A stretch of 64,000 bases of DNA, taken from the NCBI GenBank assembly GCA_951406725.2, contig OX597816.1, forward strand, positions 97,340,001 to 97,404,000, read 5' to 3'. A program made the position numbers and the translations under genes. How positions within the stretch are numbered: the stretch's first letter is position 1; each line of letters begins with the position of its first letter. This DNA is from Octopus vulgaris (taxonomy: Eukaryota). Below, in pieces: positions 1 to 64,000 of the stretch. Under the pieces are notes generated by a model. That model was not told where the DNA came from, made no database searches, and was given only the letters and a program-made list of their open reading frames with translations.

Positions 1-50
1 ATTTTTATTATTATTATTGTTGTTGCTGTTATTAACAGCGGTGGAGGTGA

Positions 51-51
<1 letters not shown>

Positions 52-104
<53 letters not shown>
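52..104. repeat. (GTA)n microsatellite
   Basis: Direct tandem gta repeats. Confidence 0.95.
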
Positions 105-2354
105 AGTTGAATTTACTGTTGTTTGCATTGCTTTTGCTGTTGTTGTCACTACTCGTGTCGCTTTTTTTCTTTGCTGTGGCAAGATGCTTTTTAACGAGCT
201 CCGAAGAATTTATATTACAACCTTGCGTTCCTTGAATGGAAATTATTTTGTTTCCTGATGATTTCACAAACGAATCCTAATGGCAAAGCCCGGAGAGGCG
301 TTTTCTATTGCAGGGAATTCTTGAGGGCATGTTTTTAGTCATTCACTTTGTGTATTTTGTTCGTAAACCGTTAACAACGATGGCATCTACAACAGTAACG
401 AACAGGAGCCCCTGAAAATGAACAGCGTATCTTTTGTAGTGATTGAGAAACAAACATAAAAAAATAATATTAATAAATACATAAACGCACTGTTTTTTTT
501 TATATTATTGCCTTGGCAATTGCGAACACTGCCGTACAAAATGTGGGCAACCTAGTTATTTTAATGATATTGTTAAAAGTACAACAGCATTTGCACAGAG
601 GCACACGTAGCATATGAAAATCTAAACAAAATAAAGACAATCTAAAGGTACGTACGATAGTGTTGCTAGTGTTGGAAGCGTAAGAGGAAATCTACAAATG
701 ATTAAAGTCGTACAAAAATCGCCTTGCAGACATATAGACATATATGAAGTGAGACTGTGCTTACTTACCTAAGTATATCTAAGGAATGGTAAAGAAAATA
801 AAATGGTTTCTGTGTATAGGGAAATATACCATCACCTTTCGAACAAGTGGCCGATCAATTTAGATCAATCTAAAAATTTGTTGATAGGGTTGACATGGAT
901 ATTTGACTGCTGTCTTCACGACAGCTGATCTTGGTTAAAATTTATCTAACTTGATCGGCTGGTATTTTAAAAACAGGGATCGGATTGCTGCTATATACAA
1001 GGAAATCTACTGGTTGATCACATGACACTAAGCAGCCTATCAGAATCGTATACGTGCACGACATCAATGTCATAGAGTCGGGTACCAAACACATCGGCAC
1101 TGCTCTGAAAATTTGCAGGAGCCAAAATGACTCAGAAAAATTTCGTTGGCCCTGCAGTTTGGCAGTTTGACAGTCTGTTGAGGTGCTGGATCTAATTTCC
1201 TCAGGATCTGGAAGTGGACATGAGTATTCAATCTCTCTGAGAAATGTGACGAGAAGAAGCTAATTACGAAGAGTTGGATGGAGATGTCTAACGCCTATAT
1301 TTTATTCATCTTTTGACATCGGTCTGACGATGATGCCCTGCGCCACTCCGTTGCTGACGAGCTTGGAAAACTGGCTTTTTTGCTTCCTGTGGGGGAGATG
1401 GATTCCACTGGTCAGATAGTCTGTTTACTCTCAACATTTGCTGCGAAGAGAACTGAGATTGACAAATTAATGATGCGCACACATGCGCTGAGGCAACATC
1501 TCCAGTATTTCCTTGGTGGTGAGCAGATGTGACTGTCATTTGTCAGGCGCTCAGTCGGGCAGTGGAGTTGGTAAAGCTTCCACTAATGCCTGCTATAGAG
1601 GAGTAGTAGCAGGCAAAAGCGATGACATCTCCGGAGTAACTGTGCGAACCGAGAAGTATGAATTAGCTAATCGTTTTCTGGAGGAATTCCGGTCCTGAAC
1701 CCATGAATAATTTCCAGCAGTCACTAACAGGAAATATTGCTAGTACACTACCCGTGCATTGCTGACTTTGAAGTTATGTCGAAGTGCTAAAATAGTATGA
1801 AGGAGTGATCCAACTTTTGGCCGGCTTCATCGTGAACAGCATCTCGCTACTCCTCCTTCTCTGGGAAGGGCAGTCATTAATACTTTGCCTAGTATGAGTG
1901 GCAAAAGATGTCTAGTGATGGATGAGATTGACACACTTCCCTTCTGTGTTAAGTTCAACTTGAAAAGGAAGGTGATACTGGAGAGTGAATACTACTTTCC
2001 AAGTAAATTTTATTGAAGGTGGGTGGATGAGACAGGATAACCCGAGAGAGAGGGTTGAATCTTAGCTTGCGGCTGCAGGAAGAGAAAAACGGATGGGTTG
2101 GGGTTGTCCCCTTGTGGGACTTATGATTATCAGAGTGAACTAAGATTGAAAGAGTTCTTTGGGTACCCATGTGCGGTACACATCCTTGTTGAGTATTTTC
2201 TTGATAATAATTTCATCGTTAATTTTAGTTGTTTTATCGTTTACACGTGTATATATAAATCCTCTTTTTCCTTTGTAATGTGTCAAAAGTTTTTTGCGGT
2301 CCTTGTTGTTCTCAACAAAAATCAGTGATGAAGAAGCCAACACAACGACCTAGC

Positions 2355-2570
2355 CAACAATAACAGCAGCAGCAACAACAACAACACTAACAACAACGGC
2401 TTTTATCAATAATAGCAGCTGCGGTAAATTGAAAAAGAACAACAGATGCAACAGCAATAACAACACTAGCAACAACAGTGACAGCAGCACAAATAAAGGC
2501 AGTTGCTGCAAAAAGAACAACAACAGTAACAACACTTGTATCAACAGCAAGGATGTCAGCAGCAACAAAT
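2355..2570. repeat. Degenerate (CAA/CAG)n low-complexity tract
   Basis: aacaacagcagc-type triplets; source of spurious poly-N/poly-L ORFs. Confidence 0.85.
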
Positions 2571-3049
2571 CCCACAAAAGCGGAACCAAATACCGCTGCT
2601 CAGAAAAACTGTAACCTAACTCTCTATCTGCCTGTCTGTCTGTCTGTTCTCTTCGCACCTCTTTCGAACACAAATACACACATGGACACCTCCCGCCAAC
2701 TTCACCTGCATCCCATCTCTACGACCCGGAAATTTCATCTTGCGAGGAAGGACAACCACGAAAATATTAAACAGAAAATGACAATAGAAATTTTTATAAA
2801 GCGACATCCACTCTAAACGATCACATCAAACAAAGACAAATCCACAACTCCGCCACCAACATACCCCTTTAACAAAAAGAAAAACACACAACAACCCCTA
2901 CCCTCACAAACTTTATGCTGATAAGTAGCGCGATTATGCATCTAATGTTCTATGCTGTACAAAAGGAAAACATTAAAATTTAAATAGTAGGAAACGTCTT
3001 GAGGACCACCATTTTGATAGTGCTGCAAAAGTTGAAAATGATAAAGGTG

Positions 3050-4773
3050 AAATTGAAGAGGTACAAAATAATAGGCAAAAATTTTTCCCCGGTGACATGG
3101 GGGAGCCCCAGTGCAATGGCCAGCTTTAGGCTCCGAAATGTCTATTCAAGCGAGAACCAAAATTTTATTGAGTTCGAGTCATTCGTTCTCCGGATACATC
3201 AAATGCGTGTTTAATCTGCATCCTTTACTCCTCTTTTCTATCACTATGGGAGTTTTCTAGTGGAATGTATAAATGCACGTCTCCTGAATTACCATAAAAG
3301 CAAGCTGCTAGCTCATTGACCTCAGGTTGTTAGGTTTGAATGTCATAAGTATCCACAAGACAAGAATTTCTCAAACACATTTATTCGTACCAAATTTTGC
3401 CGATTATGAAATCTACGCATTTCTTGGTTGGAAAGTGGGCCATGCTATTTGGGAAATGCGTGCTTTCGTAATATAGTCTATCTTTCTGAACTTGGACGGT
3501 AAATTGGTCGTGCTGGACGTGAAACAGTAGGTAAGGTGGTGTCTTTAGAGCAGGCTAGGGAAGCCAGATTTCTTCAGGTCCTGAAGGTTTTCTTGAAAAT
3601 ATACCGCTCTTTAGTGACAATGATTGGAATAACATCTTGGAGGTGTACCTAAACCGTGTGGGCTTAGCTGAGAGGGAATGGAATTGTAAGGGCCTCGTAG
3701 CCCTGCTCAGTTGCTTCCAACCAGTTGGCTGTAATGGGGAGAATTTACCAAAGCTGGATGGTTTACCCTAAGCGCTTTATTTTCATATGGTAGAATAATT
3801 CGCGGGTGATTTTAGCAGATGTCTACTGCAACAGTCACTAGTAGGAGAGAACTGCAATTCTTGCTAAAAGAGATGTGGTGGTGCTATTGAGAAAGGATCC
3901 GAGCATTATTTTAACAAGTTGATGCCCGTAGCTCTAATAAATGCAGAGATGTACTGGTGAAGGTGATAGGTAAAAGGTGGGCATTTGTCACCTATACTCT
4001 TGTAGATAAGCACAGACCTGCCTCTTTCTAAACTGATACGGCTACAATATCCACTTAAAATAAAACATCACAGAAGGGTATGTAAAAAAACTAGTATCGG
4101 CTGGAGCCTTGATCTGGTATTTCCGGATCGGGATAGATTCTTGTTTATGCCGTCAGCCATGTCTGCCCCAGTATTTGAATATTGTTGACTTATGGAAGGA
4201 GATATGTCTAAAAGCTACTATCACGGGTACGATGAATCCATCTATTGACCGACTCGACAATGAAAATTGTTACACCGCCTTTATTTGGTCCCTCTGTGTG
4301 CTGGCTATAGTGAAAGAGGTTGTAAGGTGGATACGAGAGAAAGGACTGGAGACATGCAGTTTCATTTTTAGCCAAGCCCTCATCGACTTTTCAAGCAGTT
4401 TGGAAAGAAAATAAGGGTGGAGAGGGATGTACTATGTTACTGATCCCGATTAAATATGCAAAATGGTGGGTGAATTGCAATAATGGCCCCAGTGACTGGA
4501 TCTAATCTTATTTTGCTCCTTGTAGTTTGAAAATTATGAACGAGAAGGGATCACTTACAAATGTGGACCTGAGTAAGTAGAGACTCAAAATATTTGGAGT
4601 TTTTTAGTCGCTCCCGCATTGTGTTTGCCAACCTTACTACTGAGAAATCTCATTGTCATTATTCTCTTGTTAATTGTTGCTTGTTTGTTAACACGGTTTT
4701 ATGTAAATCCCCATTGTCTTTTGGCTCTGTAGTGTATAAAATGATTTTGTATCCCTTGTGGCCAATAAAAAAG
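3050..4773 (+). mobile_element. Heavily decayed Tx1/L1-clade LINE (endonuclease, RT and 3' end remnants)
   Basis: APE-like SFRLRNVYS near 3120; RT-like VVVLLRKDP...PVALINAE...VKVIGKRW near 3870-3990; C-terminal CVLAIVKEVVRWIREKGLET; ends cccttgtggccaataaaaagg. Confidence 0.7.
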
Positions 4774-5732
4774 GTATTATTATATTATTATAATTCTTGT
4801 TGTTGCTACAGCTGCTGTTGCAGCTCCTACTGTTGTCGTTGTCATTGATACTGACGTCTGTTGTGCTGATTTTCAGTGAGTGCAAGCACGTCTTGCATAT
4901 CTGTCGTTTTGATATTGTCACGTTTATGAAACACTGTATAATGTTCTTTTTTATGTCATGTCATGTCATGGAAGCCTGTTTCCAAGGCATGCAAGTTCAT
5001 TTAATTAATTCTCGACCCATTAAAAAACAAAAATTGATCATTGTAAGGCTTTTTTTATACGGCCTGATATCGATGGATATTATCCTCTTTTTACGAAATT
5101 GCATGGTGTTTTAGTTGTAATACTGTTATAAGATGCATGTGAAATTTAGGAAACTGATGTATCTTTTTAAAAAAGGAATTCTATTGAAAAGCTTCAATTT
5201 TCTTTGATTCATTCAATTCTTACTTGCAATATATCAAATATGAAAACAACTATTCCTGCGTGAATGGAAAAGAGAAATATAAGCATTAGGAATCTCGTTG
5301 TTCACGGAGTTGTTCAAGGATTTAGCATGAGAAAATGTAGAGAATTGAGTGGTTTTCTGTAGTTACTGAGGCAAAATATATAGCAATAACCTTCACACTG
5401 AGATCTAAGTGCTATTCCTTGGCAGGAGAGTAATGCATAAATTGAAAGGGGATAGTTTCTTTCAAAATAAGTTGAAATTTCTTCCTTGAAAAGGCAGTCT
5501 TAAACGGTGTGGAAAAATTGTTTGAGTTAGGACTCATCTCCTTCCCGAAGGATTTATTCAGAAACAGGGAAAGAGAAGACTCACCTATTTTTTGTTTTTA
5601 ATAAGGAAGCAATTCTTTCGGGGTTTTTGTGGGAGACAAGGAAATATCTAGTAGATTTTTGGCTTAGCACTTTGCTTGCATAGAAAGATAAAGCTCACAG
5701 TACCGTCTGTCTGAACTTTAAGACAGAAACAA

Positions 5733-6005
5733 CATCACCACCATCATCACCACAACCACCACTGTCAACCACTACCACTACAACCACCACCACTATCCCT
5801 ACCATCACCGCCGTCGCCGCCACCACCACCAGCATCCCACCGCCGCCGCCGATACCGCCGCTGCCGATACCGCCACCGCCACCTACACCACCACCACCAC
5901 CACCGCCGCCGCCGCTACCAGCAGCAGCAGCAGCACCACCACCACCACAACAACAACAGCAATAACAATAACAACAACAACAATAACTACAACAACCACC
6001 ACCTA
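5733..6005. repeat. Compound (CAC/CGC/CAG/CAA)n trinucleotide tract
   Basis: Direct inspection. Confidence 0.9.
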
Positions 6006-6739
6006 GAACAGCAATTACAATATCACCAATACCTCAACATTTTGTTACGAGGAGAAGGGAGACAAGCAATAGTTTCAAATTGCCGAGTAGAGCGTTCGAG
6101 ACACAGATCCCCTCTTGCCCTTACCTTCCGAAAGAAAGTGATAGGACTATGAAAACCGTGTTGTTTTCTGATCTCATCTAGGTGAACAATTATTTTGTGT
6201 TTTCCTGTTAACTTATATTCTGAACCCATAGATTTACCTTATTACCAGTGTTTATCATGATCGACATTCAGATTCTCACGCACATACTCACACGCATATA
6301 CACATATTTATTTATAACACACATTCATATACAAACACCTACGCATATCCATATATATTGTTCCGCAGTCGTACTGTATACTACATGCTTTTAATTTACA
6401 CAGCTCGGTTTGCTTAGTATATATGCAATATAGTGCTTTAATTTCGTTACATTTAATGTATTAAAATTGTTCCACGTAATATGTGCCCAGTGACTGGCAA
6501 TGATATTATCTGTATGTAATACATGTTTGTACGTCCCGGTGGAATATTCGCTAATGCATTTCTTTGCATAAAGTTCGATCATTTCCAAAGCAACTCTACT
6601 ATAGGATTTGGTTCTGTTTTCATGCTCTACTTGCGGGTTATCTCTATTTACTGACCTTTGTATCTGAAAAACTTATCCACTCTTGTTGTTCTTATTATTG
6701 TTATAAAGCCTTTTGCTCTCTAGCACTACCTTTATACTA

Positions 6740-6786
6740 TATACATTCATACATACATACATATATATATACATATGTATACATAC

Positions 6787-6831
<45 letters not shown>

Positions 6832-7157
6832 GTATATATATATGTATATATATATGTATATATGTATACATATATATATATATATGTATATATATATGTG
6901 TATATATATATGTATATATATGTATATATATATGTATATATATATGTATATATATATGTATATATGTATTTATATATATGTATATATATGTATATATATG
7001 TATATATATGTATATATATGTATATATATGTATATATATGTGTATATATATATATGTATATATATATATATGTATATATGTATATATATATATGTATATA
7101 TGTATATATATATGTATATATATATATATGTATATATATCTATATATGTATACATAC

Positions 7158-7196
<39 letters not shown>
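6740..7196. repeat. (TA)n/(TATG)n microsatellite array
   Basis: Direct inspection; gives YIYI ORFs in all frames. Confidence 0.95.
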
Positions 7197-7197
<1 letters not shown>

Positions 7198-7199
<2 letters not shown>

Positions 7200-7400
7200 G
7201 GGAGGATTCTCAAAAAGGAAAAAGAGGAAGACAGTTGGTGTAGACAACAAACAGATGTATTAGTGTAACGCTCGGGAAGTGAAAAAATCTTTAACGTTTC
7301 AAGCCTACACTCTTACACAGAAAGAAACAGGGAGAGAAAATAAAGAATGTGTAGTGGCTAGCGATCTATCATGGTGAATGCCGGACAGTGGGGTAAACAG
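7198..7400 (-). mobile_element. Short Penelope pLTR-like module with degenerate hammerhead-like motif (same family as 30100-30256)
   Basis: Reverse complement matches 30130-30256; motif cttt CTGTGTA a gagt gtag gctt GAAA cg tt aaag at 7289-7324; abuts (TA)n. Confidence 0.6.
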
Positions 7401-7526
7401 AAAGTACAAAAAAAAATTTAGAAAGTATAAAAAGGAATCCACTGAAGCAACCTTTGGATTTACCATTCGAAAGTAGAGTCTAAGTGTTTATCTGAAACGA
7501 TGCTTTAAATGTTTCCTATCTTTCGA

Positions 7527-7569
<43 letters not shown>

Positions 7570-7572
7570 ATG

Positions 7573-7603
<31 letters not shown>

Positions 7604-7615
7604 GTATGTATGTAT

Positions 7616-7832
7616 GTACTCTTTACTCTCTTTTACTCTTTTACTTGTTTCAGTCATTTGACTGCGGCCATGCTGGAGCACCGCCTTTAATCGAGCAACT
7701 TATTCTTTGTAAGCCTAGTACTTATTCTATCGATCTCTTTTGCCGAACCGCTAAGTGACGGGGACATAAACACACCAGCATCGGTTGTCAACCAATGCTA
7801 GGAGGACAAACACAGACACACAAACATACACG

Positions 7833-7878
<46 letters not shown>

Positions 7879-8044
7879 TACGACGGGCTTCTTTCAGTTT
7901 CCGTCTACCAAATCCACTCACAAGGCTTTGGTGAGCCCGAGGCTATAGTAGAGACACTTGCGAAAGGTGCCATGCTGTGGGACTGAACCCGGAACCACGT
8001 GGTTAGTAAGCAAGCTACTTACCACACAGCCACTCCTGCGCCTA
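7616..8044 (-). mobile_element. tRNA-derived SINE, CORE-like family (family A)
   Basis: tRNA-like head ggagtggctgtgtggtaag...ggttccgggttcagtccc, CORE-like gcaagtgtc segment, internal TA/CA repeat, (gtaaaaga)n tail; several homologous copies in the window. Confidence 0.85.
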
Positions 8045-8066
8045 CATACATTATCTTTTTTCCGAA

Positions 8067-8355
8067 GGCGCATGGCTTAATGGTTAGGGTGTTGCATTCC
8101 CGATTGCAGATCGTGGGTTCGATTCCCATACTGGACGTTGCGTTGTGTTCTTGAGCAAAGCACGTCATTTCGCCTTGCTCTGCGATATTTCATCATCTAG
8201 GATATGGCCCACGATGCACCTGTACAGATAATGTCGATTTGATGGAGGGTGTGAGCTTATATGTACAGAAAATGGAAACACAAATCTTTTGCGTGGTTGT
8301 TCGGCAAGAAATTGCCAAAACCCCATACGTCGTCTAACGCCGGGTGTGTCCATGA
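8067..8355 (+). mobile_element. tRNA-derived SINE (family B)
   Basis: A-box tggcttaatgg and B-box ggttcgattcc, followed by a ttgtgttcttgagcaaagcac body. Confidence 0.7.
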
Positions 8356-8362
8356 TTTATTA

Positions 8363-8785
8363 TCTTTTACTTTTTTCAGTCCAGATTGCGTCCATGTTGG
8401 GGCATCACCTTGAAGATTTTTAGTCAAATGAATTGACACCAGTATTTATTTTTCTTTTATTAAGTCTTGTACTTAATCTATCGTCCTCCTTTGCCGAACC
8501 AATAATTTACGGGGGCTTAGAAGCAGCAACACCGGTTGTCAAGTGATAATGAGGGACAAACACAGACACACTCAGACACAGCCAGACAAATACACAAATA
8601 CACAAACACACACACACACAAACGACGAGCTTCTTTCAGTTTCCGTCTAATAAATCCACTCATAAAGCCTTGGTCGTCCCGAGGCTATAGAAGACACTTA
8701 CCCAAGGTGTAACGCAGCGAGACTGAACATGAAACCATGTCGTTTTGGAAGCATCTTCTTATCACAGGGCTGCACCTCTGCCTGT
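8363..8785 (-). mobile_element. SINE family A copy, diverged
   Basis: Homology to 7616-8044 (ttgccgaacc, cttctttcagtttccgtcta, gaggctatag, cccaaggtg). Confidence 0.8.
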
Positions 8786-8791
8786 GTGCAT

Positions 8792-9052
8792 GTATATATG
8801 TACATGCATGTATACACACACACACACACACAAATATACACACACATGCACATACGCTCATACACACACATACACACACACACGCACACACACAGACACA
8901 GACACACACACACACACACACATATATATATTTATCTGATGAAGTATATATGTACATGCATGTATACACACACACACAAAGATACACACACATGCACATA
9001 CGCTTATACACACACATACGCACACACACACATACACACACACAGACACACA

Positions 9053-9102
<50 letters not shown>

Positions 9103-9126
9103 CATATATATATTTATCTGATGAAG
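8792..9126. repeat. Direct tandem duplication of a 155-180 bp CA-rich unit
   Basis: Two units, each starting tatatgtacatgcatgtatacac and ending tttatctgatgaagt. Confidence 0.85.
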
Positions 9127-10549
9127 TGCTACATCATGCTAGCCATTTATCGCTTCTTCTGAAGAGGATATAGAGACTTTGCTACACGGAAGAGTCAAAA
9201 TCCGTACATATTGATACTTTTTCTTCGCTTTTGTGTATACCTACAATAATGACTCAATATTGGAGTTCTCTGCCTCATAAGTATAGTTATTTCAACCAGT
9301 CATCGATTATCTGAAGCAGTTGAGTGGATGAGGCCTGATTACATCACATGATTTGTAGAGACTACGTTTCATATCAATTCAATCTTTACGACAGTTATTG
9401 TTTATCAGTCTTTCTTTTTCCTACCACTCTTCAAACCGTCTTTCTTTACCCTCTTCTCGAGACTGCTTAACCTTGATAAAAAAAAAGTTGGAGTTTAATA
9501 TTTGAATTCATCTGAATACTACATAGTGACTTTCCACTCTACACACACACACACATACACACACACACACACATTCACACACGCACACTACTCACACAAG
9601 CATATACAGGCAAACAGACACACACACACACATATCCGCATTCACATACACACACATTCACATACACATACATTCACACACGCACACATGTACACACATC
9701 CAGACACACGCTCGCACGTACACACACACACATGTACTTATCTGTGAATGAGATGGACTGCTGCATAGTTACTCTCTACAAAATTCCACACACAAATCTA
9801 GCGACTCCGACTTAAGACACGTATCCAATGCAGTAGAATCGACCCTGAAACCTGGGGGGTTACTAAGCGATTTTCTTAACTACGTGGTTATAGCTGCGCT
9901 AAGCATAAATTACATTATTATGGCATTAAAAAACAGAAAAATGGAAAGACAAGTATTTAATAATCGAAATGCTGAAGAATTTAAATGTTTTTATTCAGAT
10001 TCAAATGAGTAGTGTTTGTCATCATTTATCGAGTTATTAAATCATTTAAGCTAATTTATGGAAATAGATATCAATTTCGAAACGTAAAATTTTGTCTAGT
10101 TGAGTTACTGTTACAAATATTTTAAAATTTAAAAGGTACTACCAGTCACCCATGTGAAAATACGAACTCCTGACAAGAGGTACCCGCTCGATACCCTATT
10201 TCATCACTTATCTTCAAGTGTCAGGGACATTTATGGAAAGTGGTCTTACCTCATGATGATAACATGAATTATAGAATATCAAACTGCTTTGAGATGTGCT
10301 GTGTTTATCGAGGAAAACTTTTAATAGACATGAACTCTTCCTTATACATAGCTATATCCTCTTCACTCATAAAAGTTTAATTAATGCTTTGAAGTTTTCA
10401 ACCACTTAAAATTATTTTATGATATGTAAACAAAATGCTTTTTGAGTGCTTTCTTTGAAAACACGAAGTTCATATATCAAATATTTTCCATTGAAATTAT
10501 TAATGCGTCTAAATGAAAAGCTTAATGACTTTCATGTTTCAAACACTTG

Positions 10550-10587
<38 letters not shown>

Positions 10588-10705
10588 TATATATTTCATT
10601 TAGGGTTTTCAATGTGGTTTGTAATAAACAACATATTCCTATTACAAATACACACATACATGCACACACAAACACACACACACACACACACGCACACATA
10701 CAAAC

Positions 10706-10736
<31 letters not shown>

Positions 10737-11814
10737 GATACATATGTACATATGTACTGAAAATTGCACAAACGCAGAAGCTTACCAACACACATACGAT
10801 TGAGATGTGACACAATATTTCGACAAATATCTTAATAATGGATGTTAGATAATTTTAGGATATTGTAAATAAATTGCTTTGATATTTATCTAAAGTATGT
10901 ACAATAATGTATCTTTATAGTGGTTCCAGTTTCATTTCAAGTTATATTTAACCATCATACAAGAGGATTTGAAGTTGAAGGAAAATATATCAATTTCATA
11001 TGATATTTCTTCAGCTGCGGGCAGTTATTCTAATATTAGTATCTTATTTTCTAATGGAACTCTGTTTGCATATGTTATTAACTTTAATTGAATATTTTTG
11101 CGTTCTCTCTAAACACAGATAGACAATGACAGAATCACACGAGAAAGGAAAATTAGAAGAAACACATCAGTAAACATGGAAATTCTCTGTGTGATGGTTC
11201 GATGTGCATGACATAGCAGTCACATTCTGTGTGGATTATGGACATTGGTAACAGCTGGAATTACTTTGATTGCTCGACCTGGGCTACTTTGGAGTAAACA
11301 CCAACGACATCATTATCATCGTCATCAACAACAAGAGCAGAAACAACAAACCAGCCGAGCGGCCAACCAGCCCTCCGATCAACCAAGCAGCAGTAATCAC
11401 TAGAAGTCATAGTCATTAAATATACCAGAAATAGCAGACAACCTCCCTAAAATCGACACTACCATGCTAAAAGCAAAACAAAGCACAAAGCGAAAAAAAA
11501 ACAAAAAAAAAGCAAAACAAAACAAAATACTGCATTAGGAAATGCGGTTCTCGAATAACTATATCTGAAAAATATAAAGACAGATTGATAAAACCTGGAG
11601 TATTTTGATTGGACATCTCTTAATCAAGTATGACCAAGAGCAGAATAAATAATAATCAATATGAAATGTGAACTAATGCAAGGGGCTTTTATTTGATCAC
11701 TCGAAAAAGTAGTAAAAACTCCTTCAGTCGTTCTCTACTGCCTTAAAAATGGAAGTGTGTATTGGACACAGCTGCCATAGAAATATTTTTCTCTTAGAAA
11801 TGTAGTCTGAGTGT

Positions 11815-11960
11815 TCAGCAGTTCAAATTCCACCGAGGTCGGCTTTATCTTTTATTCTTCCAGAGAAGACGAAATAAGTATCTGTTGAACTCTGGAGTCC
11901 ATTACATCGACTTATCCGTCTCCCGAAAATACTGGCCCTGTTCCAAAATTTGAAATCAAC
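11815..11960 (+). mobile_element. SINE family C fragment
   Basis: gttcaaattccaccgaggtcggcttt...ccaaaatttgaaatc matches 21777-22010 and the 13.3-14 kb copies. Confidence 0.7.
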
Positions 11961-12049
11961 GTAACACATGGGCTGCCCAGTTGAATTTTGTGATAAAATT
12001 TTCAAAGATGTATAAAATACTCCACGTAGTCTACTAACTATCGGCAATG

Positions 12050-13000
12050 ACAGATGCTGGCTTTATGCTTAATAGCTGTGCCTTTGAAATATCAAGATCT
12101 GACTACTTTGCGTTACTATTCAGTCTGTCTATTTACTCCTCTAACTGATCTAGCTTTGAAAAAAAGAATAACTCAAGGAATGCTCAATGTCAAAATAAGG
12201 TAAAATCGCTGACAGGATGCTTATTTGATGCAGTCTTAGATATGATCCAGTTAATGATAGCTAGAAAGATACCTGTAGTGAAAAAGATACTTGTAGTTCA
12301 TCGGATTTCCCTGCAAATCGTTCAAAGAATATCTTGTCAAAGATAATACAGCGTAGCATTTGAAATTATTATATAACACGCTTATCAGTATGATGATCTC
12401 AGGTGTCCCATTTGATTTCAAGATCTTCCGGAGAATTTCACTGATGACGCTTTCCAACTGTTTAATATGTATGACATTCGTTAACTCTAGATACTGGGGC
12501 AATTCTATTGTTTTTCAGCATAAAGATCTGATCCATCAATTCTTTACCTTTTCTGTATGCTGCTTTTATTTTGCTCCAGATGTTTCCTTCACCGAGTAGG
12601 TGCATAGAACTGTGCCGAAAATCTTGCTGGAAATATAAAGAAGTGCAATCCTGCACAAGATATGGCATTTCTGTGAGCTGCCTTTCTTTGTATTATTGAC
12701 AATTTGTCACTTAAGCAAGTTATTTGAAATAAGATCATTTATCAAGTTAACCGTAAAAAGATCAATCAACGGTTATTCTGTTGTTATCTCCCTTCAAATA
12801 TATAATCAACGGCAAGCACTTTTCTGTTTTTTATAGCTTCGATGGCTTTCTGTATTTTTTTTTGTTTTTTTTTTTTTTCCAAATAATGTCGCGTCAAGAT
12901 AATCTTCAGCTGGTCGAGTTTTGGCAAGTTCACCTTGTTGAAAGAGGTTTAGATCTTGTGTTTGATACATGAACCTGATTATTGCTTGAGGTATACATGC
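12050..13000 (-). pseudogene. Decayed RTE-type LINE reverse transcriptase fragment
   Basis: AAYRKGKELMDQIFML resembles QAGFRKGRSCxDQIFxL; ESVISEILRKILKSNGTPEIIILISVLYNNFKC resembles DSVxRExLWKILxxYGIPxKII; frameshifted. Confidence 0.65.
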
Positions 13001-13299
13001 GAAAAATCTTACGGAATGCTTCAAGCGATAAAGTATATTATATTAATAGTATGGCTGAGCTTTGTAGAAAGAAAAATGTGCAAATAAGCATAGATGTAGT
13101 ACATGATTCGACCTAGTCCTCAGCAAGGAAATGTTTGTGGCTGTAACTAAGTATTTTCTCGTTGATGAACAAGTGTTTTACATCTCAGCGTAAATACTGC
13201 AGAATTATAAACAAGAATACGGTGAAGGTATATCATTTGATAACGCTTTACTTTTGTAAATATATAGCGCGTTCTAATATAAAAAAAGATAAACTTTTC

Positions 13300-13990
13300 T
13301 ACTAAGGGTACTAGGTGGAGAGAGCTAGTCAACTGCGTTGACTCCAGTGTTCAACTGTTACTTATTTTGTCGACCTCGAAAGGTAGAAAGCCAAAGTCGA
13401 CCTCAGCGAATTTTGGACTGAGACGGAAAGATCGACGATATATCGCTAAGCTTTGTTGTCCAGTGCGTTAAATATAAAGAAGATAATAACGACAGTAATA
13501 TTGGCTTCACATTTTGGTACAAGGCCAGTAATTTCGAGGAATGGGATTAATCAATTATATTAATTCAAAATACTCAACTGGTACTTATTTTATCGACCCC
13601 GAAAGTATGAATGGCAAACTCGAGCCTTGGTGCATTTGTAACTCACAATGTAAAGATGGACGAAATGCCGTCGATGATTTTGCCTGGCGTGCTAACGATT
13701 CTGCCAGCTCACCATCTTAACAAGAGTAACATTGGTTTCAAATTTTGAAGGCAAGAAATGTCGGGAGCATATTTTATCGATCTCGATAATGACAACAGTA
13801 ATATCGGTTTCAAATTTTGGCACAAGGCTAAAAATTGCATGGGAGGAGTAAGTCGATTACCTCGGTCCCATTACTCAACTGGTACTTAATGTTTCGGCCG
13901 CGAAAGGCTGAAAGCAAAGTCGATCTCGGCGGAATTTGAACTCAAAACGTAAAGACGGACGAAATGCCGCCTAGCATTTTGCCTAGCGTA
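13300..13990 (-). mobile_element. Cluster of three tandem SINE family C copies (about 13300-13470, 13500-13720, 13805-13990)
   Basis: Repeated caactggtacttatttt...cgacc...aaagtcgacctcggcggaatttgaactc motif. Confidence 0.8.
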
Positions 13991-14499
13991 ATTGTAATAT
14001 TAACGTGGGAAGATGTCGATACATTAATTAATGGAAACATATATCCACAGTAAATAGTTGTGGGGCGAGAGAAATACGTTATAATTGTTCTATTAAACAT
14101 TCTAAGTATACTAAGGGTTATATAGGATTTATCATCATTTTATTTTAAAATGAAACGAGTTGCATAACGAATACCTTAAAAATAAGCTGGAAGGAAAATG
14201 ACTTCGTATTCAGATAACATGTGAAGGTCGAAAACATTCAATAATCTTTGGGTGTTGAAAAGTCGTGTGCGGTGAAACTACGTGCTCTCGTGATTTGTAT
14301 GCCGTGGGAAAAGGAATTATAGAAATGAATACTGCAGCAACAATTCGGAGAGAGAGGGAGAGAGAGAGAGAGAGACAGAGTAGTCTCCTTCAGTATAAAA
14401 TTCTGGACGCTATTTCACTTATTACTATCTGAGTGCTAGAGAAAATCATATAAGCTAACATTAGATAAATTCACACCGAACCTCCCCGCTCTATCTCTC

Positions 14500-14603
<104 letters not shown>

Positions 14604-15329
14604 CCTCTCACTATGTCTCTCCCCCACATATATAATATGTTTTTTTTCTTTAAATTACGTTTTTTAATCACTTTGCGAACCAATTTCTGAAATCAGTTTT
14701 GTAAATGAGTTTTAAATCATCTTTTGATCATTTGTTTTTGTTTACTGCTATCATATTTCATCCGGTGACTATTAACCATAATTAACTACTGTTCACAGTT
14801 AAATTTTAATAATAATACACTGGAGAAGTATAGAAAAGACACGCATGGGTATATGCAAACACACACACACACATACACACACACACATACACACACACAC
14901 AAACACACGCACGAACACATACACATATGCAAGTGTATATTTTAGAATGTATATGTCCTATATTATGTTGTATTGCTGCATGTATGTGAGTGTATCAGTA
15001 CATTTGTCTATTAGAATATGAAAGTAAGTTGGTGTCTGTACACGCACACACACATATGTTTACATACATACACACATATACACACACGCATACATATATA
15101 TATATATATGCATACATATATAATATATACATACATATGTATTTACGTATGTATGTATGTATGTACGTATACATGGTCGTATATGGGTATATGTATAAAC
15201 GGAGACAATAAATATATGCATGTTAATATGAGTTATAAAAAATGCGTGGATCCTATCGAAAGAAATGCAAAAGTGGCTATAACTTTGATATTACCTCACA
15301 TAGGTTTAGACTGCAAATGACAAAGAGTA

Positions 15330-16260
15330 TATCTTTGTCTGTACAATGTTACTACTACAGAATATAGACGCCATTAAAATCGATGTATTTTGCCCCATCG
15401 TTGAACTCAATTCTAGAATTTTCTTTGAAAAGTCTTTAGTTGCATAATGTCGTATCCACTTCTTAACAGCCACTTTCACCTCGTTTGTGTCATTAAAAAG
15501 TTAACCTTTAGGTTGTACTGTGTAGGTGATGCTAATCAGTCCAATTTTCTGGTTGGTGTTAAAGATGTTTGCGGTCATGAATTGTCATTGCGAATCGATT
15601 TTGGATTCATGTTTCCCCTTTTTCACCTCACAGCTTAAATAATCTGTTTGTGTCGTGAATTAACAGCCATATTTTAAGGGACAGCAAAGCACCAAATGCC
15701 CAAAGCCAAAACAGTTAACATGACTTTCTGTGACGATAGATGATTCCTGAACTTCTTAGGTTTTCGAGAAGAGATATGGACTGAAATTTCATTCCGGATC
15801 ATTAAGATCCGTCTATCTATTGTCAACAAATCAGAGAACTTCTGCTCGTTGGTTTCAAACGCCTCCATCATATCGGAGCAGGTTTTTAGTCTTCCCTCGT
15901 TCAACTCAATTGTGAACAGTCGAGACACTTACTTGTATACATTTGATGCTACTCAAATTTTCCTTTCAACATTTTTATGCATTGTGATAACAGTCCTGTT
16001 GTTCAAAAAAGTCACAGACTGTGATTCATCTGTCGGCACGAACCAGCTCGTTCCCTCATTGATGACACATGTCAGTGGGTTCAGATGATAGTTTTCCACA
16101 GCTGGTCTTTCAATGCTGGTTTCTTCTATTTAATCTTCTAGATCCATCAGTACACATTACCCTTGTCAGTAGTATCATCACCATAAATAACTTGCACACT
16201 TCCGTGAGGCCAGAACTGCTAGAATGCAACAAACTAGATATATATTATTATGTGTCTAAT
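15330..16260 (-). mobile_element. Decayed mariner (Tc1/mariner) transposase remnant
   Basis: SRLFTIELNEGRLKTC...FSDLLTID...SSRKPKKFRNHLSSQKVMLTV matches WVPRLLT..TxDE..PKKFR..KVMxTV; boundaries approximate. Confidence 0.7.
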
Positions 16261-16449
16261 TGAAATGGCGATGAGAAATAACGAGATACTTATTTCAAAA
16301 GTCGCCCGAAGAAGCGCAGTCTGCACCTGTGATGTGAGACAATTGATTGCATATCATCTCACCTATGAACTACAGGTGATGAATGTGTCGAAACAATTAT
16401 ATTAGTTCAGATTAAAGAATCTTGTGAATTCTATTTTACAGTCTCTGAT

Positions 16450-16500
16450 CTATCTGTCTGTCTGTCTGTCTGCCGGTCTGCCCGTCTATCTGTCCGTCTG

Positions 16501-16567
<67 letters not shown>

Positions 16568-16604
16568 GTCTATCTGTCTGTCTGTCTGTCTGTCTATATA
16601 TCTA

Positions 16605-16641
<37 letters not shown>

Positions 16642-16656
16642 ATATCTGTCTGTCTG

Positions 16657-16697
<41 letters not shown>
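16450..16697. repeat. (TCTA)n/(TCTG)n/(TA)n microsatellite
   Basis: Direct inspection. Confidence 0.95.
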
Positions 16698-16699
<2 letters not shown>

Positions 16700-17273
16700 G
16701 TATATTTGTGTATACGTTTATATTCATGTATGTGTGTGCGTTTGCCTGCGTGTCTTCGTGCATATTTACTCACACGCAAACACACGCGCAAGCACACAAG
16801 CCCAGGCGCGCACAGGCACATATTTATATGTATAGTTAAAGTATTCGTGTGAAACACGATAAACGTAAATAGGTGTTGAAGTATTTCCGTTAATTTACTA
16901 TGGATTTGCCAAGGAAAAATTAGTTTACTACAGTCATATAAATTTATATGAGTCTTAAGAGTCATTAATCAAAGTTTAAATCATTGGTTGATGTCTGCAA
17001 TCTGTACGTAAATCATATAACCAATTATTGTAATGTAATTTATTTTAATTTGTTCATGTTTACCTAATTTTGTATTTAAATGAGAAATATCTTAGTGAAT
17101 ACCAAAAAGCCGTCGAACCACCGAGCAGTATTTTTAGTGTCCCCTATGTGAAAAGATACCAAATATAACGAAATACTATTTTCCTTTGATAAGCAAGTAA
17201 CAATATGTGAAACAAGAATATCTTTGCGCGGAACTTTCAATAAATTGCATGTAAACATCATTTCCTAGGCCTA

Positions 17274-17274
<1 letters not shown>

Positions 17275-17342
<68 letters not shown>

Positions 17343-17475
17343 CCTTTCCTATTCTTTCCTTTTACGATCCCTTTTGATCGAAAACCAACCCCCCCTTTTT
17401 TTACCCCCAAAAGAAAAGCTCTACCTTGTAATTTGTTCTATCTGTGTGCAGCCCTGTGTGGCTAATAAAGAAACA

Positions 17476-17564
<89 letters not shown>

Positions 17565-17590
17565 GTCTATCTGTCTGTCTGTCTGTCTGC
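17275..17590 (+). mobile_element. LINE 3' end (about 17343-17475) embedded in (CTAT)n
   Basis: Terminal gccctgtgtggctaataaagaaa resembles the Tx1-like end at about 4753-4773; (CTAT)n on both sides. Confidence 0.55.
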
Positions 17591-17932
17591 TTGTCTCTCT
17601 GTCTTAGAGTGAGAAAAAGGCAGATAGCGAGGTACAGAAACTCCCTGAAGAAATCCTTTCGCGCCTTCCATGATGTTCACCATTCTGTCTTTTCTAGCGT
17701 CTCACCTCACTCCGCGCAATGACCTTCTATAAAGAGACCCTCAATATATTTCCTTGCAGGCAAGAGAAAACGAAGAAAAAGAAGGAACCCTAGGCTGCAC
17801 AGCTTCCCATGCAGTCTCTGTGATCATACCTGCCTGTCCCGAAATGGATACTTTGAGCAACAGAAAGCGTGCAACTGATTCAGATATTGACCCCGAGTAA
17901 ATCTTCGCACGCTCCCGAAGCCAGGAAGATTA

Positions 17933-17978
<46 letters not shown>

Positions 17979-18164
17979 CTGCCATTTCTAATTCCTTCGG
18001 TATGAGGCGAAACAGCTCGCTGCTAGCCAACTTATTTTTCTTTACTATATACTGAACCTTACAAAGGTCTTGACAATTATTTTGTCGTATTTACATACCG
18101 AAATTTACCGGTAAATAATTGTTGGTTACATGAAAAACCACAGGAACGTTATTTACCAATTTTT

Positions 18165-18230
<66 letters not shown>

Positions 18231-18289
18231 CATACATACATACATACATACATACATGCATACATACATACATGCATATGTATATACAA

Positions 18290-18600
18290 AAGGAGTATGG
18301 ACGATCATATTGTCATAGCAGAGAGGCTTGCTATAGCGGAGACGAATCTTGTAGCCAAGAAACAAACAACCGAGTTGACAGTAAAGAGAAGCTAATTGCT
18401 TACCTAAGTGTTTGGCACAAACTGTACACACGCTGCCTCAACCAATTCCTCCACGATCCTTCTAAGTCCAACGACGTAGTGAGTGATGAAAAGGAGGGAG
18501 TGTGCGGAAGTGCTGAACAACATTTGATAAGCAAAGCTGCACTCTGTGAAGTGAAGAAACACCTTAGGAATATTCCAGCAGTATGTCTTGATTACAGGTA
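18290..18600 (+). pseudogene. R4/Dong-type RT fragment
   Basis: EKEGVCGSAEQHLISKAALCEVKKHLRNIPAVCLDY resembles GxxGCxEQLLINKxxxxExxxxxxNLxxxWLDY. Confidence 0.65.
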
Positions 18601-19683
18601 TCAATCAATCTTGATAGGGGTACGAGTTTAGTCGCCGAAGATCCGACCATCCAACGATTGTACCGGGTTACATTTTACTAGTTGTGCCCGTGAGTGACCT
18701 GACATAACATACATATATACATACATTTGCTCTTACATACACACATACATGCATACATGTATAAAGGTATACAGGCGTATATTGATACAGTGAAAATTTG
18801 TAAAAGATGTATGGGTATTTTGATGTCTGCATTCGCCCCTCTCTCTCCCGTTATGTTTATTTGTTTTGCAACAAAAGAGGAATTTAAAAGGGTTTACATA
18901 TGGTGTCAGAGTTAATCTTGACAATTTGCATTTTCAGAATTATAACAGTTAGTCGGGTCTTCGGCTACTATACTGGCAACCCTGTCAAGATTGGTTGATA
19001 TTCTGCAGGATGAGAAATAAAACCAGCCAAAGGACGGAAGAGCTCATTAGCGGTCAACGACCACCCAACATTGTGCCAATAGTAGTGGAACCGATTCTTA
19101 TGTACTTTGTTACCCAGACTTCATGACATATTTCTTCATTAACTAATTACATATCATGGAAGATGGAACGCTGTTCCTACGGCTAACTGTTATAATCTGA
19201 AGATGCAAGTTGTCAAGATTGACACCAAATTCCTCTTTTGGTGAGAAACAAATAAATATATCAGTTATATTTACTACGGAAATACTGTCCCAGTATGAAA
19301 GAAGAAGCGTTCAACATATGCCGATCACAGTTACATTTCAAAAGAGTGTCCCATGGTGGCACTGTAAATTAGAGGACAGCGTATCTTTTTCAAATTTTAT
19401 TGTGAATATTGTTGCTTGAAAAATTGGAAGTACATAAGTTTTTTCTGATTACTTATCAAATGTATAATAAAGGTGCCCCAGATAGGTTTAAGAGGAAAAA
19501 GTTATTAAAATGAGCAGCGGTCTTTTAAGAATTTACCCATTTTTATTCGTGATCTGTATTTATCTGTTTCAGTAACTGAGAGCACTCAACTTCGAGTTGC
19601 TTTTGGGAAACTATGCAGTTTCTTTAAATATAGAAAAGAAAAACCCACATGTATGATATATGTGTGTATGCGTATTTATGTGT

Positions 19684-19880
19684 TCGAAACTAGTTTGCTC
19701 TGTGAATAAATCTATTTAAAAACGACCACACGTTTTACAGTTGATAAACGCAATATATGTATGTGCTACTATTAGTTTCATCTGGTGTGAGCATAACAAG
19801 CAGTGTTTTTAACACGTCTGGTGCCCTAGCACATGAAACGAACAGAGCCACATAAATACATATATTATGTTTATTGAATA
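19684..19880 (+). mobile_element. Inverted partial copy of the Penelope-like 3' terminus
   Basis: Reverse-complement match to 20015-20282 (cgaaactagtttgct...ggtgccctagcac...gccacataaatac). Confidence 0.8.
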
Positions 19881-19973
19881 ATACATATGTATATATGAGT
19901 GTGTGTGTGTATGTGTGGTAGGAGTGGGGGTGGGATGTGTGTGCCTGTGTGTTTATGCGTGCGTACATACATA

Positions 19974-20014
<41 letters not shown>

Positions 20015-20016
<2 letters not shown>

Positions 20017-21255
20017 CATTTTATAAATATAATATATGTATTTATGTGGCACTATTCGTTTCAAGTGCTAGGGCACCAGACGAGTTAAAAACACTGGTAT
20101 GCTCTCACCACATGAAAGTAACAGTAGCACATACACACACACACACACACACACATACATACACTCATACATGCATGCATACATACATACATACATACAT
20201 ACATACATACATTGCGTTTATCAACTGAAAAACGTGTAGTCGTTTCTAAATAGATTTAATCACATAGCAAACTAGTTTCGATAAGTTTTTGCATATCAAT
20301 GGTACAAATACATATAAAAAGTGAGATTTAGGGGGGTGTAAAATTACAAGGTAAAGATTGGAGAAACATATTCAAACCATCAAGTATTCAAATGTTCACA
20401 GAAAGTTCAATGAATTTCACAGGGATAGGCAGGCATATCAGTGTAAATGCTGCGCGAAGATCATAACAAATGTACATCATTGAAAGTTCAGTCATATTTA
20501 GTTTTCATAAAATAAGTGGAGTAGAAAGAGTAAAAGGTGGAGAGAAAGAAAAAAGTATTTCTTTTTACAATTTCTGTCGGGGTGCGGGCAGTTCTTTTTT
20601 TCAATTTCGCTCTCAATGCACTGGTCTCTTCACCGTTTAGGACTTGTTGAAAGTGGAAAATACTTTGCGTTCAATCTTTTGATATTTCTTTTATTCTTTT
20701 ACATGTTTCTGTCATCTGACTGTTGCCATGCGGGAGCACCTTCTGATATATTTTTTTTGCGGAAAAAATTCTAATTTTTGACTGGTTATAATTTTGATGA
20801 TGTCTTATTCTTTTGTCGCGGACGTTTTGGTCAAAACATAGTTTTGTTTTGGCAAAGTTTAGTGTTTTGATTGGTTGGCTTGCTGGTAACAACCACGGTC
20901 AAGAGACAAGTACTAAATTTTTGTAGGTTTCGTGTCACTTTATTTTGATCAAAAATATTTTCCGTTTTGGACAAAATAAGTTTGTTTTCGTAAAGTTCAG
21001 CATTCTGCTTAGTTGAGTTCCGTGTAGGGACTCGGTAATACACTTTCGCTTGATGGTCATGCACCGTTCCAGTTGGTTGGTTCCCTTAAGAAGTAACTGT
21101 TATTTTTTTTTGTGAGGGTCCGGTTCAGAAAAAAGAGAAATTATATCTGCTGTCTTTGTTCGTTTTACGTGGAAAAACCAGGTTTTAAATGCGGTTTGTC
21201 TTTTTTAATGAGCATGCTTTCCATATGCAATCAGAATTGGGTTGAAGTGTTTCCG

Positions 21256-21308
<53 letters not shown>

Positions 21309-21540
21309 TCTGATATTTCAGATTTATGTCTGCGGGACATTGATCTAAGTGAGCGTTTACGGGAATTTTCCTGGTCGTTGTGTCCCGGATCTGTTCCCTG
21401 CATACCGTCAAGGTAAAGCCCGTTTGACCTATGTAGTCACCCACCACACCCTCCACATTTGAGGACATAAATTAAATTATTCGATGCGCAAGTGAAATTA
21501 CTTTTTATGGTAAATATTTGATCTGACTTTAAATTATATG
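20015..21540 (-). mobile_element. Penelope-like element, 5'-truncated inverted copy (GIY-YIG to pLTR)
   Basis: FTCASNNLIYVLKCGGC..DYIGQTG...KIPVNAHLDQC GIY-YIG motif; colinear with 22750-23940; degenerate hammerhead at 20265-20304. Confidence 0.85.
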
Positions 21541-23977
21541 ACAGAAAGTAGTGAAATTATCGAATGTAAATGTTTTGAAACCTCATTAATGCATAAATCA
21601 GAAAATAACCGGAATTCTGAAACAAGAAAAACACAGCATCATATGTAAACTGCTTTCTGATATCAAGAAAGCTTTACTCCAAATATGGGCCAAAAATGAT
21701 AAAAGCGCAAATTGGCTTTCTGGAACACGATCAAAAACACCAACAAAGCTGAGAAATACGAGAGATAGCTCAACTTAAGGCGGCAAGCTGGCAGAATCGT
21801 TAGTACGCCGGGCGAAATGCTTAGCGATATTTCGTCTGCCGTTACGTTCTGAGTTCAAATTCCGCCGAGTTCGACTTTGCCTTTCTTCCTTTCAGGGTCG
21901 ATTAAATAAGTACCAGTTACGCACTGGGGTCGATATAACCGACTTAATCTTTTTGTCTGTCCTTGTTTGTCCCCTCTCTGTGTAGCCCTTTGTGGGCAGT
22001 AAAAATATAAGATAGCTGAGTTAACTTCCTATATGTCATGGCATACTTGGAAGTCCAAATATACGAACACGCTAGACTGAAAGTTGAAGACAACTTCAAA
22101 GAATACTTACTCGCCAACTAGAAACGCTACCCGAACAATTGTTTCATTCTGTGGTCACATATCCTTGAGCAACTCTCAGAATTTAAAAACTTAGCAACAT
22201 TAACCACGGTATCCAATTTACAATGGAATATTAACATTGAAATTGACATTTACTTTAAACTAACGGACTCAAAACAATATCTCCTCTTCTCTTTCTTCCA
22301 CCTAAAGAATATTAAAGTCAATGTATCTTTCAACTTGACAAAAAGAATTTGCACGATTACATCAAATCCCGAAACCCGAGATAAACAACTCCAAGAGTTT
22401 TAAAATATATTACTAGAAAGAAAATGCCCGGTTAGGACTTGCAAAAATGACAGACATCCAACAAGTACAAGAATCAAGAATTCTCCATAACACACTTAAA
22501 ACTTTATCTTATGTATCAACATGCAATCAAAGGAACATGGAAGCAAGCAACATAATCTGCCAAAATATACTCCTGCTTCTGAACGACCTGCAACTGAAAA
22601 AAAGCACTTGAAGCACATAAAATTATTACGAGTAAAAGATAACCCAAATACCTAAAAATATACCAGCGCCATATTACCCCCCAAAAATACAACCCCACGA
22701 GTCAAAAAGTACAACCGCCCTTCCTGCAGGACTCGTATTTCCCTTTAGGTTCAATATATAAATTCAAGTCAAATCAAATATTCACCATAAAAAGTAGCTT
22801 CACCCGTGCATCGAAGAATTTAATTTATGCCGTCAGATGTGGAAGGTGACTACATAGGTCAAACTAGCTTCACCTTGAGGGACAGACCGACGGTACGAAG
22901 GGTAGAGATTCGAGACACAACAACCAGGAAAATTCCTATAAACAATCACTTAGATCAATGCTCTGCAGACATAAATCCGAAATATAATATTTCTCTCTCT
23001 CTCTCTCTCTCTCAATGCACCCGGATCACTTCAACTCAATTCTGATTGCATATGGAAAGCATACTCATTAAAAATGACAAACCGCAACTAAATATCCTAT
23101 AATAACACACTAGAAAGTGAAAATACAATTTTTCCACAAAAATTTACCGCAGACAAGAAATACAATTCGAGAATTTAAAGTAACCAAACTCCAAATTACT
23201 ACACAATAACACCAAATACCTTCTCAAAACAGCAGTTGCTAACGTCAATTGTAACAAAGCCAATGAAATTTCCCTCTAGTGAGAAACGGATCCTGAGGAA
23301 AAAAACAACAAAAACTCACAGTTACTTCTTAAGGGAAACAATCAACGGGAACAGTGGATGACACTCAGGCAAAAACAAATTATAGCGTCACTACAAGGAA
23401 TTCAACTAAGCAGAACTATACGAAAACAAAACTATTTTGTCCAAATCAGAAAATATTTTTGATCAAAATAAAGTTACATCACAAAATCTGCAATCAATCA
23501 TGACTTGTCTCTTAACCATGGTCGTCACCTGCAAGTTAATCAAAGCAGTAAATTTTGCCAAAACGAAAATAAGTTTTGACCAAAACGTCCACAACAAAAG
23601 AATAAGACGTCATCAAAATTATAACCTATCAAAAATTAGATCCTTTTCCGTAAACACATACATAAACTAAAAGATTGAAACCCAAATATTTTCCAATTCC
23701 AACAAGCTGTGACCAGTGAACTGAGAGTGAAACTGAAATAAATAACTACACGCACCACGACAACAATTGTAAAAAGAAAATCACTTTTTCTTTCTCTCCA
23801 CCTCGTCCAATTTTTACTTTGTAAATTCTAACTCACCTAAACCTCCCACTTTTATATATATTTGTACCATTGATAAGGAAAATTTGTCGAAACTAGTTTG
23901 CTATGTGAATAAATCTATTTACAAACGACTACACGTATTTCAGATTCAAGTGCATTTTCACAACCCAAAACAGATTC

Positions 23978-23980
<3 letters not shown>
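21541..23980 (+). mobile_element. Penelope-like element (probably Neptune-like): decayed RT, thumb, GIY-YIG and 3' pLTR
   Basis: MAYLEVQIYE...AN*KRYPNNCFILW (WKRYLDDCF), IQFTMEY, IYFKLTDSKQYL, SKNLIYAVRC..DYIGQT; ends in (TA)n; degenerate hammerhead at 23865-23903. Confidence 0.88.
21777..22010 (+). mobile_element. Full-length tRNA-derived SINE family C inserted in the Penelope-like element
   Basis: ggcggcaagctggcagaatcgttag...gagttcaaattcc head; central gactttgcctttc..cctttc.gggtcgat..aagtaccag domain; agatagct on both flanks as a possible TSD. Confidence 0.85.
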
Positions 23981-24027
<47 letters not shown>

Positions 24028-24084
24028 CGGGAAGCTTTATGAAAATAAACAAAAGACGAAGGCAGGTGGAAAACAAATATATAT

Positions 24085-24420
24085 ATATATGTCTTCTATC
24101 CATTCTCTTGTCAAAGAAAATATTTCTCCATCGTTCTGTTTCCTTGTATGTCCCCACTGTCATGTTTTTGATCCCAACTTTGACTCTCCATAAATCCCAA
24201 ATGTTATTTTAGCACTTATGGGAGAAACTGTATTCGAAGAGTCATATTGTCGTTCAGTTCTCGAAGTGAAGAGTGGATAGACAGCCGACAACTGATGAAG
24301 GGTCATTCTTAATGTTACTTGTCCTGTTTTCCAGTTGTTTCTCTCGTTCTTTGCGTATTGAACTCTTTTGTTTTCATATTTCATGTTATTTACTGTTGGT
24401 GACGTCCTGTACACATATAT
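24085..24420 (+). mobile_element. pLTR-like module with degenerate hammerhead (24181-24244) and a second half-motif (about 24286-24325)
   Basis: Stem I tgactct/agagtca, stem II tccca/tggga, GAAA present, core decayed to CCATAAA; second motif gacaa CTGATGA...ttgtc lacks GAAA; flanked by (TA)n. Confidence 0.55.
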
Positions 24421-24577
24421 GCACGTATATATATATATATATGTATCATATAATTAAGGGCTAAAGAGGGTTATTCTAAAGCCAATACACTGATTTATCC
24501 ACTTATAATCCGCTTGCTACAGGAGAATTGAAACTGAAAACGGGCAACTAACCTTTAGAAAATTTAAATTTCGTTAT

Positions 24578-24639
24578 CTCTATATTGAATCAATTTCGGA
24601 ATTAATCTTATAAAAAGATATATTCTTTCTTCAGTAGAG
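24578..24639 (-). ncRNA. Type I hammerhead ribozyme motif (left arm)
   Basis: Exact reverse complement of 24765-24826. Confidence 0.65.
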
Positions 24640-24764
24640 CTTTCGATGGGATATAAATAAAATACTCACGTATGATCATGGAAAAAGCACAAGCTAAAAC
24701 ATAACTACACTTGAGTACATCACTTATATCTAAAAATAAAAATTTATTTATATCCCATCGAAAG

Positions 24765-24826
24765 CTCTACTGAAGAAAGAATATATCTTTTTATAAGATT
24801 AATTCCGAAATTGATTCAATATAGAG
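24765..24826 (+). ncRNA. Type I hammerhead ribozyme motif (right arm)
   Basis: ctcta CTGAAGA [stem II gaat/attc and atctt/aagat, base imperfect] GAAA ttg att caa TA tagag. Confidence 0.65.
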
Positions 24827-25238
24827 ATAACGAAATTTAAATTTTCTAAAGGTTAGTTGCCCGTTTTCAGTTTCAATTCTCCTGTAGCAAGCGGATTATA
24901 AGTGGATAAATCAGTGTAATGGCTTTAGAATAACCCTCTTTAGCCCTTAATTATATGATGTTTATACTTCAACCGTAACGGTTTTTTTAAATATACTGCC
25001 CACGCTTCCTGATGGATTCTTTTTCTGTAGAGAAAGGGACTTCATCCTATATTGCTAGTATATATATATATATATAAATTGTATAATATAGCAGCATTTT
25101 CGAACTTCATTTTTTACAAATATATATATATATATATATATATATTTAAACATAATAATTAGTGGTTTGAGTTTTCTACTGCTCTTTCTAGCACAAGGCT
25201 TTCCTATTTGGAAGCCTCTTAATGTGTTCTAATGTACA

Positions 25239-25305
<67 letters not shown>

Positions 25306-25317
25306 TGTGTGTGTTTA

Positions 25318-25722
25318 CATTCTTTTCAGTTTTTACTTGTTTCAGTCAATTGGCTGCGGTCATGCTGAAGCACCGCTTTTAGTCGAAGAAATCATTTCCA
25401 AGACTTATTCTTTGTAAGCTTAGTACTTGTTCTAGCGGTCTCTTTTGCCGAACATCTACTTACGGGGACGTAAACACACCAACGTCGGCTGTCAAACAAT
25501 GATATGTGGAAAAACACACACATATAAATACACACACACACATATATATATGTATATTTATACGAGGGGCTTCTTTCAGTTTCCGCCTAACAAATTCAGT
25601 CACACAGCTTTGCTTGGCCTGAGGCTATAGTGGAAGACAATTTCCCAAGGTGCCACGCAGTGGGACTGTACCCAGAACCATGTGGTTGGAAAATAAGCTT
25701 TTTACATCACAGCCACTACGCT
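25318..25722 (-). mobile_element. SINE family A copy
   Basis: Homology to 7616-8044 across its length. Confidence 0.85.
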
Positions 25723-27874
25723 ATTATCAAAGTCTCCGCATTTCTTAGTTATCAATGAGCCATTCTAAACCTACTCTCTGAAACTGAAACATGTTTAAAA
25801 GCAAGAGCAAAAGCTTCACTGGCCGGAATGTTTCTCTTTAATGATTCATTTATGCTGTCAGTGTTCTTTCTAAAGATATGATTATCATGAATCAAATCCA
25901 CTTGCACTACCATACGTATTTACAGAAATACCGCTATTTTCTTGTTTACAAATTGTTAAACAAAACACACGGATATTTAAAGTCTCAGGTTTCTCGCATG
26001 CAAGATGAAATTTTAAACTTTTTTTCGTTTCGTTTATTTTCCAAGAACTATAATACAATGAACAAAAATAAAGAAAAGAAGAAAAAAAAAAAGACATGCC
26101 TGTATGTTCACTTGATGAATATTTCAGCGGTGAGATGATTCTATTTTCAGAAAACATTGACTATTGCCTTAAAAAATATTTCTTCAGTTTTCTGTTTCCG
26201 AGTTATTATCTTTTTTTATGCTTGCTTTTTTATTTTTTTAATCGTATGTTATCTTTGCTTTCTTCTATGTATTTTATGACATTTACTTCAAGTAAACTGT
26301 ATTTAATTATCACCACTGTCTGCTGTAAAATATTTTCGCATTCTAAAGCAAGCATTTGATAATTATTTATCTAATGAGAAACACAAATTATTATGCAGCA
26401 GCGACAAGCTAGCGTCTATAGATGTGACTAAGAACTTCCTGAATGAAAATGTATGAGTGCAAGAGAGAACTATGCTAAGTGAAAGACATATAAAATAGAA
26501 GAGTGAGTTAGAAGAGTTGTTAAGGCTAGCTGTGCTATTCTTATGTAAAAAACAAAAAGAAAAAAATGTTGGTTAAACAAACGTGCGTAATTATTTATAG
26601 CAACACACCTTCGACAATATTAGGTACAATTGATATGACTTGCCCTTATGTTTGTAGTATGCGTCTTCAAAAAATCTACCTTAGATTCAGTAGTGTTTTC
26701 AGAATAATTTCAGACACGATAGAGGAACTGCTTATATATTCGATACAATGAAGAAGCTTCTTTGTCATCATTGAACTTAAGAGTAACAAACCTCAGCTAA
26801 AACTATTGATGTGGTCATGGAAGGGGTGTATATACGTTGTTGGCTTCTTGAAGGGCCACGTTGACTTTCGAGGTGTTTGAACTAATTGGTTAAACATGCA
26901 GGTACATGCAAAGACCTAATATAATGGTTTCTGTTTTTTTTTCCCTATTCATAATTCTACTACAATTTATGGACATATAAACTGCATCGGAAAGTTTCAA
27001 ATTCCTTTGTTTCAATTTCTTGTTGTTTTTTTTTAAGTACTAGACTCACTTTCAAAGCCCAAAGTCATTAAATGATCGAAATATTTTATGATCAAAACGT
27101 TGTACCTTATTTTTGGACAGGGCATCAAAGGCTAGCTCATGTGCCCTTCCTTTTTGGTTGGTAAAAATAACATTTTAATGTCATTAGCTCACTTATTTCT
27201 AATTATCTGAGACGCATTCATGGAAAATACTTAAATTTAGCTATTTGCAGAATTACGACACACACTTTTAACTACTGTAAAGAAATCATTTGTACATGTT
27301 CAAAAAATCGTCTTCAATGTGCGATTGCATCATAGGAATAGATAGATAGACAGATGAATAGCAGACAGATAAACAGGTAGATAGGTGGAGATACATGGTT
27401 CAGTTTTGCACAACTACAAGTTATTTATGCTTACAAAGGTGAATGAGTAGGTAATTCACTAATATTTGTCAATGAATGCGATCTGATGATAGACTCTGAT
27501 GCTATTGCCAGTTACATTACAGACATCCAAATTATCAGCAAACTATCAAATCACTCCATCTTGCCTATATATTTATACCTTGCTTCTTTTATCAGTGCGT
27601 GATTTCTGTCACTACCTTACTATGTCTAACTGTGTATTTTCTCAGTTTTTTATCTCTCATCTGTACAACTTCTGACACAGTGATACGCAAACTGAGAAAG
27701 ACAAATAGGGTCGGATATATGTATGTATATGTATACACACATACATACACATGCACGCATACACGAGGACATGTATAGTCGAAAATGAGTCCTATTTATT
27801 AACATTGACATATAAATACCAACACAATTAGAGACGTGTACGTACGATCTTCGTGTATGCATGTGTGTATATAT

Positions 27875-27927
<53 letters not shown>

Positions 27928-28304
27928 GTATATATATATGAATGTATGTATGCATGTCAGAATATCCTTCCTTGTACGTTGTTTATAAAAAGTATGATAA
28001 CATGTTCTCAACATGTAGGATAGATTTTAATTACTTGTATATTTATTGCAGTGTCAGAATATTTTTCCCCTTTTTGCATAGATTTTCTCAGGAATCTTGG
28101 ATAACTGTGAAGCCTCTTTATAAAACCAAACACATTTTCACTTGTATTTTTACTTATTTGTACTTATTCCTTCGGTTAAAACAGGAGTTCTCAACAAGTG
28201 TCCATATGGCCCTTGGAAGTCCATATAAGATTTTCTTGTTAAAATATATACGCAATAAATTGCTTATACATCTACATATTAGTTTTTGTTTTTATACAAT
28301 TTAT

Positions 28305-28525
28305 AACAAAAGCACGCAGAGAGCGCAAACCTCCGTCAAGACAACACCAAGGTCTTCTCAACGATTAGCCGGAATTGATTTTTAGAATGAGAATATTTGA
28401 AAGAAACTCGATTGCTCTCACAAACGAGAATACTAAAAATGAACCTGACCGCTCTCAAAAATTAATTAAAAAAAAAGAAAAAGCGGAAAAATAATCCAGA
28501 ATTGTCCGGTACCTGATCGATCCCA
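28305..28525 (-). mobile_element. Helentron-like non-autonomous element (HINE), 3' part
   Basis: Reverse-complement match to about 29640-29855. Confidence 0.7.
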
Positions 28526-29164
28526 ATGGTAGTCATGGAATGTGAAGTTGGGTGTACGGGCTATGTTTGTAATACTGTGTGTGTGACGTCTGCAGTGGCA
28601 AGAGAGAGAGTTTTCTCTATGATGGCCTTTTTTAGTCTATACACTGATATAGTGTTTTTTCGACCATTAAGATCTATAGCGAAAAATTTGTCCGTGCGTA
28701 AAAGAAACAGAAAGGACCTGCATATGGTTCTGTTAAAAGAGGTTTAAAAACATGGTTACGCACACAAACGTGAGTCCAAGCAGTAATGCTTCCTTCAAGG
28801 CCAAGCTAGAAATGCAATTGTTAAGTAGGTAAGAGGTTTTAAACAGGAGCGATATGTTCAAAATTGCTGAAACTAAACATTGCCGAGGATAAATAAAATT
28901 TATTATTGTTACTGAATATGTTAGTCTGTTTAATTTCTTAACAGTTTCGCTGACGTTTATTTATGTAGTTTGATTTCTTTATCCATTAGTTTCTACTAAG
29001 AGACGCGAGTATAATTAATAATAGAAGACAAAAAAAACTTTGGAAACAGCAACGCCGTCATAGCTTACGCGAAAACCATGAGCGTGCTTTCAAGGGAAAT
29101 AATCAGAGTAAGACTTGAAAGTCTGTAAGATCGTAATACTTCATGTAGAATAAAGTAAGTATAA

Positions 29165-29347
29165 CAAATAATCTAAAATCCTTGTTCGGTACTGGATCAA
29201 TCCTAAAATCTTATCAGTTCATGCCTGTCATGTGGCCAAACATCCCCGAAAGTTTCATCCGAATCCATCTAGCAGTTCTTGAGATATCCTGTACACGGAC
29301 AAACAAACACGACTGTAAGCAATACCTCCGCCTTAGCGATGGCGGAG
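29165..29347 (-). mobile_element. Helentron-like non-autonomous element (HINE), 5' part
   Basis: Reverse-complement match to about 29510-29680, including the acctccgcc/ggcggag palindrome. Confidence 0.7.
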
Positions 29348-29506
29348 AAAAGAATGTGTGATTATAAAAATACACTAGGATGTATTTTTATACGCATCGA
29401 ATGGCCATGGCTGTCTAGCAGAGTAAAATATGATTCGAAGCGATTTGGCGAACAATGGTTGGTTCCACTGGTTAAAACGAACGCTTATGTTAGAATGTAC
29501 TTCTAG

Positions 29507-29855
29507 TTACCTCCGCCTTGGCTAAGGCAGAGGTATTGGTTCCAGTGGTGCTTGTTTGTTTGTCCGTGGACAAGATATCTCAAGAACCGCTGGATGGATT
29601 CGGATGAAATTTCAGGGAACGAACTGATTAGATTTTGGGATCGATCCGGTAGGGGATAATGATTTTGGATTATTTTTCCTGATTTTTTTTTTACTTAATT
29701 TTAGAGAGCGGTGGGGTTCATTTTTAGCATTCTCATTTGAGAGACCAGTCAACTTTATTTCAGATATTCACAGTTTAAAAATGATCTCTGGCTAATCGTT
29801 GAGAGGATGTTGGTGTTGCCTTAGCGGAGGGTTGCGCTCTCTGAGCGCTCTTGTT
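29507..29855 (+). mobile_element. Complete Helentron-like non-autonomous element (HINE)
   Basis: 5' ttacctccgcc..ggcagaggta subterminal palindrome, (gttt)n tract, 3' gcggagg subTIR, terminal hairpin gcgctc-tct-gagcgc, T-rich ends. Confidence 0.78.
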
Positions 29856-30099
29856 TTATAATAATTCTCCTGTGAATAGATGTAATTAACTAATATAAGA
29901 TTTCTTGAAGTTAGTACTCTCAGTTGTGTCTGAATTTGCATTTATGAAATTCATGAATAATTGGTTGTGGTAAGAGCTTTGGAGTCCAATGATACAGATA
30001 CTTCTGCAATGTACAAAAATGTTACACATGTGCGTAAATACATATATACATATGTATATGTATATATATATATATACACACAAATATATATATATATAT

Positions 30100-30252
30100 C
30101 CTTGCTTTTCTCTTTTTTTTTCTGTGTCCCTGTCTGTAGAAGAGCGTAGGCTCGAAACCTAAAAGACTTTTTCTATTCCTGAGCGTTATACTAATACATC
30201 TGTTTGTTTTGTACACTACCTGTCTTCGTGTTTTGTTTTTTTCGTATACTCT

Positions 30253-30256
<4 letters not shown>
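30100..30256 (+). mobile_element. pLTR-like module with variant-core hammerhead-like motif (30130-30165), within (TA)n
   Basis: ctgt CTGTAGA a gagc gtag gctc GAAA cc TA aaag; second family member at 7198-7400. Confidence 0.6.
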
Positions 30257-30311
<55 letters not shown>

Positions 30312-30413
30312 GGAGTAAACACATAAATGTGAAACAAGGTGGAAAAAAGAGTACTCAAATACCAGTGGTAGAGTAATATGCTTTATTTTAAGCAGTAGAA
30401 AATTCAACAAAAT

Positions 30414-30451
30414 CTGTTACTCTGAGTTTCTCGTTGCCGTTCATCAGACAG
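30414..30451 (-). ncRNA. Minimal type I hammerhead ribozyme
   Basis: ctgt CTGATGA acg gcaa cga GAAA ctc a gag TA acag; core intact, near-palindromic stem III, stem II closing pair is an A-A mismatch. Confidence 0.8.
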
Positions 30452-30531
30452 TTTGTCTGATGAACGGCAACGAGAAACTCAGAGTATCAGATTTTGTTGA
30501 TGAACGGCAACGAGAAACTCAGAGTAACAGA
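30452..30531 (+). ncRNA. Tandem pair of minimal type I hammerhead motifs
   Basis: CTGATGA acggcaacga GAAA ctcagag TA at 30457-30486, repeated 40 nt later with a TTGATGA core. Confidence 0.7.
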
Positions 30532-30561
30532 TTTTGTTGAATTTTCTGCTGCTTAAAATAA

Positions 30562-30612
<51 letters not shown>

Positions 30613-31039
30613 AATCGATCTCCATACATATATGTGTATACGAACATGTGTGACCATACATACATGTCAGGTCATTTATGAGGCTCTCATAAGTGCTATT
30701 GGTAACATGGAATCCCTTACAACCTGTGGCATGGTCGGGTTTTCAGCGACTAAACCGGCAGCACCACCAGGCTACCCTGGTGAGGAGGATTGCTAGAAAC
30801 CCAGCAGGATTACTTACATACACACACACGCCCATATATATGTATATATATATATATATATAATAAATATTAGGGAATAAATCCAAATTTACAGGGAAAA
30901 AAAATCAGATTTAGGATTAAATCCAATTTTATAGTAAAATATTATATAATATTAATTAGAGACAAAACCACTATTTTGCAAAACAAACAAGGAAAGACTT
31001 AATCAATACATAAAATTTTAATAAAAAGTAAAAAAACCG

Positions 31040-31082
31040 CCACTACAATTGTTTCTTGTCCTGATCGACAATCTTCAGGTGG
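31040..31082 (-). ncRNA. Minimal type I hammerhead ribozyme, fully canonical core
   Basis: ccac CTGAAGA ttgtc gatcag gacaa GAAA caattg TA gtgg. Confidence 0.88.
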
Positions 31083-31142
31083 ATTTCCAATAAGTCAGTT
31101 TCAAATTATGAAGTCATAATTTGAAACTGACTTATTTGAAAT

Positions 31143-31185
31143 CCACCTGAAGATTGTCGATCAGGACAAGAAGCAATTGTAGTGG
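31143..31185 (+). ncRNA. Type I hammerhead copy with GAAA>GAAG substitution
   Basis: ccac CTGAAGA ttgtc gatcag gacaa GAAG caattg TA gtgg. Confidence 0.7.
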
Positions 31186-31269
31186 CGGTTGTTTTACTTT
31201 TTATTAAAATTTTATGTATTGATTAAGTCTTTCCTTGTTTGTTTTGCAAAATAGTGGTTTTGTCTCTAA

Positions 31270-31336
<67 letters not shown>

Positions 31337-31995
31337 TTATATATACATGTATGTGTGCGTGTATGTGTGTATGTGTGTGTGTAGGTATATGTATTGTTCA
31401 AAATAGTGTGATTCGGTTTCTGTGCTGCTTAAAGATTTCAAGTTCCTAACGAGGGTTTTCCTTAGATCGGTGAAATTTTTAATCAATATAAAGTTCAAGA
31501 TGGCTACCGGTAGATGGGCTGTAATTGATCAAGAAAGGACACGTGATGTCACGATATTAGGAAGCGACATCAGATATATGAGAAAAAAGGCCGCGTGTTT
31601 GGACAGAAAATTGGCGGCACCAGTGCGTCTGGGTGTATGGCTAAGAGAAAATGTAAGCATATGAACTTGTATGTATGTGATGTCGCGCATATGTGAGTGT
31701 CTGATTGTATGTGTTGTATGTATGAAATTGCGGGAATATACACGCATACGCGCGTGCAGTTGTGTGCGAGTGGTCCTACGTGTATGTGTGTGTATGTATG
31801 TGTTCGTATATATTTGTGTGTATGCTTGCGTGTATGCGCGTGTGCGTCCGTGTATGCGCGCGTGTGTGCATGTGTGTGTATGTGTGTGTATGTGTGTGTA
31901 TGCGTGTGTGTGCGTATTTTTACATATATGTGAGCGCGTTCTGCATGTGTGTGCTGTGCGTGTTTGCGAGCGTGTGTGCATGTGTTTGTGTGTGC

Positions 31996-32045
<50 letters not shown>

Positions 32046-32759
32046 TGGTGTAGGAATGCATATGCAAGGGATATATGTTTTCAGGTGGATTGGCATGATT
32101 GGTGTAGTGCTTATATGTACTGTGCGTTCGTTTGGTACGTGCGGGCGCACGTGCATTCATAAGTATATGTGTATGTATCTGTATTATGCACGCGAGTGCA
32201 GATGTACAAACACACACACACACGCGCACATATATATGAATATACATATATGCGTGCATCTGCACACACACACGCGAAACCACACACGCGCGCGCGCACA
32301 CAACGGACACAGACCTTCACACACTCACACACACACATATATATACATACCTCGGCGGCATGGGAGTGTATGGGTTGGGCGTGTGGGTGCTAGTAGGGGT
32401 AGCTGCATGCACATGGATGCCTGTGTGTGTGTTACTTGTGGTTGAGCGTGCATTTGCGCCTAATATATAGAGGCGGAATTATTGGTTTTGGGGGTTTTCT
32501 ACAAGTGCAAATGTATCAGGCTGCACCGATGTTGGGGATTAGTGGTTGGCAGTGCTGCGCATGGAGACTTGTGACTGTCTCCTTGGTGTTACTAATGCAG
32601 GAGGGCAGCTGGTAAGAATGTGGTATATCCAGGTTATCGGCGGCCAGTGGCTTGAAGTCTCCAGGATGGCATATCTCTGAGCATACACGGACGCACACGC
32701 GCATACACGCAAGCATACACACAAATATATACGAACACATAGATACACACACATCAATA

Positions 32760-33107
32760 GAACAGATCGTATTTCCTGCAAATGTATACTGCGGGTTGGT
32801 AATGGAAGTTCAGTCTTTCGCGGAAGCAGAGCTTCTAATTACGAGTGCCGGGCGAAAATTCTAGCGCCCTGTCGACGATGGACCATTTGATGCTAGGCGT
32901 TTCATTTCGGTCGTCACAGAGTCATCACAGGAAACGAGACGGAAAAGTGGGGTTCCTCCTGTCCCTGCATCTTAGCGGGTGCATGTGCTGTGAGTATTTT
33001 CCCTTGAAGTCATTGGCTGTCATACTCGTATTCTGCCTTGTGGCGCCATCGAATGGTGTAAGGTGGGTGACTCTGTATACTTCAGCCCTTGAGAGGCAGG
33101 ATCCTGC

Positions 33108-33110
<3 letters not shown>
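32760..33110 (-). pseudogene. Possible Helitron RepHel fragment
   Basis: QDPASQGLKYTESP resembles the DPxARxLxYxEFP motif between Rep and helicase; frameshifted and weak. Confidence 0.35.
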
Positions 33111-33150
<40 letters not shown>

Positions 33151-34042
33151 TTGTACATTTATACATATATGCATATGAATATACACACACAAGCACTTAT
33201 TTGTACAAAAACGCAGACAAAGAGAGAGAGGATGGGGAAGATAAGTAATTAAATAGATTAGATAGATACGCGAAGAGATACACCCATGAGTTTCTCTAGA
33301 AATGACATATTTGTTTATGAGAATATAATCAAATAATATAAGAAATAATACTAAAAAAATTACTTAGATTTCTATTCTGTTTCACCGTTTTATTCGTAGA
33401 ATGTTAAAAATACGACCGATACAATAATATTTCGTTATAACATTAAATGTAAAATATGTTCTGATTCTAATCTGTATGCTGGAATCCGTATTAAATAAAG
33501 TAATATGTAATTAGATGGAAGCGATATCTGTTTTCCCATCCACAGTAACTGAATTAAGAACTAATATTCTGAAAGAAATCAAATTATTTAATGTACTGAT
33601 TTGACAAGTTATGAATAATGTCGTGTTGCATGTGATTTTGTGTAATTTATGTGTGCATGTGTACGTGCGTTTATGTTTACACATATAGATATAGATAAAT
33701 ATAAATATATGCGTATTTGTGTGTATAGATGTACTTTGTTATACATGTATATACAAACATAAAAAAAAGACGACCGCGGGCACACACACAAACACACACA
33801 CATACACACACACGCATGCACACTCATAGCTATATACTCGTCCGTTCATTTCAATAATACGTATTAGAGTTTATCTCAATAGTGAGAAGGTTTCAATGAA
33901 ACTACAAAATATCTACATTTGAATCATGTAGTCAGTGCTAAAATTCCATGTAGCCTACTTCGGTTTGACAAAATTAAATGAAAATAAAACGTAAAGTATG
34001 TGTAAGCGCACACTCACACAGACACACACACACACGCACACA

Positions 34043-34084
<42 letters not shown>

Positions 34085-34136
34085 GAGATTTACATACCCA
34101 GGTTTTATTATAGCGTGTCGTTAATCATACTTTTAA

Positions 34137-34401
34137 TCTATTATATAAAATCCCTTCTGTCTGCGTGTGTGTGTGTCTTGAAGTGTCTCGGGCATCCCCC
34201 ATCCGATTGCGCTCAAATTTCATATGTAGATACCTACGGTATCAGGGCGTGTATATATCTTGAAAAAAAATTACAAAAATCGATTCTAGGTGAGAATGCG
34301 ATCGATAAAGCCGTGGGAACGTGCATTTGTACGCGCAAGTACATCAGTCGAAATCCGGCTTTTGCTGGTGTCTCAAATGTAGGCGTTTCTCAAATTGCTC
34401 G
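34137..34401 (+). mobile_element. Non-autonomous Helitron-like element
   Basis: A|TCTATTATATAAAA start, short (GT)n tract, ccgattgcgctcaaattt motif; 3' end ctcg|t may be a decayed CTAG|T. Confidence 0.55.
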
Positions 34402-35089
34402 TATATATATATATATATTATATGCATGTGTGTATACGTATGTATGTATGTATGTATGTATGTATATATGCATGTATATATATATTTCTTAACAAGCTGA
34501 AGGTGATGATACACTTGTTATGGAATGAGCTCTACTCAACATAGCTAATCATTAGGCTGAGATTACTTTAATGAAGATAACATTGTTTCAAGAAATTTCT
34601 AAGCGAGCCATAACAAAATAAAGAGTTAAGCTGAATAGGAATGCTAGAGAATAAATTATAGATATAAAACACAAGATTTTAAAACATGTAAGAATGTAAG
34701 GCTTTCAGAACCAATTACAGAAATAGCATAGAATGAGAGGAAGAATGTAGAAGAATGAGAGTGGTTTACAATTCATGAGTTTGAAGAAAAGGCGAAAAAG
34801 ACGGAAGAGAGAGGAAAATGGATTGCTATCGTTGTGGGAAATGTTTCGTGGAAGTAAAATTCTATTCAAGAGATATGACGGCACATTTTAGCGGACTGCT
34901 AGAATGTTGTCAACCAAACTGATATAGGTAAAGGGATGGCGAGGATGGGGTCATTCGTTTCCATAGAACAAAAAAAAAACGCCACTACACAGGTATGCTT
35001 CCTATATCTGCAATAAGTTCACCCCCCCCACACACATACTAGCACACACATTCGCTAACACACGAACTCACACGCTCATACATACGCAA

Positions 35090-35129
<40 letters not shown>

Positions 35130-35132
<3 letters not shown>

Positions 35133-35503
35133 ATGCTGACATCCGGTGTCTGTGCAAGACCCTGCCTCAGTTAAGTTGGACTCAAGAGTCATCTTCGTAT
35201 TCATAAAGCGAGACAGACGAGTGACAACCTGGCTACTGGTGGTGGTGTTACACACCATACTAATCATATCTGTCGGGCATGTAGAAGAGAGTGTAATTCG
35301 GCAGGAGGACTTAAACGACATGCAAAGGTACATGAAGCCCAGTTACAACTACAGCCAGCTATTGCCGGTAAAGTTTTTAGCTGCCAATTCTGTACAAGAC
35401 ATTGTAGGTCTTTAGCTGGGCTAAAAAATCATATTTGATCACAGCACCAATAACAGTTAAGCTTCGTGGAATGGTCATGCCCGATAATGAGGGGGCAGCC
35501 ATT
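35130..35503 (+). mobile_element. 5'-truncated RTE-like LINE 3' end encoding three tandem C2H2-type zinc fingers (pseudogenised)
   Basis: One frame 35130-35453: SGVCARPCLS*VGLKSHLRIH, CRACRRECNSAGGLKRHAKVH, CQFCTRHCRSLAGLKNHI*SQH; short 3' UTR; flanked by (TA)n. Confidence 0.7.
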
Positions 35504-35811
35504 ATATGTATATATATATATATATATATATTAAATCTCTGAGCAAGACGTAAACTGTAGCAATACGTAATCGTAACATATAAGTGCCAACCAAGAGTGG
35601 TTTCCTGTACGTGACAGTGCTACTGGCGTTTATAGCCTCAGGAAGACATCTCTTCCGGCTGGCTAACGACACACTATGTGTATGTATGTATGTATGTATG
35701 TATGATGTGTGTATGTATGTATGTGTGTATGTATGTATGTATATATATATATATAGTTATATATATATATATATACGTATATATTTATGTATATACATAT
35801 ATATACATATA

Positions 35812-35868
<57 letters not shown>

Positions 35869-35880
35869 ATATATACATAT

Positions 35881-36282
35881 ATTACATGGAAAATGCGAGC
35901 ATGAAAAGTATTATTCTTAAGATTATAAATCTGGAAGGTACAGGACAAGATATTTCACCTAAAGAAGTATAGGATAGGCTATTACTTCTTAGTAAAGTAA
36001 AGAATAAGAGACTTAAAATATTGCAGCAAAGAATGCCAATTCTAATTTATCACTCCTTATATTTCTCATCTTTTAAATTTATTGTACAAAACTGTTCAGT
36101 TAATTTGTATGTAATCTGTAATTCAGTAAATTAGCTGCAATATTTTAAGTAAAAAGCTTCTTATTCTTTACATTACTAGAAGTAATAGCTTGTCCTATAC
36201 ATTTATAGGTGTACTCACTTGTCCTGCACTTTTCCAGGTTTATAATCTTATTACTGTTCATGCTTGCATTACTCGATGTAAT
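35881..36282. mobile_element. MITE-like element with about 150 bp diverged terminal inverted repeats
   Basis: 35881-36028 vs 36134-36282 (aagattataaa, caggacaag, gctattacttct, acttaaaatattgcagc mirrored). Confidence 0.7.
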
Positions 36283-36338
36283 TCATGATTTTACCAGACA
36301 TTGGTGTTGTAAGATATTAATAGTGTACCAGTTAATAA

Positions 36339-36872
36339 TTTAACAAGGTGTTGAGTTGCGCAGCTATTCGTGCATGGCTTTCACCAAATCTTTTGATCCG
36401 GTAGACTTGAATTCCATTTTACTCCCGGGGCCTTACAGTTGCTCATATTTGTTTTTTGCTGATTTTTTTTCACTTCATTAACTGAAATGACTAGTTATAC
36501 CTGTTTTGGAAAGACTACTGTTTGTTTTAGTTCTTGCAACTATTCAATATCCTTCTTGTGTTCCTTGTCTTTGCTCCAGATGTCACTCCAAAACATTTGA
36601 CTTTCAATGTTATCTGGTATCAACTTTTCATCTGTACATTCCATTTATTTCTTTCTAGAATATCTTCTAATCTACCCTGAATAACCTATTCTGGTGGTAA
36701 ACCTTCATTCTTTGGCCGTATCTTACCATCTTTGCTTTCTTTGCAACGAGTCGCCGTTTCAGTTCCTCCACTACTAATTTCAGGCTCTTCCTTTCAATAT
36801 TATACTTCCTTTTCAGCGACCTGCATTTTTGTTCACTTTTAAGTTCCCCTATCTCTTTTCGGTCTAACACAG
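36339..36872 (-). mobile_element. Inverted internal segment of an R4/Dong LINE
   Basis: Matches about 55418-55947 (LKRKYNI..VVEELK..HQNRLFRVD). Confidence 0.88.
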
Positions 36873-36879
36873 TGATTTC

Positions 36880-37545
36880 CTATTTGAAGTAGAAAAGTCA
36901 GGCTTGTGCAAACATATAGCACTATACAAGAAATTGAAAACGAATAACACTGAAAATAGGTAGGTAAAGACAACAATGCATGGTCACTTACATCGGGATG
37001 TTGAAGATAAGACAGACAGAGAAAAAACATGGTTGTGGATGACTAAAAGTGATTGAAAACCGGAAACGGAGGCATCGTCGAAAATAGGAAAGCAAAGATC
37101 CTATGGGATTTTATGATTCAGCGCGACAATGAGATAGATAATAGGAAGCCGGGCATAGTCTTGATTGAGAAAAAGAAAAAAACAAACTATGCTGGATTAT
37201 AGATATAGCATGCCCAGCTGGCAACAAGGTATGCGATATGGAAGAAAAAAAAGTTGAGAGATATGACAAGTTAGCTTGGGAAGTTAAGGAGTTGTGGTCG
37301 ATGAAAAATGTAGCAGTAGTACCAAAAATTGTCGGAGCCCTGGGAACAGTGAGCAAAAATTTCGAGAAGTACGTGGAACAAATAGGGGCTGCTATAAGAG
37401 TGGAGCACTTGCAGAAAACGACAATACTTCGGAAGGTGCTCGAAAAATAAGAGCTGTTGGCTTAGTTCACTGGTTGTGAATAGCTGACACTGTAGTACAT
37501 CACTAGCGTTAGAAGTTGTGCAAAGGCAATAATGATAATAATAAT
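36880..37545 (+). mobile_element. 3' end of an R4/Dong LINE with RLE domain and (TAA)n tail
   Basis: Matches about 57150-58060 with an internal deletion; IIDIACP..E..K..RY..L..E..VVPKIVGALG. Confidence 0.9.
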
Positions 37546-37705
37546 CCTTTCTACTATAGTCACACGACCTGAAATTTGATGGAGGGACATAATCATTTAC
37601 ATCGACCTCAGTGTTTCAATAGTACTTTATTTATTGACCCCGACAGAATGAAATGCAAAGTCAGACGCAGTGGAATTTGAACCCTGAACGTGAAGACGGA
37701 GCATC
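37545..37705 (-). mobile_element. SINE family C fragment
   Basis: gaccccga..aatgaaa..caaagtc..ggaatttgaac motif. Confidence 0.7.
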
Positions 37706-37709
37706 ATAA

Positions 37710-38210
37710 GGCGAGTAAGAATTTTGTGTGGGGTTTTATATAACAGGTAAGGAGAAAGAAGTGGAAACGATTGTGAAATTCCATAAATGTATACATATTA
37801 TTAGAACTATATTCTAACATAGATGATACAGTCCTCTTGACACAAGGGAAACTCCTGCTAGGGGTAATAAAAAAACCCCGCAAATTCAAGATTACCCTCA
37901 CCCCCAAAACACGAGTCCTCTCTCAACTGTTACTCTCCAATCTACAAGAGCATATTTAAAGTAGGGTCAGTAAATCTAGCCATTTTTACTACAGTTACTC
38001 ATCTTTTCCTAAATCTATTTGAAGCAGCACTTCTCTCTCCACCCTCACTTTCCTTTCCAAGTGTAACTTAGAGAGACTGATGAAGGCTTGATGAAGAGGA
38101 AGGTATCTTTCCTCAATTCTTTCAGCCTGGTCCCCCACACGACCTATTTCGACATAGCCACTAGACAGTGGAAGGAAATGAAAGAGCAGATGAAGACTGA
38201 GTAACACCGA
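37710..38210 (-). mobile_element. Tx1-like LINE 3' fragment
   Basis: HQAFISLSKLHLERKVRVEREVL resembles the C-terminus at about 4370-4430. Confidence 0.55.
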
Positions 38211-38314
38211 AAATTACAGTTGGTGTTGCGCACAAAATTGACTAAATACATGGGTGTTAGCGGAAAATAGTGACAGTGCTTGCAATACGGAAAATATTGA
38301 CAGTGCATGCAACA

Positions 38315-38520
38315 TTTCACTCCAAGAGTGACACTGATCCGTTATATTCGTCTTGAAGAAAGTTGTTAGGATTATGTTGAATCAGAGGAAAATAGTTTTG
38401 GGTGGTATGTGAAAAAAGTCAAGCAACCATTGTTAATGTATGCAGAGAAGTCCGAAATCATCAAAACTAATACATTGGTTGGTTACGAAAGAGAAATTTA
38501 AAGAGGAAAAGACTCCGTCA
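38315..38520 (+). pseudogene. R4/Dong fragment
   Basis: HSKSDTD..; VESEENSFGWYVKKVKQPLL, compare 57000-57145. Confidence 0.55.
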
Positions 38521-40423
38521 TTAAATAGCTTTAAATTAATTGCAAATACGTCGCTAAGTATAAGCATATTTCTGCTTGAGTATGCAAGCATTTTTGTAAC
38601 ACCAAGGAAATTACTTTACCCGAAATTTGAATTTGTTTGTCGGTTAGATTGCCTAGGCTTACATCAGTTTATATAATCATATACCTAACCAAATAAATTA
38701 ACTTCAAGGTGGTTGCTAAGCTCCCCTAAAATAGAAGCTGAATTTTCTTCAAACATTTTTATGCACCTCCCGTGAAACATAGATAATGCAGGCTTGGGTA
38801 AATTAAGTCCGAGAAAGAAGCTGATACAACCAAGAAGTTTAACCATGTGAATGATCATTTCAGGCTGATGAGGAGAGGGTGCTAAATAGAAAATGATATA
38901 AAGTTTATATCCCGAAATATTTCTTTCATTAGTATAAGGGTGAGTATAAAAGAGGATGGCTGTTGCCAATCGAATATACTACTGTACTTAAAGTTGTAGG
39001 AGGAAGAAAGTATATAATGTTAGGAATTTAGACAGATATTATAAAACTTTTTCACAAATATTATCACCGCACAGTCGCACATACGTATATCAGGACAGAT
39101 ACACTCATATACAAGAAAATTATAAAAAGAAAAAAATATTCATAGTATATATAGTAATCTCATGCACATATATCTGGTTTGAATCTGTGTTTGTAAATCT
39201 GATTATAGTAGTAAAATGCATTTATTCTCTCTCTCTCTTTCTCTCTCTCAGTCATTCTTTCTCTCTCTCTCCCTTCACTCTCCATACTCCACTCTTTCCT
39301 ATTCAGCTCGAAGCTCTGCCATTTCCAGTGCTGATTCAAAGAAGAGAGAATATACCTTACGGGGATCTGTTTTTTTTCACGGATGAAATGACCATTTGTT
39401 ATGGCAAAGTCACGACATTTCTTGCGGACGGAAGATCCATTCAATGTTATATAACGGCTAAATACATACAATACACCACAGATATCAATTGCAGCGTCTC
39501 AAATTATTCCTATCTTTTCTTTCTCTCTTATTTGTGGTTGTGTTGTTTTGCAACTAGCGTTGTAGTTGTATCCCGCCATGATAAACGTATTATCAATTCA
39601 CAAGAGACTGTGAAGATGCTTCAGTAAAAAACCCACAGGAATGAACGTAAAATCTTCTTGTATTGTTGTGTTTATTTTAACTATTTTCCCGTATATCTGT
39701 CTCATTGGTTACTTCACCTTTTCAACGATTTTTCAACATAATACGTAGGTATATATGGCAATAAAACTACAAAAAATATATAATGCATGATCTAAAATAT
39801 ATCTTAATTTCCATAACATTAAATATTATAGATTTAGCATGAAGTAGCAAATTTATGGAGTAATGTATAATAGTCGATTACGATTACTGTATTCCTTGAA
39901 TGATATCTGCTGTATCCACCACAGAACAATGAAAAATAAAGTGAATGTGGGATTTGAAAACCAAAATTAAAGACACTGAATTACTAGAAGGCTTTTAGAG
40001 ATTCTGTGAACCATTTCTCTAGCATATGGTAATCATGTCTAATATAGGTATAATGTTAGGTATTGAAAGAAGGTACAATCGATTAGAACAATTCCAGCAC
40101 TGAGAGACTCCATGGAAACAAATGTCATTAGCTTAATGCATGAAACGCACCTGAATGCAAAAGAAAGCAAGTCATCAATGATCTGGTTCTCCAAGCCATA
40201 AATTATTATATTCTTAAACGATAAGATATGTGAAGTTACCTGCTTTTTAAAATTTAGAATAGGGATAATTACGATCTGGAAAATAGCACTACTACGACAG
40301 CCTTTATATTACTCTTAGATTTAAATAGATTAGAAAAGACGAAACCCAGAACGAAACAGTGCATGTTTCCAAGGCGAACACCACTGTGTTCAATTATCTA
40401 ATAAAAACAACATTATGGGAAAA

Positions 40424-40444
40424 TAATAATAATAATAATAGTGG

Positions 40445-40513
<69 letters not shown>

Positions 40514-40540
40514 CGACGAAGATGATGATAAGAATAAGAA
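40424..40540. repeat. (AAT)n(GAT)n microsatellite
   Basis: Direct inspection. Confidence 0.95.
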
Positions 40541-40559
40541 TAAAAATCTAAGTCCCGCA

Positions 40560-43430
40560 TAATATTTATGTGTTACTTAGGCGGATCAATGGAGAGTAAA
40601 TCAAGGAACAAGTAAAGTCAATAATGTATCAGAACACATTGAAAGAATGAACATCTGACAAACAAATAAACACACGAAGACTGTTGCAGAACGGGTGGGA
40701 CTGAAGATGAATGAGAACAGAACCTCTAAGAACCGAAAAGGAAATAAACAACCTTGGTGGAAACAGAGAAAATCAGAAGCTATGCGCTCTTTGAACAGTG
40801 CAGTGTCAATACTTGACAGAGATAGAAAAGGTGTATTGAAGAGCGATCGCAAATTTCAAAAACTGAAGAAGTACGAAATGGTATAAAAAAGTACCCGGCC
40901 TAGTTCTGTAGCGCGCCAACAGATGGCAGCACAGTGTTGCATGCACAATGAGAGTAAGCAGTGACATTTATGAGGCAGTGTGCTGAGTGAGATCGCAGTG
41001 TTTGCTTCACAAGTTGTGAAATTTGTGTTTTGGTGATCACACGTATACTGTAGTCTGCGACTTTGTCATGGACGGGAAGTTGAAACATAGAGCTAACGTG
41101 AAATTTTGCGTTAAACTTGGGAAGTCTGCTACAGAGACATTCAGCTTGCTTCGACAAATTTACAGTGACGAGGCAAAGGGTGGTATGCAGTGTTTCGAGT
41201 AGCACGGGCGCTTCAAAAAAACGGCAAAACGTCCCTGGAAGACGATGAGCTACCAGGGAGAACAACCACCAGTGTTACCCTCGGAAATGTGGAGAAATTT
41301 TACCAGCCTCTGCTTGAGGATTGTCGGAGAAAAGATCAACGACATTGCTGAAATTGTTCGCCTGTCGTATAGGTCCGTGCAGTCACTCCTGACGTCTGAA
41401 ATGAACTTGCGGCTTGTCTCTGCCGAGTTTGTCAGCTGACCACTGAGCAGAAAGAACATTGCGCCAAAGTCTGTCAAGATTTCCGTCAGTATGTCGCTGA
41501 TGACCCATCCTTCATATCAGGGATCACCGGTGAAGTCAGTTGTGTCTATGGATACGAACTTGAGACGAAGTAGCATTTGTCTCCATGATCGAAGAAGGCA
41601 TTACAGAACCGCAGCTCAATCAAGAGCATGCTCATCGTTTTTTCAACATCCGCGGTATTATGCATCAAGAATCCTCCCCCTCTCAGGGCCAGACCGTCAA
41701 TTGAGAGCCCTTCTGCGACATTTTAAAGCGTTTCAAGGAGTACATTCGACGAAAGCGACCGGATCTGTGAAGCACGAAGAACTGAATTCTTTACCAAGAC
41801 AATGCACCCTGTCACCGAGCTCTTCTCACTCAGGCGTTTCTCGCCGAAAACATGGTATAACTTCCGCACACACCCTATTCGTCAGAGTTTGCACCTGCAG
41901 ACTTACATCTCTTCCCCAAGAGGAAAATGCAACTGAAAGATACCAGTTTTAACACCGTTATCGAGATGAAGAGCAAATCTCAGGAAATCCACGACTCGCT
42001 TGCGAAAAACGATTTCCAGGCCCCATTCCAAAAGTGGCAGGAACGCTGGGACCGGTGTATTGCAGCGCAAGATAACTATTTCGAAGGAGATGATGTTGAA
42101 ACTTAGGTAAATAAGTTAGTTTTTTATTAAACGTAACTAGTCCGGAGCACTTTGATACCACCTCGTATGGTGTTGATATAAAGGACTGAATATTGTGATT
42201 GAAGAACAGGAGCAGCGCATACTTGTCAAAAAAGCAAAAGTAACTAGTTCTGAGTAACGGATTAAGCAATGCCAGTAAAACAGATCGTTTAGAAACGACC
42301 AAAAAGATTACCATTTGGAAGATTAGATGAAATTCGACAGTTTTGAGGGGTGATATGAAGTAAGCAAGAACAACATAATACATGAGCTGAATAGCTCTGA
42401 AGTCGGAAGCAAAGAGCTTCTTATCCTCAGTAAGAAGCTATCCTCTTTACAGAGAGCAACGTTAGGAATATGCGCAGAAAGATGAATAATTAATCAACAG
42501 CAAAACCTGATGGTATACACGGATTTGATATAAAAATGTTCAGTGGATGCCATAAATTGATTGGAGAGTAATTTAATGAATTGGTTGACGACGGAGGAGA
42601 AGAAATTCCAGGGTGGCTGACCAAAGGAGGAATGGTGTTGTGTTTGAAGGATGTGTCGAAAGAAAATACTGCCGACAATTACAGGCTAAATTCTTGCCTT
42701 CCATAATATGGAAGTTTACTGTCAGGAGGCCTTGCAGAAAAATGTGTAACTTTCTTGATGACAAGGACATTTTACCAATGGAATAAAAAGGTTGTTGGGG
42801 AAATGTAGAAGTACAAAAAGACCAATTATTGATAAACAAAATAGTAATGCAAGATTGTAAATGATGGAGGTCAGATTTGGGAATTGCCTCGATTGAACGT
42901 ATGATACAATTCCACATTCGCTGATCATTGAGTGCTTGGATGTGTTTGGAATTCCAAGATATGTAACATGTTCTCTGGTGAGAAGTATCGAGGCTTATAA
43001 GACTGTGTTGACATCGCACGGTCAAAGCTTGGTCACCCTGGGTATCAAGAGAAGGATTTTTGCAAAGTGATAACTTACTTCCGTTGTTTTTTTTTTGTTT
43101 TTTTTTTTTGTAATTTGCATGTTTCCTCTGAACTTGGTGTTGATGAAAAGGAAGCTCGGATACCAGCTCAAGGTTAAAAACACAAAGAATCAATAATTTC
43201 TTCATAGAGGATTTGTTGCTGTATGGCAAGGATGAGGTACAAGGGAATTCTTTGGTGAAAACTGACCACTGCCTTAGTGCTGATATTAATCTGAAATTCA
43301 AACACAAGAAATATGTTGTAACGAGTCTAAAAAGTGGCAATGAACAGGCCCTGGCAAGGAGAGAATTACCAAATTGAGAAGTAATGAAACAAATTGAAAA
43401 GGAAGGATATAAGTACCTTGGTATATAAAG
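40560..43430 (+). mobile_element. Decayed R4/Dong LINE split by a mariner insertion
   Basis: [51 protein letters not shown] motifs; coding continuity restored across the mariner TA site. Confidence 0.8.
40874..42165 (+). mobile_element. Full-length decayed mariner transposon (about 1.29 kb) with TIRs and TA TSD
   Basis: ta|cgaaatggtataaaaaagtacccggcctagtt ... aactagtccggagcactttgataccacctcg|ta; MDGKLKHRANVKFCVKLGKSATETF from 41068, ITGE, YQDNAPCH, PYSSEFAPAD; many frameshifts. Confidence 0.92.
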
Positions 43431-44056
43431 GAAATTTGTAATTCAAATCCTTAAGTCCAGTCGCATCAAGCGACAGCTCTTGCGTTTATGTGTGTATGTG
43501 TCGGAAAAAACATATTTACTAAGATAGAAGTGTGCTATAAAATTATAAATTATAAATTATCTTTTACATACCTTTTTAAAAAAATTGCTCTGTTGCTCAA
43601 CTGAAATTTATTGCAAGTATATTTACACGCGCACACACACACACACACACACGCACAATCTCTCTCTCCCTCACTTTCTCTTTCTAACATAAACACACAC
43701 AGACACACACAGAGTGTGAGCGATATACCTTTATAGGGAGTGAGAACATTTACCAAAAGAAAATCAAAGAGACAGACAAATGTGACAGATTTTGAAACTT
43801 TAGAATCGAGGGAAATTTGCCATATTTTTGTACTTTTGAACGCTGAATCTGAGTTTTTGATTCATTTATTCCAGCAATTGAAAATTTGATCATTTTAAAT
43901 TAATAAAAAAAAAACAGCATTTGTGCGTAATAACTGTCAGAAAATGAAAGTAAACATAGAAATAGAAGTTGAAAAAAATGAAATCTACGCGTGCGAATTA
44001 ATTGTTTAAAGTTGATGGGATCCTGTTTCTCTTTAATCAGTTTTAGGACAATGTTA

Positions 44057-44128
<72 letters not shown>

Positions 44129-44384
44129 CTTGTATTACGATTTAATAAATATAGTCATAATTAAGTTCCCCAAAATTTAGAAATAGTCTAATTTTTATAA
44201 CCAGAGAAGCACTAGTTAATTCCTTTATCATGAGAATACGTAAGGGTCATCAAACACAGGACAAACTGCTGTTGGTTTCACCATGAAAATGTGAGAACAA
44301 ACATCTTTATTTAAATGTAGCAATTGTCATTTCAAAATAAGCACGAAGAAAAAAAAGATGGGAAATAGTTGCATATTAGCATTA

Positions 44385-44595
44385 ACGGTTTAAACTTTGT
44401 CCACATGGTCGGAAATTATAAGGTGAGTGGTGTAGTCGATTCATCGACTACAATTGCAGCTTATTGTATTAGCTTGGAAATGAACGGAAAGCAAAGTCGT
44501 CCTCGGAGGAATATGATTTCAGAATGTAGGGCCGGGAAAACTGTCGCTCTGCATCTTGCCGGGCGAGCTAAATATTCCACCAGTTCATCGCTTTC
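44385..44595 (-). mobile_element. SINE family C, diverged
   Basis: gcaaagtcgtcctcggagga...gccgggcgagctaa...ccaccagttcatcgc. Confidence 0.6.
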
Positions 44596-44604
44596 TAAAT
44601 AAAT

Positions 44605-44925
44605 ATTAGGTCGTCAATAGCATCTTGGAAGGCCTGTTTTACTGTATCGTCTGAATTACATTTTTCCCTATCAAAAGGTTATCCAAATTCTGGGAGAAGT
44701 TGTAACTAGTGTGAGCAAGATCTGGTGAGTATGGTGGATGATGGAGAACTTCCAACTCCAACTGCTGTAGTTTCGCCAATGTCATTTTTTACGATGTGTA
44801 GTTTGTCGTTGTCTTGCAATAAAACAGAAGCGGATCTGTTGACTAATCTAAGCTGGGTTTTTTTGTAAGATTCTGCATCATTTGGTCCAGTGGACTGCAG
44901 TATACTTCGGCTGTGATTGATGAGA
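44605..44925 (-). pseudogene. Mariner transposase C-terminal remnant
   Basis: LVNRSASVLLQDN, then after a frameshift KLQQLELEVLHHPPYSPDLA. Confidence 0.85.
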
Positions 44926-45212
44926 CAGATTCTCTCTCTCACTCTCTGGGTGTATGTGTGTGTGTGTGTATGTGCGTGTGTATATATGTATATAGACATA
45001 TCCTTATTTTTAATTGTCTGTAAATGACTTATTCGCGGCAAAGTTTTCACAACTCGCTTGACCAAAATATGATATCTTTGATCCCTTTGATGGTATTGAG
45101 TACTTTTCTTTCCAGCAGTCAGCACAGAATTGATTCACACATATGCGAGGAAGATTAAAAAGTTATGCGTTAAACATTAAAAAATAACGAATAAAGATAT
45201 GTATGTGTGTGC

Positions 45213-45257
<45 letters not shown>

Positions 45258-46082
45258 CACACAAATATATGTATATATATATACATACGTACATACATAC
45301 AAATATATATTTTATATTATATATTTATTATATTACACACACACACATATAGATTAGTTTTTTTTTAATCGGCTGTTCTGCTGGATTTGCAAGAGAAAGA
45401 ATCTTTGCTGTAAAATATTACTCTTTCTCACTTTCGTTCTTAAAACAATCCCAAAATGACATATTCCTTTTTCTGCATCTCTTTTTAATAATTTAATTTT
45501 TAATATGTTTTCAGCGATGGCACTGTTTCAGAAAATCGGTTTCCATCATCACTGTGAATTGCTCTCGGGATTTAAATATATATTTTACAAGATGATATGC
45601 ATATAAAATACCTGAAATTATACTCTATTCTTTGGGTCATAGAGAAAAATTAAAATAAAAGTACTTGGAATATATGTGTAAAAAGTGTTAACCCAGCTTG
45701 ATTTATTTCATAACAGGCCTTTATTTTTTGAATTAGCTCTGTGTATAACTTATCTGTTATGATTCTCTCATTTAAAGCAGACTGGTACATTGTAAGACAA
45801 ATAATGTAGGAAATGCAGTAAAATATGTTCAACCATATCTATATTTATTATATACCTTATAATGACTGTGATTGCAAATTCATTAAAGATAGCACTCGCA
45901 AGTAATTAATACAAAGAAACACTTGTCTGAGGTACGAGTGCCAAATTGCGCTATCACGATTTGATATTATTTGAATGGCCATATTTTCACGTTTTCATAC
46001 AAATTTGTGCTAGAGCTAAATAATAAAATAATAAAAAAAAATAACTTCCAATAAATTATTTTGAACACACTTGTAGCTAACT

Positions 46083-46452
46083 GGTGCAGGGCATGGCTGG
46101 AAGTAAAAGGTTTGCTTCTGAACTACATGATCTAAAATTCAGTCCTAGTAAGTGGGCCTGGGAGAGAGTCTCCTACTATAGGAGACAGGCTCACCAAATT
46201 ACCGTTATGGATTTGCTAGATTGAAAGAAGTTCACCGAATGTATACAAATATGTATGTGTAAGTTTATCTTTGTGTTCGTCTCTCACTATCGCTTTACAA
46301 CAAGTACTATTTCATTCAGGTTCTCCTCAGTGTCTCGGTAACTAGTACTAGACTTAAAATAAGTACTAGACTTAAAAGAAAATAATTAGGTTTCGAATAA
46401 AAAGGTCAAGGTAGTGCTCGAGCATGCCCAATAACTGAAATGAGATAAAAAT
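46083..46452 (+). mobile_element. Old SINE family A copy
   Basis: Diverged head, ctactatag, gaaagaag, aataagtactagactta, gtgctcgagcatg. Confidence 0.55.
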
Positions 46453-46901
46453 ATACGAAAGTGCGACCTTGTTAACAGCCTTGTTGTCCTGTTGCTTTTA
46501 GGCATTTTCTTAAAGAGTACACGTATTTTTAGAATATTCAAGAAACATATATGTTCATTCAAAGAACAGACACAGCTAGATACACCGTTGAAAATACACA
46601 TTATCGAAATCGACGCAAGATGTTCTTTCACATTACGGAGACATATGCACTTATATAATGTACAGTACTGGAGAATGTTCACGGAATATGAAACTTATTT
46701 CACATCTGTAGTGTGAGAAAGTACATTCACGTTACATCAAAAAGTGGTGTAAAATAAAGCACAGCCAGCATGCAAAGTAGCTTGAAGCATGCCTCTCTGA
46801 ATATGTATTTATATATGTGAATATATCACATCACATATATACAGATGAGTGCTCGCAAACACACATGAACATACATAGGTACAAAGATATACATATATAT
46901 T

Positions 46902-46962
<61 letters not shown>

Positions 46963-47015
46963 GTTTAAATATTTGTTGTGCAAGATTTTTTATGTGAAGT
47001 CGTGTGTTGAAACAG

Positions 47016-47193
47016 ATATTGTTATATTTCGGAATGGTCATATACAAAAAGCACACGAAAGAACTCTGGCCGAAATAAGATTAAGATTAATGTAAAAAAT
47101 AACTATCACTGAAGCAAAATAACACCAAATATATAGTGCGTGTATTTTTATTGGCTAAACTGGCAATATGACCATTCCGAAATATAACAATAT
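47016..47193. repeat. Perfect 28 bp inverted repeat (47016-47043, 47166-47193) between (TA)n tracts
   Basis: atattgttatatttcggaatggtcatat and its reverse complement. Confidence 0.9.
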
Positions 47194-47291
47194 GTATATA
47201 TATATATGGATATATATATATATATATAAATATGTATATATATGTATATATATATATGGATATATATATATATATATAAATATGTATATAT

Positions 47292-47339
<48 letters not shown>

Positions 47340-47393
47340 GGATATATATATATAATCTGAACGTACATATGTGTATATATATATTTATATATT

Positions 47394-47440
<47 letters not shown>

Positions 47441-47725
47441 ATATGCACATGCGTAAGTGACATGTGCACGGACACGCCGCCACCATTTCAACTGCCGTCT
47501 TTATTTTGATATCTGACAACTTGAAATCTACAGAGTATGTATGAATATCTGACAAATTGACTGTTCTGATTTTATACATACATACATGCATATATGTGTG
47601 TCCGTGTCCGTATGTGTGAGTATGTCTTCACGTTTGTGTTTGTGTGAGTGTATATGTGCGTGCCTGTATATATATATATATAATCAATAAATTGTGGGGT
47701 TGTGTTGACCGCACGTGGAGAAATG

Positions 47726-48177
47726 ATAGGCAAGGAAAAATTATAAAAAGGCAGAATGCTAAATTTAAGGAAAATTTTAATGAAAATGGGTGTATGGAAA
47801 AATTAGAAAAATTAATAAAAATATATATATATATTAATTCAAACCGGTTTTCGACACAATGTGACTTTTCAAGAATTGTAAATTGAAAAGAAAAAAAAAA
47901 TTACGTTTGACGAGGGGGAAAAAAGAAAATTACATTGCCTTTTGCAAAAAAATAATAATAAACATATACAAAAATTAGAATGTAGGTCCACCGATACATT
48001 GTAAAGTCTTTGTGTATCTCGAGTTTAATGATAGTTCTTGAAAAATTACCTTGGAGGATTGAGATCCATGTGATTAAATCCATGTGCTGTTTAATTTAAT
48101 TAAATTAAGGATGTATGTTCATTTTCATTAAAATTTTCCTTAAAGTTAGCATTCTGCCTTTTTATAATTTGTCCTTG

Positions 48178-48182
<5 letters not shown>
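47726..48182. mobile_element. Module with 63 bp terminal inverted repeats and a degenerate hammerhead on the minus strand (47836-47877)
   Basis: 47726-47788 vs 48120-48182 with two mismatches; aattc TTGAAAA gtcac att gtgtc GAAA accggt TT gaatt. Confidence 0.75.
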
Positions 48183-48260
<78 letters not shown>

Positions 48261-49329
48261 GCAATGCGTTGACAGATGCACTTATGAAAATTTGAAAAGT
48301 GGCGCTAATACAAAGTATTTGGGGAGTGTATATGTATGTAAACAATAAGCAATAGACGGGAAGTGAAAAGTGTAATTGTAATGAATGATGTTAATAAGTA
48401 TGACTGATTGCAAGTGAGTGTTAAACGGTATAAAATAACAGTAGTAACACATATATGCTGATCTAGATTTACAGTCTTACACAAATGCTTACTCACGTGA
48501 GTGAATCCTTTAAAAACTCTTCTTGTATTTCAATAAAATCTAAATAATATATATGAACTTTATTGACATACACCAAATACGGCTTAGCAGTGTCAACATC
48601 ACTTATGAAAACTACTTTCAACACATGCCATTCAACATACACTGATGAAATTTGAAACTTTGATAGAAATATCAGATTTAACTCGTGTACATCACAATCT
48701 TCCTAAACTATTTATTTTTGCATATTTTACTGGAAGCTCTTTAAGGATTACTTAGTAGGGAATCGTAAACGCAGGCCAATTAAACTCTTGAACAGAATAA
48801 ATAAGGTGTAATTGGCAAGAATATAGACATCGCTCTAAAGGCTTGGGTAGGGAAATAATGATCATAACACAACGAAATAGATGCAGCGTAACCGTCAAAA
48901 TTGAAAGCAAGTTAATTGTAGTAATGCTCAGTTTAATATTTTATTGTTCTCATTAATCTCAATGAATTTGCAAGTTCTAAAGTTCATTAAGGATTACGCT
49001 ACCATAAAAAAGGGTTATTAGGTTAAGATTATTTTGAAATCAAGAAAGTAAATTTTGTTATTCATAAGAATCATGGTATGCAGCCCCCGACAATCAATTC
49101 GATGACAATTGATTAATTTGCAGCTTGTGAGTATGTGTTTGAGTGTATGAGTGTGTATTTGTGTGCATGCGTATCTGTATATAAGAAGGAATAAATATCT
49201 CTTGTATGCGTATAAATCTCTGTATACTTGCGTTTATTATTGTAATTTCCTTACTTTATATACAAATGCAAATCCTGCAAGGTACGTAACTCAAAGCTAG
49301 AACTTGGATATCATATCCAAATTCTGGAA

Positions 49330-49560
49330 AGTTACACGTTGAATTGTAGAGTAGTCTTGCATATTTTTACAATTCCAATTATAGATTTGTATTTGCAAAA
49401 CCCATGCTATCTGGTCTCTATGTCTAAAAATCCAGCATTTTGAGATGAAGAATCATCAGTAATTATATAGCCCAAACCACCAAAAATTACAGGCACAAAT
49501 GTGAAGTTAGAATCTGGAAAGCTTATCGGTAAGTTTCGAGGCAATTAACGGATATTACCT
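49330..49560 (-). pseudogene. R4-type RLE LINE C-terminal remnant
   Basis: FTFVPVIFGGLGYI...LQIQ..IGIVKICKTTLQF. Confidence 0.5.
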
Positions 49561-49847
49561 CTTGTTTATATGTAAAATAAAATTCTCACCTATAGGAGAA
49601 CTGATTATTTTAACTCTCTATAATTTTCTTTTCTTTTCTGTCCAAGACAATTTTATCAGACCTGTTACCTTAGTTACTGGCAAAAGTCATAATGGAAATA
49701 TTCCAGTATCCCACCAATATTACTTGGTTTGAAACGTATTTACACAACAGAGGAATTATATATTCTATGTTTATCCCAGTATAGTATTTTATAGGAAGAA
49801 TAATTCATATTCTTTTAGCAACAAAATTCAGTTTTTCCGTGTAGGCC

Positions 49848-49879
<32 letters not shown>

Positions 49880-50384
49880 TGTATGTATGTATGTATGTAT
49901 GTATGTATGTATGTATGTATGTATGTGTGTGTGTATGTATGTATGCGTCTATGCATATAGTTATAAAGGGTTGCATTTATAGGTATTTATCACCTAAGCA
50001 AAAATGGGTTAAATTTGTTCAAACATGTGGCAAAATCTGACATTTGCTGTGATTGATGTTAGTACTTGAATTGAATCTTTCTTCCCTCATTTATGATCTG
50101 CAGACTCAAGAAACATATAAAAATGTCAATAAGTCACTGAGAATTGATAACTTTACAATGGTTCTGTGAACATTGTTACACTGATTCGCACAAACTTTTT
50201 TTGGATTTGATATGTTTTCTTTACGATCTAGCTCCAGCTGAAACCATCACGAGCATATATGGTGAGGGTAGGGTGAGGAATAGATATAGTTCAATAATGG
50301 TTACAAGAAATTCTTTGCCTGCATAGTGACCACTTTTTAAATATTATAAAGTTATTGATACTGATGGTGTCGATGATAACGATA

Positions 50385-50422
<38 letters not shown>

Positions 50423-50454
50423 AATAATAATAATAATAGTAATAACAGTAATAT

Positions 50455-52766
50455 GAAAAGATTCGAAAACGACATTTCCACAAAAAGCTTATTTGGCAAG
50501 AGCGTATTCAACTCCAAATTCAGTTACTCAGGTCTTACACAGAATGCTTAAAAAAACCTTAACTTTGACAAGAATATCAAACCAACAAAAATCCAAAACA
50601 TCAAAGCAAAAGTATAACATGAAGACTATACTTGACATCGATACTACCACAGGAACTATCAAGCGAAAGTATGTGCTGAAGCTGCCCGCACAAAGCATAG
50701 TATGAAAAATGCGTTAGACAACATGTTAGAAAATCACACAAAAAATTTTTTTCCACTAAGATAAGGAAAATACCAGTTACAGTAAAGTCTGTCCCATCAA
50801 AAGAAGAGGTGCAGGAATTTTGGAATTTAATTTAGGCAGAAAGAAAAAGCATATACTAAAAAGCTCTTGGATTGATAGAATATCTACTGACTTAGACTCT
50901 TTAGAAGAGCAAAAGTGGGAGGGTATCAATGTAGGGGATATAATATCTGCTTTCAGGAAGTCAAGCAAATGGAAGTGTCCAGGAAAGGATACAATTACTA
51001 ACTTCGGTTTGAATGCCTTCCCAGAGAGTCATGAACTGCTAACAAAAGTTTACAACAATGTTTTGCGACAACCTAGTACGATTCCCTCTTGGCTAGTGAG
51101 TGGTGTTACATTTCTACTTCCAAAAATGAAGAAACAAATGAACCAAAAGATTATAGAACCAAACCTACTAAACAGTAATGTATAAAATACTAGCATCTGT
51201 CTTCCCTGAATGCACCTATAGTTTTTAAATAGAAAGTGGCATCTTCCATAATGAGTAAAAAATGTTAACGTTGGTCCTATGGTAGTAAAGATCAGCTACT
51301 CATCAATAAGAGGATCTTGGAAGATTGTCACAAACAACACAAAATCTTGTCGACAGCCTGCATAGGCTATAAAAGGCTTCTAATAGTCTACCATATAATT
51401 GGATTGAGAAATGTCTGGAAATTTATAAAATAGCACATATTCTGTGAAACGTCTTGTCTGTAAGTATGGAATAATTGAGAGCCACTCTGAATTTGAATTG
51501 TGATTATGAATCTCTCTAAGAATGTCATGTAAGAATATCATGTGGCATTTTCCAGGGTGATTCCATATTAGACTCCTCTTTTGTCTAGTTTTAATACCTC
51601 CCTCGATATTGCTCGTTGATGTACAATATGGCTATACAAGAAAACATCATACTCAGTAAAAACAAGCAAAGAGATACCTAAATGAATTCCAAATACAAAA
51701 AGTCCCTGACGAAGATGTACTGGAAAACATGCACAGAAAAAGCTAAGCATATGAAGACCCGTGCTAAAACTGCTGCCTTAGATATTCTTATTGGTAAATG
51801 GCAAGAAAATGGCAAAGAGAGCTAATAATACCGGTGTTGAAAAAGCCCTTACTCATCAATGGTTAGTGTCTGCTGGCTTAAAATCAGAGACAGAACGGTT
51901 TATCATAGCAGCCCAAGATCAATGGCTACCTACAAGGAGCTACTAGGCCAACATATTAAAGAACGGTAGTTGCCCAACGTGTAGTGTATGTAAACAACAA
52001 AATGAAACCATCTATAATCTTGTTTCCATGGGCAGTCTTCTTGCGCCAACGAAGTTTCACAACAGGCACAATAGAGCAGTACAGTATATTCACTGGGTAA
52101 TTTGCAAAACCTTGGACCTGCCCCATGATAAAAACTGGTTGGAACACAAACCACCTCCAGTCCTTGAAAACGACAACATCTCACTCCTCTGGAACTTCAC
52201 CGTTCACATTGATAAAAAGATAGATGCGAATAGACTAGACATTGAAGGACTTCTGACAAAAATTATGCTTCCTCATTGATATGACAGTCCCAACTGAGAT
52301 AAATGTATATCAAGACCTACCAAAAACTGAGTAAGTATAAAGATCATGAAATAGAAATTGGAAAATGTTGAACCTCAAGACAAATACAATAGCTGTTGTC
52401 ATAGGAACCCTAGGAATGATAGCAAAAGGGGCTGATTGCTATTAGTTCAGATAACAGGAAATCCTAAAATAGCAGAGATTCTAAAAATAGTAGAGCTCAT
52501 GGAAATTGTCCATATCCTACGTAAATTACTGTCTATGTAAGCTTAAATTATAAGACAAACTTATAATTTTCTTGTGTTTTTTAAACATTCTCTAGAACAA
52601 TACTTTGTGCAAAACCAAGTTTATGGCATAATACCATAATACTAACCTGTCATAATACCAACTTGAACTACTAACTTGTCTCGTGAGGTCTCTCGGGGAG
52701 ACTTGGAGTCCAGTTATGCAAATACAAAGCAAAAGTCAAGCATATAATAATAATAATAATAATAAC

Positions 52767-52838
<72 letters not shown>
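50455..52838 (+). mobile_element. Second R4/Dong family LINE, internally deleted, with (TAA)n tail
   Basis: KWKCPGKD, IPSWLVSGVTFLLPK, GIFQGDS, GLKSETERFIIAAQDQ, CSVCKQQNETI, LLWNFTVHIDKKIDANRLDI; begins after a (GAT)/(TAA) tract. Confidence 0.88.
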
Positions 52839-52839
<1 letters not shown>

Positions 52840-52955
52840 TGCCTGGTAATGTGCCTGGAGTACCCTTATCAGACGGGTGGTCATGATGGGTATACTGAGC
52901 TTCGTATATTTTACCCCACTGTCACTTTGATGACATGCACTGCTTTCTCTCACGC

Positions 52956-53006
<51 letters not shown>
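52838..53006 (+). mobile_element. 5'-truncated retroposon 3' end with (TAA)n tail, inserted in (TAA)n
   Basis: About 118 bp unique sequence between two (TAA)n arrays; 12 bp duplication taatgtgcctgg at the 5' junction. Confidence 0.6.
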
Positions 53007-53010
53007 TAAG

Positions 53011-53069
53011 GCGGCTGGACGTGACAGCGGTTGGACGTGACAGTGGCTGGATGTGACAGCGGCTGGACG
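53011..53069. repeat. GC-rich 16 bp minisatellite (gcggctggacgtgaca, about 3.7 copies)
   Basis: Direct inspection. Confidence 0.9.
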
Positions 53070-54072
53070 GGTTTTTCGCTGCTCTGACGTGTCAGCAGCT
53101 GAAGACAAAGAAACACTAATACAACACAGCAGGACAACTGAAAACATAACTCTAAAAGACTGGAATATCTACAGCTGTCTGTGAGTATCTTGAACTTCCC
53201 TGAAAATAAGTTAAGGAACTTACATATCTACAACTTTGGACATACAAAAGAACACCTAAAACACCTAAAAAACATCAAAAAATTTAGAAACTTTAAAATC
53301 TCCAATCTTGTGTGAACATTTTGTCTTCCCTTCTTCCTTGATTTACAGAATATGTAAACATGCTTTTATTGCAACAATACAATTAAATGCATGATAAAAA
53401 AATTAAGGAAGTAAGCACCTGCCAACATATACATACTGCACAACTACAAAAACTGTTAACCACAGCAAAACCTTTCAGAAGAAAAGAAAAAGAAAAAGGA
53501 ATTCAGAAATTCATAAAATCCAACGAGGTGAAAATCTCTTCTGCCTACTATTCCCAAAGACTGGAATATCTACAATTTCCTGTGATTATTTTAAATCTCC
53601 CTCAAAATAAAATAAGTTAGGAAACTTACATACTGACAGCTTTCGAACTCACAAACGATCAGCTTAAAAAAACTATAAAATCTACGACTACTGTGTGAAT
53701 ACTTATCCTTTCCTCTCTCCCTGGGTATTCGAAAATGTAAACACCCTCCATTTTATTGTAAGAACACTACCATTTCTCTCAGTGCGGTCATACAAAAGAA
53801 CATGTTTACTTAATCTTAAAACTTTACTATCTACAACTTGTTTTCTTTTCTTTTTGACTCTCCCTGAGTATTCAAAAATGTAAACATCATTTTCATTGCA
53901 AAAGTCCTACTGTATTCTCCAACTGGACAAACAAACGAACATCTCAAGAAAACTTTAAAACTTTAATATATACCCAAATACGTAAACACACCTTTTATTG
54001 CAACAAAAGAATTGAATTCAGAAGTTAAAAAATTCAACGACGTGAATATCAGTATACGTGTGTGTATATATG

Positions 54073-54109
<37 letters not shown>

Positions 54110-54471
54110 ATGCATATATATTATTATCTTTGTTTTTTTCTACCAGTAATTACAAATAGAACAGGTTGAATTGCTTCTTTTCAAGGCAGCGCTCTCAGTG
54201 GTCAGTGGCCACTGGCAGTAGTAAACAGGTTTAACCTCTGCTGATCCAAAGGGTTCGAATATTCCTTTGTTTCTATGGGTGACCTCCCCATTATCTGCCG
54301 AATCTATTTACCGACCGGTAGCCTATGATCTAATTACCAAACTAGTTACTCAATGAATGGTAGTGGTGGTGATGGTGATAATGATAAAATGAAAAATATT
54401 ATGCTGCAGCTGCTAATGCTAAATACTATTAATACTACAATAATAATACTACAACTACTACTATTATGATA

Positions 54472-58397
<3,926 letters not shown>

Positions 58398-58599
58398 ATG
58401 GAATTTTTTATTGACCACAAAGGGCTTACATTCAGAATCATTATGGACAGCACAGAAAAAAATATTGAATATATTTGTGTATGTGTGTGTTGTGAGGGTT
58501 TTGCGTGTAAACATGTTTAATGTACCACTCTCTTTTAACCATGTGTAATCCTCCGTAGTGAGAAGACTTTCGAGGGATGATCATGGAAAACTGCCATAA

Positions 58600-59680
58600 A
58601 ACCACACTTGCTCTGACTTCTGGGCAGGTGCCTTTTCTCAGTTCTACATCTCCGATTGCATGGGTATTTTGAAGGCCGGCCCGTTCACTGCCTCCATTCT
58701 AGGAAGATGAAATGAACCATGGGAGAAGAGAAGAATTAGTGAATCAATTTATGAATTCAGAATGTATATACACATGCTGGAACTTAGAAAGAGAGGGGAA
58801 CTAAAGAAGCATAAATATCTTGAAATAGAAAAGAAGTATAATATACTGAAGAAAAGTGTAAATATTACTGTTGAGGAGTTGAAATAAGGGATGTAGGCCA
58901 AGGCATCCAAACTGAAAAGATTTGAACGAAGATCACAACAATAGAATGATCCAGTACGTTCAGAATAATGTAGCAAAACTCGAGGGTTAGAGGAAGAAAG
59001 AAACAGTGACACCGGAAGCAGAAGAAAGCAAATAATGTTGGTCAAGCATCTGGGATGATGAGATTACAGCATAACAAATATTTTGAATTGCTGAAATAAT
59101 TGAGGGAGAATAAAACGAAGAGAAGTAAAGTGATACTTAAATGACAACAGTAATGGTAAGCATGTAAACCAAAACACTCCTAAGCGGGAATATCCTGGAT
59201 CTGATGGGATCCAGGTCTTTTGGTTGAAAAAGCTGAATGGTTGAAAAAGCTTGAAAAAGATGAATGAGCGACCTGTTACGCAATTAGGCAGAGATATTCA
59301 TATGGATGACAGTGGATAATTATACAGATGACTTTGCTCAGACAGAAGAAACCTGCAAAAGGCTACGCAGTAGATAATTATACTCAAAAGTACGAGCCTG
59401 CAAAAGATGAGATTTCACATATGTGGAAGAAACTCTCATCCCGGTACTTTTATAAGCATGGGATCATTATTAACCAGGTTTGAGAAAATTGTTGGAGAAA
59501 TTGGGATTGACAACTTTATTGGGGACAACAAGGATTATGAGATTGGCACTTGGATGTTAAGTATTGTGGATGAAGGCCCTGTGAGACTCTTGGCAACAGG
59601 TTGTTGTCCCCTCATACAACATTAGCCAGAGCTAGTGAAATCGAGAGAACTAAGAGGTGAAATGGCAATAATAATAAATA
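58600..59680 (+). mobile_element. Old R4/Dong fragment
   Basis: EPWEKRR, LEIEKKYNILKKSVNITVEELK, PGSDGIQVFWLKKL; ends near taataataa. Confidence 0.65.
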
Positions 59681-59684
59681 ATAG

Positions 59685-60071
59685 TCTTTACTCTTTTACT
59701 TGTTTCAATCATTTTGAGTGCGGCCATGATGGAGCACCGCCTTTAGTCGAGCAAATCGACCCCAGGACTTATTCTTTGTAAGCCCAGTACTTATTCTATC
59801 GGTCTCTTTTGCCGAACCGCTAAGTTACGGGGACGTAAACACACCAGCATCGGTTGTCAAGTGGCTTTGGGGACGCACACACACACACACACATATATAT
59901 ATATACGACAGGCTTCTTTCAGTTTCCTTCTACCAAATCCACTCATAAGAGTTTGGTCGGCCTGAGGCTATAGTAGAAGGCACTTGCCCAAGGTGCCACG
60001 CAGTGGGACTGAACCCGAGACCATTATGGTTGGCAAGCAAGCTACATACCACACAGCCACTCCTTCGCCTA
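59685..60071 (-). mobile_element. SINE family A copy, well preserved
   Basis: Homology to 7616-8044 across its length. Confidence 0.88.
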
Positions 60072-61394
60072 TAATTATTTTTAATAGGAAAGTTCACTTG
60101 ACAAATTCCGTATTTCAAATCATTTTACATAGTTTTCATTTTCATCAGTAGAATATTAACTAGAATCTCCATGCACTATACTTCAAAAATGTGTTATCTA
60201 ACACATCAGCGATGGAAAATGCCGTTTGTGAATTTCTCTATAAACATAAAAGCAATTTACTTAAGTATACAACGGCTTTCAGTCATTGATCGTTTGTCTA
60301 TATATGTTTTCACAATCAATCTATATACTGATGCATTTTGTTTCTGGCATTGCTTTTTTTCTTTTGTTACACATCATTGTTATAGTCTAATTTCCCCTTT
60401 ATTTTCAAGCACATTATTTCGTATTTATAGAAGCTACTCTAACTTGATGTTAACTTATTGAAGAGAAATGATGCACTGAATAAACAAATAATGTCTGTGC
60501 TCTTGAATATTCTACCGTTAAGTCGGTAAGTGACCGCATTGATGCCGTATCATACAAGCATATTTTTTTCGATGTAAAACCAAGAGTATATATTAGTGTA
60601 GCTACAACATAGAGCTCTATATATATAAGGTTTAACCTTCTATACACTTAGCCATATTTAAGCTACATTTAAACAATTTGCATTTGTTTTAGTTAAATTT
60701 TTTTCGCATGAACATCCTTGACCATTAAATACTCATAAATTACTCAGGCTAGTGCGTAGTTGCTGCTATTCCGTTTTAACTCTACAGATAAAATACAAGA
60801 ATACTGGTTCATGAAGATTGCAGTTTTACTAAGGATTTTAGGAGCAAAGATACAACTTAATGTGTGAAGAAAAAAGATGAGTCCCGTGCAGCTTAGCAGC
60901 AAAAAGGCCAGAAGCTGATGTAACGAGTAATAAAAAACAAATAGAAAGAGAAGCTTATTTCCTGTATGATAATACTTGTACACAATTAGCAAGGAAATCA
61001 TAGTTTCATAATTGGTAAGACAGTTTTGAGTGGTTGAAAGGAAGGGATGTGCGACCTCTTCGATCGACACGATTAAATATTTACCTGAAATGCGTCAAGT
61101 TGACAGATACTTGAGCTACATATGCAGTAGGGAATTTCAGAGTGTCCACATTCTCTGGAAGAAACTGGATAATGGTCTGGTTTGAGGCTTAAATACTTAA
61201 AAAAGAAAAAAAGTATGTAAAATAGACGTGTGTATTGAATATTCATGAGACGGCATGAGGCAAAGAAGCTGCGTAGAGCAGAAGCTATTGTAATAAGAAT
61301 AGAAGAGTACAGGGGAGAGGCTATCTGTGGACTAGAAGAGTATGTCGGTGAAGAATTACATTTCAATTTGCCGATGCGAAAGAAGATACCTGTA

Positions 61395-61670
61395 TATACA
61401 TGGTGTCCCAGAATTAACTATTTCAATGAAATCGAATAAATCTATTTCTTAATTATGATATCGAAACATATATTTATAAATCTTACGTCAAAATTTTATT
61501 GAAATTTTTCAACCAATGTTCCGTCTGTAACCCTGCAAATCCATTTTCTGCACTGCTAAATGAATGCGTTCTTAAAGTTCAGCTAAACTATTTCTCCATT
61601 CTAGAGATGGAGGTAGAGAAAGTGATTGCAGCCAAATTGAAAAAAAGCTGCCATTGACACATAAACGGGT
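61395..61670 (-). mobile_element. Possible Tc1-like terminus
   Basis: ta|catggtgtcccagaattaac resembles the CAGGGTGTCCCA type of TIR; partner TIR not found. Confidence 0.3.
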
Positions 61671-64000
61671 TCCAGAAGGAATAAAAATAGAATTAAAAAA
61701 ATTATAAAACTATCAAATTATAATCAAAATTAAAACTTTATACACTTTTAAACATTAAACATGATAAACATAAATAAAGGCGAGCTTTTAAAAAAAATTG
61801 TCCGATTTCACTGAAATATATAATTCAGGGATAACCTGTACAGTAGCATCGTCATCTTATATGCTAAAAAGTTACTTCGTCGTTCCTCTAACCTAACTAG
61901 GATTAATGATTAATCCTCGTTTCAGAGATTGAAGGGAAGTGTCCTATGGCCTTAGAGTGGAGGGACAATCATTATGATACAGCTTCTTAATACGTTGAAT
62001 ATGTGCATTTCTCACGAGAGTTGTACAAAAACAAGACAAGACATTTGTAGGAAGCTTTGTCCCGGACGATTGCGCTCTGCGAACAAGTCCCTCTATGGCT
62101 TACATGAGTTGTAGACTTAATCCGTTGCCATATTTTACATCCTCACCTGGTCCCATACGTATATTTAGTAGATATCAGTCTGTACAACGGTAGATATCAG
62201 TCTGCTTCGAATCTGAGCTTATTTTCCTTTCTCGATTCCGTCAGTACCGGTGGCTCTAATATTGGTAATAGGACTATCTTTCCTGTTGATTGAAAGAATT
62301 CTAGTTGATTCTGTTTCTGTTTGATATGTGAGATGAGACGTACGATGAGCCATTCTTGTTATGTGTAATGATTATGTTCCTTGCTGTTGAAGGAGACACA
62401 AATTGCATATTCCCACTGAAATATGTTTTCGATGTCTTTGCTCATGAAATTCGTATTGATTTGCTGTGATTTGTTTTGGCTGCATGTGAATAGCACTTGA
62501 ATGTTGAAGCTTGGATTGAAATAAAGGAAGGTATCTTCGTACGAGTGGCGGTTGATAAATATGTCTGCAAGTACGACATAAATATATAAGAGGAGGTGAA
62601 CGATGACATGTTTGCGCGCGTGTGTGTAGTAAAAATGTTATATAAGTACAGGGTCAAAAATAATCTTCGTAGAGCATCAACCTAGAAAATAATGTATGTT
62701 GTCATTACGTATTCAAGGCGACATAAGAAAATACCAGAAGTATGTGAGGCTCCTTATTTTGGAGCTTTCAGCAGTTTGAATATCATGCGTAGATAGTGAG
62801 CAATCATCCTGTGATATGTATCATCGTATTTTAGTGTTGTTTAATATTATATAATTGACCCCGATAACATTGAAGAAATCTCTAATTGAAAAGTAAAAGT
62901 CCTGCGCTCCAGAAACATCGTAAAATTGTTTTCCCTATATATTTAACTTCAACTAACTTTAATTGTCATAAGGAAATACATTTGGGCGAAAATGTTTGTA
63001 CAGTTATTGTACTGGTAAATTTCAAATTTCCTGTGAGTTTAAACAATATTCATATTGCTACCTTTTACACTACATTCTATTAGCTTTCAAGTATGAACGA
63101 TTCATAAGCGCGCCTGAATATTTTCACTATACTGTGATACTTAAAACTTGCAATGTCATTAGTACTATCTAAAGAAAACACTGTGCAAACAGAAATGTAT
63201 CTACATAACGAATGTATAATAAAGAAATGCAACAATGTTAGCTCTATTTCAGATGTATGTCTGGAATTTGTGTATGATTCTATTACCATAAACAACATCA
63301 GCTGTAGAGTGTTTAACAGTTCTCAGAGCCAGTATTATTTCGTGTAAAATTTGATTTGCAAATCTCAATACACTTTACAAAATTATCTTTTACAGTACTG
63401 ATATAATCTACACCATAAATGTCAACATATTCGTTCACATTCTACTGCTGAATTGAAAGCCATCTTTGACGTTGTCACGGCGTAAATATTACTTTTATTC
63501 TGCATTTTGAAGAGACTTTAAATGTTATAGCCTACTCCTTGACACTTTTACAACGGTTATAACACCATATGTAAATCGAAAGAATGAGGATTTGTCAATG
63601 TTAGTATATTGTATTGAATTGTTTCCAGACTACATATTCACGAATTCTAGAAGGAAAGCTTACGAGGTATAAATTAATTATGATTTCAAACGATGCTATA
63701 AAGGCACATAATCTTTAGGAGATATTGAGTGGAGAACATCGCTATGAGCGTGTGGCTATTATTTCTTCACTGACAGAGATATCAAGGTTGATTTCTTATG
63801 ATTGTGAAACAAAAAGGTAATTGATTTTTTCCCTTTAGTTTCCAGTAAATTCCTGTAGAATATATATCGTTCTTAACACAGCGATATATCTTCATCTGTA
63901 AGAAGCAGGAAGGAGAGCACAACTATACACATTAGACGGCAGTTATCTCAAGATGTAATGTAATACACCTGATACATATTCATATACATACACATCTGTA

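Follow-up and report, generated by a model that had tools for sequence, protein, structure and literature searches.

A hammerhead-bearing inverted repeat of Octopus vulgaris with a recurring inner junction: a candidate non-autonomous derivative of Penelope-like elements

Introduction

Insertions of Penelope-like elements (PLEs) are described by Craig et al. (2021, PMC8557442) as containing an inverted 5'-truncated copy, often with a tail of 30-40 bp at one end, and as biased towards (TA)n targets that hide the TSDs. The same article describes non-autonomous PLEs and names the formation of the inverted repeats as a task for in vitro work. In the account of Frangieh et al. (2024, PMC11167929) the tail corresponds to the distance that separates two RT start sites, and insertion in vitro is independent of hammerhead cleavage. 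Self-priming was proposed for inverted junctions by Arkhipova et al. (2013, PMC3846280), who also describe pLTRs alone as enough for mobilisation in trans. The hammerheads of PLEs are characterized by Cervera and de la Pena (2014, PMC4209133) by a long helix II, a helix I of 4-5 bp, a base between positions 9 and 10.1, the pair G10.1-C11.1 and a palindromic helix III. According to this source they form pairs on opposite strands at a distance of 100-700 bp, and their cleavage is low and dimer-dependent. For the definition of non-LTR retrozymes we relied on the descriptions in PMC7229834 and bioRxiv 10.64898/2026.07.22.740005.

The locus analyzed here is located in a stretch of 64,000 nucleotides from Octopus vulgaris (contig OX597816.1, positions 97,340,001 to 97,404,000), in the following called the window. 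An earlier note, made from the letters alone, had pointed to an inverted repeat with hammerhead motifs within this stretch. The inverted hammerhead architecture of the unit is already known from other systems, and the less ordinary part is an inner junction which recurs in contigs of public sequencing runs.

Materials and Methods

All positions refer to the window. A part of 24445-25240 was present in 20 of 24 listed runs, which carried four organism labels, none with more than 57% of the sampled words. Four of these runs, all consisting of contigs, were compared with 24662-25240 at 80% likeness: X1, X3 and X7 (organism A) and X6 (organism C). Between 83 and 877 contigs were aligned per run. 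Loose ends and pieces are those listed, which comprise 24 of 221 loose-end entries and 32 of 2,723 piece entries.

Results

The unit is an inverted repeat of 0.6 kb with an 81-nt spacing between its arms. Alignment of the arms gave 216 matches in 217 positions with a single mismatch (24485/24919), exactly the one-base difference that had been counted by eye before. The repeat search stretches the arms to 224 nt at 98% identity, as it adds 7 terminal bases and 3 more mismatches. On the right side only, an extension of 99 nt leads from the arm to a (TA)9 run, in agreement with the roughly 100 bp given in the earlier note. The unit has the layout of a head-to-head inverted 5'-truncated copy with a tail at one end only, and the (TA)n runs on both sides mask any TSD. 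Inverted repeats at both termini, as they are typical of MITEs, are lacking, since the right end of this copy reaches 92-99 nt past the arm. Head-to-tail tandem hammerhead units of the retrozyme type were not found in the repeat comparisons of the window, and the motifs of the unit are located on opposite strands. A similarity search detected no further copy of the unit within the 64 kb.

No open frame extends across 24445-25058, as all six frames are closed. Comparison of this region (spacer, arms and tail) with 150 PLE proteins, and with a profile built from 20 of them, gave no match, and the comparison revealed no autonomous partner, which the earlier note had proposed to look for upstream of the spacer sequence. 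The idea that the spacer represents the end of a GIY-YIG ORF is unsupported by the frames and by the PLE protein and profile searches. An intron within arm and tail was also considered, and no matching joint was present among those listed in the contigs of the runs.

Table 1. Coordinates of the inverted repeat, its parts and related features of the window
Feature	Position	Strand	Evidence
Older decayed PLE, head-to-head; arms with 875 matches and 150 mismatches (85% of 1,025)	20225..23943	.	profile search, alignment
Inverted GIY-YIG remnant of the older PLE	21538-21244	-	profile search
RT-thumb to GIY-YIG remnants of the older PLE (profile E 4e-31)	22035-23093	+	profile search
Left (TA)8 run, likely belonging to the target	24426..24441	.	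sequence
Left arm, the shorter side: tail-less inverted pLTR-like copy; stops 7 nt before the common family end	24445..24661	-	arm alignment, contigs
Left-arm hammerhead motif, type I; core start 24634; mirrors 24765-24826	24578..24639	-	motif search
Spacer, 81 nt, without protein match; left-arm junction found again in the family	24662..24742	+	contigs, protein search
Right arm, pLTR-like; private change at 24919	24743..24959	+	arm alignment, contigs
Type I hammerhead motif of the right arm	24765..24826	+	motif search, folding, contigs
One-sided tail; 92 nt if counted from the family short end 24966	24960..25058	+	sequence, contigs
(TA)9 run on the right	25059..25076	.	sequence
Fold-back unit of unrelated sequence: tail 30310-30375, arms 30376-30450 / 30454-30567 with a loop of 3 nt, a minimal hammerhead-like core and (TA)n at either end	30310..30567	.	
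Fold-back unit of unrelated sequence: tail 30863-30948, arms 30949-31111 / 31114-31276, 2-nt loop, hammerhead core 31078 (-), (TA)n on both sides	30863..31276	.	

The one-sided extension next to (TA)n recurs at 30.3 kb (66 nt) and at 30.9 kb (86 nt), as claimed before, and all three young units examined in the window have a (TA)n microsatellite as target. The earlier note had attributed this asymmetry to a shared insertion mechanism; the comparison supports this and equates the shape with the inverted pLTR and one-sided tail of PLEs. Both additional units also contain a palindromic stem III. In the right arm of the 30.3-kb unit (30454-30567) 39 nt of the hammerhead region are duplicated in tandem, and the fold-back pivot is located at the 5' edge of stem I. 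Two other repeats of the window are a decayed LINE-like element at 54764-57913, in which 56355-57053 matches RVT_1 (E 1.4e-4) and pieces of which recur at 36338-37545, and nested inverted copies of a dispersed repeat at 28302-29858, which are 75-82% alike.

At a distance of 1.4 kb the window contains an older, decayed PLE of a different family with the same head-to-head layout, which serves as a local positive control for the layout. With the RT fragment of this neighbor a HMMER search yielded 256 proteins and a word-index protein search none of 61 candidates. RVT_1 and/or GIY-YIG Pfam domains were found in 7 of the 9 proteins scanned among its relatives. The older element is interrupted at about 21775-21949 by a repeat with other copies in the window. 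Beside it, at 19684-20281, lies an inverted unit with 188 matches and 21 mismatches, whose outer end resembles 23887-23943.

Each arm of the young unit contains one type I hammerhead motif which reads outward and has a long stem II, as the earlier note had described; the core of the left arm starts at 24634 (-). In the right arm, stem I comprises 5 bp (24765-69/24822-26) and encloses CUGAAGA (24770-76), a stem II region of 30 nt (24777-24806), GAAA (24807-10), a near-palindromic stem III of 9 nt (24811-19) and UA (24820-21). The ribozyme cut is predicted after 24821. Within the stem II region 4 bp, a 2x2 loop, 5 bp and a 5-nt loop follow each other, with an extra A at 24777, and the unit shows the features of a minimal type I hammerhead with an additional base at 9/10.1 and a palindromic stem III. 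This copy has an A at 10.1 (24778) opposite C11.1 and is therefore without the canonical G10.1-C11.1 pair. Loss of this pair lowers hammerhead activity, and A10.1 likely weakens the predicted hammerhead of this copy.

A strict descriptor of the motif found three sites in the window, namely both arms and 31078 on the minus strand; the motif at 30.3 kb is missed owing to a stem II of just 2 bp. The same descriptor found no site in 20,000 dinucleotide-shuffled arms and none in 40 shuffled windows, a lenient null for a descriptor written post hoc. A search with Rfam at the gathering score gave no match across the 64 kb, which is not counter-evidence to a minimal hammerhead. The folding energy of the 73-nt motif is no better than that of shuffled sequences (z -1.5), and the minimum-energy fold (-9.1 kcal/mol) is more stable than the hammerhead topology (-5.2 kcal/mol). 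For self-pairing through stem III a value of -6.7 kcal/mol was obtained. In a transcript of the full unit, irrespective of the strand, the hammerhead is predicted to be wholly paired inside the long duplex of 217 bp. This predicted burial suggests that the hammerhead is likely a passenger of the pLTR; as a ribozyme it is predicted to act as a dimer. A decayed hammerhead-like remnant, perhaps from another old pLTR, is located nearby at 24287-24326, where CUGAUGA and a still pairing 5-bp stem I are preserved and the second box is gone.

Judged from the contigs, the repeat belongs to a family of high copy number, members of which occur under two organism labels, and the search for family copies proposed in the earlier note was positive in the contigs of all four runs. 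Spacer, arm and tail are covered in each of these runs, the depth of the tail being similar to that of the spacer. At 24778 a G accounts for 34,422 of a depth of 41,848 in X1 and 48,163 of 48,989 in X6, but only for 907 of 9,407 in X3 and 0 of 130 in X7 (86 of these being a deletion). A is common at this position in X3 and is thus the mark of a sub-lineage rather than a change private to this copy. Insertions and deletions in the contigs are concentrated near loop II (24787-88). Among the loose ends listed, those before 24791 represent a sister subfamily with a deviating stem II and upstream sequence. In X3 (at least 11 contigs) the consensus of this subfamily retains the first core box, but in X6 (at least 5) and X7 (at least 2) the box is not exactly preserved. 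No core variants of 5% or more are listed, a weak result, as this level is reached at no more than 9 positions in the whole 397-nt unit. The exact 30-nt pattern was absent from metagenome contigs and from viral contigs. One locus matching the gapped motif was rejected as a chance match: it lies inside an ORF, which we take to encode a Cdc48-like AAA ATPase, and has no blastn similarity to the window.

At 24967-25000 the beginning of the tail (20-35 nt) is replaced by (TA)n or (TG)n in some contigs, so arm and tail are separable by a microsatellite. To the right of the unit, the stretch of about 95 bp between two (TA)n runs (25145-25240) is a high-depth repeat in all four runs, unrelated to the unit, and the right flank is therefore unusable as a single-copy control. 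A (TA)n run at 25225 forms the end of some contigs, and 25145-25240 is possibly the end of another microsatellite-targeting element.

The junction between left arm and spacer was found as a joint of opposite strands (24662/24743) in three of the four runs. Its depth was 3,160 in X3 (1 contig), 23,692 in X6 (3 contigs) and 44 in X7 (1 contig with a short side of 83 letters), summed contig depth being no copy number; in two of these joints the short side comprises only 19 and 21 letters, respectively, at 80% likeness. In addition, loose ends at 24743 read as the start of the spacer with variant letters in at least 4 contigs of X3, at least 4 of X6 and at least 1 of X7. For X1 no joint 24662/24743 is listed, and this run has two other junctions in single contigs (24743/24900 and a fold-back near 24758). 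The longest contigs among those listed (488-748 letters) have a depth of 35-62. With this depth as a rough single-locus yardstick, the copies of the junction would number tens to hundreds, spread over two organism labels and three studies. The depth of the inner arm (24742-81) is not twice that of the spacer, as would be expected from a pure two-arm unit.

The outer end of the short arm is also shared. In X1 (at least 9 contigs) and X6 (at least 5 contigs) (TA)n follows behind 24966, which identifies the end of the short arm as the family end, with this copy being 7 nt shorter. The earlier statement that the left arm is cut short was for the most part wrong. Since many copies have the same arm/spacer junction and the short end belongs to the family, the hairpin is no one-off truncation. 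As far as the contigs indicate, it was likely passed on as a ready-made unit. In open-access text, with PMC8969392 among the sources consulted, no description of a family-wide fixed inverted junction or of a MITE-like PLE family was found.

Comparison of the arms with the family revealed changes which both arms have in common. Both have C at 24879 and G at 24887, where T (97-100%) and A (94-98%) make up the depth of the family in the four runs; C reaches at most 0-3% and G 2-6%. The A at 24919 is found in the right arm only and in none of the four runs. Independent decay would not give both arms the same rare changes, which points to one template, to conversion or to inheritance from the source copy. 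For three changes gained independently per arm, the probability of at most one difference is 0.017, or about 0.09 when 24778 is left out as a sub-lineage mark. Both arms were likely recopied from one template at insertion; alternatively, the shared changes could be inherited from the source copy or be due to conversion. The arms of the older neighboring PLE are only 85% alike, which argues against lasting conversion in the window, although they are farther apart. Under the octopus rate given in PMC13282606, should it apply here, one difference in 217 positions would correspond to an age of about 0.6 My (0.02-3.6). The earlier proposal of a recent formation or gene conversion stands in part: the arm sequences fit, with two rare changes shared and one private, but the inverted junction is common to many copies and was not made at this site alone.

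Discussion

The unit is probably a non-autonomous PLE derivative with an inherited junction, copied into (TA)n by a separate autonomous element, and its arms were likely recopied from one template at insertion. We favor this explanation because of the PLE hammerhead signatures, the agreement with the published inverted, one-tailed shape next to (TA)n, and the neighbor with RT and GIY-YIG remnants in the same layout. Against it stand the lack of an autonomous partner among the PLE protein and profile matches to the unit and the length of the tail, which with 92-99 nt exceeds the described 30-40 bp. In a possible course of events, the protein of an autonomous PLE would bind the pLTR-like end and its GIY-YIG domain would nick the (TA)n target. 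Reverse transcription would then proceed from the tail end through right arm and spacer to the left arm, whereby the junction would be inherited. The cDNA end may fold back onto the cDNA of the right arm and prime itself, so that the outer left arm would be recopied and the arms would start identical. Resolution of the second end at the short end point would leave the tail one-sided. A more far-reaching formulation, which we put forward only tentatively, is that of a MITE-like retroelement: a protein-less Penelope derivative of 0.6 kb at hundreds of sites, with a fixed hairpin, an inherited loop junction and one arm rebuilt by cDNA fold-back at each insertion.

It is rather unlikely that each copy is a fresh insertion from an ordinary PLE transcript, in which a discrete RNA or cDNA end near 24662 folds back or joins at 24743 and in this way recreates the junction. 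Identical arms would be explained without extra steps, the pivot of each of the three young units lies 0-35 nt upstream of its hammerhead, and the loops of 2-3 nt at 30.3 and 30.9 kb fit the snap-back priming described in PMC3846280. However, two separate fixed points are needed, the predicted cut after 24821 matches neither of them, and the protein and profile searches found no remnant of a PLE ORF in the spacer.

A different history would be that the junction was born once in a PLE insertion and passively multiplied in a tandem array, by segmental duplication or as cargo of a larger element, with gene conversion maintaining the identity of the arms. Depth is blind to whether copies are dispersed or clustered, and the flanks are hidden behind (TA)n. 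We nevertheless regard such a history as unlikely: this copy is isolated between (TA)n runs and has no companion in the window, the junction is found under two organism labels and with variant spacer letters, and the older arms nearby were not homogenized.

The fixed inner structure and the fixed end followed by TA would also suit a long-TIR MITE, for example with a captured pLTR, which a DNA transposase would have inserted at TA sites, and some copies may be tail-less, which contigs cannot reveal. Yet this copy is asymmetric, the tail is covered in all four runs at spacer-like depth, the arms correspond to a whole hammerhead-bearing pLTR-like sequence, and two unrelated families of the window show the same asymmetry, so that we consider a MITE very unlikely. 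The earlier note had set fixed ends against a conserved hammerhead as a test for a MITE; here the ends are fixed and the hammerhead is present, so this test does not discriminate. A non-LTR retrozyme copied via circular RNA, for which the type I hammerhead, the short length and the lack of an ORF might speak, can hardly be considered, as retrozymes are described in PMC7229834 as head-to-tail tandem repeats of about 300 bp and here the motifs are on opposite strands without a tandem unit.

If the unit is a PLE derivative, the numerous copies of its family with their fixed junction make the formation of the PLE inverted repeats testable by sequence, since arms that group by locus would mean that one arm was rebuilt at insertion. 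If the reading as a MITE-like retroelement is true, the family would provide a natural record of many copies for a choice between self-priming and twin priming in PLE integration. Some long-TIR 'MITEs' of TA-rich animal genomes may then be retroelement derivatives. Every intact copy is also a potential source of a 217-bp RNA duplex.

With MITEs the unit shares the short, non-coding form, the long inverted repeats, the fixed inner structure and the TA flanks; it differs in its asymmetric ends and ribozyme-bearing arms, and no link to a transposase was found. The minimal PLE hammerheads described in PMC4209133 are likewise of type I, with an extra base at 9/10.1, a palindromic stem III, a 5-bp stem I and an arrangement in opposite-strand pairs, and their G10.1-C11.1 is held by the majority of the family in X1 and X6, though by a minority in X3 and not in X7. 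In contrast to the 7-8 bp given there for Schistosoma, the stem II region of the unit comprises 30 nt, corresponding to about 10 bp interrupted by an internal loop, and this copy has A10.1. Closest in shape is the inverted-pLTR unit of the C-terminal EN+ PLEs (PMC8557442, PMC3846280), with which it has in common the head-to-head inverted copy, the tail at one end, the hammerhead in the pLTR, a (TA)n that hides the TSD and a pLTR of about 200 bp. The unit differs from it by the missing ORF and the tail of 92-99 nt instead of 30-40 (PMC8557442), and its inner junction recurs over many copies, whereas these sources describe it per insertion. Similar to MRC1 of Chlamydomonas (PMC8557442) and the pLTR-flanked cargo of Adineta vaga (PMC3846280), the unit is non-coding, and a pLTR-like cis sequence is presumed to be sufficient for its mobilisation in trans. 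These two are described as head-to-tail or single events, whereas here a fixed inverted unit appears to have been amplified.

Follow-up and report, generated by a model that had tools for sequence, protein, structure and literature searches.

Head-to-head truncated repeats bearing minimal hammerhead motifs, with a 40 bp tandem duplication, in a (TA)n tract of Octopus vulgaris

Results

A 254 bp fold-back between two dinucleotide tracts

The window analyzed here, i.e., the whole 64,000 nt stretch of Octopus vulgaris DNA, has a GC content of ~35%, is rich in microsatellites and holds no long clean reading frames near the feature under study. That feature is a 254 bp island (30310-30563) lying between a (TA)27 tract on the left (30256-30309) and an (AT)23 tract on the right (30564-30609), both delimited with TRF. 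The left tract is the likely insertion target, to judge also from the loose ends of related contigs before 30313 (see below). The island is built of two inverted arms. The left arm (30310-30454, minus strand), bounded by contig loose ends at 30313 and 30454, derives from an abundant repeat family: it is a 3′ portion that has lost its 5′ part but whose 3′ terminus, on (TA)n, is complete. The right arm (30498-30563, plus strand), recognized from the inverted repeat, is an inverted copy of the same family that ends just past AATAAAG on (AT)n. Comparison of the arms shows a tail-like 3′ extension of 71 nt in the left arm only (30310-30380, minus strand), and the left arm carries an AATAAA (30382-30387, minus strand) 31 nt 3′ of the predicted hammerhead cut site. 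The arms are joined head to head around a 3 nt centre (30451-30453), as defined by the inverted repeat: 46 of the 47 nt at 30404-30450 and 30454-30500 match across this spacer, as do 65 of the 66 nt at 30381-30446 and 30498-30563, where the one mismatch falls at 30396. The predicted fold of the whole island has an energy of -128.6 kcal/mol (z -16.8). A window-wide search of all 64,000 nt returned no family copies outside 30310-30563, and the reading frame that runs across the island (30319-30537) has no Pfam match.

Three minimal hammerhead motifs

Three hammerhead-like motifs lie in the island, one on the minus strand (30447-30418) and two on the plus strand (30457-30486 and 30497-30526); the fold-back arrangement of one minus-strand and two plus-strand copies described in an earlier sequence-only reading of this DNA is indeed present. 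The motif reads, in order, CUGAUGA, A, CG-GCAA-CG, A, GAAA, CUC-A-GAG and UA, with cuts predicted after 30418 on the minus strand and after 30486 and 30526 on the plus strand. The minus-strand copy (30414-30451, predicted cut after 30418) is a minimal type I hammerhead motif with an intact core. Its stem I is the 4 bp CUGU/ACAG (30451-30448 with 30417-30414); the core CUGAUGA starts at 30447 and is followed by stem II (CG-GCAA-CG, 2 bp, with an A on each side), then by GAAA, the palindromic stem III ACUC-A-GAGU and a GUA cut-site triplet. Plus copy 1 (30454-30497) has an intact core, CUGAUGA at 30457-30463, and its own predicted cut site after 30486; a private A>T at 30487 puts a U.U at the first stem I pair, adjoining that cut site, and this is the stem I mismatch that had been attributed to the copy. 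Plus copy 2 (30497-30533) keeps a GUA cut site (after 30526) and the 3′ strand of stem I, with a core that lacks C3 in register. The type I core (C3-U4-G5-A6-N7-G8-A9, G12-A13-A14, A15.1-U16.1, H17) is complete in the minus copy, in copy 1 and in a hybrid core formed by the two plus copies, whereas copy 2 departs from the consensus at the missing C3.

The palindrome ACUC-A-GAGU can form an 8-pair intermolecular duplex of -7.4 kcal/mol, compared with +2.1 kcal/mol for the monomer, in which stem III closes with 3 bp around CAG as the loop. These values agree with the earlier assignment of the motifs to the minimal type I kind that requires a dimer; the accompanying statement that stem III cannot close in a monomer goes too far, since the 3 bp form is unstable but can close. 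The G10.1-C11.1 pair at the base of helix II is absent and replaced by A.A, which makes the case for an active ribozyme weaker. Lunse, Weinberg and Breaker reportedly treated the minimal hammerheads of metazoan Penelope-like elements in 2016. Our literature search for a hammerhead with a mismatch at 10.1-11.1 found no paper, and that study or the supplements of others may cover it.

The hammerhead motifs are real and well above chance. A descriptor consisting of the core, a palindromic stem III of at least 3 pairs with a centre of 0-1 base and three of four stem I pairs found six motifs in the window, all of them within three fold-backs; plus copy 2 fails this descriptor. Over 200 second-order Markov simulations the mean was 0.04 (192 simulations with none and 8 with one), a control that is lenient because the descriptor was written once the motif had already been seen. 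Rfam hammerhead models gave no match at gathering scores across the whole window and none among the 61 matches at E<=10 in 30200-30700; they missed the hammerhead motifs of the neighboring fold-backs too. The Rfam miRNA-family matches at E<=10 were all under the gathering score and are due to the hairpin and (TA)n, and a miRNA identity was rejected.

Neighboring fold-backs and other repeats

With microsatellites masked, two unrelated hammerhead fold-backs with motifs in both arms were found within 7 kb of the island. Neither shares long sequence with it, and their presence indicates that this architecture is routine in the region. The fold-back at 30953-31272 (palindrome 30949-31276) has 163 nt arms with 3 differences around a 2 nt centre and ends on (TA)n at 31273. 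It belongs to a different family, and its motif is more canonical than that of the island, with a CUGAAGA core, a 5 bp stem II and a fully palindromic stem III, ACAAUUGU, with a 2 base centre; its plus copy has GAAG for GAAA. The fold-back at 24445-24959 (24438-24966) represents a third family; its arms are 224 nt long and flank a centre of 81 nt. Both arms hold a hammerhead (24634-24583 on the minus strand, 24770-24821 on the plus strand), with a CUGAAGA core, a long stem II and the stem III AUUGA-U-UCAAU.

Older inverted repeats that are 75-85% alike and have no hammerhead match (28302-28526/29635-29858, 29166-29347/29511-29675 and 19684-21539/22756-23943) probably belong to other families. 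When 150 of the window's 175 non-repetitive frames were scanned with Pfam, GIY-YIG had no match and RVT_1 had one weak match, 26 kb from the island. The RVT_1 match (56355-57050, E 1.4e-4, below the cut-off) lies in a decayed non-LTR retrotransposon at 54764-58048, followed by (AAT)n at 58049 and with related pieces at 36338-37527 and 50760-52279; this element may resemble those of the R4/Dong type. At 35175-35435 (plus strand), 4.6 kb from the island, weak C2H2 zinc-finger matches below Pfam cut-offs may mark an exon or fragment of a host gene.

The 40 bp duplication and its two hybrid cores

A 40 bp tandem duplication (30458-30537, plus strand) with TGA microhomology at 30458, 30498 and 30538 was delimited by TRF (period 40, 2.2 copies) and by repeat comparison. 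The two copies, 30458-30497 and 30498-30537, are identical at 39 of 40 positions and differ at 30487 vs 30527, so that the duplication is as the earlier reading had described it. TRF detected no further 40 bp arrays of the island family in the window.

In a double hammerhead, each core is made up of the CUGANGA and GAAA of one copy and the cut site of the other. The two plus copies can be combined in two such ways. In hybrid core A, which joins the core of copy 1 to the site of copy 2, every core nucleotide is present, stem I has 7 consecutive pairs (30450-30456 with 30527-30533) and stem III has 8 pairs with a central A.A. Core B, which joins the core of copy 2 to the site of copy 1, holds both defects, the lost or changed C3 and the U.U. 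If U30497 is taken as position 3, the second stem I pair of core B is U.C, and if the register is shifted one base further, there is no C3 and the first pair is U.U.

Copy 2 as a C3>U variant with its own stem I was rejected on register: with U30497 at position 3, its opening two stem I pairs would be the mismatches G.A and U.C, and stem I pairs only after a shift of one base, in which C3 is gone. The C3>U change reported for copy 2 is better read as a loss of C3 at the duplication junction. As this junction falls on the TGA microhomology (TGTCTGA at 30454, TGTTGA at 30495 and 30535), the slip itself most likely removed C3, and the duplication likely arose by microhomology slippage. Excision of a 40-mer needs both cores and both defects fall on core B; therefore at most one cut is predicted, after 30526. 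The proposal that the duplication could supply a partner in cis is supported, with one hybrid core complete and the second defective. The further proposal, release of a 40 nt unit, is not supported, because release takes two cuts and both defects are on the same second core. On this model, the duplication leaves one of the two possible cutting sites intact and the 40-base unit is not expected to be released.

Predicted folding of the duplicated copies

The double stem III is predicted to form with a pair probability of 0.97 in the 89 nt RNA 30448-30536. Constrained folding, which excludes tertiary contacts, protein help and kinetics, gives the active fold of core A a probability of 0.03-0.05 in RNAs running from 30448/30450 to 30533/30536. 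This value drops ~10-fold or more once 30540 is included and reaches 2-4e-5 once the RNA extends to 30563; on the other side, it is ~1e-9 or lower if the RNA starts at 30440, about 1e-11 with 8 more left-arm bases and about 1e-44 in the whole island. For the monomers, the probability is 1e-4 (intact minus copy) or 7.5e-7 (copy 1). The duplication raises the probability of an active fold some 100- to 300-fold over the monomer, and does so only for RNA that starts at the hairpin tip. The active fold is thus predicted to be masked by the fold-back once flanking sequence is present. The antisense arm is transcribed first on either strand, so a read-through RNA would form long dsRNA rather than an active ribozyme.

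The repeat family in public sequencing runs

Of 24 listed runs, 20 contain words of the island, each with a share of 0.45-0.60 (the highest being 0.60 of 20 words); they come from 8 studies and carry five organism labels. None of them is listed as RNA, and X15-X20 are possibly RNA runs. Contigs were compared at 80% likeness for four of the 24 (X1, X2, X3 and X17, with organism labels A, B, C and A), and contigs matching the island numbered 12,302, 3,507, 4,468 and 471, respectively. To the left of 30313, 79, 47, 80 and 14 contigs of these runs have loose ends with (TA)n followed directly by CCA, which places the 3′ end of the family on (TA)n exactly where the island begins. Loose ends past 30454 read TTGCTAG on the plus strand in 66, 49, 50 and 8 contigs, which indicates that family copies carry their own upstream sequence at the point where the island turns into its inverted arm. 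When this continuation is paired by eye with 30404-30417, stem I reaches ~12 pairs over 13 positions, including two G.U pairs possible on the hammerhead strand alone. The motif therefore belongs to a more extensive fold of the family, truncated in the island, and an extended stem I with strand-specific G.U pairs supports a real RNA motif.

The contigs also contain arm-to-arm joints at differing breakpoints, as seen in 14 of the 15 joints listed (of 49), each in 1-2 contigs and with 20-29 letters on the short side. Variable joints of this kind fit what head-to-head insertions at other loci would give. Position 30440 shows no variant at or above 3% in the four runs, i.e., A is fixed, and the sense base at 30431 is A or, at 18-37% of summed depth, G. 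The A.A/A.G base of stem II thus looks like a trait of the family and not decay of the island. The A-A closing mismatch listed earlier as a caveat is this pair. The alleles at which the family varies (30389, 30413 and 30431) are common to both arms, the arms differ by one base each and, at 30396, the left arm alone departs from the family. Shared alleles together with single-base differences fit one young insertion event.

Short hammerhead duplications were seen in two further single contigs. One from X1 runs from 30537 back to 30499 with 16 other letters, which makes a unit of ~55 bases and restores the family stem I strand; its U4 is replaced by C, and its 3′ breakpoint (30537) coincides with that of the island duplication. 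One from X2 crosses 30495-30497 with 5 inserted letters and gives a duplication of ~43-45 bases. Such duplications therefore recur, with a different junction every time, and may be more than chance events. Among the pieces listed for the four runs, no contig spans the whole island or the duplication junction, and such contigs can show presence but not absence. Summed depth, which is not copy number, was 80, 41, 135 and 0 at 30495 (X1, X2, X3 and X17); for the minus-strand hammerhead the corresponding figures were roughly 1.3 million, 0.4 million, 1.0 million and 30,000. Over plus copy 1 no depth can be read, as the contigs there match more than one place. When viral_contigs and metagenome_contigs were scanned for exact patterns of the hammerhead or of the 3′ end, each gave 0 loci.

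Discussion

Probable origin of the island as a Penelope-type relic

We consider it quite probable that the island consists of the head-to-head, 5′-truncated ends of an abundant hammerhead-bearing family inserted into (TA)n, likely by one Penelope-like event, together with a 40 bp duplication, likely slipped, that is predicted to permit at most one cut, usually hidden by the fold-back. The family is likely a Penelope-type terminal repeat, an assignment drawn from its architecture. The hammerhead lies near the family 3′ end, as in the terminal repeats of Penelope-like elements, with the predicted cut site 108 nt from 30310 and AATAAA at +31. Inverted 5′-truncated copies, one-sided tails of 30-40 bp and microsatellite targeting are described as typical of Penelope-like elements (Craig et al., 2021, PMC8557442). 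The island and the contig joints show the 5′-truncated copy with an adjacent inverted copy and variable breakpoints, and microsatellite insertion is seen both in the (TA)n on either side of the island and in the loose ends of the four runs. The one-sided extension measures 71 nt as against the 30-40 bp tail of these elements. No reverse transcriptase or GIY-YIG linked to the island family was found, the family having been read for 30 letters upstream of the hammerhead.

A sequence of steps can be proposed for how such an island might form. A Penelope-type reverse transcriptase/endonuclease would nick the (TA)n tract and copy uncleaved family RNA from its 3′ end, with copying stopping just upstream of the hammerhead core, within stem I. 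A fold-back or template switch would then write the inverted copy, ending 71 bases short of the family end. Finally, a 40-base slip between TGTTGA (30535-30540) and TGTCTGA (30454-30460), either during copying or in later replication, would have duplicated most of the hammerhead and dropped C3. That the template was uncleaved RNA is suggested by the retention, in both arms, of the whole core and 3-7 bases upstream of it. Uncleaved RNA is reported as the main insertion substrate in vitro, and the same work describes cleavage at AT-rich sites and a hammerhead that cut only with its protein (PMC11167929).

Comparison with known hammerhead repeats

One close likeness is to the minimal hammerheads of metazoan Penelope pseudo-LTRs, as described by Cervera and de la Pena (2014, PMC4209133). 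These terminal repeats carry minimal type I hammerheads with a palindromic helix III; most occur singly in truncated form, and some as opposite-strand pairs lying close together. The island shares with them the type I layout with a CUGANGA/GAAA/UH core, the tiny palindromic helix III that needs a dimer, and the high copy number, mostly as truncated stubs with close opposite-strand pairs. In that account, G10.1-C11.1 is highly conserved and Penelope hammerheads cleave poorly even as dimers or trimers (PMC4209133). The island differs in its 2 bp helix II with an A.A/A.G base and no G10.1-C11.1, in the third, C3-less copy created by the 40 bp duplication and in that no parent ORF was found. In relation to the inverted insertions reported for EN+ Penelope-like elements (PMC8557442), the island has the same adjacent, inverted and truncated copy with an extension at one end, and the same microsatellite target with no readable target duplication. 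It departs from them in having no part of an ORF, an extension of 71 vs 30-40 nt and no feature that would assign it to a clade (Neptune, Poseidon, Nematis or Hydra).

The tandem pair also invites comparison with retrozymes. Tandem retrozymes are reported to derive from Penelope ends, with family lengths of 51-972 bp; to be counted as one, a repeat must have two or more units in succession, and the hammerhead must be complete in all of them (Li et al., bioRxiv 2026.07.22.740005). As in the non-LTR retrozymes described from animals (Cervera and de la Pena, 2020, PMC7229834; bioRxiv 2026.07.22.740005), the island has a head-to-tail repeat of a type I hammerhead that likely comes from a Penelope end. 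It differs from them in its 40 bp unit, compared with RNAs of 170-400 nt and families of 51-972 bp in these reports, and in having 2.2 copies with one complete unit, the pair lying inside a fold-back. Since copy 2 has no C3 in register and the 40 bp unit is below the 51-972 bp range, the island falls outside the retrozymes so defined. The double hammerheads of ASBVd and newt satellite RNA (PMC4209133; PMC6466107) offer another parallel, as there too the stems III are merged by a palindrome and the cores swap cut sites. Only one of the two island cores is complete, so that one cut and not the excision of a monomer is predicted.

Alternative explanations

One alternative is that suggested by the sequence-only reading: the duplication would act in cis as a functional double hammerhead, making both cuts and setting free a unit of 40 nt, in effect a nascent mini-retrozyme. 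In the second core, however, C3 is missing from the register and U.U adjoins the cut site, there are only 2.2 copies and the fold-back masks the fold. The C3-G8 pair is required in the Penelope hammerhead, where C3G and G8C were tested and U3 with G8 was not (PMC11167929); a natural U3 variant pairs with A8 (PMC4209133), whereas copy 2 keeps G8. We regard this outcome as extremely improbable, notwithstanding the double stem III probability of 0.97 in the 89 nt RNA, the known Penelope-derived tandem hammerhead repeats with family lengths down to 51 bp (bioRxiv 2026.07.22.740005) and the other short hammerhead duplications in single contigs. A more modest version keeps the Penelope-type stub and has the hybrid core cleave an actual transcript in vivo, after 30526; this might be one beginning at the hairpin tip or one that a protein unwinds. 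The hybrid core is complete, with 7 stem I pairs, an 8-pair stem III and a fold probability of 0.03-0.05, and a Penelope hammerhead has been reported to cleave only with its protein (PMC11167929). Such an RNA would have to start no more than a few nucleotides from 30448-30450, stem II has 2 bp and carries the A.A, and cleavage was reported in only one of nine predicted retrozyme dimers tested, the other eight being inactive (bioRxiv 2026.07.22.740005), all of which makes in vivo cutting very improbable.

The remaining alternatives concern the nature of the locus. A palindrome amid microsatellites is a place where assembly or consensus errors could arise, and Penelope-like insertions of this sort are said to trouble assemblies (PMC8557442); the 40 bp duplication might then be an artefact at the palindrome centre and the true locus a plain two-hammerhead fold-back. 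The difference between the copies at 30487 vs 30527 and the junction on microhomology are both expected of a real slip, and other short duplications were seen in independent contigs, which leaves an artefact unlikely. It is somewhat less likely still that the fold-back matters as a source of long dsRNA, whether for small RNAs against the family or for editing, with the hammerheads incidental. The 66 bp near-perfect stem (-128.6 kcal/mol, z -16.8) forms on either strand and its targets are abundant in the contigs, but any young inverted insertion folds in this way, two more lie within 7 kb, and the island locus bears no sign of selection or transcription. As for a palindromic non-autonomous DNA transposon of the MITE or foldback type, in which the likeness to a hammerhead is inherited or accidental, the long inverted repeat and TA-rich flanks are what one would look for. 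The inverted repeat is not terminal, given the 71 nt extra on the left; family copies run past the centre with non-palindromic sequence, arm-to-arm junctions vary and the hammerhead motif is well above chance, so this origin has next to no likelihood. The island is most likely an ordinary relic with a local duplication.

Significance

As found, the island is one of many hammerhead-bearing Penelope-type stubs, three of them within 7 kb, and by itself is of little import. Of wider interest is the possibility that a Penelope-type family has a 2 bp stem II with an A.A/A.G base and that the duplication is a natural half-active double hammerhead, in which the core of copy 1 would cut the site of copy 2 in cis within 89 nt. 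We think this improbable. With its A.A/A.G base throughout the family, the 2 bp stem II is a test of the extent to which the core can do without G10.1-C11.1, and the duplication is a ready natural cis construct with a stable stem III, in which the A.A/A.G variant can be assayed without engineering. If it were half-active, and if the other short duplications are true, they would together give a snapshot of retrozyme units of less than 50 nt being born from Penelope ends. If the duplication cut, it would illustrate the first step by which, on the route that has been proposed, a Penelope end turns into a tandem retrozyme.

What the first reader, a model, noticed from the sequence alone, without database searches (positions are those of the whole stretch)
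30861..31276. Hairpin palindrome with a canonical hammerhead on one strand and a one-base variant on the other
Seen: about 163 bp arms with only a 2 nt loop. The minus strand at 31040-31082 reads ccac CUGAAGA uuguc-gaucag-gacaa GAAA caauug UA gugg, with every core base and stem intact; the plus-strand twin has GAAG. The ribozymes face outward, and the left arm extends about 90 bp further to the (TA)n. Inference: it arose by fold-back (self-primed) cDNA synthesis. A transcript from either strand would carry a ribozyme together with its own antisense, so hairpin formation competes with cleavage.
Basis: partly seen in the sequence, partly recalled or inferred. Interest (0 to 1): 0.8.

Follow-up and report, generated by a model that had tools for sequence, protein, structure and literature searches.

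The report
Folded-back Penelope retroelement stub
This 416-base palindrome with a hammerhead ribozyme motif on each strand is real, but it is most likely an ordinary, already described by-product left when a very abundant Penelope-like jumping gene inserted into a TA repeat, and its ribozymes are predicted to be silenced by the hairpin.

Summary
Observation confirmed: 163-nt arms (3 mismatches), a 2-nt loop, outward-facing type I hammerhead cores (right copy A15.1>G), an 88-nt extension on one side, and (TA)n on both flanks. The motif is the short-stem-III, dimer-type hammerhead of Penelope-like element (PLE) termini, not a full canonical one; Rfam gives no hammerhead hit. The unit belongs to a very abundant dispersed family: 20 of 24 listed runs, 11 studies, 5 organism labels, and 13,264 contigs on 286 bp in one run. 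Both arms share two minority variants, so they likely come from one template; GAAG is not listed as a family variant. A head-to-head inverted truncated copy, a one-sided tail and microsatellite targeting are the published PLE insertion anatomy. Self-priming was proposed in 2013 and nearby opposite-strand hammerheads were noted in 2014. A second, unrelated palindrome of the same build lies about 300 bp upstream. In read-through transcripts the antisense arm is made first and predicted hammerhead pairing is 0.000, so the locus is likely inert. The parent RT–endonuclease gene was not found (no genome held), and long reads were not available. Verdict: new member of a known kind; low interest.

The parts
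30861..31113 (-). Direct (longer) copy: about 253 nt of the family's terminal unit, 5' end at the hairpin tip, carrying the hammerhead, an AT-rich 3' part and the tail
   Evidence: covered along its length by contigs of other copies in 4 of 4 runs laid (X7 only up to about 31100)
31040..31082 (-). Type I hammerhead, PLE-type: stem I 4 bp, full core, stem II 5 bp (U-A at 10.1-11.1), 2-bp stem III with palindromic loop; predicted cut after 31044
   Evidence: two copies co-fold with the double hammerhead as MFE; cleavage untested
30861..30948 (-). One-sided 3' extension ('tail'), about 88 nt, with an imperfect about-40-nt internal repeat and an AT-rich tract at its junction with the arm
   Evidence: (D11); contigs cross the arm-tail junction in X1 and X7, and (TA)n-like loose ends before 30943 mark tail-less ends
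31112..31113 (.). 2-nt loop at the fold-back junction, near the place where family coverage ends and where two other joints begin their inverted arm
31114..31276 (+). Inverted, tail-less copy (163 nt); the three arm differences appear to lie in this copy
   Evidence: no family variant listed at the three left-arm positions
31143..31185 (+). Hammerhead twin with A15.1>G (31173), predicted impaired
   Evidence: PMC3088659 passage on 15.1/16.1 mutants
30834..30870 (.). (AT)n tract on the left, likely half of the target microsatellite
31273..31345 (.). (AT)n tract on the right, likely the other half of the target; a target-site duplication cannot be read inside it

Best explanation
The palindrome is a head-to-head pair of copies of one abundant repeat unit set in a (TA)n tract, most likely a short dead-end insertion of a Penelope-like retroelement's terminal repeat whose new cDNA folded back and copied itself. 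Shown: the anatomy, the family's abundance, the tail being colinear with the arm in other copies, and the two minority variants shared by both arms. Inferred steps: (1) an element-encoded GIY-YIG endonuclease nicked the (TA)n target; (2) reverse transcription began at an internal start site (the tail end, about 30861) on an RNA whose 5' end lay about 30 nt upstream of the hammerhead; (3) after about 250 nt the enzyme ran off that end (about 31110-31113), the cDNA 3' end snapped back and was extended on itself; (4) the second arm was joined to the other target end at the internal AT-rich tract (about 30943-30949 equivalent), so it lacks the tail; (5) three later or copying changes followed, one hitting A15.1. 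The hammerhead is simply the parent's pLTR motif copied twice. At this locus it is predicted inert, because read-through RNA would form a 163-bp duplex before the ribozyme can fold, and each strand has only one sense copy of a dimer-type ribozyme.
For: Anatomy matches the published PLE insertion: adjacent inverted 5'-truncated copy, tail at one end only, microsatellite bias (PMC8557442 passages); head-to-head palindromes read as self-priming (PMC3846280); dual minimal hammerheads 100-700 bp apart on opposite strands (PMC4209133). Hammerhead type: two copies of the 43-mer co-fold with exactly the double-hammerhead structure as unconstrained MFE (-22.2 kcal/mol); a common family variant at 31050 (28% of depth in X1, 73% in X7, 56% in X9, 0 in X12) keeps stem III self-complementary through a G-U pair (my reading). 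Abundance: 20 of 24 listed runs hold the stretch, 11 studies, 5 organism labels; 13,264, 908, 93 and 152 contigs were laid in 4 of 4 runs. One template: at 31061 and 31084 the family majority differs from the window (C>T in 94-99.7% and T>C in 86-100% of depth, 4 of 4 runs), yet both window arms carry the minority letters. Two 3' ends: (TA)n-like loose ends before 30943 in 34 contigs of X1 and 1 of X9, while other contigs run from arm into tail; this fits two RT start sites bounding the tail (PMC11167929). Recurring 5' end: depth falls to 2% or less of the hammerhead-region value by 31121 in all 4 runs, no shared continuation is among the loose ends shown, two X1 joints start their inverted arm at the mirror of 31110 and 31109, and one X9 contig with a different indel runs 8 nt past the loop. 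Silencing: predicted stem I and II pairing is 0.000 in read-through RNA of either strand. Routine: a second palindrome of the same build and unrelated sequence lies at 30310-30563.
Against: The parent RT + GIY-YIG ORF was not seen: no genome is held, no PLE ORF was found in the window (motif scan; 1 of 16 ORFs scanned hit Pfam, an RVT_1 about 25 kb away), and none of four short sequence motifs was found in the one PLE supplement searched. The tail is about 88 nt against the published 30-40 bp. No strand-change joints were listed among the contigs laid, although many fold-back copies might be expected to give some; only two single-contig 'skip' joints appeared. The energy gain on dimerising is not unusual (69 of 300 shuffles did as well), so only the shape of the MFE supports the dimer reading. 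The fall in depth near the tip could also come from subfamily divergence below 85% identity; 106 loose ends were not shown and the tool warns that depth is no copy number. No contig spans the locus or bridges the tip by 31 letters on both sides. The 2013 paper argued that head-to-head palindromes need an antisense template; cDNA snap-back on a sense template is my geometric alternative, untested.
Confidence: 0.58

Rival explanations
1. Same element, different chemistry: both target strands were nicked and each primed a cDNA (one from the tail start site, one from the tail-less start site) on RNA of the same source copy; the two cDNAs ran to the RNA 5' end and were joined head to head.
For: Purified PAc cleaves and extends both target strands, starts RT at two sites bounding the tail and is modelled as a dimer (PMC11167929). 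The right arm ends at a preferred tail-less end of the family. The asymmetric X1 joints (30983 to 31115, 31001 to 31116) fit one arm stopping early.
Against: Two like-sense cDNAs cannot pair and would need end joining. Both arms share two minority variants, which needs both RNAs from one source. The near-perfect 2-nt junction is simplest as a snap-back, and the asymmetric joints also fit a snap-back with a large loop.
Confidence: 0.24
2. A self-propagating non-autonomous mini-element: the 250-nt unit or the whole palindrome is transcribed from its own tip promoter and mobilised in trans, SINE-like, with the hammerhead processing its RNA.
For: Very high abundance with apparently sharp ends at about 30861 and 31110, and no shared upstream continuation among the loose ends shown. 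An initiator-like TCA lies at 31111-31109 on the minus strand (read from the sequence; consensus recalled). PLE-derived non-autonomous elements exist (bioRxiv 10.64898/2026.07.22.740005).
Against: Sharp ends also follow from RT starting internally near the 5' end of a normal PLE transcript. Depth beyond 31121 is 0.5% or less of the hammerhead-region depth in 4 of 4 runs, so this exact palindrome is not the family's usual form. The ribozyme is predicted blocked in palindrome transcripts.
Confidence: 0.1
3. A solo unit was made palindromic later by DNA repair or replication slippage, or two insertions were homogenised by conversion.
For: A short hairpin at the tip could seed it (tip DNA folds at -3.0 to -5.6 kcal/mol once 8-10 nt of the second arm are present). 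Shared variants fit conversion too.
Against: The inverted arm stops at the element's own tail-less end and takes no flank. The same build recurs in an unrelated family 300 bp away.
Confidence: 0.04
4. Assembly or amplification chimera.
For: Palindromes between microsatellites are hard to assemble; no laid piece spans the locus.
Against: The arms differ at 3 sites, both ends fall on family ends, the flanks are not mirrored, an X9 contig runs 8 nt past the loop, and a second such structure is adjacent.
Confidence: 0.04

Closest known systems
Insertion units of canonical endonuclease-positive Penelope-like elements (Penelope/Poseidon, Neptune, Nematis, Hydra): pLTR, adjacent inverted 5'-truncated pLTR and one-sided tail, e.g. 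Pen2a_Av (PMC3846280; PMC8557442 Fig. 2 legend)
   Same: Head-to-head inverted copy with a palindromic junction, shorter inverted arm, extension at one end only, AT-rich or microsatellite target, hammerhead in the repeat, self-priming proposed.
   Different: No ORF in this copy and the parent was not identified; tail about 88 nt rather than 30-40 bp; the family seems dominated by short stubs with a recurring 5' end (weak evidence); clade not assigned.
PLE hammerheads with small palindromic helix III (PMC4209133; review PMC6765202)
   Same: Type I, short helix I (4 bp), palindromic 15.2-16.2 region, predicted dimer, opposite-strand pairs already reported 100-700 bp apart.
   Different: U-A instead of G-C at 10.1-11.1, no bulged base before helix II, helix II 5 bp; activity untested.
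Non-LTR retrozymes (bioRxiv 10.64898/2026.07.22.740005)
   Same: Short, non-coding, type I hammerhead, likely PLE-derived.
   Different: Retrozymes are head-to-tail tandems; this is a single head-to-head pair, and no end-to-start joint was listed in 4 runs.
Naiad PLEs (PMC8557442)
   Same: (TA)n target, inverted copy, tail.
   Different: Naiads lack complete hammerheads; this unit has a full core with three stems.

Membership tests
Canonical EN+ Penelope-like element (insertion stub) | Parent ORF with telomerase-like RT and GIY-YIG endonuclease | not testable with these tools
   No genome held; no eukaryote DNA collection; none found in the window; contigs laid are too short to reach an ORF
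Canonical EN+ Penelope-like element (insertion stub) | Type I hammerhead with small palindromic stem III in the terminal repeat | tested here: met
   (motif and predicted dimer; cleavage not assayed)
Canonical EN+ Penelope-like element (insertion stub) | Inverted, shorter copy directly adjacent at the 5' end (head to head) | tested here: met
Canonical EN+ Penelope-like element (insertion stub) | 30-40 bp tail at one end only | tested here: inconclusive
   One-sided extension present, and tailed and tail-less ends both occur in the family, but it is about 88 nt with an internal about-40-nt repeat
Canonical EN+ Penelope-like element (insertion stub) | Dispersed multi-copy family with AT-rich or microsatellite targets | tested here: met
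   only one locus in the 64-kb window
Canonical EN+ Penelope-like element (insertion stub) | Target-site duplication | not testable with these tools
   Both flanks are (TA)n, and no empty allele was available
Non-LTR retrozyme | Head-to-tail tandem units each with a hammerhead | tested here: not met
   No tandem array at this place; no end-to-start joint listed in 4 runs, though contigs show presence, not absence
Naiad PLE | Lack of a complete hammerhead motif | tested here: not met
   Full core and three stems present
Rfam hammerhead families | Score at or above the gathering threshold | tested here: not met
   0 matches at gathering score; no hammerhead family among 32 matches at E up to 10
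MITE / fold-back DNA element | Symmetric terminal inverted repeats reaching both ends | tested here: not met
   88-nt family-specific extension on one side only; family coverage is of the single arm plus tail

The most novel reading that the evidence does not exclude
The 250-nt hammerhead unit has broken free of its parent and spreads as a SINE-like mini-Penelope with its own tip promoter and a long tail. Its fold-back copies would then seed the genome with many perfect 100-160-bp RNA hairpins that shut off the ribozyme and feed RNA editing or small-RNA silencing of the family: a built-in self-limiting switch.
Probability: 0.1. Interest if true: 0.55.

Novelty: new member of a known kind. Interest (0 to 1): 0.15.

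Why it matters
As it stands it matters little: it is one more example of a described PLE insertion structure, and probably inert. Its modest value is as data on an open question. How PLEs make tandem and inverted ends is stated to be unresolved (PMC8557442). A genome with very many short stubs whose arms can be phased by private variants would let one count one-template against two-template junctions and map the RNA 5' end and the two start sites without a bench assay.

Tried and rejected
Own genome: not held, so no copy census and no parent search. Rfam: 0 at gathering score; the 32 matches at E up to 10 are mostly miRNA hairpin models, all below their thresholds, and reflect the perfect hairpin and the microsatellites; rejected. 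A 22-nt pattern scan gave 0 hits in metagenome contigs, 0 in viral contigs and 1 in prokaryote genomes (L001); L001 is a 23-nt match in 63% GC DNA with no further likeness, rejected as chance. Monomer folding gave no significant z-scores (0.03-0.41 and -0.31). Dimer energy gain was matched by 69 of 300 shuffles and is not used as evidence. No RNA holder listed; X12 is only guessed to be RNA, so nothing is concluded on expression. Depth steps down across about 31011-31040 in X7 (about 6-fold) and X12 (about 5-fold, more further on), less in X1 and not lastingly in X9. This is near the predicted cut site, but a variable poly-A tract lies there and contig depth cannot show ends, so it is left as a lead. 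All three arm differences seem to lie on the right arm (chance 1 in 4 for either arm) and only one is A>G, so no editing signal is claimed. No long open frame in the unit. Four short motifs were not found in the one supplement file of PMC8557442. The supplement of PMC13282606 was listed, not read, and Repbase/Dfam libraries could not be searched, so the family may already be catalogued. The paper on PLE hammerheads cleaving as dimers (Lunse et al.) was not held; only its title and a review's summary were seen. The host was not identified; a cephalopod-like animal is a guess from recall of microsatellite-rich genomes and comes from no call.

Full report
Observation. The sequence holds an inverted repeat with arms 30949-31111 and 31114-31276, 163 nt each, a 2-nt loop and three mismatches, at 31088/31137, 31052/31173 and 31034/31191. 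The left arm continues 88 nt to an (AT)n tract, and the right arm ends in another. The minus strand 31082-31040 carries every hammerhead core base (C3 at 31078, A15.1 at 31052, H17 at 31044); the plus-strand twin has G at 15.1. A relaxed type I scan gave 3 hits in the window against 0.07 per shuffled window (30 block-shuffles), and all 3 lie in the only two short-loop palindromes found. The unit has no other copy in the 64 kb.

What kind of hammerhead. It is not a full canonical one. Rfam gave no match at gathering score and no hammerhead among 32 weak matches. Stem I has 4 bp, stem II 5 bp closed by U-A, and stem III 2 bp with a palindromic loop. As a monomer the hammerhead fold (-5.5 kcal/mol) is not the MFE (-6.6), but two copies co-fold, unconstrained, into exactly the double hammerhead (-22.2). 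The energy gain itself is ordinary (69 of 300 shuffles as good), so only the shape counts. This is the form described in PLE terminal repeats, which showed low activity in vitro and no detectable cleavage for the single minimal motif tested (PMC4209133, parts 1-2 of 4 read; review PMC6765202, passages). Mutants at 15.1/16.1 are reported at least 10-fold less active (PMC3088659, passages), so the GAAG twin is likely impaired.

The family. No genome is held, so I used public runs. Of 24 listed, 20 hold the stretch, from 11 studies and 5 organism labels; the best holder may be the source. I laid 4 of these 20 on 30861-31146 (arm, tail, tip and 33 nt of the right arm): 13,264, 908, 93 and 152 contigs fitted. 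Five results follow, all. (a) Contigs cross from arm into tail in X1 and X7, so the tail belongs to the unit, while (TA)n-like loose ends before 30943 (34 contigs in X1, 1 in X9) mark tail-less ends like the right arm's. (b) At 31061 and 31084 the family majority differs from the window (94-99.7% and 86-100% of depth in 4 of 4 runs), and both window arms carry the minority letters, so the arms most likely come from one template; later conversion is not excluded. (c) No variant at 3% or more is listed at 31034, 31052 or 31088, so the three differences, GAAG included, appear private to the right arm. (d) Depth falls over 31081-31120 (X1: 73, 40, 14 and 2% of the 31071-31080 value; X7 reaches 0 by 31101). 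No shared upstream continuation is among the loose ends shown (106 were not shown). Two single-contig joints in X1 (30983 to 31115, 31001 to 31116) start an inverted arm at the mirror of 31110 and 31109, and one X9 contig with a different indel pattern runs 8 nt past the loop. Together these point to a recurring 5' end near the tip, about 30 nt upstream of stem I. This is a moderate inference: depth is no copy number and subfamily divergence could mimic the fall. (e) Against expectation, no strand-change joints were listed, and no piece spans the locus or bridges the tip by 31 letters.

Mechanism. Published work gives the frame. PLE insertions are 5'-truncated, often have an inverted truncated copy directly adjacent at the 5' end, carry a 30-40 bp tail at one end and favour microsatellites (PMC8557442, passages; PMC8969392, passages). 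Head-to-head palindromes were read as self-priming (PMC3846280, parts 1-4 of 5 read). Opposite-strand hammerhead pairs 100-700 bp apart were noted. Purified PAc nicks AT-rich DNA, extends both strands and starts RT internally at two sites bounding the tail, about 111-118 nt into the ORF; its hammerhead needed protein to cleave and was not needed for insertion (PMC11167929, parts 1-2 of 4 read). In D. virilis Penelope the transcript starts 46 bp before a 75-bp intron (PMC2377424, passages) whose end abuts helix I, so a spliced RNA 5' end a few tens of bases before the hammerhead has precedent. I infer that RT began at the tail site on an RNA starting near 31110, ran off after about 250 nt, snapped back, copied itself to the internal AT-rich tract and was joined to the (TA)n target. 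That yields this geometry from a sense template; the 2013 paper instead invoked an antisense template. Priming from both target strands is the main rival. I put PLE-stub identity at about 0.85, and snap-back specifically at about 0.58.

Function at this locus. The whole palindrome folds at -262 and -259.5 kcal/mol. Because the ribozymes face outward, a read-through transcript makes the antisense arm first; predicted pairing of stems I and II is 0.000 on both strands. Even a transcript starting at the tip gives stem II only 0.09-0.17 and stem I under 0.02 as a monomer. Each strand has one sense ribozyme, so no dimer forms in cis. The locus is predicted inert as a ribozyme; if transcribed it would be double-stranded RNA. 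Expression was not testable (no RNA holder listed).

How ordinary. A second palindrome of the same build sits at 30310-30563 between (TA)n tracts: outward hammerhead-like cores, a 3-nt loop, a tail of about 70 nt on one side, and no sequence likeness to the first beyond 9-10 nt. Two earlier AI notes of this scan on other genomes reached the same reading; they are not independent support and I did not test them.

Membership and novelty. Hammerhead type, inverted adjacent copy, dispersal and target are met. Tail length is atypical. The parent RT-endonuclease ORF and the target-site duplication could not be tested. Retrozyme (tandem), Naiad (no hammerhead) and MITE (symmetric ends) definitions are not met; for retrozymes I read parts 1-2 of 5 of bioRxiv 10.64898/2026.07.22.740005. 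I did not find this family described. The searches were (listings), passages of an octopus repeat paper with 0 mentions of hammerhead or ribozyme (PMC13282606) and one supplement. Repeat libraries and unread supplements may already hold it, and the host was not identified. Verdict: a new member of a known kind, interest 0.15. The boldest reading left open is a self-propagating, self-silencing mini-element, at about 0.1.

Noticed in passing
window 30310-30563: Second fold-back palindrome between (TA)n tracts, unrelated in sequence: arms 30404-30450 / 30454-30500 (loop 3 nt), continuing as 30381-30446 / 30498-30563 because the right arm has a 40-bp tandem duplication; hammerhead-like core on the minus strand at 30447 (stem II only 2 bp, near-palindromic stem III); about 70-nt one-sided tail.
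   Followed up: partly
window 31011-31040 (depth table): Family depth steps down near the predicted cut site in X7 and X12 but not lastingly in X9; could reflect copies made from cleaved RNA, or just the variable poly-A tract.
   Followed up: no
window 31111-31109, minus strand: Initiator-like TCA at the recurring 5' end of the family; the two X1 joints begin their inverted arm at these positions (within 2 letters).
   Followed up: partly
window 28302-29858: Nested inverted repeats that look like MITE-type DNA elements: outer arms 28302-28502 / 29662-29858 (about 82%), inner arms 29245-29347 / 29511-29617 (86-89%).
   Followed up: no
window 31784-31857 and 32681-32754: 74-nt inverted repeat, 99% complementary, made of degenerate GT/CA microsatellite sequence, 823 nt apart; unexplained.
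   Followed up: no
window about 54764-57053 (+): Broken LINE-like retrotransposon; the frame at 56355 hits Pfam RVT_1 at E 1.4e-4, below the curated cut-off; similar-looking remnants at about 50760-52279.
   Followed up: partly
L001 5000-5022: 23-nt exact match to the hammerhead region in a Sphingomonas MAG with no further likeness; taken as chance.
   Followed up: yes
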